A stretch of DNA of 64,000 nt from the IMG/VR virus record IMGVR_UViG_3300032236_000747, positions 248,001-312,000 of that record. One strand, written 5' to 3'. The notes under the pieces were generated by a model that saw nothing but the letters and a program-made list of their open reading frames with translations, was not told the origin of the DNA and did no database searches. Of the stretch, positions 1 to 64,000 are shown in pieces. The first letter of the stretch is position 1, and the number at the start of each line of letters is the position of its first letter. Made by a program: the position numbers and the translations under genes.

Positions 1-585
1 CAAGTTTTCAAATGCACTCCCGGGTACCCCCTCGGGGTCTCGGCCACCACTGTGTTCACTGCACGCTGCGTGCGACGCACGTGAGTAGCCCCGGGGTCTA
101 GCCATATATCGGCCTTGACCCCAGCCTCTGCGAAGATAAGAATTATTATCTCCTTGGGCGGCTTCCCCGGGGTCTGCCCCAAGAGTATGTGCACGCTGCG
201 TGTGTAGTATAGCGTGGCTACAGCTAGCAGCAGTGTAACAGCCCGCTCCCGCAGCAGTTCTTTCACGAGTGCAGAGTGAATGCTGCGTGGGGAGGGCCCG
301 TGAGTGTGTACTATATACGTAGCCTAGCACACTAGTGTAGTACACATGTACTAGTGCTAGCAGCTTACCATACAGCGATATATCTAGGAGTGCAATCAAC
401 TCTGCGTGGGGTTGTAAGGGAGCTATCCGTGTGTAGACCGCTGTGCTGCTGCTCGCTGCGGGGAAGATCATGCTAGGATCCCGGGGCAGCTCCTTGACAT
501 TTGTGGCCGGGGTCTCTGTGTTACCCCAGGAGCTACCGCGAAGGTAGTGCATGGTGGTTAGCAGCAAAAGTATTAGCAAAAGCAC
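1..585 (-). CDS. Partial ORF running off the window start (>=195 codons), hydrophobic N-terminus VLLLILLLLTTMH
   Basis: GTG at 585 preceded by AAGGAG and a sigma70 promoter (617-644); no in-frame stop from 585 to 1 by manual check; absent from the ORF track because it has no stop in the window. Confidence 0.45.
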   Translation of the reverse strand, partial: MLLLILLLLTTMHYLRGSSWGNTETPATNVKELPRDPSMIFPAASSSTAVYTRIAPLQPHAELIALLDISLYGKLLALVHVYYTSVLGYVYSTHSRALPTQHSLCTRERTAAGAGCYTAASCSHAILHTQRAHTLGADPGEAAQGDNNSYLRRGWGQGRYMARPRGYSRASHAACSEHSGGRDPEGVPGSAFENL

Positions 586-616
586 AGTGAGCTCCTTGTT
601 GTGTACTGACAGAGTC

Positions 617-644
617 AGTATAGCATAACTTTAGCTCTTGTCAA
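617..644 (-). promoter_or_regulatory. Early sigma70 promoter TTGACA-16-TATACT
   Basis: Consensus boxes on the minus strand; near-identical copy at 1653-1680. Confidence 0.8.
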
Positions 645-805
645 CCATTATTTTGATTTATTTTGGTAGACCCCGGCCAGGTCCTTAACTGCGTAGCACT
701 GTGGTCTTGTAAAACCCCGGTCAGGTCAACGATTGATCATCTGCGTGGTCTGCTGTTTAATTTAAAACCCCGGCCGCAAATTGTGCAGTAGTGCAGGGTG
801 ATCTC

Positions 806-943
806 TCAGGGATATATCTCGTGATATAACCGTTGTAGCTCAAACTGGTCTACCTCGTAGGCCGCCACGGTATCCTTGACCGCTTGTATATAATCGCAGC
901 CAAGGTCTAGGAGCTGTTTAAAGTGGATCACAGCCTCTGTCAT
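806..943 (-). CDS. Small hypothetical protein (45 aa, MTEAVIHFKQLL...)
   Basis: Manual translation; start overlaps the stop of the upstream ORF (ATGA). Confidence 0.6.
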   Translation of the reverse strand: MTEAVIHFKQLLDLGCDYIQAVKDTVAAYEVDQFELQRLYHEIYP

Positions 944-1029
944 TTGATGTACCTCTCTATATACCACACCTTAGCAGCAAAGATCACCACCACGGCTAGG
1001 GAGATCAAGATCACTTGTAGATCGCTCAT
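940..1029 (-). CDS. Small membrane peptide (29 aa, MSDLQVILISLAVVVIFAAKVW...)
   Basis: Manual translation; coupled to both neighbours; one hydrophobic segment. Confidence 0.55.
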   Translation of the reverse strand: MSDLQVILISLAVVVIFAAKVWYIERYIK

Positions 1030-1178
1030 CGTGCTAGCCTCACGGTGATGTCTGCGGAATAACCATCGTGTTTGATCAGTGCGCTGCGCACATCGTGTAA
1101 GGTCATGTCGCGGTCAAAGAACACGGTATCCACGATCTGACCGTTGCGGATAATGTCCCAGGCTTGCTGCTTGCTCAT
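1026..1178 (-). CDS. Hypothetical protein (50 aa, MSKQQAWDII...)
   Basis: Start moved from the track's 1355 to the ATG at 1178, which follows AAGGAG and lies downstream of the promoter at 1281-1309. Confidence 0.7.
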   Translation of the reverse strand: MSKQQAWDIIRNGQIVDTVFFDRDMTLHDVRSALIKHDGYSADITVRLAR

Positions 1179-1196
1179 CGTTGCTCCTTGAGGTGA

Positions 1197-1275
1197 AAAA
1201 GACCGCTGAGGGGAAGAACCACGGTTGCGGTACTGTGTACAGCACGGGCGGTGTGGCCCTAGGCCCCCAGCAGCA
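1197..1275 (-). ncRNA. Putative structured small RNA or leader between promoter and first gene
   Basis: GC-rich closing stem GCUGCUGGGG / CCCCUCAGCGGU followed by UUUUU; internal hairpins GGCC-UAG-GGCC and GUGCUG-UACA-CAGUAC. Confidence 0.4.
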
Positions 1276-1280
1276 GAGTT

Positions 1281-1309
1281 ATTATAACACGGTTTTACCA
1301 AGTTGTCAA
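1281..1309 (-). promoter_or_regulatory. Early sigma70 promoter TTGACA-17-TATAAT with TGGTAAAACC spacer motif
   Basis: Perfect consensus boxes. Confidence 0.85.
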
Positions 1310-1367
1310 CTGTGTTATTAAAATACTTGCTGACCTTGTCAAGGCCAGCGAGCACGTTAAGCGGGGT

Positions 1368-1619
1368 CTAGCAATCTGCGTCAAAATCTGCCCACTCCTG
1401 CGCTTCGTCGGGCTGACCGTCCCAGGCGCAATCTCGCTCGCGATCGCAGACCAATTCCCAGTAATCCTTGAGGGCGGCCATGGCGGCGGACAAGTTGCCG
1501 TTTGCCTCTGTGAGATACTGATCGTAGTCCTCAGCGCCAAAACACTCGTAGACCCAGTGCCCGCCGGCCTCGTAGTTGTCCAGTGCGTATTGCTCTAACA
1601 GTTTGATAGCTTGTGACAT
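1368..1619 (-). CDS. Hypothetical acidic early protein
   Basis: ORF with SD (AAGGA) and its own promoter. Confidence 0.8.
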   Translation of the reverse strand: MSQAIKLLEQYALDNYEAGGHWVYECFGAEDYDQYLTEANGNLSAAMAALKDYWELVCDRERDCAWDGQPDEAQEWADFDADC

Positions 1620-1652
1620 AGCGTTGTTCCTTGTTTGTTTACTGACAGAGTC

Positions 1653-1680
1653 AGTATAGCATAACTTTAACGTTTGTCAA
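1653..1680 (-). promoter_or_regulatory. Early sigma70 promoter, duplicate of 617-644
   Basis: TTGACA-16-TATACT within a ~50-bp repeat of 605-655. Confidence 0.8.
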
Positions 1681-1724
1681 CCATTATTTTAATTTATTTT
1701 TAGCCTAGCAAAAACCATGCTTTT

Positions 1725-1763
1725 AGACCCCGAGACGATTTCTCTGGATTTGCTCCGGGGTCT
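1725..1763 (-). terminator. Inverted repeat, possible terminator, built from two CGGGGTCT motifs
   Basis: AGACCCCG...CGGGGTCT just after the stop of 1769..2011. Confidence 0.45.
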
Positions 1764-1768
1764 TTGAA

Positions 1769-2011
1769 TTAGATCTCTTCAGCCTCTAATTCGTCTGCAG
1801 CAGCGATGAAATCGTCGATGAGATCAGCAATGCTGTTCTTACGTCGTTCGCTGCGCTTGCGTGGTTTGACCGAGGTGCCCTCTTGGTAGACCTTCCATAC
1901 ATGGTCTTTACAGTAGCTCTTACCTTCGATGCTAGCTTGGCAGCAGGTGGGATGATGACTCTCTGTGTTGTCCCCGATGAACTGGCAGAGTGGTTCGTGA
2001 TCGATCTTCAT
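1769..2011 (-). CDS. Hypothetical protein with Cys/His zinc-finger-like motif
   Basis: LCQF...TCC...YCKDH pattern. Confidence 0.7.
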   Translation of the reverse strand: MKIDHEPLCQFIGDNTESHHPTCCQASIEGKSYCKDHVWKVYQEGTSVKPRKRSERRKNSIADLIDDFIAAADELEAEEI

Positions 2012-2277
2012 TGTGGTCTCGCTTTGTTGTGTTCAAGGACGTCCGCTAGCTGGCCGCGTGCTGTAGCCAGTAGGGATCGCATGGTGATTAGCTCTTGCTC
2101 TGCTGCTTCCAAGGCCTCTATGTACTCGTGTGCTGCTGCTTGGTGGCCTTCCATGCGGCCTACTAGCTCTACAGCGCAAAACAAGCCCAGGAGACACATG
2201 AACTGCCACTCTTGCCAGCTGTAGCCTAACAAGTCAAGCAAGGTGCCCATAGTTGCGTACAAGAGCAAGCGTTGCAT
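2008..2277 (-). CDS. Hypothetical membrane protein
   Basis: Two hydrophobic segments; likely start at 2277 (TAATG overlap with the ATPase stop). Confidence 0.65.
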   Translation of the reverse strand: MQRLLLYATMGTLLDLLGYSWQEWQFMCLLGLFCAVELVGRMEGHQAAAHEYIEALEAAEQELITMRSLLATARGQLADVLEHNKARPQ

Positions 2278-3155
2278 TAGAGCATGTTCCTGCGCATACA
2301 TGTAGTCTTCGCCATGGCCTGCCAAGAAGCAGGGAATGCCTTCTTGAGATCGGCTATTTTAAGAACCATGCGCAAACTCAGCTCGCGCAGCTTGTCTTTA
2401 TACGTGTTAACGTAGTCTAGGATCTCTTGCTGCTCTACAGCGGGGTCTGTAAACTCGTACCTAGTTAACATTCCATCTGCGACTATGCTCTTGATCCACA
2501 AGAGTTTCTCTCGCATGGTATCCATCTGCAGATCGATATAGTGGCAGCGTGACTCAAGTGCGCTCAAGTGCTCACGTAGCTTCTTACTCTTCACGTGCTC
2601 GAACTTGATGTTCGTGATGAAGATCGCTGATCCCTTAAACTCAAAGCGATCAGGAATACCTTCCCCGCGCAGCATACGTGAATCCGTGTTCCAGGCGATC
2701 CAACGACGCTCGCTGCTGTCTAGGGCACCCTTGAGGATGTTGAGGCTTAGTTCATCGAGCAGGATCTGATCGCAGTCATCGAAGACCACCACGTGGTTCT
2801 CGTCGCTGTACTCGTAGAGTTTAGCGTAGAGGCCTAGCGCACTCATAGCGCCTTTAACAATCTCATACTTAGGTTTACGTTCCCCTAAGATATCAAAGAG
2901 GCCGTCCTTCTGAAGTACTGCTTCCACACCATAGCTCTTGCCAACACCGGGTGGGCCAGAAACAATCATCGCACGCACATCACCGCGCTTGATCGCCTTG
3001 GTCATCTCATTGAGGATCGTAAAACGTTCCTTGAGGCGAGTCAAGATCTCGTCATCGGTCTCTTGTTCTACCGCTAGCTCGCGTGCACGAATCGCATCGT
3101 GATCGAACTCGAGGATAGTTGTACCAGCTGAGGGTTTAGTATTTGCTTTTGCCAT
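2277..3155 (-). CDS. AAA-family P-loop ATPase
   Basis: Walker A GPPGVGKS, Walker B VVVFDDCD, sensor IFITN, SRC arginine-finger-like motif. Confidence 0.85.
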   Translation of the reverse strand: MAKANTKPSAGTTILEFDHDAIRARELAVEQETDDEILTRLKERFTILNEMTKAIKRGDVRAMIVSGPPGVGKSYGVEAVLQKDGLFDILGERKPKYEIVKGAMSALGLYAKLYEYSDENHVVVFDDCDQILLDELSLNILKGALDSSERRWIAWNTDSRMLRGEGIPDRFEFKGSAIFITNIKFEHVKSKKLREHLSALESRCHYIDLQMDTMREKLLWIKSIVADGMLTRYEFTDPAVEQQEILDYVNTYKDKLRELSLRMVLKIADLKKAFPASWQAMAKTTCMRRNML

Positions 3156-3183
3156 ATATTAATCCTGTGTTGTATAAAAATGT

Positions 3184-3212
3184 ATTATACAATTATTTAC
3201 GATATTTGTCAA
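3184..3212 (-). promoter_or_regulatory. Early sigma70 promoter TTGACA-17-TATAAT
   Basis: Perfect consensus upstream of the ATPase. Confidence 0.8.
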
Positions 3213-3417
3213 GAAGCAGGTTTGCCAGAGTTAGGTCTGTGACCTCGTCAAAGGCCTCCAAGATCATGATCAGCTTCATCGCGTGCATTCTATGATTGCG
3301 AGTAAGACGAATCATGTAGGCGATCTCAGCAATACTGGCCTGTTGTTCCCAAGCCTCCCACTCATCGGTAGGGGCCGTGAGCATCCAACGAAGGTTGTCC
3401 TCATCGTAGGGATTCAT
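3193..3417 (-). CDS. Hypothetical protein
   Basis: ORF in the co-oriented early array. Confidence 0.7.
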   Translation of the reverse strand: MNPYDEDNLRWMLTAPTDEWEAWEQQASIAEIAYMIRLTRNHRMHAMKLIMILEAFDEVTDLTLANLLLDKYRK

Positions 3418-3632
3418 TTATTATCGTTGGTGACCTTGGTTTTAAACAATAAACCAAACAGTATGTTAAGACCCCAGGCTTGTAGCCACGTGATCTCTTG
3501 TACGCCGGTGACTGCTCCTACAAGGCAACCATTCCATAACCAGTACACGGGCAACGATACCAGCATGCCAATCACAATGATCAGCAAGGCAGCGACCAGC
3601 AATGCGCCAACGACGGCAAATAGTTTATCCAT
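3414..3632 (-). CDS. Small two-TM membrane protein
   Basis: Two hydrophobic helices, WLWN...ITWLQAWGL; SD and TTGACG-17-TATAAT promoter at 3652-3680. Confidence 0.8.
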   Translation of the reverse strand: MDKLFAVVGALLVAALLIIVIGMLVSLPVYWLWNGCLVGAVTGVQEITWLQAWGLNILFGLLFKTKVTNDNK

Positions 3633-3660
3633 GTATTTCTCCTATGTGTATATTATACAC

Positions 3661-4008
3661 TCAAAGGGTTTCTACGTCAAAGAGCTTGGCCTTCAACTCA
3701 GTCAAGCGTGTGCGTGCATTGACCAGCGCAAGGTGGATTTGATCCTCTCCAAGGCCATCGGTCATGACCTCACGGGGATCTTCGTAGAGGCAACCGCCGA
3801 GGTATTCGCTGGCAACCTCAAGGCCGTCAAACATCACTCGCGTGCGCAGCATGAACCAATCGTAGATACCTAGGTCGATCTTGCGGATGATTTCGGCTAC
3901 GTCGTCTTCTTCAAAGAGATCACGTGGGCTAATATCCTCCCAGGTCTTGTCGAGAATCACAGTCAGACCGTTGCGTTCCACGGTAGCAATGTGTTCATAA
4001 TAGCGCAT
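3661..4008 (-). CDS. Hypothetical phage protein
   Basis: ORF with AAGGAG SD. Confidence 0.8.
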   Translation of the reverse strand: MRYYEHIATVERNGLTVILDKTWEDISPRDLFEEDDVAEIIRKIDLGIYDWFMLRTRVMFDGLEVASEYLGGCLYEDPREVMTDGLGEDQIHLALVNARTRLTELKAKLFDVETL

Positions 4009-4074
4009 CTTCGGCTCCTTGATCTAGGTTATACAGCGGGGTCTTATAGCACAAGGGCAGATGCCCCTGTGATT

Positions 4075-4359
4075 TCAGTTGTCGAAATAGCGATCGTTGG
4101 CCAGACTCAATCCCAACACGTCATTGAGATCGTCGTCGGCATATGCATACTCGCCTTCAAGGTCCTCAGTTGTGTCGTCAGTGGTTTCATCTTCTTCAAC
4201 GAAGTTGTTTGCGTGCATCATCTCTTCTACGTCTGCTTCGGGCATACGCTCAAGGCAGGCACGCAATGCGTCTGTGGGATCTACCAAACCCTCATCAACC
4301 ATGGTAAGGAGCTTGATGGTAAACTCGCGGCTACGACGTGCGGTGCTGAACATTGACAT
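4075..4359 (-). CDS. Hypothetical acidic protein
   Basis: Start moved to the ATG at 4359 after AAGGAG; promoter TTGACA-17-TATAAT at 4384-4412. Confidence 0.75.
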   Translation of the reverse strand: MSMFSTARRSREFTIKLLTMVDEGLVDPTDALRACLERMPEADVEEMMHANNFVEEDETTDDTTEDLEGEYAYADDDLNDVLGLSLANDRYFDN

Positions 4360-4421
4360 GACATTCTCCTTGTTAAAAACTGTATTATAACAAGGGCCGG
4401 AGCCCTTGTCAATCAAAGACC

Positions 4422-4889
4422 CTACCAACTGGAATGGTATTCAAAGTCCCAACCATCGCCAAACATAGCAAGAGTTGATTCAATCTCTGAGGCCGTACGG
4501 CGCAGGTCGTCCCAGTAGTATTCGTCGATGTCTGTGCTACCAAAGAAGAAGCCTGCTGCAGGAGGCAGTAACTTAGCGTTCTTGGTATCCAAGACCTCAA
4601 GGATCAGCTGATGCAGCTCGTTGAGTTTTTCGCGGCTAACATAGTAGTGGCCGCAGTTGTCTTCACCGGCTTGCACGTTCTTGACAAACCAGTCGTGGAT
4701 TTGATTGCTCTTGCGCCAGTAGATAGCTTCAGCGATGATCTCTTTGACTCTGCTAGAGGCATGACCCCAGCGGTCACAATCCTTGAGCTCGGGGAAGAGC
4801 GCCTGCACGGTGTTCGCGATCTGTTTGTCGGGGTGGTCCCCGTGTGTCCACAGATAGCGTTTAGCGTTCAAATACATATCCAATCCCAT
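4422..4889 (-). CDS. Conserved hypothetical phage protein (MGLDMYL... type)
   Basis: MGLDMYL, YWRK.NQIH.WF, GFFFGS, Y.SSW motifs typical of a widespread phage family; SD present. Confidence 0.85.
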   Translation of the reverse strand: MGLDMYLNAKRYLWTHGDHPDKQIANTVQALFPELKDCDRWGHASSRVKEIIAEAIYWRKSNQIHDWFVKNVQAGEDNCGHYYVSREKLNELHQLILEVLDTKNAKLLPPAAGFFFGSTDIDEYYWDDLRRTASEIESTLAMFGDGWDFEYHSSW

Positions 4890-4902
4890 GATCTACTCCT
4901 TG

Positions 4903-5148
4903 TTAACTGAAAACTTTTTTGTCGCCGGACTCTTCATTGAAGGCGTAACCTGCGTTGTACTCGCGTACTTCGTCGTCGGTCAGCTCTTGGCCTTCAATGA
5001 GGGGAGGATTGCCTGTACCGTTAGGGTACTTGTGTGGATTAGGCCTGCGACCATAGTAACTGTCTGCTGAGCCACGATCAAATGGATCGCCGTGTTTGAC
5101 CGTGTAGTTAACGCCTTTGTACTCAACTTGATAAAGTGCATCAAACAT
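4903..5148 (-). CDS. Hypothetical phage protein
   Basis: HG.PFDRGSADSYYGR motif; SD present. Confidence 0.8.
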   Translation of the reverse strand: MFDALYQVEYKGVNYTVKHGDPFDRGSADSYYGRRPNPHKYPNGTGNPPLIEGQELTDDEVREYNAGYAFNEESGDKKVFS

Positions 5149-5211
5149 CTTTCACTCCTTGTAAAACTGTATTATAACACAAAGAAAGGCATTTTGCAAT
5201 GCCCTTCCACT

Positions 5212-5562
5212 TTAGCTGGCTTCTAGCACCACGTTAAACTTGCGCTCCCATGCGCTTAAGAAGTTGCCGTCTACGTCACAACTAACGTAGTTGTCACCCT
5301 GCATGCCCTGCTCGCTATAGCTTACTGCGCACAAACCTTGTTCAGCTAAAAACTTATTAAGTTGCAGCATGAACAGTCTGTCTGTGTAGATCAGCCCGTC
5401 TTTGTTTACATTCCAGTCGCTGGTGTCAAAGTATACACGCAGCTCTCCGAAGTCTTTGTCATCGCTTACATACGCAATACGCATGTCTTCAACTTCTACT
5501 TCAGTTGCTTTGTTGCTCCAGTAACCGTCGCCGCAGGTCTCAAAGTAAACACGTTCAAACAT
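5212..5562 (-). CDS. Hypothetical phage protein
   Basis: GLIYTD...YSEQGMQG motif; SD present. Confidence 0.8.
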   Translation of the reverse strand: MFERVYFETCGDGYWSNKATEVEVEDMRIAYVSDDKDFGELRVYFDTSDWNVNKDGLIYTDRLFMLQLNKFLAEQGLCAVSYSEQGMQGDNYVSCDVDGNFLSAWERKFNVVLEAS

Positions 5563-5601
5563 ATTCGCTCCTTGTTAAAAACTGTAGTATAACATCTAAG
5601 A

Positions 5602-5629
5602 CACAGCGTAGCTATAACACTACGCTGTG
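5602..5629. repeat. 10-bp perfect inverted repeat (CACAGCGTAG / CTACGCTGTG)
   Basis: Intergenic hairpin between early genes. Confidence 0.7.
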
Positions 5630-5641
5630 AAGGGTTATTTT

Positions 5642-5791
5642 TTATGCTAGCAGTTCCTCGTCCTCCGTGTTATAATCGTCCTCTGCTAACTCTGCAAGCT
5701 CGTTGTCTAACTGCTCGCGTGCGTAAGCAGCAATTAACGCTTGCTCCGCGTTGTGGATGCGTTGTGTGCTTGTGCTGTCAAAAACTAGCAT
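5642..5791 (-). CDS. Small acidic protein (49 aa)
   Basis: ATG at 5791 after AAGGAG; promoter at 5819-5846. Confidence 0.7.
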   Translation of the reverse strand: MLVFDSTSTQRIHNAEQALIAAYAREQLDNELAELAEDDYNTEDEELLA

Positions 5792-5875
5792 AGTTTGCTC
5801 CTTGTTAAAAACAGCTTCATTATACAACACAAAACCCAGTTGTCAACCTCTTTTTTAAAATATTTTTAGGCCAAG

Positions 5876-5915
5876 AAAAACCCCGGAAAGATCCATCGAA
5901 GAACCTTCCGGGGTT
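5876..5915 (-). terminator. Rho-independent terminator
   Basis: AACCCCGGAA...TTCCGGGGTT followed by a T run on the minus strand. Confidence 0.6.
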
Positions 5916-5955
5916 AAGATGCCTGCGGGAGCGATTCGCAGGACTTGGAGCGATC

Positions 5956-6228
5956 TTAGATCGTGATGCCCAATGCCATGGCCTTGTAGCCTAATGCTAC
6001 GAGTTCTTGGCTTGGTTGGCCCATTACGTACTCAACGACATGAGCGTTGTTGCCAGCTGTGCGTTCCTTGCGATATACTGCGAAACCATGTTGGCGAACA
6101 CGACTTACCTCTGCGCTGATGTTCTTGATACCAAAACGCTTTTCGGCTTGACTAGCAGTGATACGCTCGCCTGCTTGTAGTGCTTTGAATAGCTTGTATG
6201 CCTTGGTTTCTTTACTGAACTTTTTCAT
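5956..6228 (-). CDS. Small basic HTH / winged-helix-like DNA-binding protein
   Basis: L..GERIT..QA..RFGI.N..AEVSRVR..G pattern. Confidence 0.6.
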   Translation of the reverse strand: MKKFSKETKAYKLFKALQAGERITASQAEKRFGIKNISAEVSRVRQHGFAVYRKERTAGNNAHVVEYVMGQPSQELVALGYKAMALGITI

Positions 6229-6271
6229 ATCATTTCCTTTTGTTATATACTGCTTAACAGTTATAACAATA

Positions 6272-6562
6272 TTACACGATTACTCGCTTTCTTGCAAGGA
6301 GTTTTTTATCCAATCGCGTACGACTTTGTCCAGTTGGTTGAGTGCTTCTTGCATTTGTTTCTCCAAATTCCTTAGTGACATAATACTTGATAAGGCTACG
6401 TTGAATCATCGTAACCAAATCGCCTGAATCGTCTGTGACGAATCTAACTGGACAACGCCCCCAAGTTCCCAGCCTTTGGAACTCTTCAAACCATCGTCTG
6501 TGGTTCTTAAGGCTAGGATCAAAGACTACCCAAGGTCTACCTATGTATGCGAGTTTGCTCAT
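6272..6562 (-). CDS. Hypothetical protein
   Basis: ORF in the array. Confidence 0.75.
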   Translation of the reverse strand: MSKLAYIGRPWVVFDPSLKNHRRWFEEFQRLGTWGRCPVRFVTDDSGDLVTMIQRSLIKYYVTKEFGETNARSTQPTGQSRTRLDKKLLARKRVIV

Positions 6563-6596
6563 GTGTAGAGGCCTTTACAGCGGGGTCTTTGCAAGT

Positions 6597-6965
6597 TCAG
6601 AGTGGCGCTGCTTCAAGTTCGGTGCTAGCTGCTAGAGCAACCCCGACTGGAGCCTCGATAGGAGCTGCCGGGGTCTTAGCCTTGGCCTTCTTCTCAGCTT
6701 TGGGTTTAGCAATCACACCGCGCTTCTCACCTGCTGCTTCCAATGCTGCGCGAACGGCTTTGTTGCCGTTGTCGAAGTCAATGCTCAACAAGTAGGCCAC
6801 AGTCTCGGCCTTGGTCATCGGATGCTTGAGCTCAACGATATCAATATCAGTGTGCCCATTCTTCTTCAGAACCTTGGTACGAAGAGCGTCGTTGCAGAAA
6901 CGAACTTTGAACTCGCCGTCTTGTTTTGAAACACCAGCATGTGAAAATTTAACGATTGTTGACAT
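6597..6965 (-). CDS. Hypothetical protein with Lys/Ala-rich tail
   Basis: SD GGAG; promoter TTGACA-17-TATACT at 7013-7041. Confidence 0.8.
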   Translation of the reverse strand: MSTIVKFSHAGVSKQDGEFKVRFCNDALRTKVLKKNGHTDIDIVELKHPMTKAETVAYLLSIDFDNGNKAVRAALEAAGEKRGVIAKPKAEKKAKAKTPAAPIEAPVGVALAASTELEAAPL

Positions 6966-7043
6966 ATTTAGATCTCCTATAATGTCCGGATTAATAAAAC
7001 TAATGAAACACTAGTATAGCATAATCTGGCCATTATGTCAACC

Positions 7044-7238
7044 TTAGGCCCCGTAGTAGGGGCTGTAGATCTCCTCAGCATGTGGCATTTCTGCCACAAC
7101 CTTAAAGCCTTCTTCCCGAGCCATTTCGGCCTCATCCAAGGTGAACACAGTGTAGAGATAGAGATCTCCGTCCCAGATTTGATAGCTCATTTGAAACTTG
7201 TCCTTTGATGCTTGCAGTTTTGCTCGGAAGCCGCTCAT
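7044..7238 (-). CDS. Hypothetical protein
   Basis: Start moved to the ATG at 7238 after AGGAG; promoter at 7261-7289. Confidence 0.7.
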   Translation of the reverse strand: MSGFRAKLQASKDKFQMSYQIWDGDLYLYTVFTLDEAEMAREEGFKVVAEMPHAEEIYSPYYGA

Positions 7239-7304
7239 GCTAGTTGCTCCTAAAACGTTTATTATACAGCCACGCTGGGGGACTGTCAATCCCCCAGTGC
7301 GAGC

Positions 7305-7673
7305 TTAACCTGCCGCAAAAGCCGCTAGGGCTTCCACTGCTCCGTCAACATTGTTGAACACAAAGCGATCATAGACCTGTTGCGCTTCTTTTTCCAGTTG
7401 CTCCGCATAGTCGTTGAGAGCTTGCTTTTTGGCTTCCAGTTGCGGCCACACAATATCGTCTGTGATCATGTAAGGGCGTGTGCAGGTTTCCGTTCCCTCT
7501 TTGAGCACTAGCTCGCCTGCTTTAATAGCATCAAAGACCATGCCCCAGGTGATGTGATATGGGCTACCACCCTTGCCAAACAGCTCGTCTTGTTTAGCCT
7601 GCATCTTAGCCTCTGTGATTGCGTTAAGGCGTGCGCGGAGGTGTGTGCGTTGCTCTTGCGAAAGTTCAGTCAT
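7305..7673 (-). CDS. Hypothetical protein
   Basis: SD and promoter TTGACA-17-TATAAT at 7699-7727. Confidence 0.8.
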   Translation of the reverse strand: MTELSQEQRTHLRARLNAITEAKMQAKQDELFGKGGSPYHITWGMVFDAIKAGELVLKEGTETCTRPYMITDDIVWPQLEAKKQALNDYAEQLEKEAQQVYDRFVFNNVDGAVEALAAFAAG

Positions 7674-7738
7674 TTAATGCTCCTTGTTAAAAACGTTTAT
7701 TATACAGTGGTTTTACCAGTCTGTCAACAGATCTAGTA

Positions 7739-8152
7739 TTACTTGACTAGAGCGTAGGGTTTATCCCAACGACCGATGTTGATGTCAACGTAGTGGCTGC
7801 AGTGAAAGTAGTCTGTCATTGAATCACTGTGATCAAAGTAGTCCGGCCCCTTGAGCGCTGCTACAGCAGCAACGAGAAAGTCCTTGGCCTTGCCGTCAAA
7901 GTGCTCATGACACCAGTATGTGTTGATCTGCAGATAGTCACGATCTACATTGCGTGGACTGTTGTTGTAGCGTGGCTGCGCTGCGCATACTCTATTAGTA
8001 TTGCCAATGAAGTCAATGCTGCCCTGCTTGACAGTAAGTACCAAAGTACTGTGATTGTTCACACTCAACGAACCCTTGAGACCGTACTGCTTGAGCAGGG
8101 CCTTGATGGTGGGTGCGATCTTAGCTTTCATTTCCTGACTTACGTATGCCAT
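7739..8152 (-). CDS. Conserved hypothetical phage protein
   Basis: MAYVSQE...SDSMTDYF...INIGRWDKPY; SD and promoter at 8176-8204. Confidence 0.85.
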   Translation of the reverse strand: MAYVSQEMKAKIAPTIKALLKQYGLKGSLSVNNHSTLVLTVKQGSIDFIGNTNRVCAAQPRYNNSPRNVDRDYLQINTYWCHEHFDGKAKDFLVAAVAALKGPDYFDHSDSMTDYFHCSHYVDINIGRWDKPYALVK

Positions 8153-8228
8153 ACACTGCTCCTTGTAAAACGTTTATTATATAGTGGTTTTACCAGTTTG
8201 TCAACCACTATTTTAAAGTTTTTTCAAT

Positions 8229-8498
8229 TTAGATCACTTCCAACAAGCTAGCGGAAACTCTCCAATTCACTGTGGGAGTAGCGACTACAACGTTTTTGGG
8301 TCCAATGCTTTTAACAGTGCCCTGCTCAAGTCTTCCACCCCGGCCGGTGAATTGAACTCGTGCACCAATGGTCAGCTTGCGGATAATACCAGCAGCTACT
8401 CGGCTGCGTGCGAACTTAAGGGCATCGTTGAGCTCAGTAACCTGTTCTGCTGTGAATGCGCCTGTTACGATTGCTGCTTTGATAGTGGCAAAGTCCAT
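8229..8498 (-). CDS. Hypothetical protein with C-terminal SH3/KOW-like barrel
   Basis: L.IGARVQF...GTVK.I..KNVVV...WRV; ATG at 8498 after AAGGAG; promoter at 8524-8552. Confidence 0.7.
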   Translation of the reverse strand: MDFATIKAAIVTGAFTAEQVTELNDALKFARSRVAAGIIRKLTIGARVQFTGRGGRLEQGTVKSIGPKNVVVATPTVNWRVSASLLEVI

Positions 8499-8558
8499 GA
8501 TCAACTCCTTGTTAAAAAACACTATTATACACTAGGTTTTACCAGTTGTCAACCACTA

Positions 8559-8738
8559 TTATTCATCGTCCTCTTCATCTAGATCATCGCCCTCGGGATC
8601 CCAATCATCAATGAGATCACCCGGGCACACAGCGTATTCTCCAGAACACACCACGATGCCATCCACGATCTTCCAAGCGAAGAACAAGAAGAATACTAGG
8701 CCAAACCACCACTGCAGGCTGTGCGGTCTATGTTTCAT
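8559..8738 (-). CDS. Small membrane protein with acidic C-terminus (59 aa)
   Basis: Manual translation MKHRPHSLQWWFGLVFFLFFAWKIVDG...DDLDEEDDE. Confidence 0.6.
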   Translation of the reverse strand: MKHRPHSLQWWFGLVFFLFFAWKIVDGIVVCSGEYAVCPGDLIDDWDPEGDDLDEEDDE

Positions 8739-8749
8739 ATATATTAAGA

Positions 8750-8826
8750 TGGTGCGTCGAACAGGGCTCGAACCTGTGACCCAGCGATTATGAGTCGCTT
8801 GCTCTAACCAACTGAGCTATCAACGC
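8750..8826 (-). tRNA. tRNA with CAT anticodon, most likely tRNA-Ile2 (lysidine type)
   Basis: Cloverleaf: acceptor GCGTTGA/TCGACGC, D arm AGCTCAGTTGGTTAGAGC, anticodon arm AGCGA-CTCATAA-TCGCT (ileX-like), T loop GGTTCGAGCC, encoded CCA; own promoter at 8839-8867. Confidence 0.92.
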
Positions 8827-8850
8827 ATCATAGTATCTATTATACAGCCT

Positions 8851-9078
8851 CTAGGCCCGTTTGTCAACCTTAGCAGCGGGGTCTCTACGTATATACCTAT
8901 ATACTCGTTCATAGATGATCGAATCCTCAGCAGCTAGCTCAGTTAACATGCCCACAAGTAGTCCCAACTCATAGACAACCTTTAGGTGATGATCCCGATC
9001 TCGATACTCACTACTAGCTAGTCTAGCATTGAGCATATCATAGATGTGCTGCTGTATACGTTGATGACGATGATCCAT
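8851..9078 (-). CDS. Hypothetical protein
   Basis: Start moved to the ATG at 9078, which sits 5 nt below a TAAATA late-promoter motif. Confidence 0.65.
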   Translation of the reverse strand: MDHRHQRIQQHIYDMLNARLASSEYRDRDHHLKVVYELGLLVGMLTELAAEDSIIYERVYRYIRRDPAAKVDKRA

Positions 9079-9084
9079 GCTAGT

Positions 9085-9680
9085 ATTTACATACACGTAT
9101 ATAACTCACATAGTGCTAGTACACGTATGTATATACACATACACGTATATACACTGTGTAGCGTATATACAACACTGTATAAAATCACAGTTGACAACTC
9201 ACACATATACATATACGTATACTAGCCATATGCACGCAGCGGGGTCTTATACAGTGTATATAGATCTACCTAGACTCACAGTATATACAGTGATCTATGG
9301 TGGGAGAACCGTGGGAAAGAATCAGGAAGATTCTAGGCCGAAACGGTGGAAAATATGGCCTGAAAAACCGTGAAAATGTTGTTTTTATCATGAATTAAGG
9401 TAAAAAATATCTTGACCATTTTGGAGAGGCAGGCTATGCACAAATACCCCAAGCCATTAACTGCTCAGATAACCGAGTTATCCACAGCCTATCCACAGCC
9501 TATCCACAACCTTTACACAGCTTGTTCATAGTTCAACGTTCTCACAGCTTCTCTACTGTATATACGTATATGTGTATATGCCTTATACACGCAGCGGGGT
9601 CTTATACTGTGTATACGCATACACATAGACTTACAGTGAGTTTCTAGACTAGTCTATGTGTATATGTGTATATACGTACT
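9085..9680. other. Putative replication origin or DnaA-binding locus
   Basis: Non-coding; alternating purine-pyrimidine tracts on both sides; direct repeat ACGCAGCGGGGTCTTATAC at 9234 and 9589; three AAC(C/G)GTG(G/A) repeats at 9306, 9341 and 9365; AT-rich segment; DnaA-box array; near the gene-strand switch. Confidence 0.5.
9478..9530 (+). repeat. DnaA-box array with 11-bp period
   Basis: TTATCCACA (9478), CTATCCACA (9489), CTATCCACA (9500), CTTTACACA (9511), TTGTTCATA (9522), each separated by 2 bp. Confidence 0.7.
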
Positions 9681-10266
9681 AGTAGGTTACGCCCAGAGCT
9701 TTGCGTCCAGGACTAGCATGATCACCACAAGCATAGGTCTTTTCGTAGTGACACATCATACACAGAGTTTGGAGATTTGAAGGATCATTGTTAGTGGGAT
9801 TACCATCTATGTGATCTACCTGCAGCTGACCTGTGAGTCTTATAGTATGTGTGCAAGGATATCCTAGTACGTGTCCGTCCAGATTTTCACAGTGATCTTT
9901 GCGATATTGACGATATGGATGCTGGCTGTTCTTCCAATCAACATAGCTTTTAAAGCCTTCTTTGTGTGCGCAGACATCGTGCACAGTTTTAACCCACTCA
10001 GCATCAGGGTGTTTGGCCGCGTATTTTCTTGCTGTATTAGCATCGTGACAGCTCTTGCACACAGTTCTATACACAGGTTTTGCCGAAGTCCAGTGCCAAT
10101 CTTGTACGATTCTTGGGTTGGTGCACTGTGGAGTTGAGCAAGTGGGATGTTCAGTTAGGTCGTTGTAGCTGGGATGTCTGCGTCTAGGTGTGCCCTGTTC
10201 GCGAGCTAGATTGCGTGCTGTTTTATGATTAAGGGCGTTGAGTTCTTTGATTGTATAACGTGCCAT
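9679..10266 (-). CDS. HNH endonuclease with N-terminal Zn-finger motifs
   Basis: LQVDHIDGNPTNNDPSNLQTLCMMCH; additional CxxC motifs. Confidence 0.8.
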   Translation of the reverse strand: MARYTIKELNALNHKTARNLAREQGTPRRRHPSYNDLTEHPTCSTPQCTNPRIVQDWHWTSAKPVYRTVCKSCHDANTARKYAAKHPDAEWVKTVHDVCAHKEGFKSYVDWKNSQHPYRQYRKDHCENLDGHVLGYPCTHTIRLTGQLQVDHIDGNPTNNDPSNLQTLCMMCHYEKTYACGDHASPGRKALGVTY

Positions 10267-10375
10267 GATGAGTGTATAATGCTAAAAAATCTGCGCTGAG
10301 TGCTAGCGCACACATGTACAAATATACAGTATTCCCGGTTAGTCTTCAACGACAAGGTTTGCCATAAATATCCTT

Positions 10376-11815
10376 ATGCGCTACAATGAATTTGTTATCA
10401 AGGAAGACTTTGGCTATGCTTGGAGATTTGAGAATCCTCCCGGGGCTTTGCCAGTTAAACTAGCCACTAATACCAACCGTGAGGGCTTTATCGACGCAGA
10501 GACTTGGCCCGCAGAGGACGGCCGGGGTGTGATGCTACATCTACACTCTGTGGCCGCAGGCTGGTATTTCAGTGACGATCCCATAGAAGGATGGGTGGAC
10601 TTTGTCTGCAACATCGACAATGTCAAGGGGGGTAAGATCACTGAAACAGACTACTCCAATCCCAGCAACAGCTATGAACCCGAGCTTGATTATGACACAC
10701 TGTGGGGTGAAATCACTGAGCTGGTTGACTACTTTCGCAAGGCCTATGGTAATACCTGGAAAGAAGTAGAAGATGAGCTAGTGGGCGGGTGGACTGTTGA
10801 CGAAGCTAGAGAACCTCAACCCTCGCTGTGGCCAGGTAGATTGGGTCCACAACGTGATCTCAGCACAGAAGAAATAGACCATATCACGGACTTTACACTG
10901 AGCTGGGACTTTGACGGCCACGACGAGAACTATGATCCCTACAGGGCCTTTGAAGATGCCAGCCACGATGAACTAGGCGATGCTGTACAGGTACACTGGG
11001 GAAATCTTCTGGATGCCAGCGGGCTAGCCACTGACTATTCTAGACTATCTAGCCCTGATGCAGACAATGTGGCCCGTCTTTTGGAACTCCTAGATGATGC
11101 CCGCAAGGAAGCTGAACAGGTCTGGGAAAGCAGGATCGTTGAAACACCACAGGACGAAAACGCCATACACGAACTAGCCCAGGGTATAATCAAATGGCTG
11201 TTAGATCACATAGACAGCATACGTGATGGCTACATAGGCGGGGGTGACCTCAAGGGTGTGATAAACATAGGCACCATAGAGGACCTCACGGGCTATCTAC
11301 GCAAGCATAGAAAACAGGGCTCTATCAATGACGTGCATGGGCGTGATGCTGCTGCCCTAGAGACCATAGTCAAAGATACCCGCATGGGCCTAATACACCC
11401 CATGCCCGATGATGCTGAGGGTGCCTACAACGCAGGCCTCAAGTTCCTTATCTTGGATCTAGAACTGGTTAAAAAGAGCCCACCACGCATGTTGGGCACT
11501 ATCATGCATGAACTACGCCATGCCCTAGACTCCAGCAAGAGCAATGATCGCTTCAATAAAAAAGACGATGCCAAGAACTATATATTTCAGCCTCTTGAGA
11601 TCAACGCACGTTTTACACAGGCCCTAGACGATATACGCAAAATGGCGGCCAAGAACCCCCAGCCCGAGCTGCTCATGGATATCATCAAGTTCAACCTGAA
11701 CAAACACAATATACGACAGATATTCCCCGGGGGTACAAAAAGCCCCAGATATCGCAGACTAGTTAACAGAGTGTACCAGCAACTAGAGTACCATAAAGGA
11801 AAGACCAAGCCATGA
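10376..11815 (+). CDS. Putative internal head protein with C-terminal HEXXH metallopeptidase-like domain
   Basis: IMHELRHALD...EINARF; N-terminus MRYNEFVIKE; TAAATA-N5-ATG. Confidence 0.65.
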   Translation: MRYNEFVIKEDFGYAWRFENPPGALPVKLATNTNREGFIDAETWPAEDGRGVMLHLHSVAAGWYFSDDPIEGWVDFVCNIDNVKGGKITETDYSNPSNSYEPELDYDTLWGEITELVDYFRKAYGNTWKEVEDELVGGWTVDEAREPQPSLWPGRLGPQRDLSTEEIDHITDFTLSWDFDGHDENYDPYRAFEDASHDELGDAVQVHWGNLLDASGLATDYSRLSSPDADNVARLLELLDDARKEAEQVWESRIVETPQDENAIHELAQGIIKWLLDHIDSIRDGYIGGGDLKGVINIGTIEDLTGYLRKHRKQGSINDVHGRDAAALETIVKDTRMGLIHPMPDDAEGAYNAGLKFLILDLELVKKSPPRMLGTIMHELRHALDSSKSNDRFNKKDDAKNYIFQPLEINARFTQALDDIRKMAAKNPQPELLMDIIKFNLNKHNIRQIFPGGTKSPRYRRLVNRVYQQLEYHKGKTKP

Positions 11816-12222
11816 GATTCAACGAATTCACCCAACCCCCACAGCAGCCAAGTCAGCCAAAGATGCCCGAATACGACTTCGAAGCTGAACTAGATCTCAG
11901 TGACATTGTCAAGGGCCTACTATGGGGTAGCACCAGCAAGTGGGACTACAGCAACAGCATCGTTGGGGTAGTATCCGGCGTAGAGTATCATGATACCAAG
12001 CGTGGCCCAGATACCTTGGCAGTAGTGGATGTCTATGAAGTATGGGCACCCATAGGCGTTGACGACGAGGGCGAAGGCGGCGATTGGGTAGACATCAAGG
12101 GTGAACTAGACAGTGAAACCATAGATAGTCTAGAAGAACAGGCTGTGGAGCATGAGCAGTGGAAAAACCGCAATACCTTTAGCCATGCTAGGTATATAAC
12201 CCGCAGTGACTTTGAGAACTAA
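11812..12222 (+). CDS. Hypothetical acidic protein (MRFNEF N-terminus)
   Basis: Coupled to the upstream gene. Confidence 0.7.
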   Translation: MRFNEFTQPPQQPSQPKMPEYDFEAELDLSDIVKGLLWGSTSKWDYSNSIVGVVSGVEYHDTKRGPDTLAVVDVYEVWAPIGVDDEGEGGDWVDIKGELDSETIDSLEEQAVEHEQWKNRNTFSHARYITRSDFEN

Positions 12223-13010
12223 GGACCTGGGCTGAATATAGGCCTAGCAGCCAGGCTATCGGCAGGGGGTTCTAGTATAGTCCACTCAGTGCCCAATACA
12301 GGCGTTAGGTGTATGTGGCTGCGTGGTATCCAATACTTGTCACCCTCGATCTGCATTTGATCAACAATATTACTAAACACTGAATCCAGTAAGATAAGGG
12401 CCTGCGCACCCTCGAGTATCTTTAACCAATCAAAGACATTGTCTGTTTGTAAAGTTATGTTTATGACCTGCCAATCTATGGGTATGGCGCTGAGATCAGC
12501 ATCACACTTGTAGGTGCTGCCTTCTGTGTGTACGACCACATAGTTGGGGTTGGCGACTAGTTTGTTGTAGAGGGCCTGCTCACGGGCAGGGTTACGTGTA
12601 ATACATTCAGCTAGAGTCCACTTCTTTAAAAAGGGCACACCTGCCTTTGAATACTTGAACTCATCAAAGTGCTGTATTTGAAAGAAGGGCTGCTTGCTGA
12701 GCTCGGGTACGATGTTGAGAGCCTGATACAAACAGATAATCTCGTCACATTTAAGTGCTTTTAATCTTTTCATGGGCTCAGCGTAGAAAAACTGTCCCTG
12801 ATTGTCTTCTGGAATAGGGATCCACTGTACCCAGGGTGCTGTTTCTTTGACAGAGCCCCAAAAGGCTTCACACACGGGCCATACAACAGTATGCCCTTGA
12901 TCTACATATGCTTTGGCTATGGGTAGAGTGATAACAATATCACCTAGCCCTCTTGATTGTATAATACCTATTTTCATATTTTTAGTTATCGAAGTCAAAT
13001 AGCTGCTCAA
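12219..13010 (-). CDS. Glycosyltransferase, GT9 / heptosyltransferase-like
   Basis: KIGIIQSRGLGDIVITLP; C-terminal LILLDS motif. Confidence 0.65.
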   Translation of the reverse strand: MSSYLTSITKNMKIGIIQSRGLGDIVITLPIAKAYVDQGHTVVWPVCEAFWGSVKETAPWVQWIPIPEDNQGQFFYAEPMKRLKALKCDEIICLYQALNIVPELSKQPFFQIQHFDEFKYSKAGVPFLKKWTLAECITRNPAREQALYNKLVANPNYVVVHTEGSTYKCDADLSAIPIDWQVINITLQTDNVFDWLKILEGAQALILLDSVFSNIVDQMQIEGDKYWIPRSHIHLTPVLGTEWTILEPPADSLAARPIFSPGP

Positions 13011-13932
13011 CTAATGTTGGCGGAGGTAAGGCCACGGCCGCTGCGGGTATCGTGGCACTGTGTAAGAGTATTTCTTCTGCTGCCTTGGCTGTGTGTGTGG
13101 CTACGTTGTTTTCATCTACGCCTCGGGCACGCCTACCTGCTGTGTAGGTGATTGGGTATTTCTTTAACAACAGTTGCCCTTGATTACTGGTATAGAAGTT
13201 ATCGCCGGCTTCTCGGTTACAGTAGAACACAATATCGCCTGCTAGGTCTTGTTGTTTACAAAAGTTTATCAGTGTTAGATGATCGGCGTCTGTGAACGTT
13301 TGCCCATAGCTAGTAAAGCTGTCTCTATAGGGTGGGTCAAAGAACCAAAAGGTCTTGCCCTGAGTGTGCGGAACAACATTGCTCCAGTTGCCACAATAGA
13401 TATCTACCTGCTGTAGGAATGCATTCCACTCTATGACATTGTCCTTGTCATAGACCTTGGAGGTTTGATTTAACAGTCCGCTGGGGGTAGCAAAGCGTCC
13501 ATTACTGGTTTTATTGGTTTGCCAAATACCGTTGAAGCCCGTTTTCATCAAGAAGTAGAGGCTAGCACTTTCATCAGTGGCTGACCACTGTGTCCAGTTA
13601 GTGGTGTACTCTGTGCGCAGAGTATAGTAGAATGCCTTGCGATCTACCTTAGACAAGGGCAAGTATTGCGCAGTCAGCTGATCCATACGTGCCATAAAGG
13701 CCAAGTGATCTGTTTTGATTGCTGTGTAGATACCCACAATCTCTGCGTTGATATCATTGAGCACAAACTTTGTTACACTTGGACAGTGGTCTTTGACCCA
13801 GCACATCATTGCGCCACCCCCAAAGAATGGCTCAGCAAATGTATCGTATTGAGTCGTGGGTATTCCGGGATCCGCAATATACTTGGGGATCATCTTGTTC
13901 TTGCCGCCTGCCCATATATACAATGGCTTCAT
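12982..13932 (-). CDS. DNA adenine methyltransferase (Dam / D12 class)
   Basis: WAGGK, EPFFGGG (motif I), LNDIN, FFDPPY (motif IV). Confidence 0.9.
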   Translation of the reverse strand: MKPLYIWAGGKNKMIPKYIADPGIPTTQYDTFAEPFFGGGAMMCWVKDHCPSVTKFVLNDINAEIVGIYTAIKTDHLAFMARMDQLTAQYLPLSKVDRKAFYYTLRTEYTTNWTQWSATDESASLYFLMKTGFNGIWQTNKTSNGRFATPSGLLNQTSKVYDKDNVIEWNAFLQQVDIYCGNWSNVVPHTQGKTFWFFDPPYRDSFTSYGQTFTDADHLTLINFCKQQDLAGDIVFYCNREAGDNFYTSNQGQLLLKKYPITYTAGRRARGVDENNVATHTAKAAEEILLHSATIPAAAVALPPPTLVEQLFDFDN

Positions 13933-14801
13933 ATTGTTATATTAACATATCCGTCTGTGATAGCCTGTGTATCTCCAGATCTTTCTGACTTCCAACTAAA
14001 CTTCAGTGATGTAAAGATAGATAGATCAGTGATATCTGCGATATTGGCTATGAGTTTCTTGTCTTGATCAATGATGATTAGACTGTTCCAACTATCAATG
14101 TCCTTGTACCAACCTAGTACTCTATGTCCGATGATGTTGTTAAAATCGTTGCCATCTTTGGCGTTAACTAGTTCAGCACACATTGCGTCAATGTCGTGCC
14201 CCGGGTATAGTTTACCGAAATATTCTTTGTAGATAGCCAAAGGATCGGGCTTAGTTTTAATCCAATCCTGATGGCCGCTGAACTTGGTAACGGGTCCTGC
14301 CCTGTTGCCTTCAAAAACTGTTCTATTAAGCTCGTCTTGTACACGAATGGCTTCTGCCAAAGGTTTAAGACTAGCGCCGTTGTTCTTTAGTTCACGGATG
14401 CCTCCGGCAACTCTACCATCACCCTTGCCATCTGTGCGTTCAAAGGTCCAGCCTTGGATAACCATGGCCAAATACAGCTCGCCTACGCCTAGACCCTTGC
14501 CCTTGAACTCTACTAGAGTGGGCATGAGTCTTTGCCAAGTCTTGTTATTCTTTAATGCTAGGGGATAAAGCTCTTCAAAGTTTAACATGAAGTTAGTGTT
14601 AAACTTAGCGCCTCCTACTAGCTGTGCGTCATCCATTAAAATATCTAGCATTTCGAACCCGTCACCTTCATGTGTGTGGGCTAACCAAGCGTGTGCTAGG
14701 AAATGCTTACAAAATGCTGTTAGTCCAATCTTCTTGGACGGCATCATTTTTCTTTTTGTTAACAGTTGGTTTACTTTCTTTTCGAAGTCGTTGATCGACA
14801 T
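13929..14801 (-). CDS. Putative PD-(D/E)xK restriction endonuclease
   Basis: GVGELYL...GDG...RELK motif; translationally coupled to the MTase; own promoter TTGACA-17-TAGTAT at 14822-14850. Confidence 0.45.
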   Translation of the reverse strand: MSINDFEKKVNQLLTKRKMMPSKKIGLTAFCKHFLAHAWLAHTHEGDGFEMLDILMDDAQLVGGAKFNTNFMLNFEELYPLALKNNKTWQRLMPTLVEFKGKGLGVGELYLAMVIQGWTFERTDGKGDGRVAGGIRELKNNGASLKPLAEAIRVQDELNRTVFEGNRAGPVTKFSGHQDWIKTKPDPLAIYKEYFGKLYPGHDIDAMCAELVNAKDGNDFNNIIGHRVLGWYKDIDSWNSLIIIDQDKKLIANIADITDLSIFTSLKFSWKSERSGDTQAITDGYVNITI

Positions 14802-14864
14802 GTGTCTCTACCTTATACAGTATACTACACTGTATAGAAACACATGTCAAAGTTTTTGAGCGTC

Positions 14865-15641
14865 TTAGAAATAGTAGCCGTTTGGCTGCTTAGGAAAGTA
14901 GCATTCGTTGCGTTCGATTGGCAAATCTCTACGGCCTTCGCAGTAGAACTCAGCACCCAAACCAATAGCCAATGATAGGGCTACACTTTGGTTGCCAATA
15001 AATGCGCCAACACCTTTGATTAGGTTAGCAACTTCCAACAATGTAGTTGTGGGTTGATACTTACAATCTTTCCAATCAGTCAACTTGACAAAGTCTTCGT
15101 ATTCATTTGGCAAGCCAACAAACAATGCTTCTTGGTCCAAACCGTCTGCCTTCCATTGATCGTAGGCAGGATTACGCTCTCCTGGAACCCAACGACCTGT
15201 GCGGTTAACAATAACACTGATGCCTTCTGGCGCCATTGGTGTAGGCGCAGTGAGCCAAGGCGTTGTTCTTAGTTGTTCTTTAACAACAGGATCATTAATA
15301 CCAAAACAACCTGCGTAGATATCTACATAGTTGCCAGGGTGTCCAACAAACGGAACTCTAAAGCGATCTAGGTTATGGGTAACTTCGTGCTTCTTTGGAT
15401 CCAAGGGTTCGAATGATTCGATATATGTCTGTGCCAGCATAAAGGATTTCATGAACTCGTAGTCTTTGAGATTCATTCTGCCTTGATGGAATGGATTTGG
15501 ATCTGCTCCGTAAAAATGCTTGCCAATCCAATCTATTTGATTCATGTGTAAGTAGAACTTACCGCCGCCTGTGTATTGAGCAATGGGTAGACTGTAGATT
15601 AAATCGCCCAAAGTGCCCGAGTGTTTGTATGAGTTTGCCAC
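14865..15641 (-). CDS. Glycosyltransferase, GT9-like
   Basis: HSGTLGDLIYSLP; LLEVANLI...FIGNQS...LAIGLG. Confidence 0.65.
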   Translation of the reverse strand: MANSYKHSGTLGDLIYSLPIAQYTGGGKFYLHMNQIDWIGKHFYGADPNPFHQGRMNLKDYEFMKSFMLAQTYIESFEPLDPKKHEVTHNLDRFRVPFVGHPGNYVDIYAGCFGINDPVVKEQLRTTPWLTAPTPMAPEGISVIVNRTGRWVPGERNPAYDQWKADGLDQEALFVGLPNEYEDFVKLTDWKDCKYQPTTTLLEVANLIKGVGAFIGNQSVALSLAIGLGAEFYCEGRRDLPIERNECYFPKQPNGYYF

Positions 15642-15673
15642 TATAGTACTTCCTTTGTAATATTTACAACTCC

Positions 15674-15713
15674 ATTGTACACGATTGACAGATCCTGGTC
15701 AATAGTGTATAAT
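15674..15713. promoter_or_regulatory. Overlapping divergent sigma70 promoters
   Basis: Plus strand TTGACA(15685)-17-TATAAT(15708); minus strand TTGACC(15702)-17-TACAAT(15679); the two -35 boxes form the palindrome ATTGAC-N8-GTCAAT. Confidence 0.75.
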
Positions 15714-15796
15714 AGCTCATTATCCTGCCGTTTTGTAGCCATATGAAGCGTCAATGATAACTATTATATCAAGCAAACTAGCAAAAGGAGGTCTTT

Positions 15797-16375
15797 ATGA
15801 CGGAATTGATACTAGATAGAGCGGAAAGTAACACACAAAAAGCAGAAGCAGTTAGCAAACTGTTTACAATCGTATTAATGCTTTTGGGAGTATGGTTAAG
15901 CGTAGACATGCTTACATACGCCGTTCATCACAAACTAGAAACTGCAGAGGTTGTTGGAGACAACAGCGTGACAACAGCAGTAAGAGAAAGACAGTTAACC
16001 TGTCTAGCTAAAAATATATACCATGAAGCAGGATCAGAGCCATTTGAAGGTAAGGTCGCTGTCGCACAGGTAACATTAAACAGGGCTAACAACAGTCAGT
16101 TCCCTGGAGATGTATGTAACGTTATCTATCAAAAGAACGTTATCTACAGTAAAGTAATATGCCAGTTCAGTTGGGCCTGTGATAGGGATACCAGCGTCAG
16201 GCCTATCAACAAAGCCATGTACAATGAAAGCGAACTGGTTGCCCGCAAGGTGCTACTAGAAGGATTTAGATTGCCTAGTTTAAATCAAGCATTGTATTAT
16301 CATGCTGACTACATAGACCCGCACTGGCGTAGAGAACGTATTACGTCAATCGGACACCATATCTTTTACAAATGA
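15797..16375 (+). CDS. Cell wall hydrolase, SleB / Hydrolase_2 family, with N-terminal TM anchor
   Basis: CLAKNIYHEAGSEP..GKVAVAQVTLNR, CQFSW, IGHHIFY. Confidence 0.9.
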   Translation: MTELILDRAESNTQKAEAVSKLFTIVLMLLGVWLSVDMLTYAVHHKLETAEVVGDNSVTTAVRERQLTCLAKNIYHEAGSEPFEGKVAVAQVTLNRANNSQFPGDVCNVIYQKNVIYSKVICQFSWACDRDTSVRPINKAMYNESELVARKVLLEGFRLPSLNQALYYHADYIDPHWRRERITSIGHHIFYK

Positions 16376-16713
16376 GAAAGCAGTATATGAATAGACAACT
16401 TATGGAACTAGTAGCTAAATGGCCACGTTGGATTTGGTATTTCTTGCGTGATCATCTAGGCAAGGTTAGTGCTCACACACTAGGATGGATGAGCATTATC
16501 TTATGTCACTTTGCTGCCATTCCTACACTGTTAGCTGTGCTACTTGGGCAAAGTGATAAGCTACCTCCTGTAGATCTTATGGTCTTTATTTGGGCAGCTT
16601 TAACTACAATGTTCTTTAAATCACTCATTGAAAAGAACTTCTTGTATCTTTCTACAATCTGTTTGGGATTTGTGGCCCAAACCATTATCATGGGTCTGAT
16701 CCTGTTCAAATAA
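16372..16713 (+). CDS. Three-TM membrane protein, holin candidate
   Basis: Three hydrophobic helices; coupled to the hydrolase gene. Confidence 0.5.
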   Translation: MRKQYMNRQLMELVAKWPRWIWYFLRDHLGKVSAHTLGWMSIILCHFAAIPTLLAVLLGQSDKLPPVDLMVFIWAALTTMFFKSLIEKNFLYLSTICLGFVAQTIIMGLILFK

Positions 16714-16720
16714 ATAATGG

Positions 16721-17176
16721 ATGCCCCAGAACAATCCACCACAAGATCTACGTAAACTTCTTGCTAGCCTACAGCAAGATCTAGCAAGAGCAGAAGCTGC
16801 CTACGCTTCTGCACAGCAGATCACTAAACCTATCAAAGAAGTCAATGGTATTACAAACTCTATCATAAGAGAAATCAGTGACCTAATCGAACAACAGGGA
16901 AGACCTGTTGAGATTCGCTACGAGATTAATGAAATAGATGAAGCTGCACACAAACTAGTAGCCAAAATATATGCTTTGGAAGATATATTTGAAGAGTCCG
17001 TCAAGAATCTACGCAGTAACATCGAAGACGTAGAATATGACATAGAAAATGGCGAAGATGAGCCGTGGACAGTGAGAGAATCATCTCTAGCTGAACAGCA
17101 TATGAACAAACTACGCAACAAGATTCTGTACACAGAGCAACTCCTTGCCTACAAGAAACTAAAAAGCAATAAATAA
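16721..17176 (+). CDS. Coiled-coil hypothetical protein
   Basis: Heptad-like composition; TAAATA upstream. Confidence 0.7.
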   Translation: MPQNNPPQDLRKLLASLQQDLARAEAAYASAQQITKPIKEVNGITNSIIREISDLIEQQGRPVEIRYEINEIDEAAHKLVAKIYALEDIFEESVKNLRSNIEDVEYDIENGEDEPWTVRESSLAEQHMNKLRNKILYTEQLLAYKKLKSNK

Positions 17177-17180
17177 AACT

Positions 17181-17546
17181 ATGAGAGCACAAGAGTTTAC
17201 CAAAGAAGCAAGAGATCACGGACCAGGGCACAATAACATGATGCCCACGGAAGATCATTCTAGTCATCGCATGACTAACAATACAATGCCATATGAAGAA
17301 AGCCGTGTTGAAGCATTGAGAAAAAACATTGCTACATTGGAACAGCAAATCCTAGAAAAGACCAGCGCCAAACTTTGCCGCAGTCCTAAGAAGCTAGGCA
17401 ACAGTGATCAAAGCTCTTGTGTAGCACAAGGTCTACGTGCTCACACCAGTAAAGGCAAAGGCCACACAGATGGCAAAGGTCACTACCTAAAAGGTCATAG
17501 AGCTAAAAGTACTAAGTACGGCGGCGACGTTCCTGATTACAGTTAA
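17181..17546 (+). CDS. Putative internal head protein (MRAQEFTKEA) with basic His-rich C-terminus
   Basis: TAAATA-N5-ATG; capsid-targeting-like N-terminus. Confidence 0.6.
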   Translation: MRAQEFTKEARDHGPGHNNMMPTEDHSSHRMTNNTMPYEESRVEALRKNIATLEQQILEKTSAKLCRSPKKLGNSDQSSCVAQGLRAHTSKGKGHTDGKGHYLKGHRAKSTKYGGDVPDYS

Positions 17547-17577
17547 TATCCTGTAGAAGGATCATGAGTAGTATTAA

Positions 17578-18039
17578 ATGATAACCTTAGAGGAATTCCA
17601 CTCTTTTATTGAAAACGATATAGTATATCTCCAGAACTTACTATACTACATTGATGCTCAAGGGCAAGAGCATAAAATCAACAACCTGGGTCATCTTCAT
17701 TCCTTGTACGGGAATACCATAAAACTAGAAGGTGCCGAGAAATACAATAAAGCTCTCTTTGACTATTGTCAATCTTTCAAACACTCGGGTCCAGTAACTT
17801 GCCACATCTTTAGATCCTTCGCAGGCTCACATAGTTTTCCAACCCATGTAGATCCAGATGATGTACACCTTAGGTTGCTATATGGACAGAAAACTATTAT
17901 ACTAGAAGATACAGAACATATTTTGAATCCCAACGACTGCTTATACATACCTGCCAATACTCCCCATCGTGCAATAAACAACGAAGAGTCTTTGATGTTA
18001 AGCATAGGACTTGAAAAGTTTCTTATTGATAAACTATGA
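17578..18039 (+). CDS. Cupin / JmjC-like oxygenase
   Basis: SFPTHVDPDDV...GQK...L.PNDCLYIPANTPHRA. Confidence 0.8.
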   Translation: MITLEEFHSFIENDIVYLQNLLYYIDAQGQEHKINNLGHLHSLYGNTIKLEGAEKYNKALFDYCQSFKHSGPVTCHIFRSFAGSHSFPTHVDPDDVHLRLLYGQKTIILEDTEHILNPNDCLYIPANTPHRAINNEESLMLSIGLEKFLIDKL

Positions 18040-19094
18040 ATTGGCTTTTCTATTTAAAAACTACAGAGACCTGTAATCTCAACTGTAAACATTGTTTCAC
18101 CAATGGAACCAGCGGAGCAAAGATCTATTGGAACAAAGAAAAAGTCAGTAAGTGGTTAAAGGATTTTAGAGAAGAAGTTGGTCCTGGGCATTCAGCTCAC
18201 TGTGAGTTTCATGGGGGAGAGCCATTCCTTGTTGATGTAGAAGAAATGAAACAAGTATACGATGAATGTAAAGACCTTTGGAATAATATGTCATGGGGTG
18301 TAACAACTAATCTCGTATTCAAACTATCTCCTTCTATCATAGAGTTTATTAAAGGGCCCTTAGACAATAGATTAGCTACGAGTTGGGATCCTGATATTAG
18401 ATTTGCTAATCCTAAACAGTATGACCTTTGGAGGAACAATGTTAGGACATTGATAAACGAAGGAGTTACTCTTAAATTGTTTGTCAGTGTTACAAAAGGC
18501 ACAGTTAAAATGAACCCCATTGATCTCTTAGAGTGGATTAGAGACCTGGGAGTGAAAGAAGTAAGTTTTGAGAGATTAACGCACAACGGTAGCGCAAACA
18601 AAAACCCTGATATATTTCCCAGCAACGTAGAACAAGATGCTTGGTTCCTTAGAATGCATCAACAGAGCGAACAGGCAAACGCTAGAACTTGGTTTAATAA
18701 CGAGTTTCTAGAAAATGTTTATACAAAGTTTGAATCCGGATTTAACAAAGCAGGAACTTTCTGCAGGGACTGTGAGGAAAAACTCTTTACGTTAAACGCA
18801 GATGGTTCTATTGCCGGATGCCCAAACAGTGCTCCGGAACAGTATTTCGGACATATAGATACTAGAATACACGATCTACTCAAAGACCCTGCTAGAATAA
18901 ACAACATAGCCTGTGAAAGATCTAGAGATCCTAGGTGTTATTCCTGTGATGTTTTTGAGTTTTGTGGAGGAGACTGCCATCAGTTATCCTGGGAAGACGA
19001 TCAGTGTGGTGCACCTAGAAGCTTGATGCAGTTGTTAGCAGGTATAAATACTCTAAGAAGTCAAAAGATCTTTAAAATAGAGGAAATTAAATGA
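18036..19094 (+). CDS. Radical SAM/SPASM peptide- or protein-maturase-like enzyme 1
   Basis: CNLNCKHC, FHGGEP, SPASM-type CRDC...GCP...C..C...CGGDC...C. Confidence 0.92.
   Translation: MNWLFYLKTTETCNLNCKHCFTNGTSGAKIYWNKEKVSKWLKDFREEVGPGHSAHCEFHGGEPFLVDVEEMKQVYDECKDLWNNMSWGVTTNLVFKLSPSIIEFIKGPLDNRLATSWDPDIRFANPKQYDLWRNNVRTLINEGVTLKLFVSVTKGTVKMNPIDLLEWIRDLGVKEVSFERLTHNGSANKNPDIFPSNVEQDAWFLRMHQQSEQANARTWFNNEFLENVYTKFESGFNKAGTFCRDCEEKLFTLNADGSIAGCPNSAPEQYFGHIDTRIHDLLKDPARINNIACERSRDPRCYSCDVFEFCGGDCHQLSWEDDQCGAPRSLMQLLAGINTLRSQKIFKIEEIK
19043..19050 (+). promoter_or_regulatory. T4-type late promoter TATAAATA upstream of the putative precursor
   Basis: Perfect consensus inside the 3' end of rSAM1, 40 nt before ATG 19091; SD GAGG present. 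Confidence 0.6.
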
Positions 19095-19750
19095 CAACGT
19101 TAAATAATCCGGTCACCTCCCAAAATATTGTTGATAGATTCTACGATTACGTAAACTATACAGCTAGTCAAGGAGTCACTTGGGGTAGTGATGTTATTCC
19201 AGCGGGCGATACTAGCCCAGTGAGCGGAGTTGCTGCATCAGTACCTATTATAGCCAGCACGGATTTTGCAGGGACAGTGGCCGCGGTTACTGATATTGCT
19301 ATTAACGGAGCAAGTATTGGATCATCCGGTGGTACTATTACAGCCTCTGACATTTGGTCGGTGCTGGTAAATGAAACAAGCAGAGAAACACATATTAGAT
19401 ATGTTCAAGCAATTTGCGGAGTAACGGGCACTGGTGGAAATGCTGGTACAAGATTGAGAAACACAACCACTAACAGTGATCCTAATCGTGTTCAAGACGT
19501 ATATAATCTTACAAGGGTAGCTAATATGAGGGCAGGTTTTGCAAGTGGCATAACCAATCCAGCTGCTTCAACCTACTCATTAACCGCTGGAAGTACTATT
19601 AGTTCAACTAACCTTGAATCTTTTTTCAGTGCTTGTCGAGACGCTTATAATAACGCTGCTAGAGCCACTGGATCAGCATATGTATATCGTACTAATGTAT
19701 GCCACGCTAGTTGCCACTCTAGTTGTCATAGTTCAAGAGGAAGAAGATGA
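19091..19750 (+). CDS. Putative modification substrate: Thr/Ser/Gly-rich structural-like protein with C-terminal (CHxS)3-RGRR core
   Basis: Ends NVCHASCHSSCHSSRGRR; embedded among rSAM genes; body has a fibre-like GxTIxxxxI/L motif twice. Confidence 0.7.
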   Translation: MTTLNNPVTSQNIVDRFYDYVNYTASQGVTWGSDVIPAGDTSPVSGVAASVPIIASTDFAGTVAAVTDIAINGASIGSSGGTITASDIWSVLVNETSRETHIRYVQAICGVTGTGGNAGTRLRNTTTNSDPNRVQDVYNLTRVANMRAGFASGITNPAASTYSLTAGSTISSTNLESFFSACRDAYNNAARATGSAYVYRTNVCHASCHSSCHSSRGRR

Positions 19751-20436
19751 ACATCATCGAAACAACAGCACCTATTTCTATAGATAATTTAAAGAAGTAT
19801 TTTGAAGATAAAGAAACTGTCTTTTTAATCGATTATGATAACTCTAATCTTAAAGAAGAAAAACTATTAACTTATCTTAGCAATCTAGAAATACCCTGCG
19901 ACCTAAACATAACAGACAATGATTATCTCTTACCGTTGATAACCTGTTATTTAAAATCTCCACATATGGTAGAAATCCCGTTTCTTGAAAGAATAACAAT
20001 TATTCTTCTCTTGCAACATAAAGGCATTTTAGAAAAACAAGATCTTACTATGTTAGAGTCTTTTAAAGAACTATTAGATCTATGGTGTGAAAGATTAGAT
20101 TCTCTAACATTATATAACTTATATTGTGTTAATGAAGACAATGATTATTTTAAAAACTGGGTATTAGAAACCGGTATAAAGGATGACACAACTGATATGT
20201 CAGGTTGTAACTTTGTTAATCTTTTAAAATATGAAGATTTCTATCGATTCTATCAAAAGAGCAGTTCGACTCCTAAATATTTTCCCTACTACTTTGACGA
20301 GTATGTATTCAAAGGGAAAAACTTATACAGTTATTGGGCCAACAATAACAACCCTATGTTTCTTTTAACATTTGGAATAGCTTCCGGTGTATTTGAACAA
20401 TTCAAGGAAAATTTAAATGCTACACCTATTCAATAA
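19747..20436 (+). CDS. Hypothetical protein in the rSAM cluster
   Basis: Translationally coupled ORF. Confidence 0.8.
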   Translation: MNIIETTAPISIDNLKKYFEDKETVFLIDYDNSNLKEEKLLTYLSNLEIPCDLNITDNDYLLPLITCYLKSPHMVEIPFLERITIILLLQHKGILEKQDLTMLESFKELLDLWCERLDSLTLYNLYCVNEDNDYFKNWVLETGIKDDTTDMSGCNFVNLLKYEDFYRFYQKSSSTPKYFPYYFDEYVFKGKNLYSYWANNNNPMFLLTFGIASGVFEQFKENLNATPIQ

Positions 20437-21520
20437 AGTCTATCTTGCTAGTGATTATACACTATGGAATATTCATGCTGACAAAATATTAATAATATCA
20501 GATCATTATGCCACTGAAGATACAAAAGGATATCAAGGATCTACCTATGTAGGTAAAAGTTTATCAGATGCTTTTGGAGAGAAAACACTGCATGATGTTT
20601 TATCAGAGTTTGCCGCAGGCACTGATAAAGTTATTATCTATGCCGATAACATAAGTTTTGCTGAAATCGCTGCTTCGTGGTTTAAGTCGATTACGCACAT
20701 GGATCAAACAGCCTACGATACATTTGTTGACTGTTATATCTATAAAAGGTCTGTTACTGGGCAAGATGTTGGTCAACTATCTGTTTTAATGAAACAACAG
20801 TTAGAGTCAGCACCGGCATATGATTTTTCTAATATAGCAGTTGATATGCCCTATGAGTTTTTATTAGCATCTGCTTTGGTCAATAGAGACTTTTCTAAGA
20901 AATCTCAGTTTTTAAAAACACAAGCTAAGTTTGTTAAGAGATCATATGAACACCTTATTCTAGAAGCACGCAGGCATTTGGACAACTATATATTAGATGC
21001 TAATTTACAAACAGCTCTAGGGGGCTCTGGTAAAACAATACAAAACTACAAAGAACTACCAAGCCTAGCTGCTTATAAAGAACCTTATTTTAAAGAAGCT
21101 GTTCCTGGGCCAGTAGTTCATAGCTATATTCCCGGACAAGGATCTAAGATCGATATTAGCCAAGGGTCTGATAGCGATATTGATGACCTATGCAGGGTTA
21201 CAAATATCATAAACGTTTCTATAGCAGGTATGACTATTTCAACAGGGCCCAATGGACCGGTTGTTTCTTCTAGTCCATATACAAACAACCTAAGAGCCGA
21301 TGATGGTAATGGTTGGAAATATCTAGCAGCAGCTAGAAGAGGCGAGCTAACCTCTGAAGAGTCTGATGCATTGTTAACTGAGTTCTTAGAACCTAGAGTG
21401 GCATTTGAGTTAGTCCCATTGGATCTATCACAAACTATTGTCATGGTACTACTCCCTTATTTTAAATCTCTTGCTAATAGCGGAAACACTACTGAGCTCA
21501 CTAAGTTTACACTAAAATAA
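20417..21520 (+). CDS. Accessory protein A, paralog of 26608..27714
   Basis: MLHLFNKVYL...KVIIYAD...EFLLA shared with the paralog. Confidence 0.8.
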   Translation: MLHLFNKVYLASDYTLWNIHADKILIISDHYATEDTKGYQGSTYVGKSLSDAFGEKTLHDVLSEFAAGTDKVIIYADNISFAEIAASWFKSITHMDQTAYDTFVDCYIYKRSVTGQDVGQLSVLMKQQLESAPAYDFSNIAVDMPYEFLLASALVNRDFSKKSQFLKTQAKFVKRSYEHLILEARRHLDNYILDANLQTALGGSGKTIQNYKELPSLAAYKEPYFKEAVPGPVVHSYIPGQGSKIDISQGSDSDIDDLCRVTNIINVSIAGMTISTGPNGPVVSSSPYTNNLRADDGNGWKYLAAARRGELTSEESDALLTEFLEPRVAFELVPLDLSQTIVMVLLPYFKSLANSGNTTELTKFTLK

Positions 21521-21521
21521 T

Positions 21522-22550
21522 ATGTCCTTGTATGATGTAATAGACAGGAAGGTCATAGACTATGCTGAGATTGTTGTCTGTTTATTTGATCATTGTAATC
21601 TACGCTGTGCTTTTTGTCCACAACATCACGATGATTTATTAGGTGCCTCTAGGGATGAAATATTAGCCAAGGTTCCGGGCATTGTTAACTGGATTAATAA
21701 TAATACTAGATCAAAGTATTTTAAAATTCATATAATGGGCGGCGAAGTATTTGAAGATATCTTCATAGAACAAGGCTTTATTGAAATCTATCAGGATTTT
21801 ATAGATCAAATAAAAAATAGTGTTCCAAAAGAAAAACACGTTGAAATAAACTTTATAACAAACTTAGTTTTTCAAAAACATCAAACAGTTTTAGATTTTC
21901 TTAATATCAATAACCTAAAAGTTTCAACATCTTACGATCCTCGTGGTCGATTTACTGCTCAACAGTTTGAAACATTTAAAAATAACATAGAGATATTTAA
22001 AGACTATATTAGTATGTTTTCTGTAGTAACTACTAGACAAAACATTGAAGCAGTTATAAAAGGCGATAGTTATTTTGATTATCTATATCAAAACTTTGTT
22101 TGTGATTGGGATTCATTTATACCAGCAATAGCAGAAACAGCCGAAGCAATGATGCCTAGTGAACAAGAGTTATTAAACTTTTATAAACATCTCGTTGACC
22201 ATTATCCGGACTGTATTAATATAGAGTATTTTACTGGTAATGAAAAAGAAAATCACATGAGCTGCACAAGGGGAAACAGTTATACTATTCTAAGAGATGG
22301 TTCTATGCCCGGTGGATGCAGTGGTGCGGTGTTTCTTAAAGATGCTGAAACAAAAAACTTAGAATCAACTATCATATTACATAAGTTTTTTGATACCTAT
22401 GATTGTTTCTCGTGTGAGTATTTTAAGAAATGTCCTTTTACCTGTTTTATAAAAAATGACTACAAAAAAATTAAACGAGATCTCGGAAGCTGTGTTTTTA
22501 AAGAAACCTTTCGATACGTCGATTCAAAACATAAAAGTATCATTCATTAA
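21522..22550 (+). CDS. Radical SAM enzyme 2 with Cys-rich C-terminal domain
   Basis: CNLRCAFC, MGGE, CTRG...GGC...CFSCEYFKKCPFTC. Confidence 0.9.
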   Translation: MSLYDVIDRKVIDYAEIVVCLFDHCNLRCAFCPQHHDDLLGASRDEILAKVPGIVNWINNNTRSKYFKIHIMGGEVFEDIFIEQGFIEIYQDFIDQIKNSVPKEKHVEINFITNLVFQKHQTVLDFLNINNLKVSTSYDPRGRFTAQQFETFKNNIEIFKDYISMFSVVTTRQNIEAVIKGDSYFDYLYQNFVCDWDSFIPAIAETAEAMMPSEQELLNFYKHLVDHYPDCINIEYFTGNEKENHMSCTRGNSYTILRDGSMPGGCSGAVFLKDAETKNLESTIILHKFFDTYDCFSCEYFKKCPFTCFIKNDYKKIKRDLGSCVFKETFRYVDSKHKSIIH

Positions 22551-24255
22551 TCCACCTCACGCCGATTGGTGTTTGGCAAACAATGCTGCTTACTTAATGT
22601 TTCAATCGCATTACAGCAGACACGGCAAAAATAATAAAAAGGTAGAGTGGATACCGGCTCCTTATCGATTTGATCAGTATGAAAATGTTCAACAAATATT
22701 AAACGAAGTTGGGAAAGCTGATGTGTATCTATTTTCTAGTTACATATGGAACTATGATGTATGTGATAGTCTCGCCAGACTAATCAAAGATACCTATCCT
22801 ACAAGCATCTGCGTATTAGGTGGCCCGCAAATAGGAACTAACGAACCAAAGTTCTTAACATCTCGTTCTATGTATGATTATATACTGCGACCAACCAAAC
22901 CCGGTGAAGTATTTGTACAAGAACTTATTGATTCGTATTTCGATAACTTAGGATATCCTGATGTAGAAGATATTTCCTGGGAACTACGTAGCGATAAAAA
23001 ATGCGATCAGTTTATGCCAGATTATAGTGTGTACGAAGAACATATAGAATATCTAACCAATGCTAGAGAACATGCTCGTGAAAATGATCTAGAACCATTT
23101 TGTATTATTGAAACAACTCGAGGATGTCCTTATGCGTGTACCTATTGCGAATGGGGCGGAGGAATAGACAGTAAAATCTATAAGAAGCCTATTGATGTAG
23201 TAAAGCGTGATTTATTAGCATTAAAGAAAGCAGGCTATCGAGATGTTTACCTGACAGATGCTAACTTCGGAGCATTTAAAGATAGGGACTTAGAAATATT
23301 TAAGTTTGCGTGGGACAATGAAATAAATCTAACTGACATCAGTACTATGAAAAGCAAGGATTTGAAAAGAAGAACAGATCTAGTCGATGCATGGTTTAGC
23401 GTTGTAGGATCCGGGCCAGAAAAACACAGCCCTGTTATAACAGGAAGAGAAGGCGGACAAGCTCTTGTTGCCGGACTAGGTGAAATGTCAGCTTTATCAA
23501 ACGATGTTTCTTATATTAGTATTGTACCAACAGTATCTATTCAAAGTATCAGCGATGAAGCTATGAAAGTAGCTAAACGTGCTGACCTATCCTTTCAAGA
23601 TAAAATAAAACTCAGCGAGCATATAAACAATCAGTGCCACAAAGAAGGATATCCTGTTCCTGCTATTGAGTTAATAATGGGAATGCCAGGCAGTACTATT
23701 GATGATTTCTATGCTGAATGGGAAATAATGTGGAACTTCAAAGCATGGACTAGTTATCGACACGATTATATGTTCTTGCCTGACTCCGAGTTAACTAATC
23801 CAGAATATTTAAAAAAGTATGATATTACTCTAGTAGAAGTTTACAGTGATCTAGTAGACGAGTTTGGTATTGATAATCAAAATAGTCTTTATAAAAATAA
23901 ACGTAGTTATTTTAAAACTATATCGTCTTGCTTCTCTTATACATTCGACGAAATGTGTGAAATGTGGTTCATGAATCTAGCTGAGAACAGACTATTAGAA
24001 AAAATATATCCAATGTTTGAAAATGATATTTTACCGAGCGAGTTTGGAAAAATGTGTTATCGAATATTATCTCAAACAGATGAGTTTGCTGTTATCCATA
24101 AACAAATACAAGACCTACTAGATCCAAATACATCTCCAAAAAATATCAAAAGATTGAATGGTAAACTAAGAAACTTTGCTATTGATGACCTCACTGATAA
24201 GTACAGAACTATCATTGTTTCTCAAATATACAAGGAGATGTTATGCATCAACTAA
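22456..24255 (+). CDS. Cobalamin-binding (class B-like) radical SAM enzyme; start uncertain
   Basis: B12 domain FSSYIWN...VLGGPQ; ETTRGCPYACTYC; DANFG; ELIMGMPG. Confidence 0.88.
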   Translation: MTTKKLNEISEAVFLKKPFDTSIQNIKVSFINPPHADWCLANNAAYLMFQSHYSRHGKNNKKVEWIPAPYRFDQYENVQQILNEVGKADVYLFSSYIWNYDVCDSLARLIKDTYPTSICVLGGPQIGTNEPKFLTSRSMYDYILRPTKPGEVFVQELIDSYFDNLGYPDVEDISWELRSDKKCDQFMPDYSVYEEHIEYLTNAREHARENDLEPFCIIETTRGCPYACTYCEWGGGIDSKIYKKPIDVVKRDLLALKKAGYRDVYLTDANFGAFKDRDLEIFKFAWDNEINLTDISTMKSKDLKRRTDLVDAWFSVVGSGPEKHSPVITGREGGQALVAGLGEMSALSNDVSYISIVPTVSIQSISDEAMKVAKRADLSFQDKIKLSEHINNQCHKEGYPVPAIELIMGMPGSTIDDFYAEWEIMWNFKAWTSYRHDYMFLPDSELTNPEYLKKYDITLVEVYSDLVDEFGIDNQNSLYKNKRSYFKTISSCFSYTFDEMCEMWFMNLAENRLLEKIYPMFENDILPSEFGKMCYRILSQTDEFAVIHKQIQDLLDPNTSPKNIKRLNGKLRNFAIDDLTDKYRTIIVSQIYKEMLCIN

Positions 24256-24749
24256 AAGAAAACATTTACAAATACGGATATCATCAACTATTTGAACCTA
24301 GTGCCCTTGATTTAATAAAAGCAGACGAGTTTCGTTTACTCAATGTAGAAGAGCGCAGTAGAGATAATATGATAAAAGATGTACCAACAGAGTTATCAAA
24401 TAGATTAACTACAGTTGCTCATTATTTTAAAACCAAATATATAGATCCTGTATGGGAGAACTCTAGATACAATAAATTTACTATCTGGGAAGGTGTTGAT
24501 CGTGACAACCAAGGATGGCATACTGATTTCTTTGAAGGTTATGATTTATTCTTTCTCTACTACCTTGATGACACATTTGAAGAATCTGGAGGGTATATTG
24601 AGTTTAAATGGGACAGCGGCGAAAAACGTTATCAACCAAAAGCAGGAGATCTGTTTTTAGTTAACAACCTACGTGGCTTCTGGCATCGTGCTGGCAGTTC
24701 TACTATATCTCGTCGTGTAGCAAGTTTTGATTTTAACGCAGGTATCTAA
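24243..24749 (+). CDS. Fe(II)/2-oxoglutarate oxygenase
   Basis: WHTD...GG...P.AGD...WHRA...RRV. Confidence 0.8.
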   Translation: MHQLKENIYKYGYHQLFEPSALDLIKADEFRLLNVEERSRDNMIKDVPTELSNRLTTVAHYFKTKYIDPVWENSRYNKFTIWEGVDRDNQGWHTDFFEGYDLFFLYYLDDTFEESGGYIEFKWDSGEKRYQPKAGDLFLVNNLRGFWHRAGSSTISRRVASFDFNAGI

Positions 24750-24750
24750 A

Positions 24751-25056
24751 ATGCAACAAGTTATTAATGATCTATTAGAAAAGAAGAAAATCCTAGGAGA
24801 TGAAAGAGACCTATGCGCTGAAGTTTATAATGTGTGGATTACTAGGATGTACGAGTGCCAGGACGATCCTGTTAAGTATGAAATGTATATAAACATGATA
24901 CAGGTTATGGAACCATATGGCCAAATGGTTAAAGAGGAAATAAGAGAAATAAATCGTCAGCTTTGTGAAATAGAAGGTGTAGATTCTATAGACGAAACTC
25001 CTTATCTTAGAGAATGCAACAACAAGTATGGAAACGCAAAACCAAACGATATCTGA
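24751..25056 (+). CDS. Small helical hypothetical protein
   Basis: ATG at 24751 directly after the upstream stop. Confidence 0.75.
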   Translation: MQQVINDLLEKKKILGDERDLCAEVYNVWITRMYECQDDPVKYEMYINMIQVMEPYGQMVKEEIREINRQLCEIEGVDSIDETPYLRECNNKYGNAKPNDI

Positions 25057-25552
25057 TATTGGCAACGATTTTCTTATTAATGGATTTGCTACCGGTCTAG
25101 TTCCTCTTGATTTATTAACTCCGTTTAATAACACATATTTTCCTGATTGTAATATAGACTGTGATTATGTGTTTCCGGAAGAAGTTATAAATTTATTAAC
25201 ACCTGTGTGCGATTGGTTAAAAATAAACTATCTAGAAACATTGTTTGCTGACTATAGAGTACATTACATAGGAGCATGGAGTGGAGTCGATGAAGGCTCA
25301 GCAAGATGGCACAACGACTGGATTGATGGCGACCCATTTAATACAAACATTCTTGTATATCTAGATCCTCCATTAGAAAACTATATAGCAGTTAGAAATA
25401 TACTTGATCCGGACAGCGAAACTAAGATATATCCAGAAGTTGGGCAGTTTGTTTGGATCAATCAACAAAAACACATACAACACAAAGCACAACATACTGC
25501 TGGCCCTAGAAGATTATTGTGCTTTGAATTCTTCGTACCTAACCTAACCTAA
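25028..25552 (+). CDS. Fe(II)/2-oxoglutarate oxygenase, paralog of 24243..24749
   Basis: W.GVD...WHND...LVYLD...QHKA...RR. Confidence 0.8.
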   Translation: METQNQTISDIGNDFLINGFATGLVPLDLLTPFNNTYFPDCNIDCDYVFPEEVINLLTPVCDWLKINYLETLFADYRVHYIGAWSGVDEGSARWHNDWIDGDPFNTNILVYLDPPLENYIAVRNILDPDSETKIYPEVGQFVWINQQKHIQHKAQHTAGPRRLLCFEFFVPNLT

Positions 25553-25556
25553 CAAA

Positions 25557-26648
25557 ATGGATCTTATCATTAAACCTACAGAAGTATGTAACTTCAAATG
25601 TACATTTTGTTCATCTACAAAAATCAGTGAAGAACATAGTTCAACACTAGACTTAGATTACGTGTTTAAGTTTCTAAAAAGATTTCCGGAAACTAATACA
25701 ATAATAGTCAATGGTGGAGATCCATTGATGATGCCTGTTAACTATTATTGGGAGATTATTAACTGGCTAGATCAACACAACTACGATCACACTACTCTTA
25801 GTCTTACAACTAATCTTTGGCCATTTTATAAAAATCCAGATAAATGGATTGAGCTATTCAAACATCCAAGGGTTGGCGTTAGTACATCGTTCCAATATGG
25901 TAACGGCCGTCTTAAAGGCAACTATGAAGTCTTTACAGAAGATGACTTTTGGGCAGCATCGAATATGATGCTAGATAAAATAGGTTATCGACCTACCTTC
26001 ATTGCTGTTATCACAGAAGAAAACGAAGACAGCATTATTAAAACAGTAGAGCTTGCTAAGAAGATGGATGTTGTTTGTAAAGTAAATTACGGAATGGCAT
26101 CCGGAGACCAGTCAACTCCATATATGTTATCAAAGATATATAAGGCCTATATAGATATATGGAAGGCGGGACTTTATCCCTGGGAACATAATACGCAGCA
26201 GATGATGACTCGATTAAAAGGAACAGCGACAATCTGCCCACAGGCCCGAAACTGTGATTCGCATATAAGAACACTTCAACCAGAAGGAGATTACTATTCC
26301 TGCGGTGCATTCGGCGACGACAAGGAAAAACCTATTAACTTTGAAGAAGAAATGAGTGGTAAGTTTTTTACACCGTTGTCTGATGACTTTGACATTGCTA
26401 CAATGAAACAATCCTGTTATACTTGTGCTATGTTTGAAATCTGTAATGGTTGCAGAAAAACCGTTAAAGATCAAAAGAGACACGGAATGGTAGAAGAACA
26501 TTGTAAGATGATGAAGTCTCTCGCTCCTGATATAATAACAGCCAATGGAGTTGTTAGGGAAGTTACCCCTTATGTTAAAGAAAGCAATCAAAGAATAATA
26601 AGGATAGTTGATGATACATTTGTTCAACCAAGTTTACCTATCTTATGA
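25557..26648 (+). CDS. Radical SAM/SPASM enzyme 4
   Basis: IIKPTEVCNFKCTFC, NGGDP, CP...C...YSC...CYTC..FEICNGC...C. Confidence 0.92.
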   Translation: MDLIIKPTEVCNFKCTFCSSTKISEEHSSTLDLDYVFKFLKRFPETNTIIVNGGDPLMMPVNYYWEIINWLDQHNYDHTTLSLTTNLWPFYKNPDKWIELFKHPRVGVSTSFQYGNGRLKGNYEVFTEDDFWAASNMMLDKIGYRPTFIAVITEENEDSIIKTVELAKKMDVVCKVNYGMASGDQSTPYMLSKIYKAYIDIWKAGLYPWEHNTQQMMTRLKGTATICPQARNCDSHIRTLQPEGDYYSCGAFGDDKEKPINFEEEMSGKFFTPLSDDFDIATMKQSCYTCAMFEICNGCRKTVKDQKRHGMVEEHCKMMKSLAPDIITANGVVREVTPYVKESNQRIIRIVDDTFVQPSLPIL

Positions 26649-27714
26649 TAATATCATAGATGAAAACATTGATAGAGTAGTAATATCAGAAGAGTTTGGT
26701 AAACATATGTTGCAGTATGCCGCTAGGCCTTCCCACGGGGCATTGTTGTATGCTGGCATGGATATTAATGACCTAGCAACAAATGGTATTAGTGATTTCT
26801 TTAACAACCTAGCAACGCATAAAAATAAAGTTGTTATCTATGCTAGTAGAGATTCGTTCTTAGAAATATTAGTGTTATGGTTTACTTCTCTATTAAAACA
26901 TGCCGACAAAGATACAGTACAAACATTGTGTAAGGCTTTGATCTTTAGGATAGTTGTGTTTTCAAATGGAAGATTTATCACACGCAGCGATAAAAACAAA
27001 ACTGAATATTCGCCGCAATACTACGAGTTCCCACAGGCCGACTTTGATTCATACTATAAGCTAGCACTTGAGTCTAACTTAGATCTAGCACCATTTCTAA
27101 ATAACATAGGTGTTGAGTATATGCTAGCAACATATCTTTACAGCGGTCATTATAAAGAAGAACTTAAATCTTTATTAAAACCCTTGATAAGAAAAGATAT
27201 GATAAAATATCTCTACGAGCTCAAAGAGATATTTCTTGTACATTTAATGACTCCTGCCTTTACAAATAAGATGTCATTAACTAAAGATTATGATTTTAAT
27301 ACATTTACTGATATTATAAATGATGATTCTAGATTTGCTAAAACATTCATGTCTACTCAAATATGGGAAACTCCTTTTATGTCAGCATATGGAAACCATG
27401 ATATCTTTTTAGAAAATATAACTCCAGAAGATATTCAAGTGTTTAAAGACTTTACTCATATTGCTGGAAACACATGGATAGAAGAAAGTGTTTATATATT
27501 TGTTAAATCAGATATTAATAAACTAGACTTTCTAGCTTGTTTTTTAGATTTTACAGATGATCTACTCGATAAGATTATAGAGGCTGAATCAACATTTGAG
27601 CACTCAGCTGGATCTTTCTTTTCTATAGACGTGACTACTGTTAATCATTATCTTGTACAAGGTCTTTTAAAAAATAGAAACAATAAAGAATATCTAAGAT
27701 TGTATTCAATATGA
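26608..27714 (+). CDS. Accessory protein B, paralog of 20417..21520
   Basis: MIHLFNQVYL...KVVIYAS...EYMLA. Confidence 0.8.
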   Translation: MMIHLFNQVYLSYDNIIDENIDRVVISEEFGKHMLQYAARPSHGALLYAGMDINDLATNGISDFFNNLATHKNKVVIYASRDSFLEILVLWFTSLLKHADKDTVQTLCKALIFRIVVFSNGRFITRSDKNKTEYSPQYYEFPQADFDSYYKLALESNLDLAPFLNNIGVEYMLATYLYSGHYKEELKSLLKPLIRKDMIKYLYELKEIFLVHLMTPAFTNKMSLTKDYDFNTFTDIINDDSRFAKTFMSTQIWETPFMSAYGNHDIFLENITPEDIQVFKDFTHIAGNTWIEESVYIFVKSDINKLDFLACFLDFTDDLLDKIIEAESTFEHSAGSFFSIDVTTVNHYLVQGLLKNRNNKEYLRLYSI

Positions 27715-28643
27715 ACATTTCTATTAACCCTTGGTACTACTGTAACTTTCGCTGCGATTTTTGTTATCTAACCACGCAACAGTTATCAGATAAGCAGTTA
27801 CTAGATCTCGATGTACTAGAAACACGTCTAAGAGAAATACCCTCTCCTATTGATCAGGTAGATCTATACGGGGGTGAGATAGGTCTTCTTCCTAAAGAGT
27901 ATTTTCAAAGACTCAAAGAAATCTGTAAAAGATACACTGATAAAATAAACATTATTACAAACTTATCTACAGTAAACAGCATTACCACAGATGAAGATTG
28001 CTATATATCAGTTAGCTATGATTTTGACTGTAGGGAAAATCACGAAATAGTTTTTAAAAATATGATGCTATTAGAAAGACCATTTTCTATTTTAATGCTA
28101 GCTGGAGATAAACTAATAGAGAAAGATGTTAGCCATATGATTAATATGTTTAATCTTATAGGAAACTTGGAATCAGTTGAGATTAAACCTTACAGTAGCA
28201 ACCAAGCTAATCAACAAACGGTTACTTTTAAACAGTTTGAAGATTTTATAATAAAATGGATTGATAGCCCTATTAAGAAAAACTTTTCTTTTATAAACGA
28301 GTTCCTAATAGAAGATGTATTAGATAAAACTAGAAACAGTTTTTCCGATGATCACATTTACATAACTCCTAGTGGTAGATATGCTGTTTTAGAATTTGAT
28401 TTAAATGACAATGAGTTCTTTCTTGAATATGATACATTTCAGGACTACCTAAACTGGTGTTCGATTGAAAAGAAACGAACACACAAGAACTCCTATTGTA
28501 ATCAATGCGAGTATAACGGTCATTGTCTATCTGAACACCTGAGAGATGTCAAAGATCTAAATAATAGTTGTAACGGATTTAAACATCTGATAGATTGGTA
28601 TAAGAATGAAAGACTGGAAGATTCGACAAGAAGTTTATCATAA
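27711..28643 (+). CDS. Radical SAM enzyme 5
   Basis: CNFRCDFC, LYGGE, CNQCEYNGHC...SCNG. Confidence 0.9.
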   Translation: MNISINPWYYCNFRCDFCYLTTQQLSDKQLLDLDVLETRLREIPSPIDQVDLYGGEIGLLPKEYFQRLKEICKRYTDKINIITNLSTVNSITTDEDCYISVSYDFDCRENHEIVFKNMMLLERPFSILMLAGDKLIEKDVSHMINMFNLIGNLESVEIKPYSSNQANQQTVTFKQFEDFIIKWIDSPIKKNFSFINEFLIEDVLDKTRNSFSDDHIYITPSGRYAVLEFDLNDNEFFLEYDTFQDYLNWCSIEKKRTHKNSYCNQCEYNGHCLSEHLRDVKDLNNSCNGFKHLIDWYKNERLEDSTRSLS

Positions 28644-29010
28644 ACTAAATCGTTCACACACGGATGATTTAAACTCAGTTGATATAATAAACACTACCGA
28701 AACAGTAAAAGATGCTGTAAGATATTTTCACGAAACAAACATTGGATGGATATATCCTTCAAAGAGTTATATGGTTGCTATATGTTATGCTAGATGGCTA
28801 GGCGAAAACTTCGGCGGTGATCCTTACGAATATCTAAATGATCCTGATTTGCTTTATGGAAACGATCCTTATTTTATTCCCTATAGAGAATCAAAAAAAG
28901 AATACGATCAAATTTTGATTGATATTAATGGTTGGCAGTTTTCCGAAACTTCAGGTATGGTGCCCGATGTTAAACAATATTTCCTAGAGGAGTTCATGAT
29001 AGATGTATGA
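28606..29010 (+). CDS. Hypothetical protein in the rSAM cluster
   Basis: Overlapping operon ORF. Confidence 0.8.
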   Translation: MKDWKIRQEVYHKLNRSHTDDLNSVDIINTTETVKDAVRYFHETNIGWIYPSKSYMVAICYARWLGENFGGDPYEYLNDPDLLYGNDPYFIPYRESKKEYDQILIDINGWQFSETSGMVPDVKQYFLEEFMIDV

Positions 29011-29629
29011 TGATTTACACAGCCCTTCGGGCAAGGGCAATAGCTGGGGCACTGGCAATAAACTAACCAACGGAGTTAACTTACTGTGGCCTAATCAAGT
29101 TCTATCCGGTAATATAGAAGAAAAGGATTTGTTAGATAAGTTTTCTCAAACTATATTCGAATCTGTAGATTTTTCATCTAATAGATTTTCGGAGTTTGAT
29201 CCGTTAATAGAAGGTCCAGAGATTTGTCAAGAGTTTAAAAATAAAGTTGTTGTGCCCTGCTTTGAAAAGTATCTTAACAACATGGGGCTAAATCTACAAT
29301 CCTTTGGAAACTATAGACTTAAATCTTGGATAACCGGATCAAAAGAAGGATACTCAATATCAGCACACAATCATAGCGGTGCTAGTTTAAGTGCTGTGTT
29401 TTATCTTTTAGTAGGGAATAGAGTAACCGGAGGGGACCTTGTAATAATAGACCCTAGGACCAATGCTAACCGAGGATACCTAGATGCATTTAAACCATTT
29501 TTTGAAAATAAGGTCTTTACACCGCAGTCTGGGGAATATATAATCATACCCGGATATCTTTATCATCATACTACTACATTTTATGGATCACTGAGGCTTG
29601 CTATGCCGGTAGATTTGTTTTTGAGTTAA
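29003..29629 (+). CDS. Putative Fe(II)/2OG oxygenase, phage type
   Basis: HNH...LSAVFYL...DPR...PGYLYH...R. Confidence 0.8.
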   Translation: MYDDLHSPSGKGNSWGTGNKLTNGVNLLWPNQVLSGNIEEKDLLDKFSQTIFESVDFSSNRFSEFDPLIEGPEICQEFKNKVVVPCFEKYLNNMGLNLQSFGNYRLKSWITGSKEGYSISAHNHSGASLSAVFYLLVGNRVTGGDLVIIDPRTNANRGYLDAFKPFFENKVFTPQSGEYIIIPGYLYHHTTTFYGSLRLAMPVDLFLS

Positions 29630-29955
29630 ACTCTAAAACTTTCGCCGCAGCCACAACGGTCGCGTTCATTAGGATTTCTAAACTCAAACCCTTCATTTAA
29701 TCCATTTCGAACATAATCTACAGTTGTTCCTAAAATATATGGAAGGTGTCTGGTGTAAATCTTGATTATGAAATCCGGATAGATAATGCGCTCTTCACTA
29801 GGGTCAAAGGAATCTGGATAGTTTAACCATTCTAAAGTATAAGCTAAACCACTACACCCTGTAGTTTTAACTCCTATCCTAAGTCCTACACTAGCTCCTC
29901 GTTTTATTTTCAACTGTTTAATCTTGTCTAGGGCTTGCTCTGTTAGTGTGATCAT
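29626..29955 (-). CDS. iscA: Fe-S cluster assembly A-type carrier IscA
   Basis: GVKTTGCSGLAY...GLNEGFEFRNPN...CGCGESF. Confidence 0.93.
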   Translation of the reverse strand: MITLTEQALDKIKQLKIKRGASVGLRIGVKTTGCSGLAYTLEWLNYPDSFDPSEERIIYPDFIIKIYTRHLPYILGTTVDYVRNGLNEGFEFRNPNERDRCGCGESFRV

Positions 29956-29993
29956 GTTATTATTTACAATAAATACAATCTAGGGAGAAACAT

Positions 29994-30287
29994 ATGAAAA
30001 AGATCCTTCTAACATTTATCATAGCATTAGCGGCAGTACCTGCAATGGCGCAGTGGCATCATCATCATTGCTGTTATCGAGGCGGATGGGTTGGTCCTGC
30101 CCTCATAGGTGGTGTAGTCGGATATGAGTTATCTCGCCCTCGTACAGTAGTTGTTGAACAACCTATTATTGTACAACAACCACAACAACCTATTATTGTA
30201 CCTAGCGCCGCCCCTGCTGGATATCATTGGCAACAAATGATCAATCCACAAACAAATCAATATCAACTAGTACTGGTACCTAACTAA
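29994..30287 (+). CDS. Small secreted Pro/Gln-rich protein with HHHHCC near the mature N-terminus
   Basis: Signal peptide MKKILL...AMA; SD; TAAATA at 29970. Confidence 0.75.
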   Translation: MKKILLTFIIALAAVPAMAQWHHHHCCYRGGWVGPALIGGVVGYELSRPRTVVVEQPIIVQQPQQPIIVPSAAPAGYHWQQMINPQTNQYQLVLVPN

Positions 30288-30288
30288 T

Positions 30289-30420
30289 ATGAAACTACGT
30301 AAACTAAGAAAAAAGATGTACAAGGCTATATTCAATCATGATGTAGCAAAAGAAAGAAAAACTTGGCTCAAGATTCTTAAAAAATCTATGAAGCACAAAC
30401 ACACCGCAGACGTTCAATAA
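30289..30420 (+). CDS. Small basic protein (43 aa, MKLRKLRKKMYKAIF...)
   Basis: Manual translation; fills the gap, stop overlaps the iscU start. Confidence 0.6.
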   Translation: MKLRKLRKKMYKAIFNHDVAKERKTWLKILKKSMKHKHTADVQ

Positions 30421-30803
30421 TGGCATATTCGGATAAAGTAATAGATCATTACGAGAATCCTAGAAATGTAGGAAAGTTTGACATCGACGATAGTATAGGC
30501 ACGGGCATGGTCGGAGCTCCTTCTTGCGGTGATGTTATGAAACTACAAATCAAAGTAAATGAAGAAGGTATCATTGAAGATGCAAGATTTAAAACATATG
30601 GATGCGGTTCAGCAATCGCATCAAGCTCACTTATCACAGAGCTTGTCAAAGGAATGTCTCTTGACCAGGCGACAGCTATTAAAAACAGCGACATCGCCGA
30701 GGAGTTGGCTCTTCCACCTGTTAAGATTCACTGCTCAATCCTCGCAGAAGACGCAATCAAAGCAGCAGTAATAGATTATAAAAAGAAGAATAATCTGTTG
30801 TGA
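30420..30803 (+). CDS. iscU: Fe-S scaffold IscU
   Basis: YSDKVIDHYENPRNVG, APSCGDVM, GCGSA, LPPVKIHCS. Confidence 0.96.
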   Translation: MAYSDKVIDHYENPRNVGKFDIDDSIGTGMVGAPSCGDVMKLQIKVNEEGIIEDARFKTYGCGSAIASSSLITELVKGMSLDQATAIKNSDIAEELALPPVKIHCSILAEDAIKAAVIDYKKKNNLL

Positions 30804-30811
30804 TCTAACTT

Positions 30812-31552
30812 ATGTTTCAATCAATTTTTCCACCTGCAATAGTTAGAGAACATAGACAAGAAAAACCCAGCAAAGTTTCTAGTGCTAGATTTAGTAATGA
30901 TGAAATACTGGGAAGAGCACTGTTTAGGTCAACTAATAAGTTGAAAGGGAAAGACGGAAGAACATACAACTACATAGATAAAAATGGGGAATATGTTAGT
31001 TCTAGGATTAGCCCTTATAGCCCTTATATAGATGATAATATAGAACCCGGTGTATACGATATAGTTAAATCATTATTAAACAAAGGATACTTAACTGTTA
31101 GTAGTTGTCAAGGACATAGTGATAGGAAATTTAGATTTGTTACGGTTGCTTTTAAAACACAACAAAACTCTGATGAATTTAAAGATGTGTTGATTAACTC
31201 TAAAGTTCCACTACATTTTCAAAAAGTTTCCAAAAATACCGGCTTTTCATTTGTATATGATCAAAATAGATATAACGGTAAAGAACTAGCTGGTGAAGAA
31301 TACAGGAATGTCCCTTATTCTGAATCAGATCTTGTTAAATATCTTAACATAATGTTTTTAAGGAACTACTCCGAATATCATCTATTACAAGTAAGGATAG
31401 CATCTGAACCAGATATAGAGTCTGTAGGAATATTAAAATATATTTTATCAAAGCCATATTATTTTGTTCTATATCAGTTTAGAGATTATTTCACTAAAAA
31501 ACTAGTTTCTTACATTAATACGTACTTAAAAGATTATTCGGACAAACTATGA
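30812..31552 (+). CDS. Hypothetical protein with TYW3-like T.SSC.G motif
   Basis: [26 protein letters not shown]. Confidence 0.55.
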
Positions 31553-31881
31553 ATATTACAATTTCAGATTCTTGTGTATCAAAAATAAAAGACCTTCTTC
31601 TAGAAGAAAATAATCCTTTGTTGAATCTGCGTACATTTGTCCAGGGCGGTGGCTGTTCAGGAATGCAGTACGGATTTACCTTTGATGAAGAAATCAACGA
31701 AGATGATTTTATCTTAGAACAGTCCGGATTTAAAATATTAATAGATAGCATGAGCTATCAGTATCTTCAAGGATCTACCGTTGATTACAAAGAAGATCTA
31801 CAAGGTAGCCGGTTTGTTATTCAAAACCCAAATGCCCAAACAACCTGTGGTTGTGGCAGCTCGTTTAGTGTAGCAGAATAA
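31549..31881 (+). CDS. erpA: Fe-S insertion protein ErpA (A-type carrier)
   Basis: [21 protein letters not shown]...DSMSYQYL...[14 protein letters not shown]. Confidence 0.92.
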
Positions 31882-31887
31882 CAACGG

Positions 31888-31916
31888 TTGACAGCATTGG
31901 TAAAATCCTGTATAAT
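31888..31916 (+). promoter_or_regulatory. sigma70 promoter TTGACA-17-TATAAT with TGGTAAAA spacer motif
   Basis: Perfect consensus upstream of the ligase. Confidence 0.85.
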
Positions 31917-31943
31917 ATTAGCATTAAACAACTAGGAATACCA

Positions 31944-33269
31944 ATGACAGATACTTGCGACAGCGTTATTCGCAGTTTGGAAGAACATCCAAGCCGCCTT
32001 AATAAAGAAGCTATTCTCGAAGCACAAGCTAACTTCAACAACATCGAGTTGTTTGATGGTATTCGCTTGGCACTTGATAATCTGATTACATTTGGTGTTA
32101 AGAAAGTTCCCAGTCATGGTGGTCCAGACGGACAAGGTTTGCCTTGGGTGGCTTTTGTAGAACTTGCCAGCTTGTTAGCTAAACGAGAACTCACAGGTGA
32201 TGACGCTAAGAAAGCTATTGAACTAGCCTTATCAGCAAGCACAAAAGCACAGTGGAACGATTGGTATCGTCGTATCCTTATCAAAGACCTGCGCTGTGGT
32301 GTAAGCGAAAAGACAGTAAACAAAGTACTCAAAGGCTTCCCTAACATCAAATCAGTGCCTGTGTTTGAATGCATGTTGGCACATGATGGTGCTAATCACG
32401 AAAAGAAGATCACAGGTAAGAAACTTCTAGAGCCTAAGTTAGACGGTGTGCGTGTTATCACAGTTGTTAACTACGAACTGCGCACAGTACAACAGTTTAG
32501 CCGCAATGGCAAAGAACTGTTAAACTTCTCACATATTACAGATGAGCTAGCCAAGCACATTGATGATTTTGGCCGCAGTTACATACTAGATGGAGAAATC
32601 ATTAGTTCTAGTTTCCAAGATCTAATGAAGCAAGTACATCGCAAAGACGATGTAGCGGCCACAGACGCTAAACTTATGTTATTTGACATTCTGCCACTCA
32701 GCGAGTTCCGCAATGGTAAGAGTGTACAAACACAGAAGATCCGTAGTAATCTACTACGTTCGTTTAATACTGTTTGGGATGCTGTACCTAGCATTGAACT
32801 AGTTCCGCAGACTGCTATTGACTTAGATGGTGGTGCTATAGCTGACATTCAGTTTAAACAATACAACAAAGATGCTATTGAAGCAGGCTACGAAGGCATT
32901 ATGATCAAAGATCCTAGTGCTCTCTACGAATGTAAACGTAGCGTAGCATGGCTTAAACAAAAGCCATTTATCGAAGTTAGTCTTGCTGTGATAGCTGTTG
33001 AAGAGGGAACTGGTAAAAACGAAGGGCGCCTAGGTGCACTGATTTGTGAAGGTGAAGATGATGGGAAAGTTATCCGTGTCAATGTTGGATCAGGTTTTAC
33101 TGACGACCAACGTACTGAATACTGGATGGATAAAGAATCAATGGTGGGGCAGATCGTTGAAGTCCGCGCTGATGCGGCGACTCTCAGTCAAGATAGTGAA
33201 CAGACTTGGTCACTACGATTTCCCCGTTTTCTCCGATTCCGTGGCTTCGTTGCAGGTGAAAAGTTATAA
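31944..33269 (+). CDS. lig: ATP-dependent DNA ligase
   Basis: EPKLDGVR (motif I), LDGEI, FDIL, EGIMIK, KRS..WLK.K, OB-fold SLRFPRF. Confidence 0.95.
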   Translation: MTDTCDSVIRSLEEHPSRLNKEAILEAQANFNNIELFDGIRLALDNLITFGVKKVPSHGGPDGQGLPWVAFVELASLLAKRELTGDDAKKAIELALSASTKAQWNDWYRRILIKDLRCGVSEKTVNKVLKGFPNIKSVPVFECMLAHDGANHEKKITGKKLLEPKLDGVRVITVVNYELRTVQQFSRNGKELLNFSHITDELAKHIDDFGRSYILDGEIISSSFQDLMKQVHRKDDVAATDAKLMLFDILPLSEFRNGKSVQTQKIRSNLLRSFNTVWDAVPSIELVPQTAIDLDGGAIADIQFKQYNKDAIEAGYEGIMIKDPSALYECKRSVAWLKQKPFIEVSLAVIAVEEGTGKNEGRLGALICEGEDDGKVIRVNVGSGFTDDQRTEYWMDKESMVGQIVEVRADAATLSQDSEQTWSLRFPRFLRFRGFVAGEKL

Positions 33270-33270
33270 T

Positions 33271-33513
33271 ATGGATAAATCAGCAGTAAAAGATCTATTG
33301 TTCGGCGGCATTAATGAGTTAATGCGTAACCGAAACTACTACTATCACAGTAGTGTAGGTGCCGGGTACTCGCACTGGACAGATGAGGGCAAAAAGGCAC
33401 TCGCAGAGTATATGGATGTAATGGGCTGGAAACTTAGAGAAGCTGAAGAAGCTGATTTAAAGAAACGCTCGAAGGAAATGGTTATGCAAGGATTAAAAGG
33501 AGAATCAGTTTAA
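33271..33513 (+). CDS. Hypothetical protein
   Basis: Start moved to the ATG at 33271, just after the ligase stop. Confidence 0.75.
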
Positions 33514-33514
33514 A

Positions 33515-33733
33515 GTGGCTAAAGAAGACCAAATACAGGTAGAAGGATACGTAGAAGAAGTTCTACCCAACGCAATGTTTCGCGTTAAAATCAATGAAAC
33601 ACATAGAATCACGGCAGTTATCTCTGGCAAGATGCGTCAGAATAGAATACAGATCCTGCAAGGTGACAGGGTTAAAGTAGAAATGAGCCCTTACGATATG
33701 ACCAAGGGCCGTGTTGTTTATAGAGAGAAATAA
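33515..33733 (+). CDS. infA: Translation initiation factor IF-1
   Basis: [20 protein letters not shown]...SGKMR.N.I.IL.GDRV.VEMSPYD.TKGR. Confidence 0.96.
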
Positions 33734-33754
33734 AAAGCCGCTTAAAGCGGCTTT
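33734..33754. terminator. Bidirectional Rho-independent terminator
   Basis: AAAGCCGC-TTAAA-GCGGCTTT between convergent genes. Confidence 0.8.
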
Positions 33755-33759
33755 CTAGC

Positions 33760-34278
33760 TTACTCAATACCTAAGTACAATGCCCAGCTAGGGTGCTGTA
33801 AGTCGAACGGTTGCTTTCGACGTTTTTGTACCAACTGATAGTATGTAGGCTTGTAAGGCTTCATTTTAGGAACAATCTTTTTATTGTTACCTTTTTTGCT
33901 GTTACAAGGACTGCATGAAGTTGCGGTATTTTCCCATGTAGATGTTCCTCCGTGGCTAACTGGTAGCACATGGTCAAGTGTAGCTGTCTTACGATCTACC
34001 TTTGATTCACAGTAGACACAGGTATATCCGTCACGCAAGAAAATGTTCTGCTTTGAGTAGCGGATCGTAGTCTTGGGCTTCATATATTCAGTCAGCATGA
34101 TTACAGCAGGAACCTTGGTTTCCCACTTTTCGCTGCGGACTTTCCAGTCTTCATACCATTCTAATACATAAGCCTTTTCTAAAACCATATATCTGATGGC
34201 ATCTTCCCATGAGATTACACTCAAAGGAAGCAGGCTAACTGGGTTAGCGTCCGAATTTAATACTAATACGCCGTTCAT
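33760..34278 (-). CDS. HNH endonuclease (McrA-like)
   Basis: VLVLN...RDGYTCVYC...TLDHVLP.S.GG...WEN...C..CN..KG. Confidence 0.9.
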   Translation of the reverse strand: MNGVLVLNSDANPVSLLPLSVISWEDAIRYMVLEKAYVLEWYEDWKVRSEKWETKVPAVIMLTEYMKPKTTIRYSKQNIFLRDGYTCVYCESKVDRKTATLDHVLPVSHGGTSTWENTATSCSPCNSKKGNNKKIVPKMKPYKPTYYQLVQKRRKQPFDLQHPSWALYLGIE

Positions 34279-34365
34279 GATAATATTTATGGTTTAGTTG
34301 ATTACGTTACTATTATAACAGGTTTAGGGAAAACGAGCAATAGCTAAAATAGAATAAATACCTTT

Positions 34366-35943
34366 ATGACCACAGCTACAATACTCGTTATCAATACAGG
34401 CACATCACCAAATTCAGGTGATGGAGATACCCTAAGAACCGCCTTTAACAAAATAAACTACAATTTTGCTACCCTTGAGAACCAAATCGGTGGTGTTGTA
34501 GCATTTACAGGTACTGTTACTAGCAGCGCCAATCTTGGTGATTTATACATCATAGGTGCTACTATCTTTAGTACAGGTACTGATGAAGGTATTGTACTAT
34601 CTCCTAATGGAACTGGAACAGTTATTATAGAATCAATTTTACAACCTGTACAAGGTGTAAAGTTCGTCGACGGCAGTTTACAAACCACAGCAGTTAACTC
34701 TTCTACTATTACGGTAAGCGAAGTAACTTCGAGCACAGGTGGAAACATCATAACCAATGAAGTAATCGGGGTTAGTGCTCTACGCTTTGCTACAGAAGCG
34801 GGTTTCACAGTCAGTGATATTGGTGGCGGTCAAGCATATGTTAGCATGAATAGTACGTTTAAGTACTGGGAGATTGACGGACAGGCTACTCTAATAGCCA
34901 ACGGCTTAGATACCATGCACTTCAAAACAGGCGCAGGTATCCAAATTGTGTCTAGTGCTACAGATAGTCCGCAAAGCATTCAATTCAACGTTAAACCTGC
35001 TACAACAACAACGCTGGGCGGTGTAATCATTGGGCGTGGTTTATCTATAAACGCTCAGGGTGTATTAACAGCAACTAATCAAGCAAGTACCGGGGGCATG
35101 TCTTTCGGTGGAACTACAATGTATCCTGCTTCGGGCAGTACAGACGTAGTTATTTCTAATCAAAACGGTACTAATGGCAACTTTGTTAAGTTACCTGCTA
35201 CCAATGATAACTCAACTCTACTAACCATCTTAGGCAGTAACGGTGTGTTAGTTACTACAAACACAACAACAAGCGGTCCTATCGTTATTAGTCCAAACAA
35301 TGGCTACGATGGTCCGGGTGATGTACAAATTTTTGCACGTGGTGCTTATGATAATACAGCAGGAGTATACCTAGCCAGTGCTGATGCGCAAGTATTCTTA
35401 TACCCAAGTGATGTATTGCCTGCTTTAGTATCTATGTCCGCTGGACAAAACGTGGGTGTTTTAGATATTGCTACTAGAGTAGGTCACACTATCAGTATTA
35501 GACCAGGCGGCATTGATAATACAACAGGAACTGTATATGTAGACGGCGATATGGTTGTCAACAGTGTTACTGTACTTAATGGAGCTAAAATAGGAAGTGC
35601 TACATCAAGTACCTTAGCAGGTGGAGTAGCAGTTACTAGCAGCACCTATCATTCATCAGCAGTTGCCTTATCGCTATCGGCTAACATACAAAAGTTAACC
35701 AGTGGTGCTTACTATCTTCCTCCGGGCGCGGAAGGACAACAAGTTTATTTTGCTCCTAAGAACGGAACTAATAGCGGAACTAGTGTAACTGTTTGGTTCC
35801 AGGCCGTGAGATCATTTGTTGGCGGCTCGGCAACAACATTGTCAGACAAAGCATGGTATCCGTTTTATGATTCCAGCGTAGGATTGCCGTATGCGATATA
35901 CACAGACGGTACCTGGAACCTTAGTACAAATCACATAGTTTAA
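34366..35943 (+). CDS. Baseplate/tail-fibre protein with T4 gp9/gp10-like N-terminus
   Basis: INTGTSPNSGDGDTLRTAFNKINYNF; Thr/Gly-rich body. Confidence 0.8.
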   Translation: MTTATILVINTGTSPNSGDGDTLRTAFNKINYNFATLENQIGGVVAFTGTVTSSANLGDLYIIGATIFSTGTDEGIVLSPNGTGTVIIESILQPVQGVKFVDGSLQTTAVNSSTITVSEVTSSTGGNIITNEVIGVSALRFATEAGFTVSDIGGGQAYVSMNSTFKYWEIDGQATLIANGLDTMHFKTGAGIQIVSSATDSPQSIQFNVKPATTTTLGGVIIGRGLSINAQGVLTATNQASTGGMSFGGTTMYPASGSTDVVISNQNGTNGNFVKLPATNDNSTLLTILGSNGVLVTTNTTTSGPIVISPNNGYDGPGDVQIFARGAYDNTAGVYLASADAQVFLYPSDVLPALVSMSAGQNVGVLDIATRVGHTISIRPGGIDNTTGTVYVDGDMVVNSVTVLNGAKIGSATSSTLAGGVAVTSSTYHSSAVALSLSANIQKLTSGAYYLPPGAEGQQVYFAPKNGTNSGTSVTVWFQAVRSFVGGSATTLSDKAWYPFYDSSVGLPYAIYTDGTWNLSTNHIV

Positions 35944-35946
35944 TTT

Positions 35947-37191
35947 ATGACCATAAGAAAAATACCATCAGGGCAGGTACATACAACATTAGAAAACTAC
36001 GTAGGCGAGTTGGGCCACCTATTCTACGATTCTAATAGAGGCAACCTAAGATTAAGCGATGGACATACTCCTGGCGGAATATCTCTGTTAAGCAGTGGCA
36101 CAGGCAATATTATTCAATCTTCTACTCCTCCTGCACATAACACAGGCACCTTATGGTATGATACCGTTGGCGGTCGCAGCTATGTTTATTTTGATAATAC
36201 CTGGGTTGATGCTGCTCCTATATCAGGAAATGGTCCTAGTTGGTTATTAACTTCTAGCACAGCAGTGGTTAGCTTAACTTCTACAGGGCAATTTAACCTA
36301 GGAACAGCGCAAAATCAAGCAGGTTCCTTTACAGATGTAGCTGTTCAGATTGACAGTGATACAAATAGTTATGCTCAGATAGTATTCCAAAATCACAACA
36401 GTGGACCTATTGCTAGTACAGATATTGTACTAATGAACTCCGACGGCGATGATTTTAATAATATTATTGACATAGGCATCAATAGTAATAACTATGACTT
36501 CCCAGAATATTCTATACAAAGTCCCGGATCCGGATACTTATTCACTAATGGTGGAGATTTAACAATCGGAACACAGACTCCGGGCAAGGCACTGATATTC
36601 CACGCAGGTGGAACAACAGGAACAAACAGCGTTGGACGATTTGATCAATACGGTTGGGCGTTTAATAGGCAAGTAGTAGTTAGTGATAATAAAACAGGTC
36701 CGTTGGTATTCACAACTCAAAATATCAGTACTAGTTCTAATGCTAGTGCTTTATATCAAGCAGAAAACGATAATAACAGTTATCTTCAGTTTGGTATATT
36801 GGGTAGTCACAATGGAGGTATTGGTGTCGATTGGAATCCTAGTGATGTATTCTTCACAGCAAACGGCAGCGGACAATCTATGCATTTTGGCGGACAGCTA
36901 GATCTAAGATTTTATGCTAGTCGAGCTGATAGCAACACCAGTGACCCTGCCTTGTGGATTAATAACGTAGATCAAACTGCTGTATTTGATGGAAACATAC
37001 TACCACAAGAGACTGCATCATACAATCTAGGGACATCAACTGCTGTGTGGAATACTTTATATGTTAACCATATAGCATATACTCCTTCCACTCCTAGTAA
37101 CTGGCACGGAACACCGCCAACAACAGTACAACAAGCATTAGATAGATTAGCCGCAGTAGTTAAATCTTTAAACGGCGGCATCGGAGCATAA
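35947..37191 (+). CDS. Tail-fibre-associated structural protein
   Basis: GELGHLFYD...SDGHTPGG N-terminal domain; LWYDTVGGRSYVY..WVDA module. Confidence 0.75.
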   Translation: MTIRKIPSGQVHTTLENYVGELGHLFYDSNRGNLRLSDGHTPGGISLLSSGTGNIIQSSTPPAHNTGTLWYDTVGGRSYVYFDNTWVDAAPISGNGPSWLLTSSTAVVSLTSTGQFNLGTAQNQAGSFTDVAVQIDSDTNSYAQIVFQNHNSGPIASTDIVLMNSDGDDFNNIIDIGINSNNYDFPEYSIQSPGSGYLFTNGGDLTIGTQTPGKALIFHAGGTTGTNSVGRFDQYGWAFNRQVVVSDNKTGPLVFTTQNISTSSNASALYQAENDNNSYLQFGILGSHNGGIGVDWNPSDVFFTANGSGQSMHFGGQLDLRFYASRADSNTSDPALWINNVDQTAVFDGNILPQETASYNLGTSTAVWNTLYVNHIAYTPSTPSNWHGTPPTTVQQALDRLAAVVKSLNGGIGA

Positions 37192-37215
37192 CATGAACAA
37201 CAGGAATAACCAACA

Positions 37216-40200
37216 ATGCTAAATCTTAATTTTCCAACAACAGGTATAACAACCGGTACACAATACACAGGTGACAACGGTGTTACATACATATACGACG
37301 GAGTTAAGTGGGTAGGACACTCTGTAGCACAGCCAGCAGGGACAAACTCAATCACTAATGCTGGACATACAGTACAAGTTGACGGCAGTGGTAATCTTGT
37401 TACTCCTAACTATGTATTCCCAGCAACTTCGGGTATAGCAAATCAAGTTCTAGTATGGCCCAACAGTGGCAACACGCTAGTATGGTCTAATCAAAGCGGG
37501 TCCGGCGGCGGCTCTAGCGGACCAGTTAACCAACTAACCAGCGGCACCGCAGTATTAAGTTTAGATCTTAACAGCACACTTAAAACAGTATCTCCGAACC
37601 TACAGGTACAGATAGGTGAATCATATGCACCTTATTGGGTAGCAGAATACGGTGGTCTTGGTTCCTCGGCCGTAGTAGCAAATGACTATGCTTATGGTAC
37701 CGGCGCTATATATGATAGCAAGGGTAATTTATATATTCTAGGTTCTGCCGCATCACAGATCAATGGCAGTACTTTTAACGACAGTTTGTTGTTGAAATAT
37801 GATCCTGCAGGTAATCTATTATGGCACAAGACTTGGCGCGATCCAATTAATGGTGGCAACTGCGGTGCCACCAATGTGGCCGTTGCCATAGATGCTAATG
37901 ATCGTATCTACTGGGTGGCCAACGATTGGACATCGGGCGGCATGTGGACTGGCTACATGGACACTGACGGTAATCTCGGTCTTGGTGGACAAGCACAACA
38001 AGTATTAGGGTTCAGTAGTCTTTATCCTACAGATCTTGCCTGCGACACTTCGGGCAACTACTATATTTCAGGTGCAATAACTGCCACAGGTAGTCCTTTC
38101 GGTGGTGGACAGTATGGTCAACCAATAGTTGTTAAAATCAACGGCGACAGTGGAGATGTAGTATGGACCAGCGACCTAACACCTGTTGCTTCTGACTCTA
38201 GTACTAGTACAGGACTATATCGTGCTGTTACTGTCAATGCTGCAACGGGAGATATTTGGGCAGTAGGCGACTATGTAGATATTAGCACCACTTGGGCTAT
38301 GTTGACTAAATGGAACAGCGCAGGTGTACATCAATGGACCAAGAAGTTAGTCACATACTCGGGAGATAAGGGCGAAGCAGTAGTCTTTAATAACGGCCAT
38401 GTCTATACTGTGGTCAATGACGGTACTGAAGTTAAAGTAGTAGTATCTAAATTTACTACCAATGGCACATTAGTTTGGGCATCTAACCTAGCACAAGGCG
38501 GATCTGATCCACAAGGATTTGATTTAAGTTTTGATTCAGACAATAATGTGTATCTAACTGGTACTTTACAAGGTCAGATATGGTTGACCAAGCTAGATCC
38601 TGCTACTGGTGCAATGCTATATAGCCGTAATTTAGTAACACAAAGCGGAGAAATAATATTTGACGGATCAGGTGATCCATTAGTTGGACACAGAGTAGGC
38701 GATATCTATCAAGATAAGATAGCTATTACTGCTATGACTCAAAGCGATCTTACACAAGCAGGCGGCTTCAACTCAAGAATTATACTAGCACAGTTGCCTA
38801 TTGATGGTAGCATTACCGGTGTATTTAATAATGTAGAAATCGGTGATATTACTAGTACTATAGCAGGCTCTTGCACAACAGGTACCTATTCTGTCACATC
38901 ATTGACCTGGATCACAGGAACAATAGGTACAAGTATTGGCACATTGAGTCAATTGTCAGCTAGTGCTGTTACCACAGTGGGCCAAATGAGTGGTCGAATA
39001 ATCAGCATCAGCACAGGCACTAGATCAACTGCTTGGAACTTTGGTCAGGACGGTGGATTAGCATTTCCAGATGGAACTGTACAGTACTCAGCGGCAGCAG
39101 GCGCGGAAACAAGATGGACTGCTACACCAGCAGTATCAGGTTGTCCTATCTACACAGAACTAACTCCAGACCACTTCTACGCATACACACAACAAAGTCA
39201 TTTGAGTTTAGAGAACGCGGGTGATTGGTGGTTAGGTAGTAGTTTCAACGGCACTTATGTTGGATCCCTTAATAGTACTGATACTACTGTCGTTGCTGTA
39301 AACGGTAAGGTTGTTGTTGGCGCAGGGTCAAGAGAGTTGGTATTTAGAGGTGATGGCAGTTTAACATTACCGGATACTAATAAGATAACAGCGGCAGTAA
39401 CTCCACAGGTTGGTTATATAGCAGTAGGTGTTGAAAATCCCGAGCAAGGAGTAGGTACTGACACTTTTGGATTTGTCAACTATATCTGGTCTAACGCCAG
39501 TACTGTGTTCCAATCAATTTTCCATCTAGGGCTAAATGGTTGGTACTTCTATCCAGTAGGTCATCCAGAGCAAAGTGTAGTCGTAGGCACCACTGGACAA
39601 CTAGGTTCAGCCTCAATAGGATTTAATACTACGCTTCCTCAAGGTCCCTATGTAGCATATAGTCCAGACTACAGACCTGCTGTCGGCCATCCTATTGTCG
39701 TTGAAACCAATGCCAATACATGGACATTTATGGTAGATGGCTCGTTGAAACTGACTGGAAGCAATCCAGAAAGTATTTATGGTGGTCCAGGCATTATTGA
39801 TTTTACTCCGGACAGCAGTTTAAGAATAGGTACTCCTACCTTAACTGGATCTGGGTTCCGCGACCACAACATTCGACATGCTATTGCCATTGGTAATGGC
39901 GCACAAGACTGGAATGTCAACACAGGTAGCTACTCAATTGTGATTGGTAGCGGAGACGACACCGGCTACGGTGCCAAAGACAAGTCTGTTGTTATTGGTA
40001 GTGGGGCAGGATTCAACGATGGCGGTGCAGTAGGTACAGCCTCTATTGCCATTGGTTATCGTGCTAACTACGATCACGGAGCAGATCACACAATAACACT
40101 CAACGCCACCGGCAATGATCTAAGTGTTGATCATTCTGGATTCTTTGTTAAACCGATTCGACAAGACGGTGCTAGCAGAGCCAAAGCTGTATTTTACAAT

Positions 40201-43200
40201 ACTGCCACCGGTGAACTAACTTATACAACATCAACAGTATATCAACTGACCAGCGGAACAGCAGTATTAAGCGTAGCCTCAGACAGTAGCGTGACACTGC
40301 CTAATGGCGCTAAACTAGACGGCGGAGTTTCTTATAAGTTTGCCACAGACAATAGTGTAACGCAGTATATTGATCTACGTGATGCAAGTGGTCGTGGTTT
40401 CTATACTGACGGTAGCGGATATACATTAAGAAGTAGTAGTAGCTACAGCTGGATCTTTGGTCCAGATGGTAGTTTAAGAGCACCGGCATTACCTGTAAAC
40501 GGTGCATCGTTTGACATAGTATATACACAGCCAACATTGATGCTAGGTGTAAACTCATCTGATTCTACTATTGCCGACACACCAAGTGATGAAACCAATC
40601 GCGGCAACCGCACTATCCTAATACAAGGACAAAGAGGCTACGGCAGTTTTAGTACTAATGGACCGGGCGGAAAAGGCACCAGTGTTCGCATTCAGGGTGG
40701 ATTAGGTGGAGAAAGTGGCACCACTAACGGTGGCGGCGAAGGCGGAACTATTAACGTCTACGGCGGCGACGGTAATGGCGGTAATGGTGGCGGCTGGGTT
40801 AACATCGGCGGAGGCACCGCAGCATACAACGACATTGGATCAACTCCTTATGGTGGACAAGTTAATATCACCGGTGGTAGTGCATTAGGCGCCTATAGCG
40901 GTACAGGCATTGGCGGCGATATAATACTTCAAGGCGGACGAGGTAATTTTGCCAACGGACGTGTCAGTATTCAAACATTTGATTCATTACTTAGCACCTG
41001 GAACAATTGGAACTTTAACCAAGACGGTACTTTAAATATACAAGGTGATATACAAGATTCTAATGGATCGGTTATTCGTATAGCAACAACTAGCACAGCA
41101 CCTACTAGAGTTAATGGACAGTTATGGTTTAACACTGATGAAGGTCGTACTTATATTAAGTACAACGGTCAATGGGTTGATGCTAGTCCAACAGAAGTTC
41201 CTCCTGTAAGTACATATCTAGGCGATATTACGGTCATCGGCAATACTCTATATATCAATACTTCTACACTAACTATTGACGACTCCGGTACACTATTAGT
41301 CAATGGCGCACAAGTAACCGGTACTGGCGGAGGCGGTGGTGGAGGTTTTATTACTAGTGGAACATTATTCGGACCACAGATTGTAGGATTTGTACCCCCG
41401 GATAGTGCGTTAATATTCTCTAGTACAGCAAGTAATAGCAATTTAGCTGAATTAGGATTTGTAGCACCTGGCGGCTTTGGTAGTAACAATGATTTTATAT
41501 CAGTTCTTGGTGCCGCTAACCTCGGCGGTAGTACAGCATCATCAGTAATGATCTTTAGTGCGGCAGCTAGCGGCAATCAGAGCCAATGGAAGTTCGGTGG
41601 CGACGGCGTATTAACATTAAGCACAGCAAGTACTATTTTAGGAACAGGCTCAGACCCCAATGTCTATATCGAAACAGTTACATCTAGTACAACCAGCATT
41701 TGGACATTTGGTACTAACGGCGTTCTAACACTACCTGCGTCCACTCCTGTAATCAAGGGTGCTGGATCTGGTACAGATGTTACCCTTGTTGCTACAACAG
41801 GTTCTAATACTAGTACCTGGGTGTTTGGCGCAAACGGAACTACGCATTTCCCACAATACACATTCCCTGCTGTAGATGGCGCTGCATATCAAATGCTACA
41901 AACAGATGGTAGTGGTAACTTAACCTGGGTTGACAACGCACACAACTATATATCTAATGGTACAAGCGGCGTAACTATTCCGGGCGAGAATGGTAATGTT
42001 ATTATGTCTGTTGAAGGCAATACTATTGCTGAGTTTACTCCTACTGGAGTTAACATTACAGGCAATCTAAATATTACTAACTCGGCAACTTACATTGTCA
42101 GTACTAATACAGTCTATACAGATAGCCTAATCGAAATACACGCACCTCCGGGTGGAGTAGCAAGTACTTGGACCAGCAATGATCTCAATGATATTGGTTT
42201 CCGATTCCATTATTATAATGGGGCGGATAAAAATGCTGGCTTATATATGGACAACGGCACTTGGAGATTAAAGTGGGCTGTGGACGGTGTTGAATCGGGT
42301 GGACAGTTTGTTCACAGTGGCCTAGGCGATATTGAGGCACGCACATTCTACGGTAACTTAAATGCCACTACTGCTACATTCTCGGGTGGTCTAACAATTG
42401 ATAATGGAGGTATTGCTGGCCTTGATCAAAATAGAGTTAATATTAATTCATCTGGGGCTAACGGAGGAACAACATTATATTGGTTATCTACATTCACAAA
42501 CACATCGTCGATACAGACGGTCAGTGTTGATCTCGGCCAACAAGGTGGCGGATTGCCAGGTGTACGGATTCAGGCCTATGACGAAAGGTATTTAAACCCT
42601 AACGATTATGGCGGCTGGACTTTTGATTATTATGGTAATTTGTCATTGCCAGATGGTTCAACATTAGGAAACAATAAATGGATATCAGTCAGTCAATCTA
42701 TGGCTATTAAATTAGATGACACATATGTTCAAATTACTCCTGTTGATCAGTATTCTAATAGTACTACCCCTTGGACTTTTAGTAGTACTGGCACACTTAC
42801 ATTCCCTAACGATACTGTGCAAACCACAGCCTATTTAGGAACTGCTACAACTGGAAGAGTTGGTGGAGTTAAGATTGGTAGTGGCATTAGTATAACAGCA
42901 GATGGTACCATATCGGCTGCGGCAATTAGCACATCTAGTTTCTTAGTTAATAACTTTACCGCAGTAGGTACAACCACGGTAGGTGTATTTAAAGCAACAC
43001 AGGTAGCGGAAACATTCACTAGTTTAACTCCTGCCAACGCATCAACTGCTACACTTAACTGTTCAGGTGGTAATGTCTTTAATATCACAATGGGGACATT
43101 GGGTCAAAACTGGACTCCATGGTTGACTAACCTTAATGTAACATCAGGCACAGTGGCTACTGTATCTATCATTGTTAACCAAACAGGCACAGCTTACATT

Positions 43201-43362
43201 CCGACTAGTGTGGTTATTCCGGGCGCTACTAATACTAGTTTTACATGGCAAGGCGGATCTACTCCAACAGGTAGTCCTAACAAGAAAGATGTTATTGCTT
43301 ATAACATCTACAGTACAGCAACTAACCAATATGTTGTATTAGCACAGTTGATATCATTCTAA
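37216..43362 (+). CDS. Large tail fibre / adhesin (2048 aa) with beta-propeller region
   Basis: D..GN.Y..G / K....G...W propeller repeats; repeated W.FG.DG.L..P modules; AIG..A repeats. Confidence 0.8.
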   Translation: MLNLNFPTTGITTGTQYTGDNGVTYIYDGVKWVGHSVAQPAGTNSITNAGHTVQVDGSGNLVTPNYVFPATSGIANQVLVWPNSGNTLVWSNQSGSGGGSSGPVNQLTSGTAVLSLDLNSTLKTVSPNLQVQIGESYAPYWVAEYGGLGSSAVVANDYAYGTGAIYDSKGNLYILGSAASQINGSTFNDSLLLKYDPAGNLLWHKTWRDPINGGNCGATNVAVAIDANDRIYWVANDWTSGGMWTGYMDTDGNLGLGGQAQQVLGFSSLYPTDLACDTSGNYYISGAITATGSPFGGGQYGQPIVVKINGDSGDVVWTSDLTPVASDSSTSTGLYRAVTVNAATGDIWAVGDYVDISTTWAMLTKWNSAGVHQWTKKLVTYSGDKGEAVVFNNGHVYTVVNDGTEVKVVVSKFTTNGTLVWASNLAQGGSDPQGFDLSFDSDNNVYLTGTLQGQIWLTKLDPATGAMLYSRNLVTQSGEIIFDGSGDPLVGHRVGDIYQDKIAITAMTQSDLTQAGGFNSRIILAQLPIDGSITGVFNNVEIGDITSTIAGSCTTGTYSVTSLTWITGTIGTSIGTLSQLSASAVTTVGQMSGRIISISTGTRSTAWNFGQDGGLAFPDGTVQYSAAAGAETRWTATPAVSGCPIYTELTPDHFYAYTQQSHLSLENAGDWWLGSSFNGTYVGSLNSTDTTVVAVNGKVVVGAGSRELVFRGDGSLTLPDTNKITAAVTPQVGYIAVGVENPEQGVGTDTFGFVNYIWSNASTVFQSIFHLGLNGWYFYPVGHPEQSVVVGTTGQLGSASIGFNTTLPQGPYVAYSPDYRPAVGHPIVVETNANTWTFMVDGSLKLTGSNPESIYGGPGIIDFTPDSSLRIGTPTLTGSGFRDHNIRHAIAIGNGAQDWNVNTGSYSIVIGSGDDTGYGAKDKSVVIGSGAGFNDGGAVGTASIAIGYRANYDHGADHTITLNATGNDLSVDHSGFFVKPIRQDGASRAKAVFYNTATGELTYTTSTVYQLTSGTAVLSVASDSSVTLPNGAKLDGGVSYKFATDNSVTQYIDLRDASGRGFYTDGSGYTLRSSSSYSWIFGPDGSLRAPALPVNGASFDIVYTQPTLMLGVNSSDSTIADTPSDETNRGNRTILIQGQRGYGSFSTNGPGGKGTSVRIQGGLGGESGTTNGGGEGGTINVYGGDGNGGNGGGWVNIGGGTAAYNDIGSTPYGGQVNITGGSALGAYSGTGIGGDIILQGGRGNFANGRVSIQTFDSLLSTWNNWNFNQDGTLNIQGDIQDSNGSVIRIATTSTAPTRVNGQLWFNTDEGRTYIKYNGQWVDASPTEVPPVSTYLGDITVIGNTLYINTSTLTIDDSGTLLVNGAQVTGTGGGGGGGFITSGTLFGPQIVGFVPPDSALIFSSTASNSNLAELGFVAPGGFGSNNDFISVLGAANLGGSTASSVMIFSAAASGNQSQWKFGGDGVLTLSTASTILGTGSDPNVYIETVTSSTTSIWTFGTNGVLTLPASTPVIKGAGSGTDVTLVATTGSNTSTWVFGANGTTHFPQYTFPAVDGAAYQMLQTDGSGNLTWVDNAHNYISNGTSGVTIPGENGNVIMSVEGNTIAEFTPTGVNITGNLNITNSATYIVSTNTVYTDSLIEIHAPPGGVASTWTSNDLNDIGFRFHYYNGADKNAGLYMDNGTWRLKWAVDGVESGGQFVHSGLGDIEARTFYGNLNATTATFSGGLTIDNGGIAGLDQNRVNINSSGANGGTTLYWLSTFTNTSSIQTVSVDLGQQGGGLPGVRIQAYDERYLNPNDYGGWTFDYYGNLSLPDGSTLGNNKWISVSQSMAIKLDDTYVQITPVDQYSNSTTPWTFSSTGTLTFPNDTVQTTAYLGTATTGRVGGVKIGSGISITADGTISAAAISTSSFLVNNFTAVGTTTVGVFKATQVAETFTSLTPANASTATLNCSGGNVFNITMGTLGQNWTPWLTNLNVTSGTVATVSIIVNQTGTAYIPTSVVIPGATNTSFTWQGGSTPTGSPNKKDVIAYNIYSTATNQYVVLAQLISF

Positions 43363-43370
43363 GGACTGCA

Positions 43371-44189
43371 ATGTTTGGATTTTTTACTAACGCTATAGGT
43401 TTTGGGGAACGACCTGCTATTAAGCAGACTGTTACTGCGGCCAACTTAACCGCTACTGTGACTGCTACAGTAGTTTGGTATGATATGAGTACTACTGGTA
43501 CAAATTATGTAGATCAATTTGTACAAGCTACTTCTGCTGCTACCCCTATAAACAGCGGAACAGCTATTACTAAGTTTATTAATCGAGCCAATACTGCAAC
43601 TTATACAATGACAGTGTCGGGTAATCCGCAGTATGTTACTAATGCTAATAATACATTGGGTGCTGTCAAGTTCACAGGCAGTCAATACGGAACATTAGGT
43701 TCTATGTCAACAGTATTTGGTGGCAAGTCGGGGATGACTGCTATTGCTGTGGTCAAGCCCGCTGCAATGTCTACATCAACATCGGGTGGCTTGTGGATAT
43801 GTGGTTCAGACAACGGTCCAGAGATGGTTATAAAATACGAAACTAGTGTATGGAAATGTACTGTTGCTGGATACACTGGCGCTACTACAGTTCCTTTGAA
43901 CACTACTACTTGGCAAGTGTTCAGTTTTGTGTTTGATGGCATAGCACCAGCAACTGCTGGTAGACTGCGATTCCGTTATAACAAAGCAGATCAAGTATTA
44001 ACCTATAGTGGAACTGCTGGTACTGCCACAGGTGGTTCAACAGACAACTACTATATAGGTGGTATGGGATCAGGTCCTTCAAATCAAATGAGCGGACAGA
44101 TAGGCGAGTTCTTTATTTGGAATCGTGCTCTTAAAGTTTCTGAAGTAAGTGCTATAGAAACTTATCTCGGAACCAAGTGGGGTATATAA
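43371..44189 (+). CDS. Concanavalin/LamG-like structural protein
   Basis: VWYD...GQIGEFFIWNRAL...ETYL..KWG. Confidence 0.75.
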   Translation: MFGFFTNAIGFGERPAIKQTVTAANLTATVTATVVWYDMSTTGTNYVDQFVQATSAATPINSGTAITKFINRANTATYTMTVSGNPQYVTNANNTLGAVKFTGSQYGTLGSMSTVFGGKSGMTAIAVVKPAAMSTSTSGGLWICGSDNGPEMVIKYETSVWKCTVAGYTGATTVPLNTTTWQVFSFVFDGIAPATAGRLRFRYNKADQVLTYSGTAGTATGGSTDNYYIGGMGSGPSNQMSGQIGEFFIWNRALKVSEVSAIETYLGTKWGI

Positions 44190-45553
44190 TGGCAATAACA
44201 ATACGATCAGCACAGACTATCAGCAACGGTATTAAACTCAAAGGTAATTACAATATTAACGAAGGTATAATCTTATGGCTTGATGCTGCCAACCCAGCAA
44301 GTTATCCTGGTTCAGGAACAACCTGGTATGATTTAACCAGCAATCACTATAACGCTACCTTATATGGCGCTACTTATAGCAACAGGGCCATCAACTTTGA
44401 CTACACACAAAGCCAGTATGCTGCACTAGCCGCTAACAATATCCTAGGTGGAGACTTTACAGCTATAGGTTGGGTCTATGTTCGCAGTTATCAAGCCTGG
44501 AGTAGACTATTTGATTTTGGTAATGGTGCAGGTGGTGTTAATGTGATTCTAGCAGTTACACAGGGCTCTAGTGGGAATCCTGTGTGGAGCACTGACGGAG
44601 CAGATAATATAAACAGCAGTCAACTATTACCTCTAAATCAATGGGTTCAGTTGTCAGCAACTCAATCAGGACTAACAGGCACAATCTACATAAACGGACA
44701 ACAAGTGGCTAGTGCTACTAATACTGGAATAGCTACTGTAACTCGTAATCTCAACTATATTGGCAAGAGTAACTGGAATGGTGATGGTTACCTAGATGGT
44801 AAGATTAAATCGTTGAAAATGTGGAATAGAACACTGAGTCCTAGTGAGATTAGTTTTGACTATCAAACTAACAATCCTAATATTGTTACTACAGGACTCT
44901 ACGCCAACTATGATGCCACTGCAATAACCAACACCACAACATTCCCAGACTCTAGCGGTAATGGTCGCAATGCTAGCTTGTTTAATGGTCCTACTACTAC
45001 AATATTTAATGGTACACAAGTATTACAGTTAAACGGTAGCAGTCAATATTTTGCTAAAAATGATGGGTACGGTTCAGACTTGGACTCAGCGTTTACATTT
45101 GATGTATGGGCGTGTCCTGTAAGTGCTGGCACACCAGGAGTGCTGATAGCCGAATGGTCACCGACGGTTACTGGCGGCTGGCAAGATACACAGATGGGAT
45201 TTACTAATGTGGATATCAGAGCAGGTGTTTATAATACTAATGCCGCTGTAGCCAAAGACAGTTGGACTGCTAACACTTGGTATCATATCGTAACAACATA
45301 TGACGGGTCTATACTTAGAACCTATGTCAATAGTGTAGCAGGTGCTACTAGTGCAGGAGCAAAACAAAGTCCAACAGGATCTAGTGTTGGGCCAACAGTT
45401 TTAAGTATGGGTATACCTTGTGCTGATTATCTAGGCGGCGTTAGCGGATACTTTCACGGATTTATTGGTGCTTGGAAAATCTACAACCGAGCACTAACAC
45501 CTGCAGAGGTAAATCAAAACTTTAACGCACTACGCGGTCAGTACGGAGTATAA
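44189..45553 (+). CDS. Protein with two LamG/concanavalin domains
   Basis: LWLDAANPASYPGSGTTWYDL; W..L..T...IYING; KIYNRALT..EVNQNF. Confidence 0.85.
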   Translation: MAITIRSAQTISNGIKLKGNYNINEGIILWLDAANPASYPGSGTTWYDLTSNHYNATLYGATYSNRAINFDYTQSQYAALAANNILGGDFTAIGWVYVRSYQAWSRLFDFGNGAGGVNVILAVTQGSSGNPVWSTDGADNINSSQLLPLNQWVQLSATQSGLTGTIYINGQQVASATNTGIATVTRNLNYIGKSNWNGDGYLDGKIKSLKMWNRTLSPSEISFDYQTNNPNIVTTGLYANYDATAITNTTTFPDSSGNGRNASLFNGPTTTIFNGTQVLQLNGSSQYFAKNDGYGSDLDSAFTFDVWACPVSAGTPGVLIAEWSPTVTGGWQDTQMGFTNVDIRAGVYNTNAAVAKDSWTANTWYHIVTTYDGSILRTYVNSVAGATSAGAKQSPTGSSVGPTVLSMGIPCADYLGGVSGYFHGFIGAWKIYNRALTPAEVNQNFNALRGQYGV

Positions 45554-45554
45554 C

Positions 45555-46361
45555 ATGAGCCTAATAATTAATCCAGGATACACAATAGGGCCAGGTACTA
45601 CTCTACATAGTGGCAATCCAGTAATACCAGCACCAACGGGACTAACCAGTAGTAATCCTAGTACAAGTGCGTGGGCTATTAAACAGGCATATCCAAATAG
45701 TCCGGATGGCCGATACTGGATACAGAACGCTAACATTAACGGCGGAGCTCCTGTACAGATTTATGCTGATATGACCACATTGGGTGGCGGCTGGACCTTA
45801 TTAGTACAGAACCCTAGTTCAGACTGGACCACCTCAAATGGCTTATTACGCAATCAAACCTCACCACCTAGCAGTCTAGTTGACTTTAACAGCAATGGCT
45901 CCGGCACGGCCTACAGCATACTAGGTTGGGCAGATTATATCAAACGTAGCGCAAGCGGATTTGATTATATGTTTGATGCTGGCTACAGAGGACGCAACGG
46001 AGCGGCTTATACTGCTAACGAAGCCTATAGTTTTGTTGAAGTATGGAACAATCAATCAGTTGGAAGTGTTGGATTAGCTAATAACGGTTGGCGCAAGAAC
46101 ATTACAGAAATTCAGCGTTTCCCAGCAGGTACTTCAAGCGATACTAACTTAACTTGGAACTACGATCAAGACGGTATAGAAGCTCGTATGCCCTGGTATG
46201 CCTACGGAGGCCACGATGCTCAAGCAATATTGACCACAGACGGCCCAGGCAATGGGGGGTGGTGGGGAACTATTATAGCAACAGCTGGCTGGGATCCAGC
46301 ACCATGGCATAACCCCTCAGGTTGGGGTTACCCAAAGGTTATCTGGTACTGGGTTAGATAA
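45555..46361 (+). CDS. Fibrinogen-C-like domain structural protein
   Basis: PDGRYWI...QIYADMTTLGGGWTL. Confidence 0.75.
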   Translation: MSLIINPGYTIGPGTTLHSGNPVIPAPTGLTSSNPSTSAWAIKQAYPNSPDGRYWIQNANINGGAPVQIYADMTTLGGGWTLLVQNPSSDWTTSNGLLRNQTSPPSSLVDFNSNGSGTAYSILGWADYIKRSASGFDYMFDAGYRGRNGAAYTANEAYSFVEVWNNQSVGSVGLANNGWRKNITEIQRFPAGTSSDTNLTWNYDQDGIEARMPWYAYGGHDAQAILTTDGPGNGGWWGTIIATAGWDPAPWHNPSGWGYPKVIWYWVR

Positions 46362-46384
46362 CACAAAAACAGGTAAATACGCAT

Positions 46385-47566
46385 ATGACACATCCAATAC
46401 CATTTCCAACAAGCCCTCAAACAGGGCAACAATTTCTAGCAGATAATACAGTGACTTATATCTGGACTGGAGATCGTTGGTCTTCTAGTCGTGCTCTAGT
46501 TAATAGATATACAACATTTACTGTAGAAGAAGGCGCATTTGCAGATTTTGACTACAATCCATCAATTAATAAGTTATTAGATAGTGGTGATAGTACTACA
46601 GAATCATACCGTTTTATAGATGCAGGCAGTTCTAATGTTGGACTTGAGCAAATAACTGTCACATCATCTTATCTAGCACCTAGCGGATACGCACCTGGTG
46701 ATTTTGGCACAGTTACTTACTATATTGTACACGACGGCGCACAAGAAGCTGGTCTAGTTTTCCACGGACTAACCGGCGGTGGAGACCAAACAATAACAGG
46801 CACCTACGCTCAGGGCAGTAATACTTTAGTAATACCTCCATTATATCAGAGTTTATGGTCACAAATAGTATCTGTTAGAGCTTATGTGGTAGACAGTCTC
46901 GGTGATACATATTTTGCTGATGTTAGCGATATGTGGGAAACACCTTATGGTCCGTGTCTAGTAGCAGGCACATTAATGACATTGGCTGATGGAACACATA
47001 AGAAGATTGAAGACATTACATATGATGATGTATTGAGTGTATGGAACTTTGATCTAGGTGAAATGTCAGAAGCCCGTCCACTATGGGTCAAACGCAAACA
47101 AACCGCCGGAGACTATACACTGGTAAAGTTCAGCGATGGTACAGAATTACGCACTGTTGGACACCATATATTCAACAAACAAGTAGGCGAGTTTACAAAG
47201 ATTATCACTGATGATACTCCGGTAGGTACTATCACCGTAAACGAACAAGGACAAGAGATTGCTATTGTTAGCAAAGAACTAGTGCGAGAAACTGTAGACT
47301 ACTATAACATCTGGACACAGTATCATTTGAACGCTTATGCTAATGGTCTATTAACTGGCAACAAATATTGTAATATCTACCCTGTTGTGGATATGAAGTA
47401 TGTGAAAGATGACAGAACTTTACGCTCTGTAGAAGAATTTGCGGATATCGATGAGAAATATATCGCAGGTATGAGATTACAAGAACAAACATTCGATTTA
47501 GCATTTATACAAACTATGGTAGATAGAATAGAATTATTAGACAGCAAGGCTGCTATAACAGCATAA
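46385..47566 (+). CDS. Structural protein with Hint (intein-like) domain at about 46955-47362
   Basis: GP-CLVAGTLMTLADG...IEDI...DYYNI...YANGLLTGN. Confidence 0.85.
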   Translation: MTHPIPFPTSPQTGQQFLADNTVTYIWTGDRWSSSRALVNRYTTFTVEEGAFADFDYNPSINKLLDSGDSTTESYRFIDAGSSNVGLEQITVTSSYLAPSGYAPGDFGTVTYYIVHDGAQEAGLVFHGLTGGGDQTITGTYAQGSNTLVIPPLYQSLWSQIVSVRAYVVDSLGDTYFADVSDMWETPYGPCLVAGTLMTLADGTHKKIEDITYDDVLSVWNFDLGEMSEARPLWVKRKQTAGDYTLVKFSDGTELRTVGHHIFNKQVGEFTKIITDDTPVGTITVNEQGQEIAIVSKELVRETVDYYNIWTQYHLNAYANGLLTGNKYCNIYPVVDMKYVKDDRTLRSVEEFADIDEKYIAGMRLQEQTFDLAFIQTMVDRIELLDSKAAITA

Positions 47567-47579
47567 TAGGAAAACAACT

Positions 47580-49202
47580 ATGACAACGAGAATTAAACAA
47601 AGACGCGACACAGCGGCAAACTGGTTAGGTTATAACCCAATTCTAGCACTGGGAGAAACAGGCTGGGAAACTGATACCGGCCGCGTAAAAATAGGCGACG
47701 GATCCTCAAACTGGCAAACCCTACAGTATGCAGTAGGTGGCGCAGGACACGGACTAGGTGGTGCTATTCAAATAGGAACGGTATGTACATCTGGTTCATA
47801 TTGCGGTTGTTGTAATAACTCAGTGGCTATTGGCACAGGTGCTGGTTCTTGCTGTAGATGCAGCGGCCCGTCGATCGCTATAGGACACGATGCAGGACAT
47901 TGCAAACAACATGGATCTGCGATCGCAATTGGTCGCCAGGCAGGGCGTTGTTGCCAAGCTATGAATACAATAGCCATGGGTCGTTATGCTGGCTCATACG
48001 GTCAAAACTACGGTGCTGTTGCTATTGGTAAGTATGCTGGCAACTATGGTCAACAATCATATGGAGTAGCCATTGGGTATGGTGCTCAAAACGGTTATGG
48101 TGGATGTAATGCTGTTGCCATCGGACATTATGCAGGCAGCTATGGGCAAAATACTTCTGCCGTAGCTATTGGACATCAAGCAGGTTCCTGTTGTCAAGGA
48201 TATCGATCAGTTAGTATTGGACGTTGGGCAGGCCAGTGTTGTCAGTGCTACCAGTCAGTGGCTATCGGTGCATTGGCAGGAAGAGAATATCAAGGCGAGT
48301 GTTCGGTTGCTATCGGTCGTCATGCTGGTCTTGTAAATCAAGGTTCCAACTCTGTAGCTATCGGACATCAAGCAGGACAGGGATTAGGCGATAGTCAGTA
48401 CTATTGTCACATAAACGCAACTTATGTATCTGGTGGTGCTAGTGGAGCTACAACATTTGTAGTCAATACTGTTGCAGGCATTCACCCAGGTATGTATCCT
48501 GAAGGTGCTAACCTTGGCCCTCAAAAGGTCACAGCAGTTAACACAGCAACCAACGAAATCACTTTAGATTTTGGTACCTTTGGACAGTTAAGTGGTACAT
48601 ACTATTTCTACGGTGCTCAAGGTAGTAATGCTGTTGCTATTGGTGCATATGCTGGTCTTTCAGTTCAACAAGATAATAGCATTATTATCAACGCTACAGG
48701 CATTGAAGTAAATTCAGCAGGTACAGGCACAACGGTAATTAAACCAGTTGCGCCAACTACTACTGGTAATCCTTTGTATTATAATGCCGACACTGGTCAA
48801 ATTACCTACGGTACTGTTAATCGTTATGTCAGCACTGCTACCAGTACACCTGTCAATGCCCCTGTAATTGATATAACTAGTAGTAAGGTATTCCTAGCAC
48901 CGCTATCTGGTGGTAATGCCAGCTATGTAATACCAGGGAATGGATTATATGACGGACAAACTATTGAATTCTACCCACAATGGGTCTCTGGCACAAATAA
49001 CACAGATGTAGCGAACATCTTTATCTATGTGTCAAATATATTTGATATTAATTCAGGAAACGGTCAATACTCCGGTGGCGGATACTACAACTGGTATCCA
49101 TTCCAAACTTATAACACAACAGGTGCCGCGAAAGGTACCGCAACTTGGGATGCCCACCAACAACATTGGGTGATTGATCCAGGTTGGACCAAGTTTGATT
49201 AA
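47580..49202 (+). CDS. Tail fibre with Mtd-like N-terminus and Cys-rich YadA-like AIG repeats
   Basis: RIKQRRDTAANW..NPILALGE.GWETDTGRVKIGDG; about 14 ~16-aa repeats of type VAIG..AG. Confidence 0.85.
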   Translation: MTTRIKQRRDTAANWLGYNPILALGETGWETDTGRVKIGDGSSNWQTLQYAVGGAGHGLGGAIQIGTVCTSGSYCGCCNNSVAIGTGAGSCCRCSGPSIAIGHDAGHCKQHGSAIAIGRQAGRCCQAMNTIAMGRYAGSYGQNYGAVAIGKYAGNYGQQSYGVAIGYGAQNGYGGCNAVAIGHYAGSYGQNTSAVAIGHQAGSCCQGYRSVSIGRWAGQCCQCYQSVAIGALAGREYQGECSVAIGRHAGLVNQGSNSVAIGHQAGQGLGDSQYYCHINATYVSGGASGATTFVVNTVAGIHPGMYPEGANLGPQKVTAVNTATNEITLDFGTFGQLSGTYYFYGAQGSNAVAIGAYAGLSVQQDNSIIINATGIEVNSAGTGTTVIKPVAPTTTGNPLYYNADTGQITYGTVNRYVSTATSTPVNAPVIDITSSKVFLAPLSGGNASYVIPGNGLYDGQTIEFYPQWVSGTNNTDVANIFIYVSNIFDINSGNGQYSGGGYYNWYPFQTYNTTGAAKGTATWDAHQQHWVIDPGWTKFD

Positions 49203-49222
49203 TACACAAAGGATAACATAAA

Positions 49223-49474
49223 ATGGCACAATATAACATTACAGCAACATCAGCTAGTAGAGACATGACAGTGAGTAACACCACTATTGACATCTTGGTA
49301 GAAAATGAAGAAGGTGGTCGTCCAACAGCGGGCACAAGAATACAATTTCCAAGTCCTGCTGAGTTTGATACACTGGAACTAGCACAGAAATATGCCAACA
49401 GCTATGCTGGACATCTAAATGATCATTATCACGAAGGTGGCGATGATTGGGTTGGACAGGCTACAGCAGTTTAA
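49223..49474 (+). CDS. Hypothetical protein
   Basis: SD AAGGA. Confidence 0.75.
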   Translation: MAQYNITATSASRDMTVSNTTIDILVENEEGGRPTAGTRIQFPSPAEFDTLELAQKYANSYAGHLNDHYHEGGDDWVGQATAV

Positions 49475-50068
49475 TCAAGCTCTAATACCAGCGTCCTTCA
49501 ACTGTAGGCAAGTTTTACATTTGCCGCAGGGTTGGATGCTTTCTTTTGAGTATACTGGAGTGCGGCATGACCAAAACATGTTCTTTAATGTGTCAGGCAA
49601 GCTGTCATAGATCTCACGCTTGGTCAAGTCAAGTACAGGGTAAATCTTCTTTACACTTGTAAAAGCTGACAGTATAGCATTAGCACGGACTCTGCGCTCT
49701 TCTAGACTGTGATTGCTGTCATCAGACTGCATGCCTAGAGCTACTAGTTTGATATCAGGGTTTACACTACAGATATAGCCCGCAAAAAAGTTGATGCTGT
49801 CCGTGTCATACATATACTGTCCATTATAGGGTTGACTGGCTATTTGGCTTTCACTATAGACAAAACTGTAGCCTAGACGTTCTAGTTCTCTTAGTGCCAT
49901 TTCGACTGTAATGGCCTCGGCACGGTGTCTGTCCTCTACATTGTGTTGATGCACGTGATGTATGTGTATCTGGTAGTCTTGATATTCAGGATCTGTTAAT
50001 AACTTATAAACAGTACCTAGACTGTCTAGGCCACCTGAATACATTACAAGGATTGTTTTTTGTTCCAT
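49475..50068 (-). CDS. QueC-like PP-loop ATP pyrophosphatase
   Basis: YSGGLDS; WSC...PCGKCKTC zinc motif. Confidence 0.8.
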   Translation of the reverse strand: MEQKTILVMYSGGLDSLGTVYKLLTDPEYQDYQIHIHHVHQHNVEDRHRAEAITVEMALRELERLGYSFVYSESQIASQPYNGQYMYDTDSINFFAGYICSVNPDIKLVALGMQSDDSNHSLEERRVRANAILSAFTSVKKIYPVLDLTKREIYDSLPDTLKNMFWSCRTPVYSKESIQPCGKCKTCLQLKDAGIRA

Positions 50069-50505
50069 ATATAAAATGTGTAAACGTTGTTAACGGGATG
50101 CTCTTCTGGCTGTGGATCTAGTTCATAGACACGTGGAAAATACACAGCGTATTTTGTGGGCCAGTTGGGATTTAAAAACGTGCGTGATATAAATCGATCA
50201 CAATGATCTAGAACAATGGGCAACAAGCGTTCTGTAAAATCTTTACCCAAGGCTAGTCCGCCGTCGATTATTATAGTGTCCCAATGTTCGTTCAAACTAA
50301 ACCAATCTTTGACCCTTATTTTAGGATCATTGTAAACTGGCTCTAGGTCCCATGCTTCTGTACATAAAGGTAATAGTAGCTTAGTGCTACCCAGCAATAA
50401 AACTTTACCTCTACAATATCTTTCAAATACAGCATAATCATCTTGATTAGGAGCAGCGGGCCACTCTAATGTTGTCCAGAATTCGGGGTCGTTGATCATG
50501 CTCAT
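50044..50505 (-). CDS. Hypothetical protein, possibly a degenerate Rossmann methyltransferase fold
   Basis: KVLLLGST...WDL...DWF...WDTIIIDGGL. Confidence 0.55.
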   Translation of the reverse strand: MSMINDPEFWTTLEWPAAPNQDDYAVFERYCRGKVLLLGSTKLLLPLCTEAWDLEPVYNDPKIRVKDWFSLNEHWDTIIIDGGLALGKDFTERLLPIVLDHCDRFISRTFLNPNWPTKYAVYFPRVYELDPQPEEHPVNNVYTFYIWNKKQSL

Positions 50506-50593
50506 GTGGATATTTAAGCGGTAAATAACGGTAGAACATACAATAATGGCTGAGATTACCTAACTAGGTAAATATAGCAAACGGAGACAACAA

Positions 50594-50920
50594 ATGTCAG
50601 TAAACTTTAGAAAAGGTGCTTATTACCCAGGCACAACCCAGAATCAAACAACAACTAGCACTAATGCTGTGACCAATGCTTTTAGTTCAACTACGAGCAT
50701 TATTCGTGTCGCAGTACAAAATGATACATATGTTCAGCCTGTTAACAACTCTAGCACAACGGCCACTGTTAGCAGTATGATCATCCCAGGTGGTGGCGTA
50801 GAGTTCTTCGCAGTTCGCCCGAATACATATCTAGCACACCTATTAGTGAGTTCGGCGGGTTGGATAAGTGTTACTGAACTTTCTAATCTAAACAATATTG
50901 TAAACGGAACAACTTACTAA
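50594..50920 (+). CDS. Hypothetical structural protein
   Basis: SD GGAG; TAAATA upstream. Confidence 0.75.
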   Translation: MSVNFRKGAYYPGTTQNQTTTSTNAVTNAFSSTTSIIRVAVQNDTYVQPVNNSSTTATVSSMIIPGGGVEFFAVRPNTYLAHLLVSSAGWISVTELSNLNNIVNGTTY

Positions 50921-51969
50921 TGTGGGCAAAACCTGGTCATGTTAAACCAGCTGGAAGTCTACACACCGTAGCCAAAGCTATTAATATTAAGAATACTGTG
51001 GATCGTTACGGTTTCTTTGAACAGCAACTAGATGGTGGAACTTATATTGATTTTAATCAAAGTATTTCTAGACAACAGGTAAAGTTTATCTGTACCAACT
51101 TCAACGGCAATCCAACACACGGCAGCTATATCAAAGTTAACGGTACACTGATAGCAGGTGACAAGCAGGGTCTTGCCCCGGACGGTGTTAACACTAACCT
51201 TGCACCATTCCAAATGGGTCGCGGACATACCATTGTGGTCATAAACCCAGCTGATGGTTCTATAAGAGCTGGTTATCCAAAATTATATGATACCTACGGC
51301 AACTCCGCACTATGTAGCCAAATGAGACTTGATCTCAATATTGTAGACCCTAATGATATTGTAGCCATTGGCACATATGATGCTACCAGCTGTACACAAG
51401 ATCTTCGCGACGGTCTAACCAATTACTTCGGCGACATTACTTATAGTAACACATGGACCAGCAGTCGTATCAGCCAGATGTTCTTGGGCAAGCGAAACTC
51501 CTTCATTGACTATCTACCAGGTGCGGTTCGCAGAACCTATGGATCATACTATAACGGTACCAAAGCATATTTTAATACAGCCAGTGTTACAGCAACAACC
51601 GTTGCTACAGACTTTCAAGTTAGTACAAACACCGCTAACTTCAGCTATCAGTATCAAGGTTACATACTGGCAGACTATACAGGAACTTGGACATTTGCGT
51701 TTACCACAGATGACTATTGTCATATCTGGATAGGACCTGAGGCACTTCGTTCACCGGACGTTGCTGGCGCAGAAAATGCTGCAAGTCCAATCGGCAGTGG
51801 TAGTTTTACAGTTAATATGGTATCGGGCACGTACTACCCAATTAAAGTAATGTACGGAAACAGTGGCGGGCCGGGAAATCTTACATTGTCCTGGAACCGC
51901 AACGGATCTGGTGCATCAACTAACTGGACCAACAAACTGTACTTCAACCCAAGAACAAATGGCTTCTAA
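50920..51969 (+). CDS. ILEI/PANDER-like plus PA14/GLEYA-like lectin protein
   Basis: GHTIVVIN...YDTY...IVAIGTYDA; GYILADYTGTWTF...TDD...WIG...YYPIKVMYGN.GGPG. Confidence 0.7.
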   Translation: MWAKPGHVKPAGSLHTVAKAINIKNTVDRYGFFEQQLDGGTYIDFNQSISRQQVKFICTNFNGNPTHGSYIKVNGTLIAGDKQGLAPDGVNTNLAPFQMGRGHTIVVINPADGSIRAGYPKLYDTYGNSALCSQMRLDLNIVDPNDIVAIGTYDATSCTQDLRDGLTNYFGDITYSNTWTSSRISQMFLGKRNSFIDYLPGAVRRTYGSYYNGTKAYFNTASVTATTVATDFQVSTNTANFSYQYQGYILADYTGTWTFAFTTDDYCHIWIGPEALRSPDVAGAENAASPIGSGSFTVNMVSGTYYPIKVMYGNSGGPGNLTLSWNRNGSGASTNWTNKLYFNPRTNGF

Positions 51970-51980
51970 TAAATACTATC

Positions 51981-52256
51981 ATGAGAGCAAAAGAATTTAC
52001 AATTAACATTCCTATCAACATTAAGATCAATGGTGATGGCGAGCCTGAAATCAGCACAAGTCAAGATACCGAAGCTGATGTAGATTCTAACCCTGTATTT
52101 GTTCCGCCTCTACAGCAACATTTAGAGCTACACAAAGCAGAACTAGGTAAAGAAAGCCCTGTCATTGACAAACTTACACAAGATAATGATATTGGCACAG
52201 AACCGGACGGAACCGAAGCACAGCTAGCTAGACTCAAGCAACTGATGGCCCGATAA
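51981..52256 (+). CDS. Hypothetical protein (MRAKEF N-terminus)
   Basis: TAAATA-N5-ATG. Confidence 0.75.
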   Translation: MRAKEFTINIPINIKINGDGEPEISTSQDTEADVDSNPVFVPPLQQHLELHKAELGKESPVIDKLTQDNDIGTEPDGTEAQLARLKQLMAR

Positions 52257-52278
52257 ATACTCAAACTAGGGTATTTTA

Positions 52279-55200
52279 ATGGCCTTCATTCAGAAGTTAT
52301 TCACAACACTACAAAACTACGATAATGGCGATACTCGTATTGGCGAGCTCAACCGTATTTGGTATGACTCTAATCGTAATGCCTTCTACATATCTGACGG
52401 CCAAACAGAAGGCGGTATACTAATTGGTGGCGGTGGTGGTGGCGGAACTTACACACTATTAACAGCAACTACTACCCGCCTAGGTGGTGTTAGAATCGGT
52501 GCTGGTATTCAAGTTGATTATCGCGGTGTTATTAGTGTAAACACATCTACGCTAGCAGGACCACAAGGTCCTAAAGGCGACACTGGTCCTAAAGGGGATA
52601 CTGGAACACAAGGATCAGTTGGGGCTCAAGGCGATCCCGGTATAGGAGTTCCTGTCGGCGGCGTTGCTGGACAAGTGCTGGCTAAAATTGACGGTGTTGA
52701 TTATAATACATATTGGGTTGATCAAACTGGTGGTACAGGTAATGGTAGCGTAATACAAAGTGATATAGCTCCTACTCCTGCAAATACTACGACTCTTTGG
52801 TATGATACAGTAGGCGGTCGTAGTTATGTGTATTATTACGGGGGTTGGGTTGACGCTAGCCCAGGAATAGGCGGGATACCTGGACCAAAAGGCGATACAG
52901 GTACGCAAGGACCTACTGGACTACAAGGAGACATAGGTCCAAAAGGTGATACAGGTACTCAGGGACTAATAGGTCCAATGGGTCCGAAAGGCGATACAGG
53001 TACTCGAGGCCTTACTGGTGATATAGGCCCAGTTGGACCAAAGGGAGATACCGGAACACAGGGATTGATAGGACCAACAGGACCTAAAGGGGACACTGGT
53101 ACACAAGGTATTCAAGGACCGATTGGTCTAACTGGAAACACTGGAACACAGGGTATACAAGGAATTCCGGGCGAAGGCGTTCCGGTAGGCGGAACTGCCG
53201 GGCAAGTATTAACCAAGATTGACGGTGTTGATTACAATACACACTGGGTTGATGCTAATTTTTCTAGTTCAACTGCTACTGCTGGTGTAAGTGATATTAC
53301 CGCAGGGACAGGAACTTATGTATCTGCTAATACAGGTTCAGTGAGCATCTGGGTTGATCCAAACGTAGTCGAAGGCACGGTAGCTCCTGCATCTACAGCT
53401 TCATTTTGGTATGATACTAATGTAGGTCGACTATTCATATATTATAATGGGTCTTGGATTGATGCTAGTCCGGGAACTACTGGTATACCTGGTCCAAAGG
53501 GAGACACTGGAACTACTGGTCCAACTGGACTACAGGGAGATATTGGCCCTAAAGGTGATACCGGTACAGCAGCTACCCTAGTTATAGGAACAGTTACCTT
53601 AGGAACTTATACAAGTGTAATTAATGTAGGCGATCAATACAATGCTGTGTTTGACTTTGTATTACAGCAAGGACCTAAAGGTGATGCTGGGCTCAAAGGC
53701 GACACAGGAACCACAGGTGCAACTGGCGCACAAGGACCTAAAGGTGATACTGGCACCCAAGGAATACAAGGCATACAAGGTTTTCAGGGAATACAAGGCA
53801 TTAAAGGTGATACTGGCACCACCGGAGCAACTGGTGCTACAGGCAGTGTTGGTCCAAAAGGTGATACCGGTACACAGGGTATTCAAGGTATTCAGGGACC
53901 AAAAGGCGATACAGGAACTACCGGCGCACAAGGTATCCAAGGCATACAAGGTATCCAGGGCGTAACGGGTAGTACAGGTACTCAAGGACCAAAAGGCGAT
54001 ACTGGCTCAATTGGCATAGCTACATTAAATTTAGGCACAGGTACATACGGCACACTAACATCGCAGACATTAAGTTTATGGATCGGCCAAGATGTTTCTG
54101 CTACAAGTAATGTAACATTTAACTCTGTGGCTATTAGTAATCTTGGTAGCATTTTATCATCTCAAGTAAACATTGATGCATTTATTACAGTCTATACCTT
54201 AACTAATGTTGTTGACTATAGTTCTACTGCTACTTTGGCATCGGGTGTTTACGGTAACATCAATGGAGTTCAACCTCCGTGGACTGTATTTGATCTAAGT
54301 CCCGGACCTTCAGGTACTCCTGTAAGTACTATTGCTATTAACGATAAACTAACAGGTGCTGGTATTATTCCTAGTACCGTAGAAGATCGCGGCACCGGAA
54401 CTTATGCATCTTATGTTATTGTTAATTTAGATCTAGCTGGCCTAGGACAGATACAACCTTTAGTTGGGGCGGCATTTAACCTTGTACGCCCACTACAAAA
54501 AGCTGGCTTGGACATTACTACACAAAACAACACAGACATTTTCCTAAACAGCAATGGTCTAGGTGATGTACTAGTTAACACCAACATTCTACCAGTTGCC
54601 ACCAATGTAAGTAATTTAGGAAGTCCAGACTTTAGATGGAAGAGTTTGTATGTTGGCCCAGGTACTATCTATGTCTTAGATGAAACATTAGGCAAAGATA
54701 TTAGCATTGGCGCTCGTGACGGACTACTATATGTACAAAACGGTGCTGGGCTTGTAGTAGGTGAGTTTACTCTTATTGACAATCAGATTAAGATTGCCAA
54801 TCCCGATCGTGATATTATTATTGGAACTACTACTGCTACAGGTAGTGTAGTATTAAATCGTCCTATTAGAGTTAACACACTAGCAGGACAAACTTCATTT
54901 AGTGTAGATAGACTAGGTCTAACTACAATCCACCCACTTATCTCAATGAGCTCTACTCAATCAGCATTGAATATTGTGGGCAACACTAGCGGACTACAGC
55001 AACCTCGTAATTTTAACGATACAATGTTGCAGATTACAGGTGCAGACAATACTGCTACTCGTGTAAGTTTAGATTCATTTGGTACAGGCACATATCCAGT
55101 TATTGCTGGTCGTCAAGCAGGCGGAACAGTAGCGTCTCCAAGTCAAACAAAATTAAACGATACGCTGTTAAGATTTAGTGCCCAGGGTTGGGGGACTACA

Positions 55201-58200
55201 GGATATGTAAGTACTATTGCTCGTATAAACATGCGAGCTCTACAAGATTTTACTGACACCGCCGCAGGCACAGGAATACGTTTTCAATTAACTCCTATAA
55301 ACACAACTACAATACAAACTGTTACAGTAGACATCACTGCTACAGGTATAAGTTTTGTTGGTAACTCTATTGGCGGAATCACATTCAGTAACAATGACAG
55401 ACTAACTTACTTCCCAACACCTGTGGGACAAGCCGGCTTATATTTAAAGTCAGATGGTACTACAATGAGTTGGCAAACAGGAGGTGCTGGCGCCAAAGGT
55501 GATACCGGTACAGCAGCTACAATTACAATAGGTACTGTTACAGTTTCTACAACTACAGCAAGTGTAACCAATGTAGGTAACTCTAGTAGTGCTATACTTA
55601 ATTTTGTCTTACAACAAGGTCCACAAGGTATCCAGGGAGCTACCGGTAGCACAGGAACACAGGGACCCAAAGGCGATACAGGTACTACTGGCGCACAGGG
55701 CATACAAGGTATTCAAGGCATTCAGGGAGCAACCGGAACCAGTGCGACAGTTATGGTTGGACTAGTTACTACAGGTTCAACAGCTCTAGTTACTAACACA
55801 GGAACAAGTGCTAACGCGGTACTTAACTTCCAAATTCCATGGATACCGGGCCCACAGGGCGCAACTGGTGCTACGGGAAGTACAGGTACACAAGGACCTA
55901 AAGGGGATACCGGAACACAGGGTATTCAAGGACCTATTGGGCCAACTGGAACATTTACAGGTAGTGTAGTTACTCTAGCATCTGCTGATACTGCGGCACT
56001 GACTTATACATCATCAACTGGCATATTCTCATTCACTCCTAACAATGTCTATAAGACATTGTCTAGTTTAAGTGATGTTAATGTTCCAGCACCCGGCAAC
56101 AATCAAGTACTAACCTGGAGTACCGGCACTAATCGTTGGATTCCTACAACAGTAAACGGTGTTGGTGTTCCTATTACAGGTATTGCCTACTATGGTACAT
56201 TCTACGACGTGGGCGCGGATCAAACAGCGCCACTGACAACCAGCAGTTATGTTGTAAGAATAGATCACACTGACGGTAGCAATGGCATCAGCATTGTTGA
56301 CAATAATCAAATAACATTTGCCTACGGCGGAACTTATGAAGTAGAGTTTAGCATACAGTTCCAAAATACAGATACTAAAGATGCCACTGTTAGTGTATGG
56401 TTTAGAAAGAACGGCGCAGACATAGCAGATTCAAACAGCATATTCACAGCGCCAAGTAAGCAAAACGGTAATGGATTCTTGATAGCAGTCACTCCGTTTA
56501 TCGTCACAGTCAACGCCGGCGACTATGTACAGATTATGTGGTCAAGTGACAATACAGTAACCAAAATCGTCACAACAGCGGCTGGAACTACCCCAACTGT
56601 TCCACGCACACCGGGCGTTATTATCACAGTGGTGCCGGTTACCTCAGTGGTTATCCCAGGCACCGTTGAGAGTTTAACAGTAACGGGCAATGCCAGTGCC
56701 AATAACTTTATCTCAGCGTATCTGCCCATAGTGTCAAGTGGTACTACTACTGTGCTGTCTGTTACAAGTCCGCACTATATATCAGTAAGTGGTGTATCAA
56801 CACAGACTATCAAACTGCCAAACGCTACCTTATTGACTGTAGGACAAAGTTACAAGATTGACAACAACTCAAGTGGCAATGTTTACATACAAGATGCTAC
56901 TGGTGCTCAGATTGGCGGTGCTCTGTTACCGGGTGCGGCCACTGAAGGTAGAGTTATTAATGTAGGTACAACAGCAGGCACATGGGATGGTTGGAACTAT
57001 GTTCCTGGCAATGTATCATTTGGCACAAGTCAGATGGTGTTTACTGGCGGGACCATTGTAGCCAGCACATTCACTGGTAGTTTAGTAGGTACTGCTACCA
57101 CAGCAACCTACGCACAATCATTTAATACTGCGACTCTAGTAACTACTGCTGTTAGTGCTACTACTGCCACTAACGCTGGTTACGCATATTCATTTAATAC
57201 AAACACAGTCGTAACTACAGCAGTTACAGCAACTAACGCTGGGTATGCCTACTCGTTCAACACATCAACCCTAGTATTGAAAGCAACTACAGCTACACTG
57301 GCACAAACTGTTACTGCGGCCGCACAGCCTGCTATCACAAGTGTAGGAACACTAACAAGTCTATCACTTCAGGGCAGTATAACATTTAATGATGCCACTA
57401 CACAATCTACAGCATGGACTGGTAGTACATATAGAATAATCAAAGTTGCTGACGGTTTTGGAGTAGGCCTACCATTCCAGTCTTATGTAACTGCTGATAC
57501 CAGCACAGGCATTATTGTTTCCGCATTAACTGGTATTCCAGCAAGCCCTACATATAAAACTTGGACATTTGGGTTTGACGGAGTCTTAACATTCCCAGAT
57601 AACTCAACACAAACAGTTGCGTGGAATACAAGCACAGCAGTTTATTATTCACAGATAAGGAATGCGCCTTCTACTACAGGCACAGCAGTATTCAATATTG
57701 TTAGTGCTACTAACATAACAGTTGGCGGAACAACAATACAAAACTTGTTTAGTGTATCAACAGCTACAGTGAGCAATACTGCTACTAGTCTTGTCTATAA
57801 TACTAGCACCGGTGTTTATACATTTACACCATTTAGTCTAAACACCAGTACACTAATGGCTCGAGCTGTCACTGTTACAAGTTCAACACAAGCGGCTATT
57901 ACCGCACTTGGTACATTAACGTCTCTATCAGTTAGCGGAGCATCAACAGTTAGTGGGCTTGCTACCTTTAACTATACAGGCGGTGGATCAACTTCAACTA
58001 TTTCTGTCAGTGGGCAAAATAGCAAAGGTGGCGCACTATATCACGACTTCCTAAGTGCTACTAACGGGTTAGCCACTGCTACCAATGCTACCAAATATTT
58101 CCGTCTAAACAACGTAGGCACCTTAGAAATATTGAATAGTGCTTATAATGCAACTGTATTCTCAGTAACTGATAACGGATATATTGCTATCAATGCGGCA

Positions 58201-59205
58201 TCCGGTGTTTCAAACGGTTTGCCTGGTAATAATGCTATAGCGATGAATAACAACAGTTACATCTACGATGATGGTAACTATCACCTTACAAGTAAGTCTG
58301 GTAGCATTTGGATCAATGCCAACGGTGGTAATGATGTTAATATAAACACACAAGTCCCTAGTGGTACTATGCCAGGCGGGTTGAATGTACAGGGTGCTAT
58401 AACAAGTCAAGGCTCTGGTACAGCCGCTACATCGTTTATATCAGGTGTAAACGCATATAGTGGCGTAGCACTACAGCTGACTCCAAACGGTACAGGTGCG
58501 GCAAACCAAGCTATTCGTGATACATCAAGTGCGGCAAGCACAATGTATTTTGACGTTAATACTGGTGGTAGTGCTCACGGCCAATTCCAATTTAGATCAA
58601 GCAATGCGTTTAGTCAACTCTTGGTTGTAAGTAATAGTGCCGTAACAGTTAACAGACAAATGTTGATAGGTGGTGGTAGTCAAGGCGCCTATGTTACTAT
58701 TAACGGAACAAACACTTACAACATCAATGGGCCTTTTGGATACTTAAACGGTGGCGGCGCAGGCGCCATCAACAGCAGTGGATCAACGGGTAATCAAGGG
58801 TTTTCATTACAATGTAGTGGACGTATTCAAGCTAATGAAGTTGACGTTCCTTCAGACGAACGATTAAAAGACATACAGGGCACTATTCCTTTAGATAAGG
58901 CACTACAGTTTGTTCGAGCCGTAGATGGTATCTTGTATACTTGGAAGCCAGGATTTGGCGACAACGGATTAAAGTCAGGGTTTAATGCTCAAGGTGTATA
59001 CAAAGCTGGATTTGATCATATGGTTGTTCCTGTGCCAAATGATCGTGTAGCGGGTTCAACTGATGCTGATGGATTTACAAGCCCAGATAAGTTCCAATTA
59101 AGTTTAAACTATCAAGAAGCTATCCCATATCATCACGAAGTTATCAAGCACTTGCTAGATCGTATTGAGCAGCTAGAAGCTACAGTAGCCAAGTTAACTA
59201 AATAA
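52279..59205 (+). CDS. Collagen-like long tail fibre (2308 aa) with C-terminal S74 intramolecular chaperone
   Basis: Several Gly-X-Y tracts (GPKGDTGTQG, GIQGIQ); SDERLKD...G..AQ...coiled-coil end. Confidence 0.9.
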   Translation: MAFIQKLFTTLQNYDNGDTRIGELNRIWYDSNRNAFYISDGQTEGGILIGGGGGGGTYTLLTATTTRLGGVRIGAGIQVDYRGVISVNTSTLAGPQGPKGDTGPKGDTGTQGSVGAQGDPGIGVPVGGVAGQVLAKIDGVDYNTYWVDQTGGTGNGSVIQSDIAPTPANTTTLWYDTVGGRSYVYYYGGWVDASPGIGGIPGPKGDTGTQGPTGLQGDIGPKGDTGTQGLIGPMGPKGDTGTRGLTGDIGPVGPKGDTGTQGLIGPTGPKGDTGTQGIQGPIGLTGNTGTQGIQGIPGEGVPVGGTAGQVLTKIDGVDYNTHWVDANFSSSTATAGVSDITAGTGTYVSANTGSVSIWVDPNVVEGTVAPASTASFWYDTNVGRLFIYYNGSWIDASPGTTGIPGPKGDTGTTGPTGLQGDIGPKGDTGTAATLVIGTVTLGTYTSVINVGDQYNAVFDFVLQQGPKGDAGLKGDTGTTGATGAQGPKGDTGTQGIQGIQGFQGIQGIKGDTGTTGATGATGSVGPKGDTGTQGIQGIQGPKGDTGTTGAQGIQGIQGIQGVTGSTGTQGPKGDTGSIGIATLNLGTGTYGTLTSQTLSLWIGQDVSATSNVTFNSVAISNLGSILSSQVNIDAFITVYTLTNVVDYSSTATLASGVYGNINGVQPPWTVFDLSPGPSGTPVSTIAINDKLTGAGIIPSTVEDRGTGTYASYVIVNLDLAGLGQIQPLVGAAFNLVRPLQKAGLDITTQNNTDIFLNSNGLGDVLVNTNILPVATNVSNLGSPDFRWKSLYVGPGTIYVLDETLGKDISIGARDGLLYVQNGAGLVVGEFTLIDNQIKIANPDRDIIIGTTTATGSVVLNRPIRVNTLAGQTSFSVDRLGLTTIHPLISMSSTQSALNIVGNTSGLQQPRNFNDTMLQITGADNTATRVSLDSFGTGTYPVIAGRQAGGTVASPSQTKLNDTLLRFSAQGWGTTGYVSTIARINMRALQDFTDTAAGTGIRFQLTPINTTTIQTVTVDITATGISFVGNSIGGITFSNNDRLTYFPTPVGQAGLYLKSDGTTMSWQTGGAGAKGDTGTAATITIGTVTVSTTTASVTNVGNSSSAILNFVLQQGPQGIQGATGSTGTQGPKGDTGTTGAQGIQGIQGIQGATGTSATVMVGLVTTGSTALVTNTGTSANAVLNFQIPWIPGPQGATGATGSTGTQGPKGDTGTQGIQGPIGPTGTFTGSVVTLASADTAALTYTSSTGIFSFTPNNVYKTLSSLSDVNVPAPGNNQVLTWSTGTNRWIPTTVNGVGVPITGIAYYGTFYDVGADQTAPLTTSSYVVRIDHTDGSNGISIVDNNQITFAYGGTYEVEFSIQFQNTDTKDATVSVWFRKNGADIADSNSIFTAPSKQNGNGFLIAVTPFIVTVNAGDYVQIMWSSDNTVTKIVTTAAGTTPTVPRTPGVIITVVPVTSVVIPGTVESLTVTGNASANNFISAYLPIVSSGTTTVLSVTSPHYISVSGVSTQTIKLPNATLLTVGQSYKIDNNSSGNVYIQDATGAQIGGALLPGAATEGRVINVGTTAGTWDGWNYVPGNVSFGTSQMVFTGGTIVASTFTGSLVGTATTATYAQSFNTATLVTTAVSATTATNAGYAYSFNTNTVVTTAVTATNAGYAYSFNTSTLVLKATTATLAQTVTAAAQPAITSVGTLTSLSLQGSITFNDATTQSTAWTGSTYRIIKVADGFGVGLPFQSYVTADTSTGIIVSALTGIPASPTYKTWTFGFDGVLTFPDNSTQTVAWNTSTAVYYSQIRNAPSTTGTAVFNIVSATNITVGGTTIQNLFSVSTATVSNTATSLVYNTSTGVYTFTPFSLNTSTLMARAVTVTSSTQAAITALGTLTSLSVSGASTVSGLATFNYTGGGSTSTISVSGQNSKGGALYHDFLSATNGLATATNATKYFRLNNVGTLEILNSAYNATVFSVTDNGYIAINAASGVSNGLPGNNAIAMNNNSYIYDDGNYHLTSKSGSIWINANGGNDVNINTQVPSGTMPGGLNVQGAITSQGSGTAATSFISGVNAYSGVALQLTPNGTGAANQAIRDTSSAASTMYFDVNTGGSAHGQFQFRSSNAFSQLLVVSNSAVTVNRQMLIGGGSQGAYVTINGTNTYNINGPFGYLNGGGAGAINSSGSTGNQGFSLQCSGRIQANEVDVPSDERLKDIQGTIPLDKALQFVRAVDGILYTWKPGFGDNGLKSGFNAQGVYKAGFDHMVVPVPNDRVAGSTDADGFTSPDKFQLSLNYQEAIPYHHEVIKHLLDRIEQLEATVAKLTK

Positions 59206-59229
59206 TATACTAACTTTTAAAGGTTTAAC

Positions 59230-60051
59230 ATGAAGAAGATTTTATTTGCACTATTGCTAGCAGCCACAAGCCTAGCACACGCTTGGGACCAACGTGCCCC
59301 TAATCCAGTACAAGCCTGTGCTGTCCATAGCCCATATGGCTTTGCTCAAACAGCTCGTACAGCACAACCAATCTGCAGAGAGGCCTATCTAGTAGCATAT
59401 GATGCACCAGTTAAAATTCCGGCTTATGTCGCTTATACACTACAGCCACAGAACGCACTTGGATGCTTTCCTCGCACTAATGCTTTTGTCGCTGATCAGT
59501 CAATCACTGGTGGAGCTCGCCCTGACGACTACGCAGGAACAGGCTACGACAAAGGACACGCAGCCCCAGATGGAGATTTGTCTTGGTCTGCACAAGTAGA
59601 ATACGAAAGTTTTTTAATGACAAACATGTATCCACAACACGGTTCTTTAAACAGGGGAATCTGGAAGTTGTTAGAGACATCAGTCCGCGGATGGGCCGTC
59701 CAACTGAACCAACCATTTACTATATACGTTGGCGCTTTATATGGCGCTGGTGATCCTACTATTGGTAATGGCGTTATCGTTCCGCACGGTTTCTACAAGA
59801 TTGTTATTAATAACACAACAGGTCAAGTTGCAGGCTGGATGTTCCCACATACCAAACCTTATGTTAATCTAGGCAACGACCTAACCAAGTTCCGTGCTAC
59901 TATAGCACAGATACAACAGCAAGCAGGAGTACAATATAAGTTTCCTGCCAAGGCTGTTGAACTACAACCTGGTCAAGAATGGCCGGTCAACTTTGGCGCA
60001 CTAACAAACGCTAAAAGAGCAAAGTGCGGCGCTAATGCATCCGCAGATTAA
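59230..60051 (+). CDS. Secreted DNA/RNA non-specific endonuclease (NucA/EndA family)
   Basis: Signal peptide; YDKGH, ESFLMTNMYPQ..LNRGIW..LE. Confidence 0.92.
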   Translation: MKKILFALLLAATSLAHAWDQRAPNPVQACAVHSPYGFAQTARTAQPICREAYLVAYDAPVKIPAYVAYTLQPQNALGCFPRTNAFVADQSITGGARPDDYAGTGYDKGHAAPDGDLSWSAQVEYESFLMTNMYPQHGSLNRGIWKLLETSVRGWAVQLNQPFTIYVGALYGAGDPTIGNGVIVPHGFYKIVINNTTGQVAGWMFPHTKPYVNLGNDLTKFRATIAQIQQQAGVQYKFPAKAVELQPGQEWPVNFGALTNAKRAKCGANASAD

Positions 60052-60062
60052 GGAAATAAGAA

Positions 60063-60266
60063 ATGCAAGGTACAGTGAAGTGGTTTAATACCGTAAAAGG
60101 GTTTGGTTTTATCACACCCGAAACAGGCGGAGCGGATGTATTTGTACATTATTCGCAAATTCAAGCAGATGGCTATAAAAACTTAAAAGAAGGACAACAA
60201 GTTCAGTTTGAGCTAGTTAGTACTCCAAAAGGCGATTTAGCAAATTCGGTTACTGTTGTCGGTTAA
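60063..60266 (+). CDS. cspA: Cold-shock protein
   Basis: GTVKWFN..KGFGFI, DVFVHYS. Confidence 0.93.
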
Positions 60267-60316
60267 AATAAATAAAGGATACACTTAAAACTGTATCCTT
60301 TACTATTTGCCACACA

Positions 60317-61153
60317 ATGAAAACATTCAAAGACTATCTTAGGGAAGCACAACAGGCCGCAGCAGCGGAACCTGAAGATGATGAACCTCCTAAGAAAAGA
60401 ACACAAACACAAGATCGTCCTAATACCAGTGCCTATGATAGAGCATTCGGACAACAAGGACAAGATCACCCCCTAGCACAAAATCCTGATCACAATCGCA
60501 GAGAACGTGAACCAGAACAGCCAGATGATCCTAGAGGCCGTCAATCTAGCAGAGATAATACTCGCAATAGAACAAGCGGTCTAAGCACACCGGGTATGTC
60601 GGATTTACTTGCTAACCTAAGAGATATAGAGCCACATCCAGATGATGTTCCTAATCCAGACCAAGAACCTAGACAAGACATAGAACTAAGAGTAGACACA
60701 GAAAACCTACCATCGGTGGCAGGACAGGCTCTACAAGCTTCGGGTATTGTCAATCCAGAATGGCACAAGGTAGCTAACCTACCAGGCAACATGAAACGTG
60801 CTATACAATCACTAGGTCGACATTTGTTTAGTAGCATGACAAGTACTCCTACAGAAGAAATACAAATGATTGCTAATCTAGGAGGACAAGGTCCTAACAC
60901 TACAAGAGAAGTTAACTCTGTGGCTAACTGGATTCGTGAACACGGTGATGATCAAGGACCAGGCAACATAGATTTCGCAACTAGCATCCCAGGATACAAC
61001 GCAGAGATACATAACTATGTAGCAGCAGGAATACATTGGTTGTTGGTTAGAGATGAGTTTGGACAATACATTTATAGTTGGCCAGAGCAAGATTCTCTAG
61101 AGCATCGATCAGCTGCAAGACTAGGCAACGATAGACCAAGATTAGGTAGGTAA
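60317..61153 (+). CDS. Putative internal head protein (MKTFKDYLREA)
   Basis: T4 capsid-targeting-like N-terminus; disordered N-terminal half. Confidence 0.6.
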   Translation: MKTFKDYLREAQQAAAAEPEDDEPPKKRTQTQDRPNTSAYDRAFGQQGQDHPLAQNPDHNRREREPEQPDDPRGRQSSRDNTRNRTSGLSTPGMSDLLANLRDIEPHPDDVPNPDQEPRQDIELRVDTENLPSVAGQALQASGIVNPEWHKVANLPGNMKRAIQSLGRHLFSSMTSTPTEEIQMIANLGGQGPNTTREVNSVANWIREHGDDQGPGNIDFATSIPGYNAEIHNYVAAGIHWLLVRDEFGQYIYSWPEQDSLEHRSAARLGNDRPRLGR

Positions 61154-61160
61154 ATATAAA

Positions 61161-62102
61161 ATGAGACCAGAACGATTAAGATTATTTGCTCAACTAGCAG
61201 AGCAGTTAATGGAAGCTAGTACCGCCGGCGATTTAGTTAAGCGCCATCCAGGTGGTAATGAGATCATGCAGAAGTTGCATAGAGATCTAGGACTACCACA
61301 CAACGTAACATGGTCCGAACTAGGCATGGGAGAACGTTTCCATTGGACTCCGTTTAAAGAAACCAAGTTCGGTAGCTGGGTTATTGTTAAAGGACCAAAA
61401 GGCACAGGAGCCATTCAAGCTCAGAAAGGCGGCGGCGCATATCTAGGCATGGCTAGCACAGGTGGCCCTATTGAAACAATCAGAGATGACCGTGGTGGTA
61501 ACATTGTAGACTTTCTAGTAAGACATCTAGGCAAGGATCTAAGAAGATATAGCGGAGACACAGTAGGACCAGCGTCGACATATCAACGAACTGATAATCC
61601 AAGACAAATGACATATCCTGAAAAAACAAAATACAGGAAAGATCTTAAAACACTGGGCGGTTCAAAGAAAACCATGGATGCTGATGCCATACTAAAAAGA
61701 TTTAAACCTCTATGGAAATCTGGTGTAGTAAAAGCTATGGCTGACATTCAAGGTTTTGTTTCTCAACAAATCAAAGCAGGTGCCTATGCCAAAGCTGAAA
61801 GTAAAATTCAAAGATTAAAAAAACTTCAATCAATAATGAATATTTTAGACAATGATGAAGAACTACCACCATCAAATGATTACAGTGATAGTAATATTCT
61901 TTCATCTGCTGTTAAGAGTGCTATTACTCTCGGAGCAGCGCACTACTATCCAGAGTTAACAGGTAATGTAACTAAAAACGGTTACTCTTATCGTGCAGGT
62001 AATGCTGAAGGTACACAAAAGTTATTACAAGATATCGCAGGAGGTGATACAAGTAAAATGTTTACAGTAGCACATTTCTTTAGAAGGAGTTTAATATCAT
62101 GA
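61161..62102 (+). CDS. Hypothetical protein
   Basis: TAAATA-N4-ATG. Confidence 0.8.
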   Translation: MRPERLRLFAQLAEQLMEASTAGDLVKRHPGGNEIMQKLHRDLGLPHNVTWSELGMGERFHWTPFKETKFGSWVIVKGPKGTGAIQAQKGGGAYLGMASTGGPIETIRDDRGGNIVDFLVRHLGKDLRRYSGDTVGPASTYQRTDNPRQMTYPEKTKYRKDLKTLGGSKKTMDADAILKRFKPLWKSGVVKAMADIQGFVSQQIKAGAYAKAESKIQRLKKLQSIMNILDNDEELPPSNDYSDSNILSSAVKSAITLGAAHYYPELTGNVTKNGYSYRAGNAEGTQKLLQDIAGGDTSKMFTVAHFFRRSLIS

Positions 62103-63139
62103 AGCTAGGACAGATTGTTACAGAAGCCAACATAGCCCTTAAGGTATTAAAAGACCCTAAACTACCTAAGCAGTTATACATTGCTTTTACTCATGATAGT
62201 AGTCTTCCTGGAAACATTATTGCTAGACTAGGAACAAAGCCTACAGTAGAGCAAGTAGTTAAAGCATGGAGTGATCTAATAGATAGTTCTCTAAGAGATA
62301 GTAACTACGGTGACCTAAGTTCTAATGGTAAGTTTGATGATTGGTTGTTAAGATTGTATATATCCGGTCAAGTTGATTATGAAGATATCAACGGAGAAGC
62401 AGGAGATGCTCTTGGACTGTGGAGTGCCCTAAGCAGAAGAGGTAGACTTGATGTTAAAGATCAAGACTTCAACAAGTTTAAAGATATCCATAGCCTTAGA
62501 GCAGCAATGAATAAACCTCAGTATCGTGCTGAACTAGAAAGAATTAAAAACTCGGAAATTATTGAAAAACACAAGCGTGCTAGAAAAGAAGTTGTGTTAA
62601 TCGACGATGACAGATTCCATGTTATTCTACCATTGAACTATGGTGCTTGTTATACATTTAATAACTCCGAAGGTATTCAAGCAAACTTCTGTACTGGAGG
62701 TAGTAACGGTCTACACTGGTTCCAGAACTATGCTCCTTATACACCTATTATCAGTATTCTAGATAAAACTAATATGAATAATAAGTGGGGCAAATGGCAG
62801 TTACACGCATGGCCAGCTTTTGGTGCTGCCGGACAGTTAGTTAATGCTGAACAAAATAACAGAGGTGATCTACCGGGAAATGATCGTAAGTTTGCTGAAC
62901 TATTTCCGGGATTAATGAAGAGAATAGTAGCAGCTCTGGCAGAGAAGGGCCCTGAGATTGAACAACTCAGCGGTGAACCGGATTCTACAGGAACTACACT
63001 AATTCGCGGAGGCTACGATATACAAGACGCTATTTCTCGTATTAAACAAACTTTTCCAGCTAGCTATGCTTCGGAAGAGCCCGGAGCAGAAGAACCGGGC
63101 GCCGGCGAACCAGCACCAGGCGGCGAAGAGTTGTACTAA
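62099..63139 (+). CDS. Hypothetical protein (MKLGQIVTEA), C-terminal EPGA repeats
   Basis: Coupled ORF. Confidence 0.8.
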   Translation: MKLGQIVTEANIALKVLKDPKLPKQLYIAFTHDSSLPGNIIARLGTKPTVEQVVKAWSDLIDSSLRDSNYGDLSSNGKFDDWLLRLYISGQVDYEDINGEAGDALGLWSALSRRGRLDVKDQDFNKFKDIHSLRAAMNKPQYRAELERIKNSEIIEKHKRARKEVVLIDDDRFHVILPLNYGACYTFNNSEGIQANFCTGGSNGLHWFQNYAPYTPIISILDKTNMNNKWGKWQLHAWPAFGAAGQLVNAEQNNRGDLPGNDRKFAELFPGLMKRIVAALAEKGPEIEQLSGEPDSTGTTLIRGGYDIQDAISRIKQTFPASYASEEPGAEEPGAGEPAPGGEELY

Positions 63140-63140
63140 A

Positions 63141-63246
63141 CCCACCTTAGGGCCGTTGTCGCTAACGGTTAGGACGAAAGTCCAGGCGTCACAAGGCGGC
63201 TGCTGCCGACCACATTACTTACGCCAGAGTATTGTGATAAGTGAGC
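63141..63246 (+). ncRNA. Unclassified structured RNA with predicted pseudoknot
   Basis: Four hairpins including GGAC-GAAA-GUCC; loop ACGCC complementary to upstream GGCGU; GC-rich patch in an intergenic gap. Confidence 0.55.
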
Positions 63247-63259
63247 AATAAATACTATT

Positions 63260-64000
63260 ATGAAAATACATCATCTCTTAAATGAAACTGTAGAAACTTA
63301 TACTACTGTAGATGAGTTCGTGGACATTATGAAGGATTTTTTACCTTTGGCCATGCATCATCTTAAGATAGATGCGCTACCTCACATTAGGTTAGAAAAG
63401 TATATCAAAGACTCACATCAGCCTACGTTTGGCAAATACGTTAACGAAGAAAATGTGATACACGTAGGCATTGAAAATCGTCACCCATTAGATGTTCTAA
63501 GAACACTAGCACATGAACTAGTACACTTTAAACAAGGAACAGAGAATAGATTAGATGCCAAGAGCGGCGAAACTGGCAGTCCTATAGAGAATGAAGCACA
63601 CGAGGTAGCTGGTATTATCATGCGTCATTTTGGTAAAAGATATCCTCATTATTTTACAGACACAGCTATTACTATTTCCGAAGATTGGAACAAAGTTAAT
63701 CACCACGATAAAACTAACGGCCTAAGTCGTAAAGCAGTCAAAGCCTATCGTCGTGAACATCCAGGTAGTAAACTACAAACAGCAGTTACTACTAAACCTA
63801 GTAAGTTAAAGGCGGGTAGTAAGGATGCTAAACGCCGTAAAAGTTTCTGTGCTCGTATGAGTGGCAACAAAGGCCCAATGAAAAAGCCTAATGGTAAACC
63901 TACTCCTAAAGCATTGGCCTTGCGCCGTTGGAACTGTGAGAGCATTGAAGAAATGCGTCAGCTGATCGAAACAGCTGAACAGGTTATCATGCAGGAAAAA
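63260..64000 (+). CDS. Partial ORF: HEXXH metallopeptidase-like domain plus basic RRKSFCARM...RRWNC domain
   Basis: Manual translation MKIHHLLNE...LRTLAHELVHFKQ...ENEA; runs off the window end; TAAATA-N5-ATG. Confidence 0.8.
   Translation, partial: MKIHHLLNETVETYTTVDEFVDIMKDFLPLAMHHLKIDALPHIRLEKYIKDSHQPTFGKYVNEENVIHVGIENRHPLDVLRTLAHELVHFKQGTENRLDAKSGETGSPIENEAHEVAGIIMRHFGKRYPHYFTDTAITISEDWNKVNHHDKTNGLSRKAVKAYRREHPGSKLQTAVTTKPSKLKAGSKDAKRRKSFCARMSGNKGPMKKPNGKPTPKALALRRWNCESIEEMRQLIETAEQVIMQEK

What the first reader, a model, noticed from the sequence alone, without database searches (positions are those of the whole stretch)
63141..63246. Compact pseudoknotted RNA candidate between late genes
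Seen: stems GGCCGUU/AACGGUU (63151-63170), GGAC-GAAA-GUCC (63172-63183), GGCGG/CUGCC (63195-63207) and CACA..ACU/AGU..UGUG (63211-63236). The last loop, ACGCC (63221-63225), is complementary to GGCGU (63185-63189). A possible closing helix is CAC-CUU/AAGUG. There is no U-tract, so it is not a terminator, and the next promoter lies downstream. Inference: an unclassified ribozyme, riboswitch-like element or sRNA.
Basis: partly seen in the sequence, partly recalled or inferred. Interest (0 to 1): 0.6.

Follow-up and report, generated by a model that had tools for sequence, protein, structure and literature searches.

The report
New phage RNA complementary to ribosomal RNA
The hairpins are real: they are this jumbo phage's single copy of an uncatalogued, strongly conserved structured RNA (about 200 variants in other uncultured phages) whose exposed loops are complementary to universally conserved ribosomal RNA, which suggests, without proving, that it acts on the host ribosome.

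Summary
Window 63140-63246 (+) is a genuine structured RNA. Alone the fold is unremarkable (z -1.6), but the element is one of about 200 distinct variants in IMG/VR contigs.

Four helices covary strongly: 91.6% of cells paired against 62.4% in shuffles, 0/500 shuffles as high. Three unpaired blocks are nearly invariant even when the search did not require them: CCUUAGGAC, GGCUGCUG and AAGUGAGC.

No Rfam 15 family matches, no cultured phage carries it, and only 3 MAG contigs among 185,579 prokaryote species do. The 354,680-bp genome holds one copy. It is non-coding, follows a stop codon by 5 nt and has no conserved promoter of its own.

GGAC-GAAA-GUCC, P3 and P4 are supported by compensatory changes. 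The GGCGU/ACGCC pseudoknot is invariant in 26/26 relatives, so it is untestable. The closing helix is unsupported.

New lead: the conserved unpaired blocks are Watson-Crick complementary to universal rRNA segments, 23S 1916-1937 and 1967-1978 and 16S 517-528 (1/20,000 random block sets reach the observed total). Genes starting just downstream lack Shine-Dalgarno motifs (8% against 36%).

Best reading, about 40%: an rRNA-pairing, ribosome-directed RNA. A new ribozyme, a protein-binding RNA and a 3'-UTR element remain open.

The parts
63137..63139 (+). TAA stop codon of the upstream 346-aa ORF (62099-63139). The RNA begins immediately after it.
   Evidence: In 92 of 117 related loci the same-strand upstream stop lies within 13 nt of CCUUAGG or inside it.
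63140..63144 (+). Conserved A/C-rich 5' flank (ACCCA). In other subtypes this is the 5' strand of helix P1. Here it could pair with GG-C-GU at 63185-63189 as an alternative to the pseudoknot.
   Evidence: Conservation starts about 11 nt before CCUUAGG and there is no conserved promoter further upstream. P1 shows compensatory changes at 5 of 5 pairs in the family. The constrained fold of the window pairs ACCC with GG-C-GU.
63145..63153 (+). Block 1, CCUUAGG(GC); family consensus CCUUAGGAC. It is unpaired in most subtypes. With its flanks (63144-63159) it is complementary to 23S rRNA 1916-1931.
   Evidence: Present in 127 of 132 sequences when the search pattern did not require it. 16 contiguous pairs with E. 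coli 23S, dG -26.6 kcal/mol, z -6.0. Family median is a 12-nt exact match.
63151..63170 (+). The core is CCGUU 63153-63157 with AACGG 63164-63168.
   Evidence: MFE fold. In 26 window-type relatives it is 94% paired, but with one-sided changes only and a 3' strand partly fixed by the search pattern. The equivalent P2 of other subtypes covaries.
63172..63183 (+). Optional hairpin P2' (GGAC-GAAA-GUCC), capped by a GNRA or CUAGU loop in relatives and absent in some.
   Evidence: 100% paired, with compensatory changes at 5 of 6 pairs in 26 relatives.
63185..63190 (+). GGCGUC, the 5' strand of the proposed pseudoknot. It resembles 23S 1972-1977 (GGCGUA) in the same sense.
   Evidence: Invariant in 26/26 window-type relatives. 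23S sequence.
63195..63207 (+). Hairpin P3 with the near-invariant loop GGCUGCU (63198-63204). 63196-63205 is complementary to 16S rRNA 519-528.
   Evidence: Stem covaries: GC/CG/AU in 100 sequences. The loop is GGCUGCUG in 98 of 101 sequences when not required. A 10-11-nt exact match to 16S in 182 of 188 members. Window duplex dG -24.8 kcal/mol, z -3.0.
63211..63236 (+). Hairpin P4. Its loop L4 is UACGCCAG (63220-63227). ACGCC (63221-63225) is the 3' strand of the proposed pseudoknot. 63219-63226 is complementary to 23S 1971-1978.
   Evidence: Compensatory changes at 7 of 9 pairs. The loop defines the subtype. An 8-nt match to 23S; duplex dG -13.8 kcal/mol, z -2.9.
63239..63246 (+). Single-stranded 3' tail AAGUGAGC. 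AGUGAGC is complementary to 23S 1099-1105, which is weak on its own.
   Evidence: Present in 103 of 105 sequences when not required. 7-nt match. Window duplex dG -15.3 kcal/mol, z -6.1.
63247..63259 (+). A/U-rich, G-free spacer without a Shine-Dalgarno motif, up to the ATG (63260) of the 427-aa DUF6321 gene.
   Evidence: G is 0-6% at positions +1 to +8 after GAGC in 187 sequences. An SD-like 4-mer occurs in 8/95 genes starting <=40 nt downstream against 332/924 background ORFs, p = 4e-9. ORF and domain.

Best explanation
SHOWN. Window 63140-63246 is the only copy in this 354,680-bp phage genome of a previously uncatalogued, phage-specific structured RNA. Family cores run 73-107 nt; here it is about 105 nt. 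It lies on the + strand, is transcribed with the preceding gene (no conserved promoter of its own), and is non-coding. Its covarying helices are P1, P2, an optional P2', P3 and P4. They hold three to four nearly invariant segments unpaired: the bulge CCUUAGGAC, the 7-nt loop GGCUGCU, the subtype-specific P4 loop, and the 3' tail AAGUGAGC followed by an A/U-rich, G-free stretch. The window carries a divergent subtype with an extra hairpin.

INFERRED MECHANISM. The displayed segments are antisense to universally conserved rRNA. These are 23S 1916-1937 and 1967-1978, which by my own knowledge is the H69-H71 subunit-interface region, and 16S 517-528, the 530 loop. 23S 1099-1105 may be a further site. 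The RNA would therefore work by base-pairing with host ribosomal RNA, in one of two ways:
- In cis, as part of the mRNA. It would hold a ribosome or subunit between the stop codon 5 nt upstream and the SD-less start codon 13 nt downstream.
- As a released small RNA that binds free subunits or assembly intermediates.

In the window subtype two of these antisense segments are paired within the RNA with look-alikes of their targets. This would be a closed form.
For: The family is real.
- Covariance model R1 found exactly one hit in each of 100 sources and one in the own genome, at 63135-63250.
- Covariation: 91.6% paired against 62.4% in shuffles, covariation score 0.498 against 0.133, 0/500 shuffles as high; slid controls score 0.03-0.10.

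The blocks are near-invariant when not required by the search: 98/101, 103/105 and 127/132.

Strand: G-U pairs 51 against A-C 22, and G-U is the commonest pair at some positions. The element is always co-oriented with an ORF that ends just upstream.

It is non-coding: lengths are spread equally over all three residues mod 3, and 117/188 have stops in all three frames.

rRNA complementarity, tested against E. coli rrnH.
- Exact antisense matches of five blocks are 9, 8, 8, 7 and 8 nt, summing to 40. The null mean is about 32. This total is reached by 1/20,000 random sets and 3/20,000 within-block shuffles.
- Sense, reversed and complement-only controls give 31-32.
- Family medians are 12 nt (23S 1917-1931) and 10 nt (16S 517-528), both longer than the 7 and 8 nt the pattern required.
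- P4-loop subtypes a, c and d match 23S 1929-1937, 1971-1978 and 1968-1976. That 23S stretch is the top of 862 rRNA windows (37 against 22.5 +/- 2.5); 0/5000 shuffles reach it.
- Window duplexes: dG -26.6, -24.8, -13.8 and -15.3 kcal/mol.
- A diverged second copy in another phage lacks block 1, but its P4 loop reads UCGCUACCUU. By inspection of the sequences, this is antisense to 23S 1927-1936.
- 23S 1900-1972 is identical in five Bacteroidota genomes.

Context.
- Genes starting <=40 nt downstream are poor in SD motifs: 8/95 against 332/924, p = 4e-9.
- The phage encodes a ribosomal protein bS21 homologue. So do 3 of 5 other records carrying the RNA.
Against: - There is no transcript or binding evidence. 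No RNA run holds the locus.
- By my own knowledge the rRNA targets are largely base-paired or buried in mature ribosomes.
- P4 loops of subtypes b (about a quarter of the family) and e show no significant complementarity: z -0.5 and -0.75.
- The tail match (7 nt) and the P2-loop match are individually at chance level, and the P2-loop position N varies.
- The rRNA idea was formed after other ideas failed, so the p-values are post hoc.
- Invariant loops could equally be a catalytic core or a protein-binding surface.
- In about 40% of loci the next gene is far away or has its own promoter, and in 3 a terminator follows. A purely cis role in downstream translation therefore cannot be general.
- One copy per 350-kb genome, next to different genes in different phages, is odd for a cis element.
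- The SD depletion may partly reflect the G-poor spacer and related loci counted several times.
Confidence: 0.4

Rival explanations
1. A new class of small self-cleaving ribozyme that processes the polycistronic transcript between two genes. The invariant junction and loop nucleotides form the active site, and the variable P4 loop and the GNRA-capped P2' make peripheral tertiary contacts.
For: - Size of 73-107 nt.
- Four covarying helices around about 30 invariant unpaired nucleotides.
- Possible pseudoknot.
- Optional GNRA-capped hairpin.
- One or two copies per genome, independent of the neighbouring genes.
- Intergenic and co-oriented in phage genomes, like several known small ribozymes (my own knowledge).
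Against: - No match to any ribozyme model in Rfam 15, even at E<=10.
- No cleavage site can be named.
- It does not explain why the invariant segments are antisense to rRNA, nor the SD-poor downstream genes.
- A long conserved single-stranded 3' tail is unusual for the known classes (my own knowledge).
Confidence: 0.15
2. A stable trans-acting RNA that binds a protein, phage-encoded or host. It would act as a decoy, for example a mimic of a type III antitoxin RNA that neutralises an abortive-infection RNase, or as part of an RNP. The rRNA complementarity would be coincidental.
For: - Single-copy, autonomous, phage-only distribution.
- Invariant loops.
- GAUUCGCUACC ... AAGUGAGC resembles GAUUUGCUACC ... 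AAGUGCAGC in the 36-nt ToxI repeat (sequence from PMC8610362).
- R1 aligns weakly to the ToxI array of pECA1039: 10.8 bits.
- The sequence after GAGC (A, then U-rich, G-free) fits an RNase E-type cleavage context (my own knowledge), which could release the RNA.
Against: - No tandem repeats.
- No ToxN-family gene next to it or in the genome (the control genomes did not ring either).
- The resemblance is limited to an 11-mer and an 8-mer, and only in subtype a.
- Such extreme conservation across about 200 phages fits a universal target better than a fast-evolving defence protein (inference).
- No conserved neighbouring RNA-binding protein gene.
Confidence: 0.2
3. A cis-acting 3'-UTR or intercistronic element that does not pair with rRNA. 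It could be a structured block that stabilises the upstream mRNA against 3' exonucleases, or stops Rho loading behind the stop codon, or a standby platform for SD-independent initiation of the next gene.
For: - It starts 3-13 nt after the stop codon in most loci.
- No promoter of its own.
- A gene start <=40 nt downstream in about half of the loci, with few SD motifs.
- In 3 loci a canonical terminator follows directly.
Against: - One copy in 354,680 bases. A general stabiliser or polarity blocker would be expected at many genes.
- Flanking genes differ between phages: 118 clusters among 236 neighbours.
- About 30 invariant unpaired nucleotides are far more than a mechanical block needs (inference).
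Confidence: 0.18
4. A riboswitch or other ligand-sensing leader that controls the downstream gene.
For: Multi-helix fold with invariant junction nucleotides. Two mutually exclusive pairings are possible for GGCGU, with ACCC at 63140-63143 or with ACGCC at 63221-63225.
Against: - No expression platform.
- Downstream genes are unrelated between phages and often have their own promoter.
- The element is attached to the preceding stop codon.
- No Rfam riboswitch match.
Confidence: 0.04

Closest known systems
mRNA-rRNA base-pairing elements: Shine-Dalgarno, the T7 gene 10 epsilon enhancer, and the calicivirus TURBS termination-reinitiation signal (my own knowledge)
   Same: A short segment of an mRNA, placed between or next to two cistrons, is complementary to conserved rRNA. 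Here the element sits between a stop codon and an SD-less start codon and is complementary to 16S 517-528.
   Different: This is a structured ~100-nt RNA with several antisense loops. Most of the complementarity is to 23S rRNA, not the 16S 3' end. There is one copy per genome, and in many phages no gene follows directly. Binding has not been shown.
Loop-displayed antisense RNAs such as CopA or RNA I (my own knowledge)
   Same: 7-9-nt complementary seeds are presented in hairpin loops and bulges, and complementarity extends into the stems.
   Different: The proposed targets are trans-encoded ribosomal RNAs of the host, several at once, not a cis-encoded mRNA.
ToxI, the RNA antitoxin of the type III ToxIN system
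   Same: Pseudoknot-forming small RNA linked to phage-host conflict. It shares GAUUYGCUACC and AAGUG(C)AGC with subtype a.
   Different: No 36-nt tandem repeats and no adjacent ToxN gene. The similarity is confined to two short words, is absent from the window's subtype, and R1 scores only 10.8 bits on the ToxI array.
Small self-cleaving ribozymes found in phage-like contexts: hatchet, pistol, twister-sister, HDV-like
   Same: Size, intergenic co-oriented position, covarying helices around invariant unpaired nucleotides, possible pseudoknot.
   Different: None of their covariance models scores, even at E<=10. The strand order does not fit the nested double pseudoknot of HDV-like ribozymes (by inspection). 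Catalysis is untested.
Orphan phage RNA motifs placed after a gene, for example the Mu-gpT downstream element in Rfam (my own knowledge)
   Same: A conserved structured RNA lying directly downstream of a phage ORF.
   Different: No Rfam model matches, and the upstream gene is not conserved here.

Membership tests
Any Rfam 15 family (4227 models) | Covariance-model score at or above the family's gathering threshold | tested here: not met
   The whole window gives only a tRNA at 8753-8826. Scanning 62900-63500 at E<=10 gives only chance hits of 12-16 bits. 16 related loci give nothing. Subtypes a and b at E<=10 give nothing relevant.
Intrinsic (Rho-independent) terminator | G+C-rich hairpin immediately followed by a U-tract | tested here: not met
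   No + strand terminator-like site in 62700-63600. The tail is followed by AAUAAAUACUAUU. Only 3 of 187 relatives have a separate terminator downstream.
tRNA / tmRNA | Cloverleaf recognised by ARAGORN or by the Rfam tRNA and tmRNA models | tested here: not met
   ARAGORN finds 0 genes in 62500-64000. No Rfam hit there.
Type III antitoxin RNA (ToxI-like) | Array of tandem direct repeats (34-45 nt) | tested here: not met
   Tandem Repeats Finder finds none in 62700-63700. There is one element per locus in 100 loci.
Type III antitoxin RNA (ToxI-like) | Adjacent downstream ToxN/AbiQ-family toxin gene | tested here: not met
   The downstream protein carries DUF6321 and the upstream protein has no Pfam family. 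PF13958 is not found in the genome, although the control genomes did not ring either. Neighbours are diverse.
Type III antitoxin RNA (ToxI-like) | Sequence and structure similarity to ToxI | tested here: inconclusive
   An 11-mer with one mismatch plus AAGUG/AGC in subtype a. R1 scores 10.8 bits on pECA1039, in a target chosen after the resemblance was noticed. The window's subtype lacks the 11-mer.
Riboswitch | 5'-leader position with an expression platform (terminator or RBS sequestration) tied to a conserved class of downstream genes | tested here: not met
   It follows a stop codon. Downstream genes fall into many unrelated clusters. Promoter-like sites or terminators often lie in between.
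Small self-cleaving ribozymes | Site-specific self-cleavage | not testable with these tools
   Only the absence of matches to known classes could be shown.
rRNA-complementary (antisense / ribosome-tethering) RNA | Conserved, accessible segments complementary to rRNA beyond chance | tested here: met
   1/20,000 random and 3/20,000 shuffled block sets reach the observed total. Orientation controls are at the null level. 23S 1911-1995 is the top of 862 windows for the P4-loop subtypes, with 0/5000 shuffles reaching it. Family medians are 12 and 10 nt. Subtypes b and e fail.
rRNA-complementary (antisense / ribosome-tethering) RNA | Physical pairing with rRNA or binding to ribosomal subunits | not testable with these tools
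   No RNA or structure-probing data are available, and no RNA-seq run holds the locus.

The most novel reading that the evidence does not exclude
A tRNA-sized RNA encoded by large uncultured phages displays three or four loops that are antisense to the universally conserved subunit-interface and decoding-centre segments of both ribosomal RNAs. These are 23S 1916-1937 and 1967-1978, 16S 517-528, and perhaps 23S 1099-1105. It would use them to seize host ribosomes or subunits, either tethering them to the phage mRNA between two cistrons for Shine-Dalgarno-independent (re)initiation, or silencing or remodelling them as a free RNA. I found no described precedent for a bacterial or phage RNA that pairs with 23S and 16S rRNA at several sites.
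Probability: 0.4. Interest if true: 0.92.

Novelty: categorically new. Interest (0 to 1): 0.8.

Why it matters
If the family is only what has been shown, it is still notable. It is a widespread, phage-only structured RNA with about 30 invariant nucleotides, strong covariation and no match in Rfam. That makes it one of the better-supported orphan RNA classes from viral metagenomes and a ready candidate for ribozyme and binding assays.

If the rRNA complementarity is functional, it would be a new way for a virus to address the bacterial ribosome: by RNA-RNA pairing at the most conserved interface elements. That would give a target that no host can mutate away, and hence a tool independent of host range. 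It would join phage-encoded ribosomal protein bS21, which this genome also carries, as evidence that large phages reprogramme translation. It could also explain how SD-less genes behind the element are translated.

The hypothesis is directly testable with synthetic RNA and purified E. coli ribosomes, because the target segments are universal.

Tried and rejected
- **Cultured phages.** megablast and blastn of 62000-64000 found nothing for the element, and blastn of a subtype-a element found no match. The only hits lay in the DUF6321 gene.
- **Prokaryote genomes.** Only 3 MAG contigs matched, labelled Nitrososphaerota, Lishizhenia and Haliscomenobacter. They are probably phage contigs binned into MAGs.
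- **Minus-strand RNA.** The single-sequence fold has z -0.27. G-U outnumbers A-C 51:22 and gene orientation is constant, so the + strand is favoured.
- **Protein-coding.** Rejected.
- **Own promoter.** No conservation beyond -11, and promoter-like sites are at chance level.
- **sRNA seed against the phage's own genome.** The complements of the blocks are not enriched in the genome.
- **Retron, DGR or reverse-transcriptase link.** No RVT_1 in the genome.
- **tRNA cluster link.** None nearby.
- **Conserved partner gene.** Neighbours fall into 118 clusters. DUF6321 paralogues (80/134 loci) and an 87-aa gene downstream (70/134) reflect synteny in part of the family only.
- **MAFFT + RNAalifold on all 120 sequences.** This recovered only P3, because the other helices are mis-registered. 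A hand-annotated seed and a covariance model were needed.
- **P2 loop (CUNGU) as 16S 1497-1504 antisense.** The central N varies and the family median match is 6 nt, so it is not supported.
- **Pseudoknots of the tail with L3 or L4, and of block 1 with L4.** Only 3-bp options exist and they are not consistent across subtypes. This was judged by inspection and nothing is claimed.
- **Expression.** The only run holding the locus is the DNA sample it probably came from.
- **Literature.** Searches for the motifs and for phage RNAs complementary to rRNA found nothing relevant.
Full report
**Setting.** The window is bases 248001-312000 of a 354,680-bp IMG/VR virus record, rated 100% complete, with 40% G+C. 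The finding lies between a 346-aa ORF with no Pfam or PHROG family (62099-63139) and a 427-aa ORF with a DUF6321 domain that starts at 63260. Both are on the + strand.

**Observation.** The MFE fold of 63135-63262 reproduces the four hairpins, but it is not significant on its own: -35.8 kcal/mol, z -1.62, 17/200 shuffles as good. The minus strand gives z -0.27. No + strand terminator, tandem repeat or tRNA is present, and promoter-like sites are at chance level.

**Known families.**
- Rfam 15 gives nothing at gathering thresholds in the window or in 16 related loci.
- It gives nothing meaningful at E<=10 around the element or around two other subtypes.
- No cultured phage matches.

**Relatives.** Homologues of the upstream protein in IMG/VR (53-58% identity) carry a similar element after their stop codon in 11 of 18 loci.
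- A pattern built from three shared blocks (CCYUAGG, GGCUGCUG, AAGUGAGC) hit at least 119 viral contigs, with a handful expected by chance by my rough estimate.
- The free block was intact in 98/101, 103/105 and 127/132 distinct sequences.
- In all, 200 distinct sequences were collected.
- Among one genome for each of 185,579 prokaryote species, only three MAG contigs match.

**Structure.** MAFFT plus RNAalifold recovered only the GGCUGCU hairpin. From a 23-sequence seed with a hand-assigned structure I built model R1. R1 finds exactly one hit in each of 100 sources, and the window is the lowest-scoring at 22.4 bits.

On that alignment, 20 pairs in helices P1, P2, P3 and P4 (outer and inner parts) gave these results:
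- 91.6% of cells are paired, against 62.4% in shuffles.
- 453 cells show double changes, against 138.
- The covariation score is 0.498 against 0.133, with 0/500 shuffles as high.
- Slid controls score 0.03-0.10.
- 19 of the 20 pairs, spread over all the helices, show compensatory changes.

Other properties:
- G-U pairs outnumber A-C 51:22.
- Core lengths run from 73 to 107 nt, spread equally over all three residues mod 3.
- 117/188 have stops in all three frames.

The common architecture, 5' to 3', is:
- P1, enclosing a 7-nt bulge (UUAGGAC) and hairpin P2;
- hairpin P3, with loop GGCUGCU;
- hairpin P4, with an internal loop and a subtype-specific terminal loop;
- a single-stranded AAGUGAGC tail, followed by about 9 A/U-rich, G-depleted nucleotides.

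The P4 terminal loops that define the subtypes are:
- a: AUUCGCUAC
- b: AGUCGUGCC
- c: UACGCCAG
- d: AACGCCAUU
- e: GGCCGGGAAUCC

**The window's subtype.** A pattern specific to subtype c gave 26 distinct relatives. On their alignment:
- The GGAC-GAAA-GUCC hairpin is 100% paired with compensatory changes at 5 of 6 pairs. In relatives it varies in length, is capped by GNRA or CUAGU, and is sometimes absent.
- P4 has compensatory changes at 7 of 9 pairs.
- P3 has one.
- The first hairpin shows only one-sided changes.
- The five pseudoknot pairs GGCGU/ACGCC never vary.

The pseudoknot therefore stays a plausible but untested pairing. GGCGU could alternatively pair with ACCC at 63140-63143 as a P1 equivalent.

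**Copy number and context.**
- The own genome has one copy.
- Of five other large records, four have one convincing copy.
- One, a 352,754-bp genome with terminal repeats, has a second, diverged copy.
- The same-strand upstream stop codon lies within 13 nt of CCUUAGG, or is its UAG, in 92 of 117 loci.
- Conservation starts only about 11 nt upstream, so there is no promoter of its own.
- Neighbouring genes are diverse: 118 clusters among 236.
- DUF6321 paralogues (80/134 loci) and an 87-aa gene downstream (70/134) mark partial synteny.
- Downstream there is a gene start within 40 nt (62/119), promoter-like sequences, or, in 3 cases, a terminator.
- No RNA-seq run holds the locus.

**rRNA complementarity.** Several blocks reminded me of the reverse complements of universal rRNA primer sites, so I tested them against E. 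coli rrnH.
- Block 1 matches 23S 1922-1930 (9/9).
- The P3 loop matches 16S 519-526 (8/8).
- The subtype-a P4 loop matches 23S 1930-1937 (8 nt; 9 nt, 1929-1937, with the closing C).
- The tail matches 23S 1099-1105 (7 nt).
- The P2 loop matches 16S 1497-1504 (8 nt).
- The sum, 40, is reached by 1 of 20,000 random block sets and 3 of 20,000 within-block shuffles. Sense, reversed and complement-only controls give 31-32, the null mean.

With flanks, the family-wide exact matches have medians of 12 nt (up to 17) to 23S 1917-1931 and 10 nt to 16S 517-528. Both exceed what the search patterns imposed.

The P4-loop subtypes behave as follows:
- c and d match 23S 1971-1978 and 1968-1976.
- The 23S stretch 1911-1995 is the best of 862 rRNA windows for the five loop subtypes together: 37 against 22.5 +/- 2.5, with 0/5000 shuffles reaching it and 0/300 for any window.
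- Subtypes b and e do not contribute: z -0.5 and -0.75.
- The P2-loop match is not robust. Its N position is variable and the family median is 6 nt.

For the window itself:
- 63144-63159 forms 16 contiguous pairs with 23S 1916-1931 (dG -26.6 kcal/mol, z -6.0).
- 63196-63208 pairs with 16S 514-528 (dG -24.8).
- 63214-63231 pairs with 23S 1966-1983 (dG -13.8).
- 63236-63246 pairs with 23S 1099-1109 (dG -15.3).

Two further points:
- The target stretch 23S 1900-1972 is identical in five Bacteroidota genomes. They read GGUGU where E. coli reads GGCGU.
- In subtype c the two antisense segments pair inside the RNA with look-alikes of the targets, namely AACGGUUAGG and GGCGUC.

The names H69-H71, 530 loop and GTPase-associated centre for these rRNA regions are from my own knowledge.

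**Translation context.** Genes starting within 40 nt after the element rarely have an SD-like 4-mer at -18 to -4: 8/95 against 332/924 for other ORFs of at least 150 aa in the same loci (p = 4e-9). Caveats are that the loci are related and the spacer is G-poor. The phage encodes a ribosomal protein bS21 homologue (43.1 bits). Three of five other RNA-bearing records do too, but a complete one does not.

**Other leads.** Subtype a shares GAUUYGCUACC and AAGUG(C)AGC with the 36-nt ToxI repeat. However, there are no repeats and no ToxN gene, and R1 scores only 10.8 bits on pECA1039. There is no reverse transcriptase in the genome. The complements of the blocks are not enriched in the phage genome.

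**Verdict.** The finding is real and is the window's instance of a new RNA family; I put confidence in that at about 0.97. I rate the mechanisms as follows:
- rRNA pairing, with ribosome capture in cis or in trans: 0.4.
- Protein-binding or decoy RNA: 0.2.
- rRNA-independent 3'-UTR or intercistronic element: 0.18.
- New self-cleaving ribozyme: 0.15.
- Riboswitch: 0.04.

Shown: the family, its fold, the strand, copy number, context, and the statistical complementarity. Inferred: any physical contact with ribosomes, processing of the RNA, and the pseudoknot.

Noticed in passing
window 62099-63139, compared with L002-L013: In relatives the homologue of the upstream protein has an extra C-terminal stretch of about 25-40 residues (... 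GPGTY.VTQ.ASGR ... YPDSTEADY ...) before the RNA. The window's ORF ends earlier, in a Glu/Pro/Gly-rich tail, and lacks it.
   Followed up: no
G000:C1:347482-347634 (outside the window); also G001, G003, G005: The phage encodes a ribosomal protein bS21 homologue (PF01165, 43.1 bits). Three of five other records carrying the RNA have one too. A complete 352,754-bp record does not.
   Followed up: partly
G002:C1:76929-77019 (L243): This is a second, diverged copy of the RNA in one genome. It keeps GGCUGCU, a UCGCUACC loop and the AAGUGAGC tail, but has CCUUAAAC instead of CCUUAGGAC. By inspection, its loop UCGCUACCUU is antisense to 23S 1927-1936.
   Followed up: partly
window 59230-60051 and 60063-60266: There is a signal-peptide-bearing non-specific nuclease (phrog_14168). 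It is followed by a 67-aa ORF that looks like a CspA-type cold-shock protein, judged by eye and not tested.
   Followed up: no
window 60317-64000 and L176; 80 of 134 related loci: Arrays of same-strand paralogues carrying DUF6321 surround the RNA in many phages. The downstream 427-aa protein also has an HExxH motif (HELVH), seen by eye.
   Followed up: no
related loci, e.g. L118, L084, L127, L053, L038: In 70 of 134 loci an ~87-aa gene lies downstream (median about 0.9 kb). It resembles the T4 DsbA late-transcription protein, judged by eye. In the 23 loci where it is the next gene, it is often preceded by TTGACA...TATAAT-like or TTGCTT (MotA-box-like) sequences. This suggests T4-like transcription modules in part of the family.
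   Followed up: no
L140, L141, L142 (genome contigs): The only prokaryote-genome hits are MAG contigs labelled Nitrososphaerota (3.8 kb), Lishizhenia (14.6 kb) and Haliscomenobacter (183 kb). They are probably phage contigs binned into MAGs. The two Bacteroidota labels are a weak host hint.
   Followed up: no
whole genome G000: TATAAATA, the T4-type late promoter, occurs 13 times on both strands against about 49 expected from composition. The 'late genes' label is therefore unsupported for this phage.
   Followed up: partly
L245 (pECA1039, 850-1120): Rfam 15 at gathering thresholds reported no family on the canonical ToxI repeat array of Pectobacterium atrosepticum. An Rfam blank is therefore weak evidence against ToxI-like RNAs.
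   Followed up: no
window 8753-8826 (-): This is the only Rfam hit in the window: a tRNA gene (68.7 bits), 54 kb from the finding.
   Followed up: no
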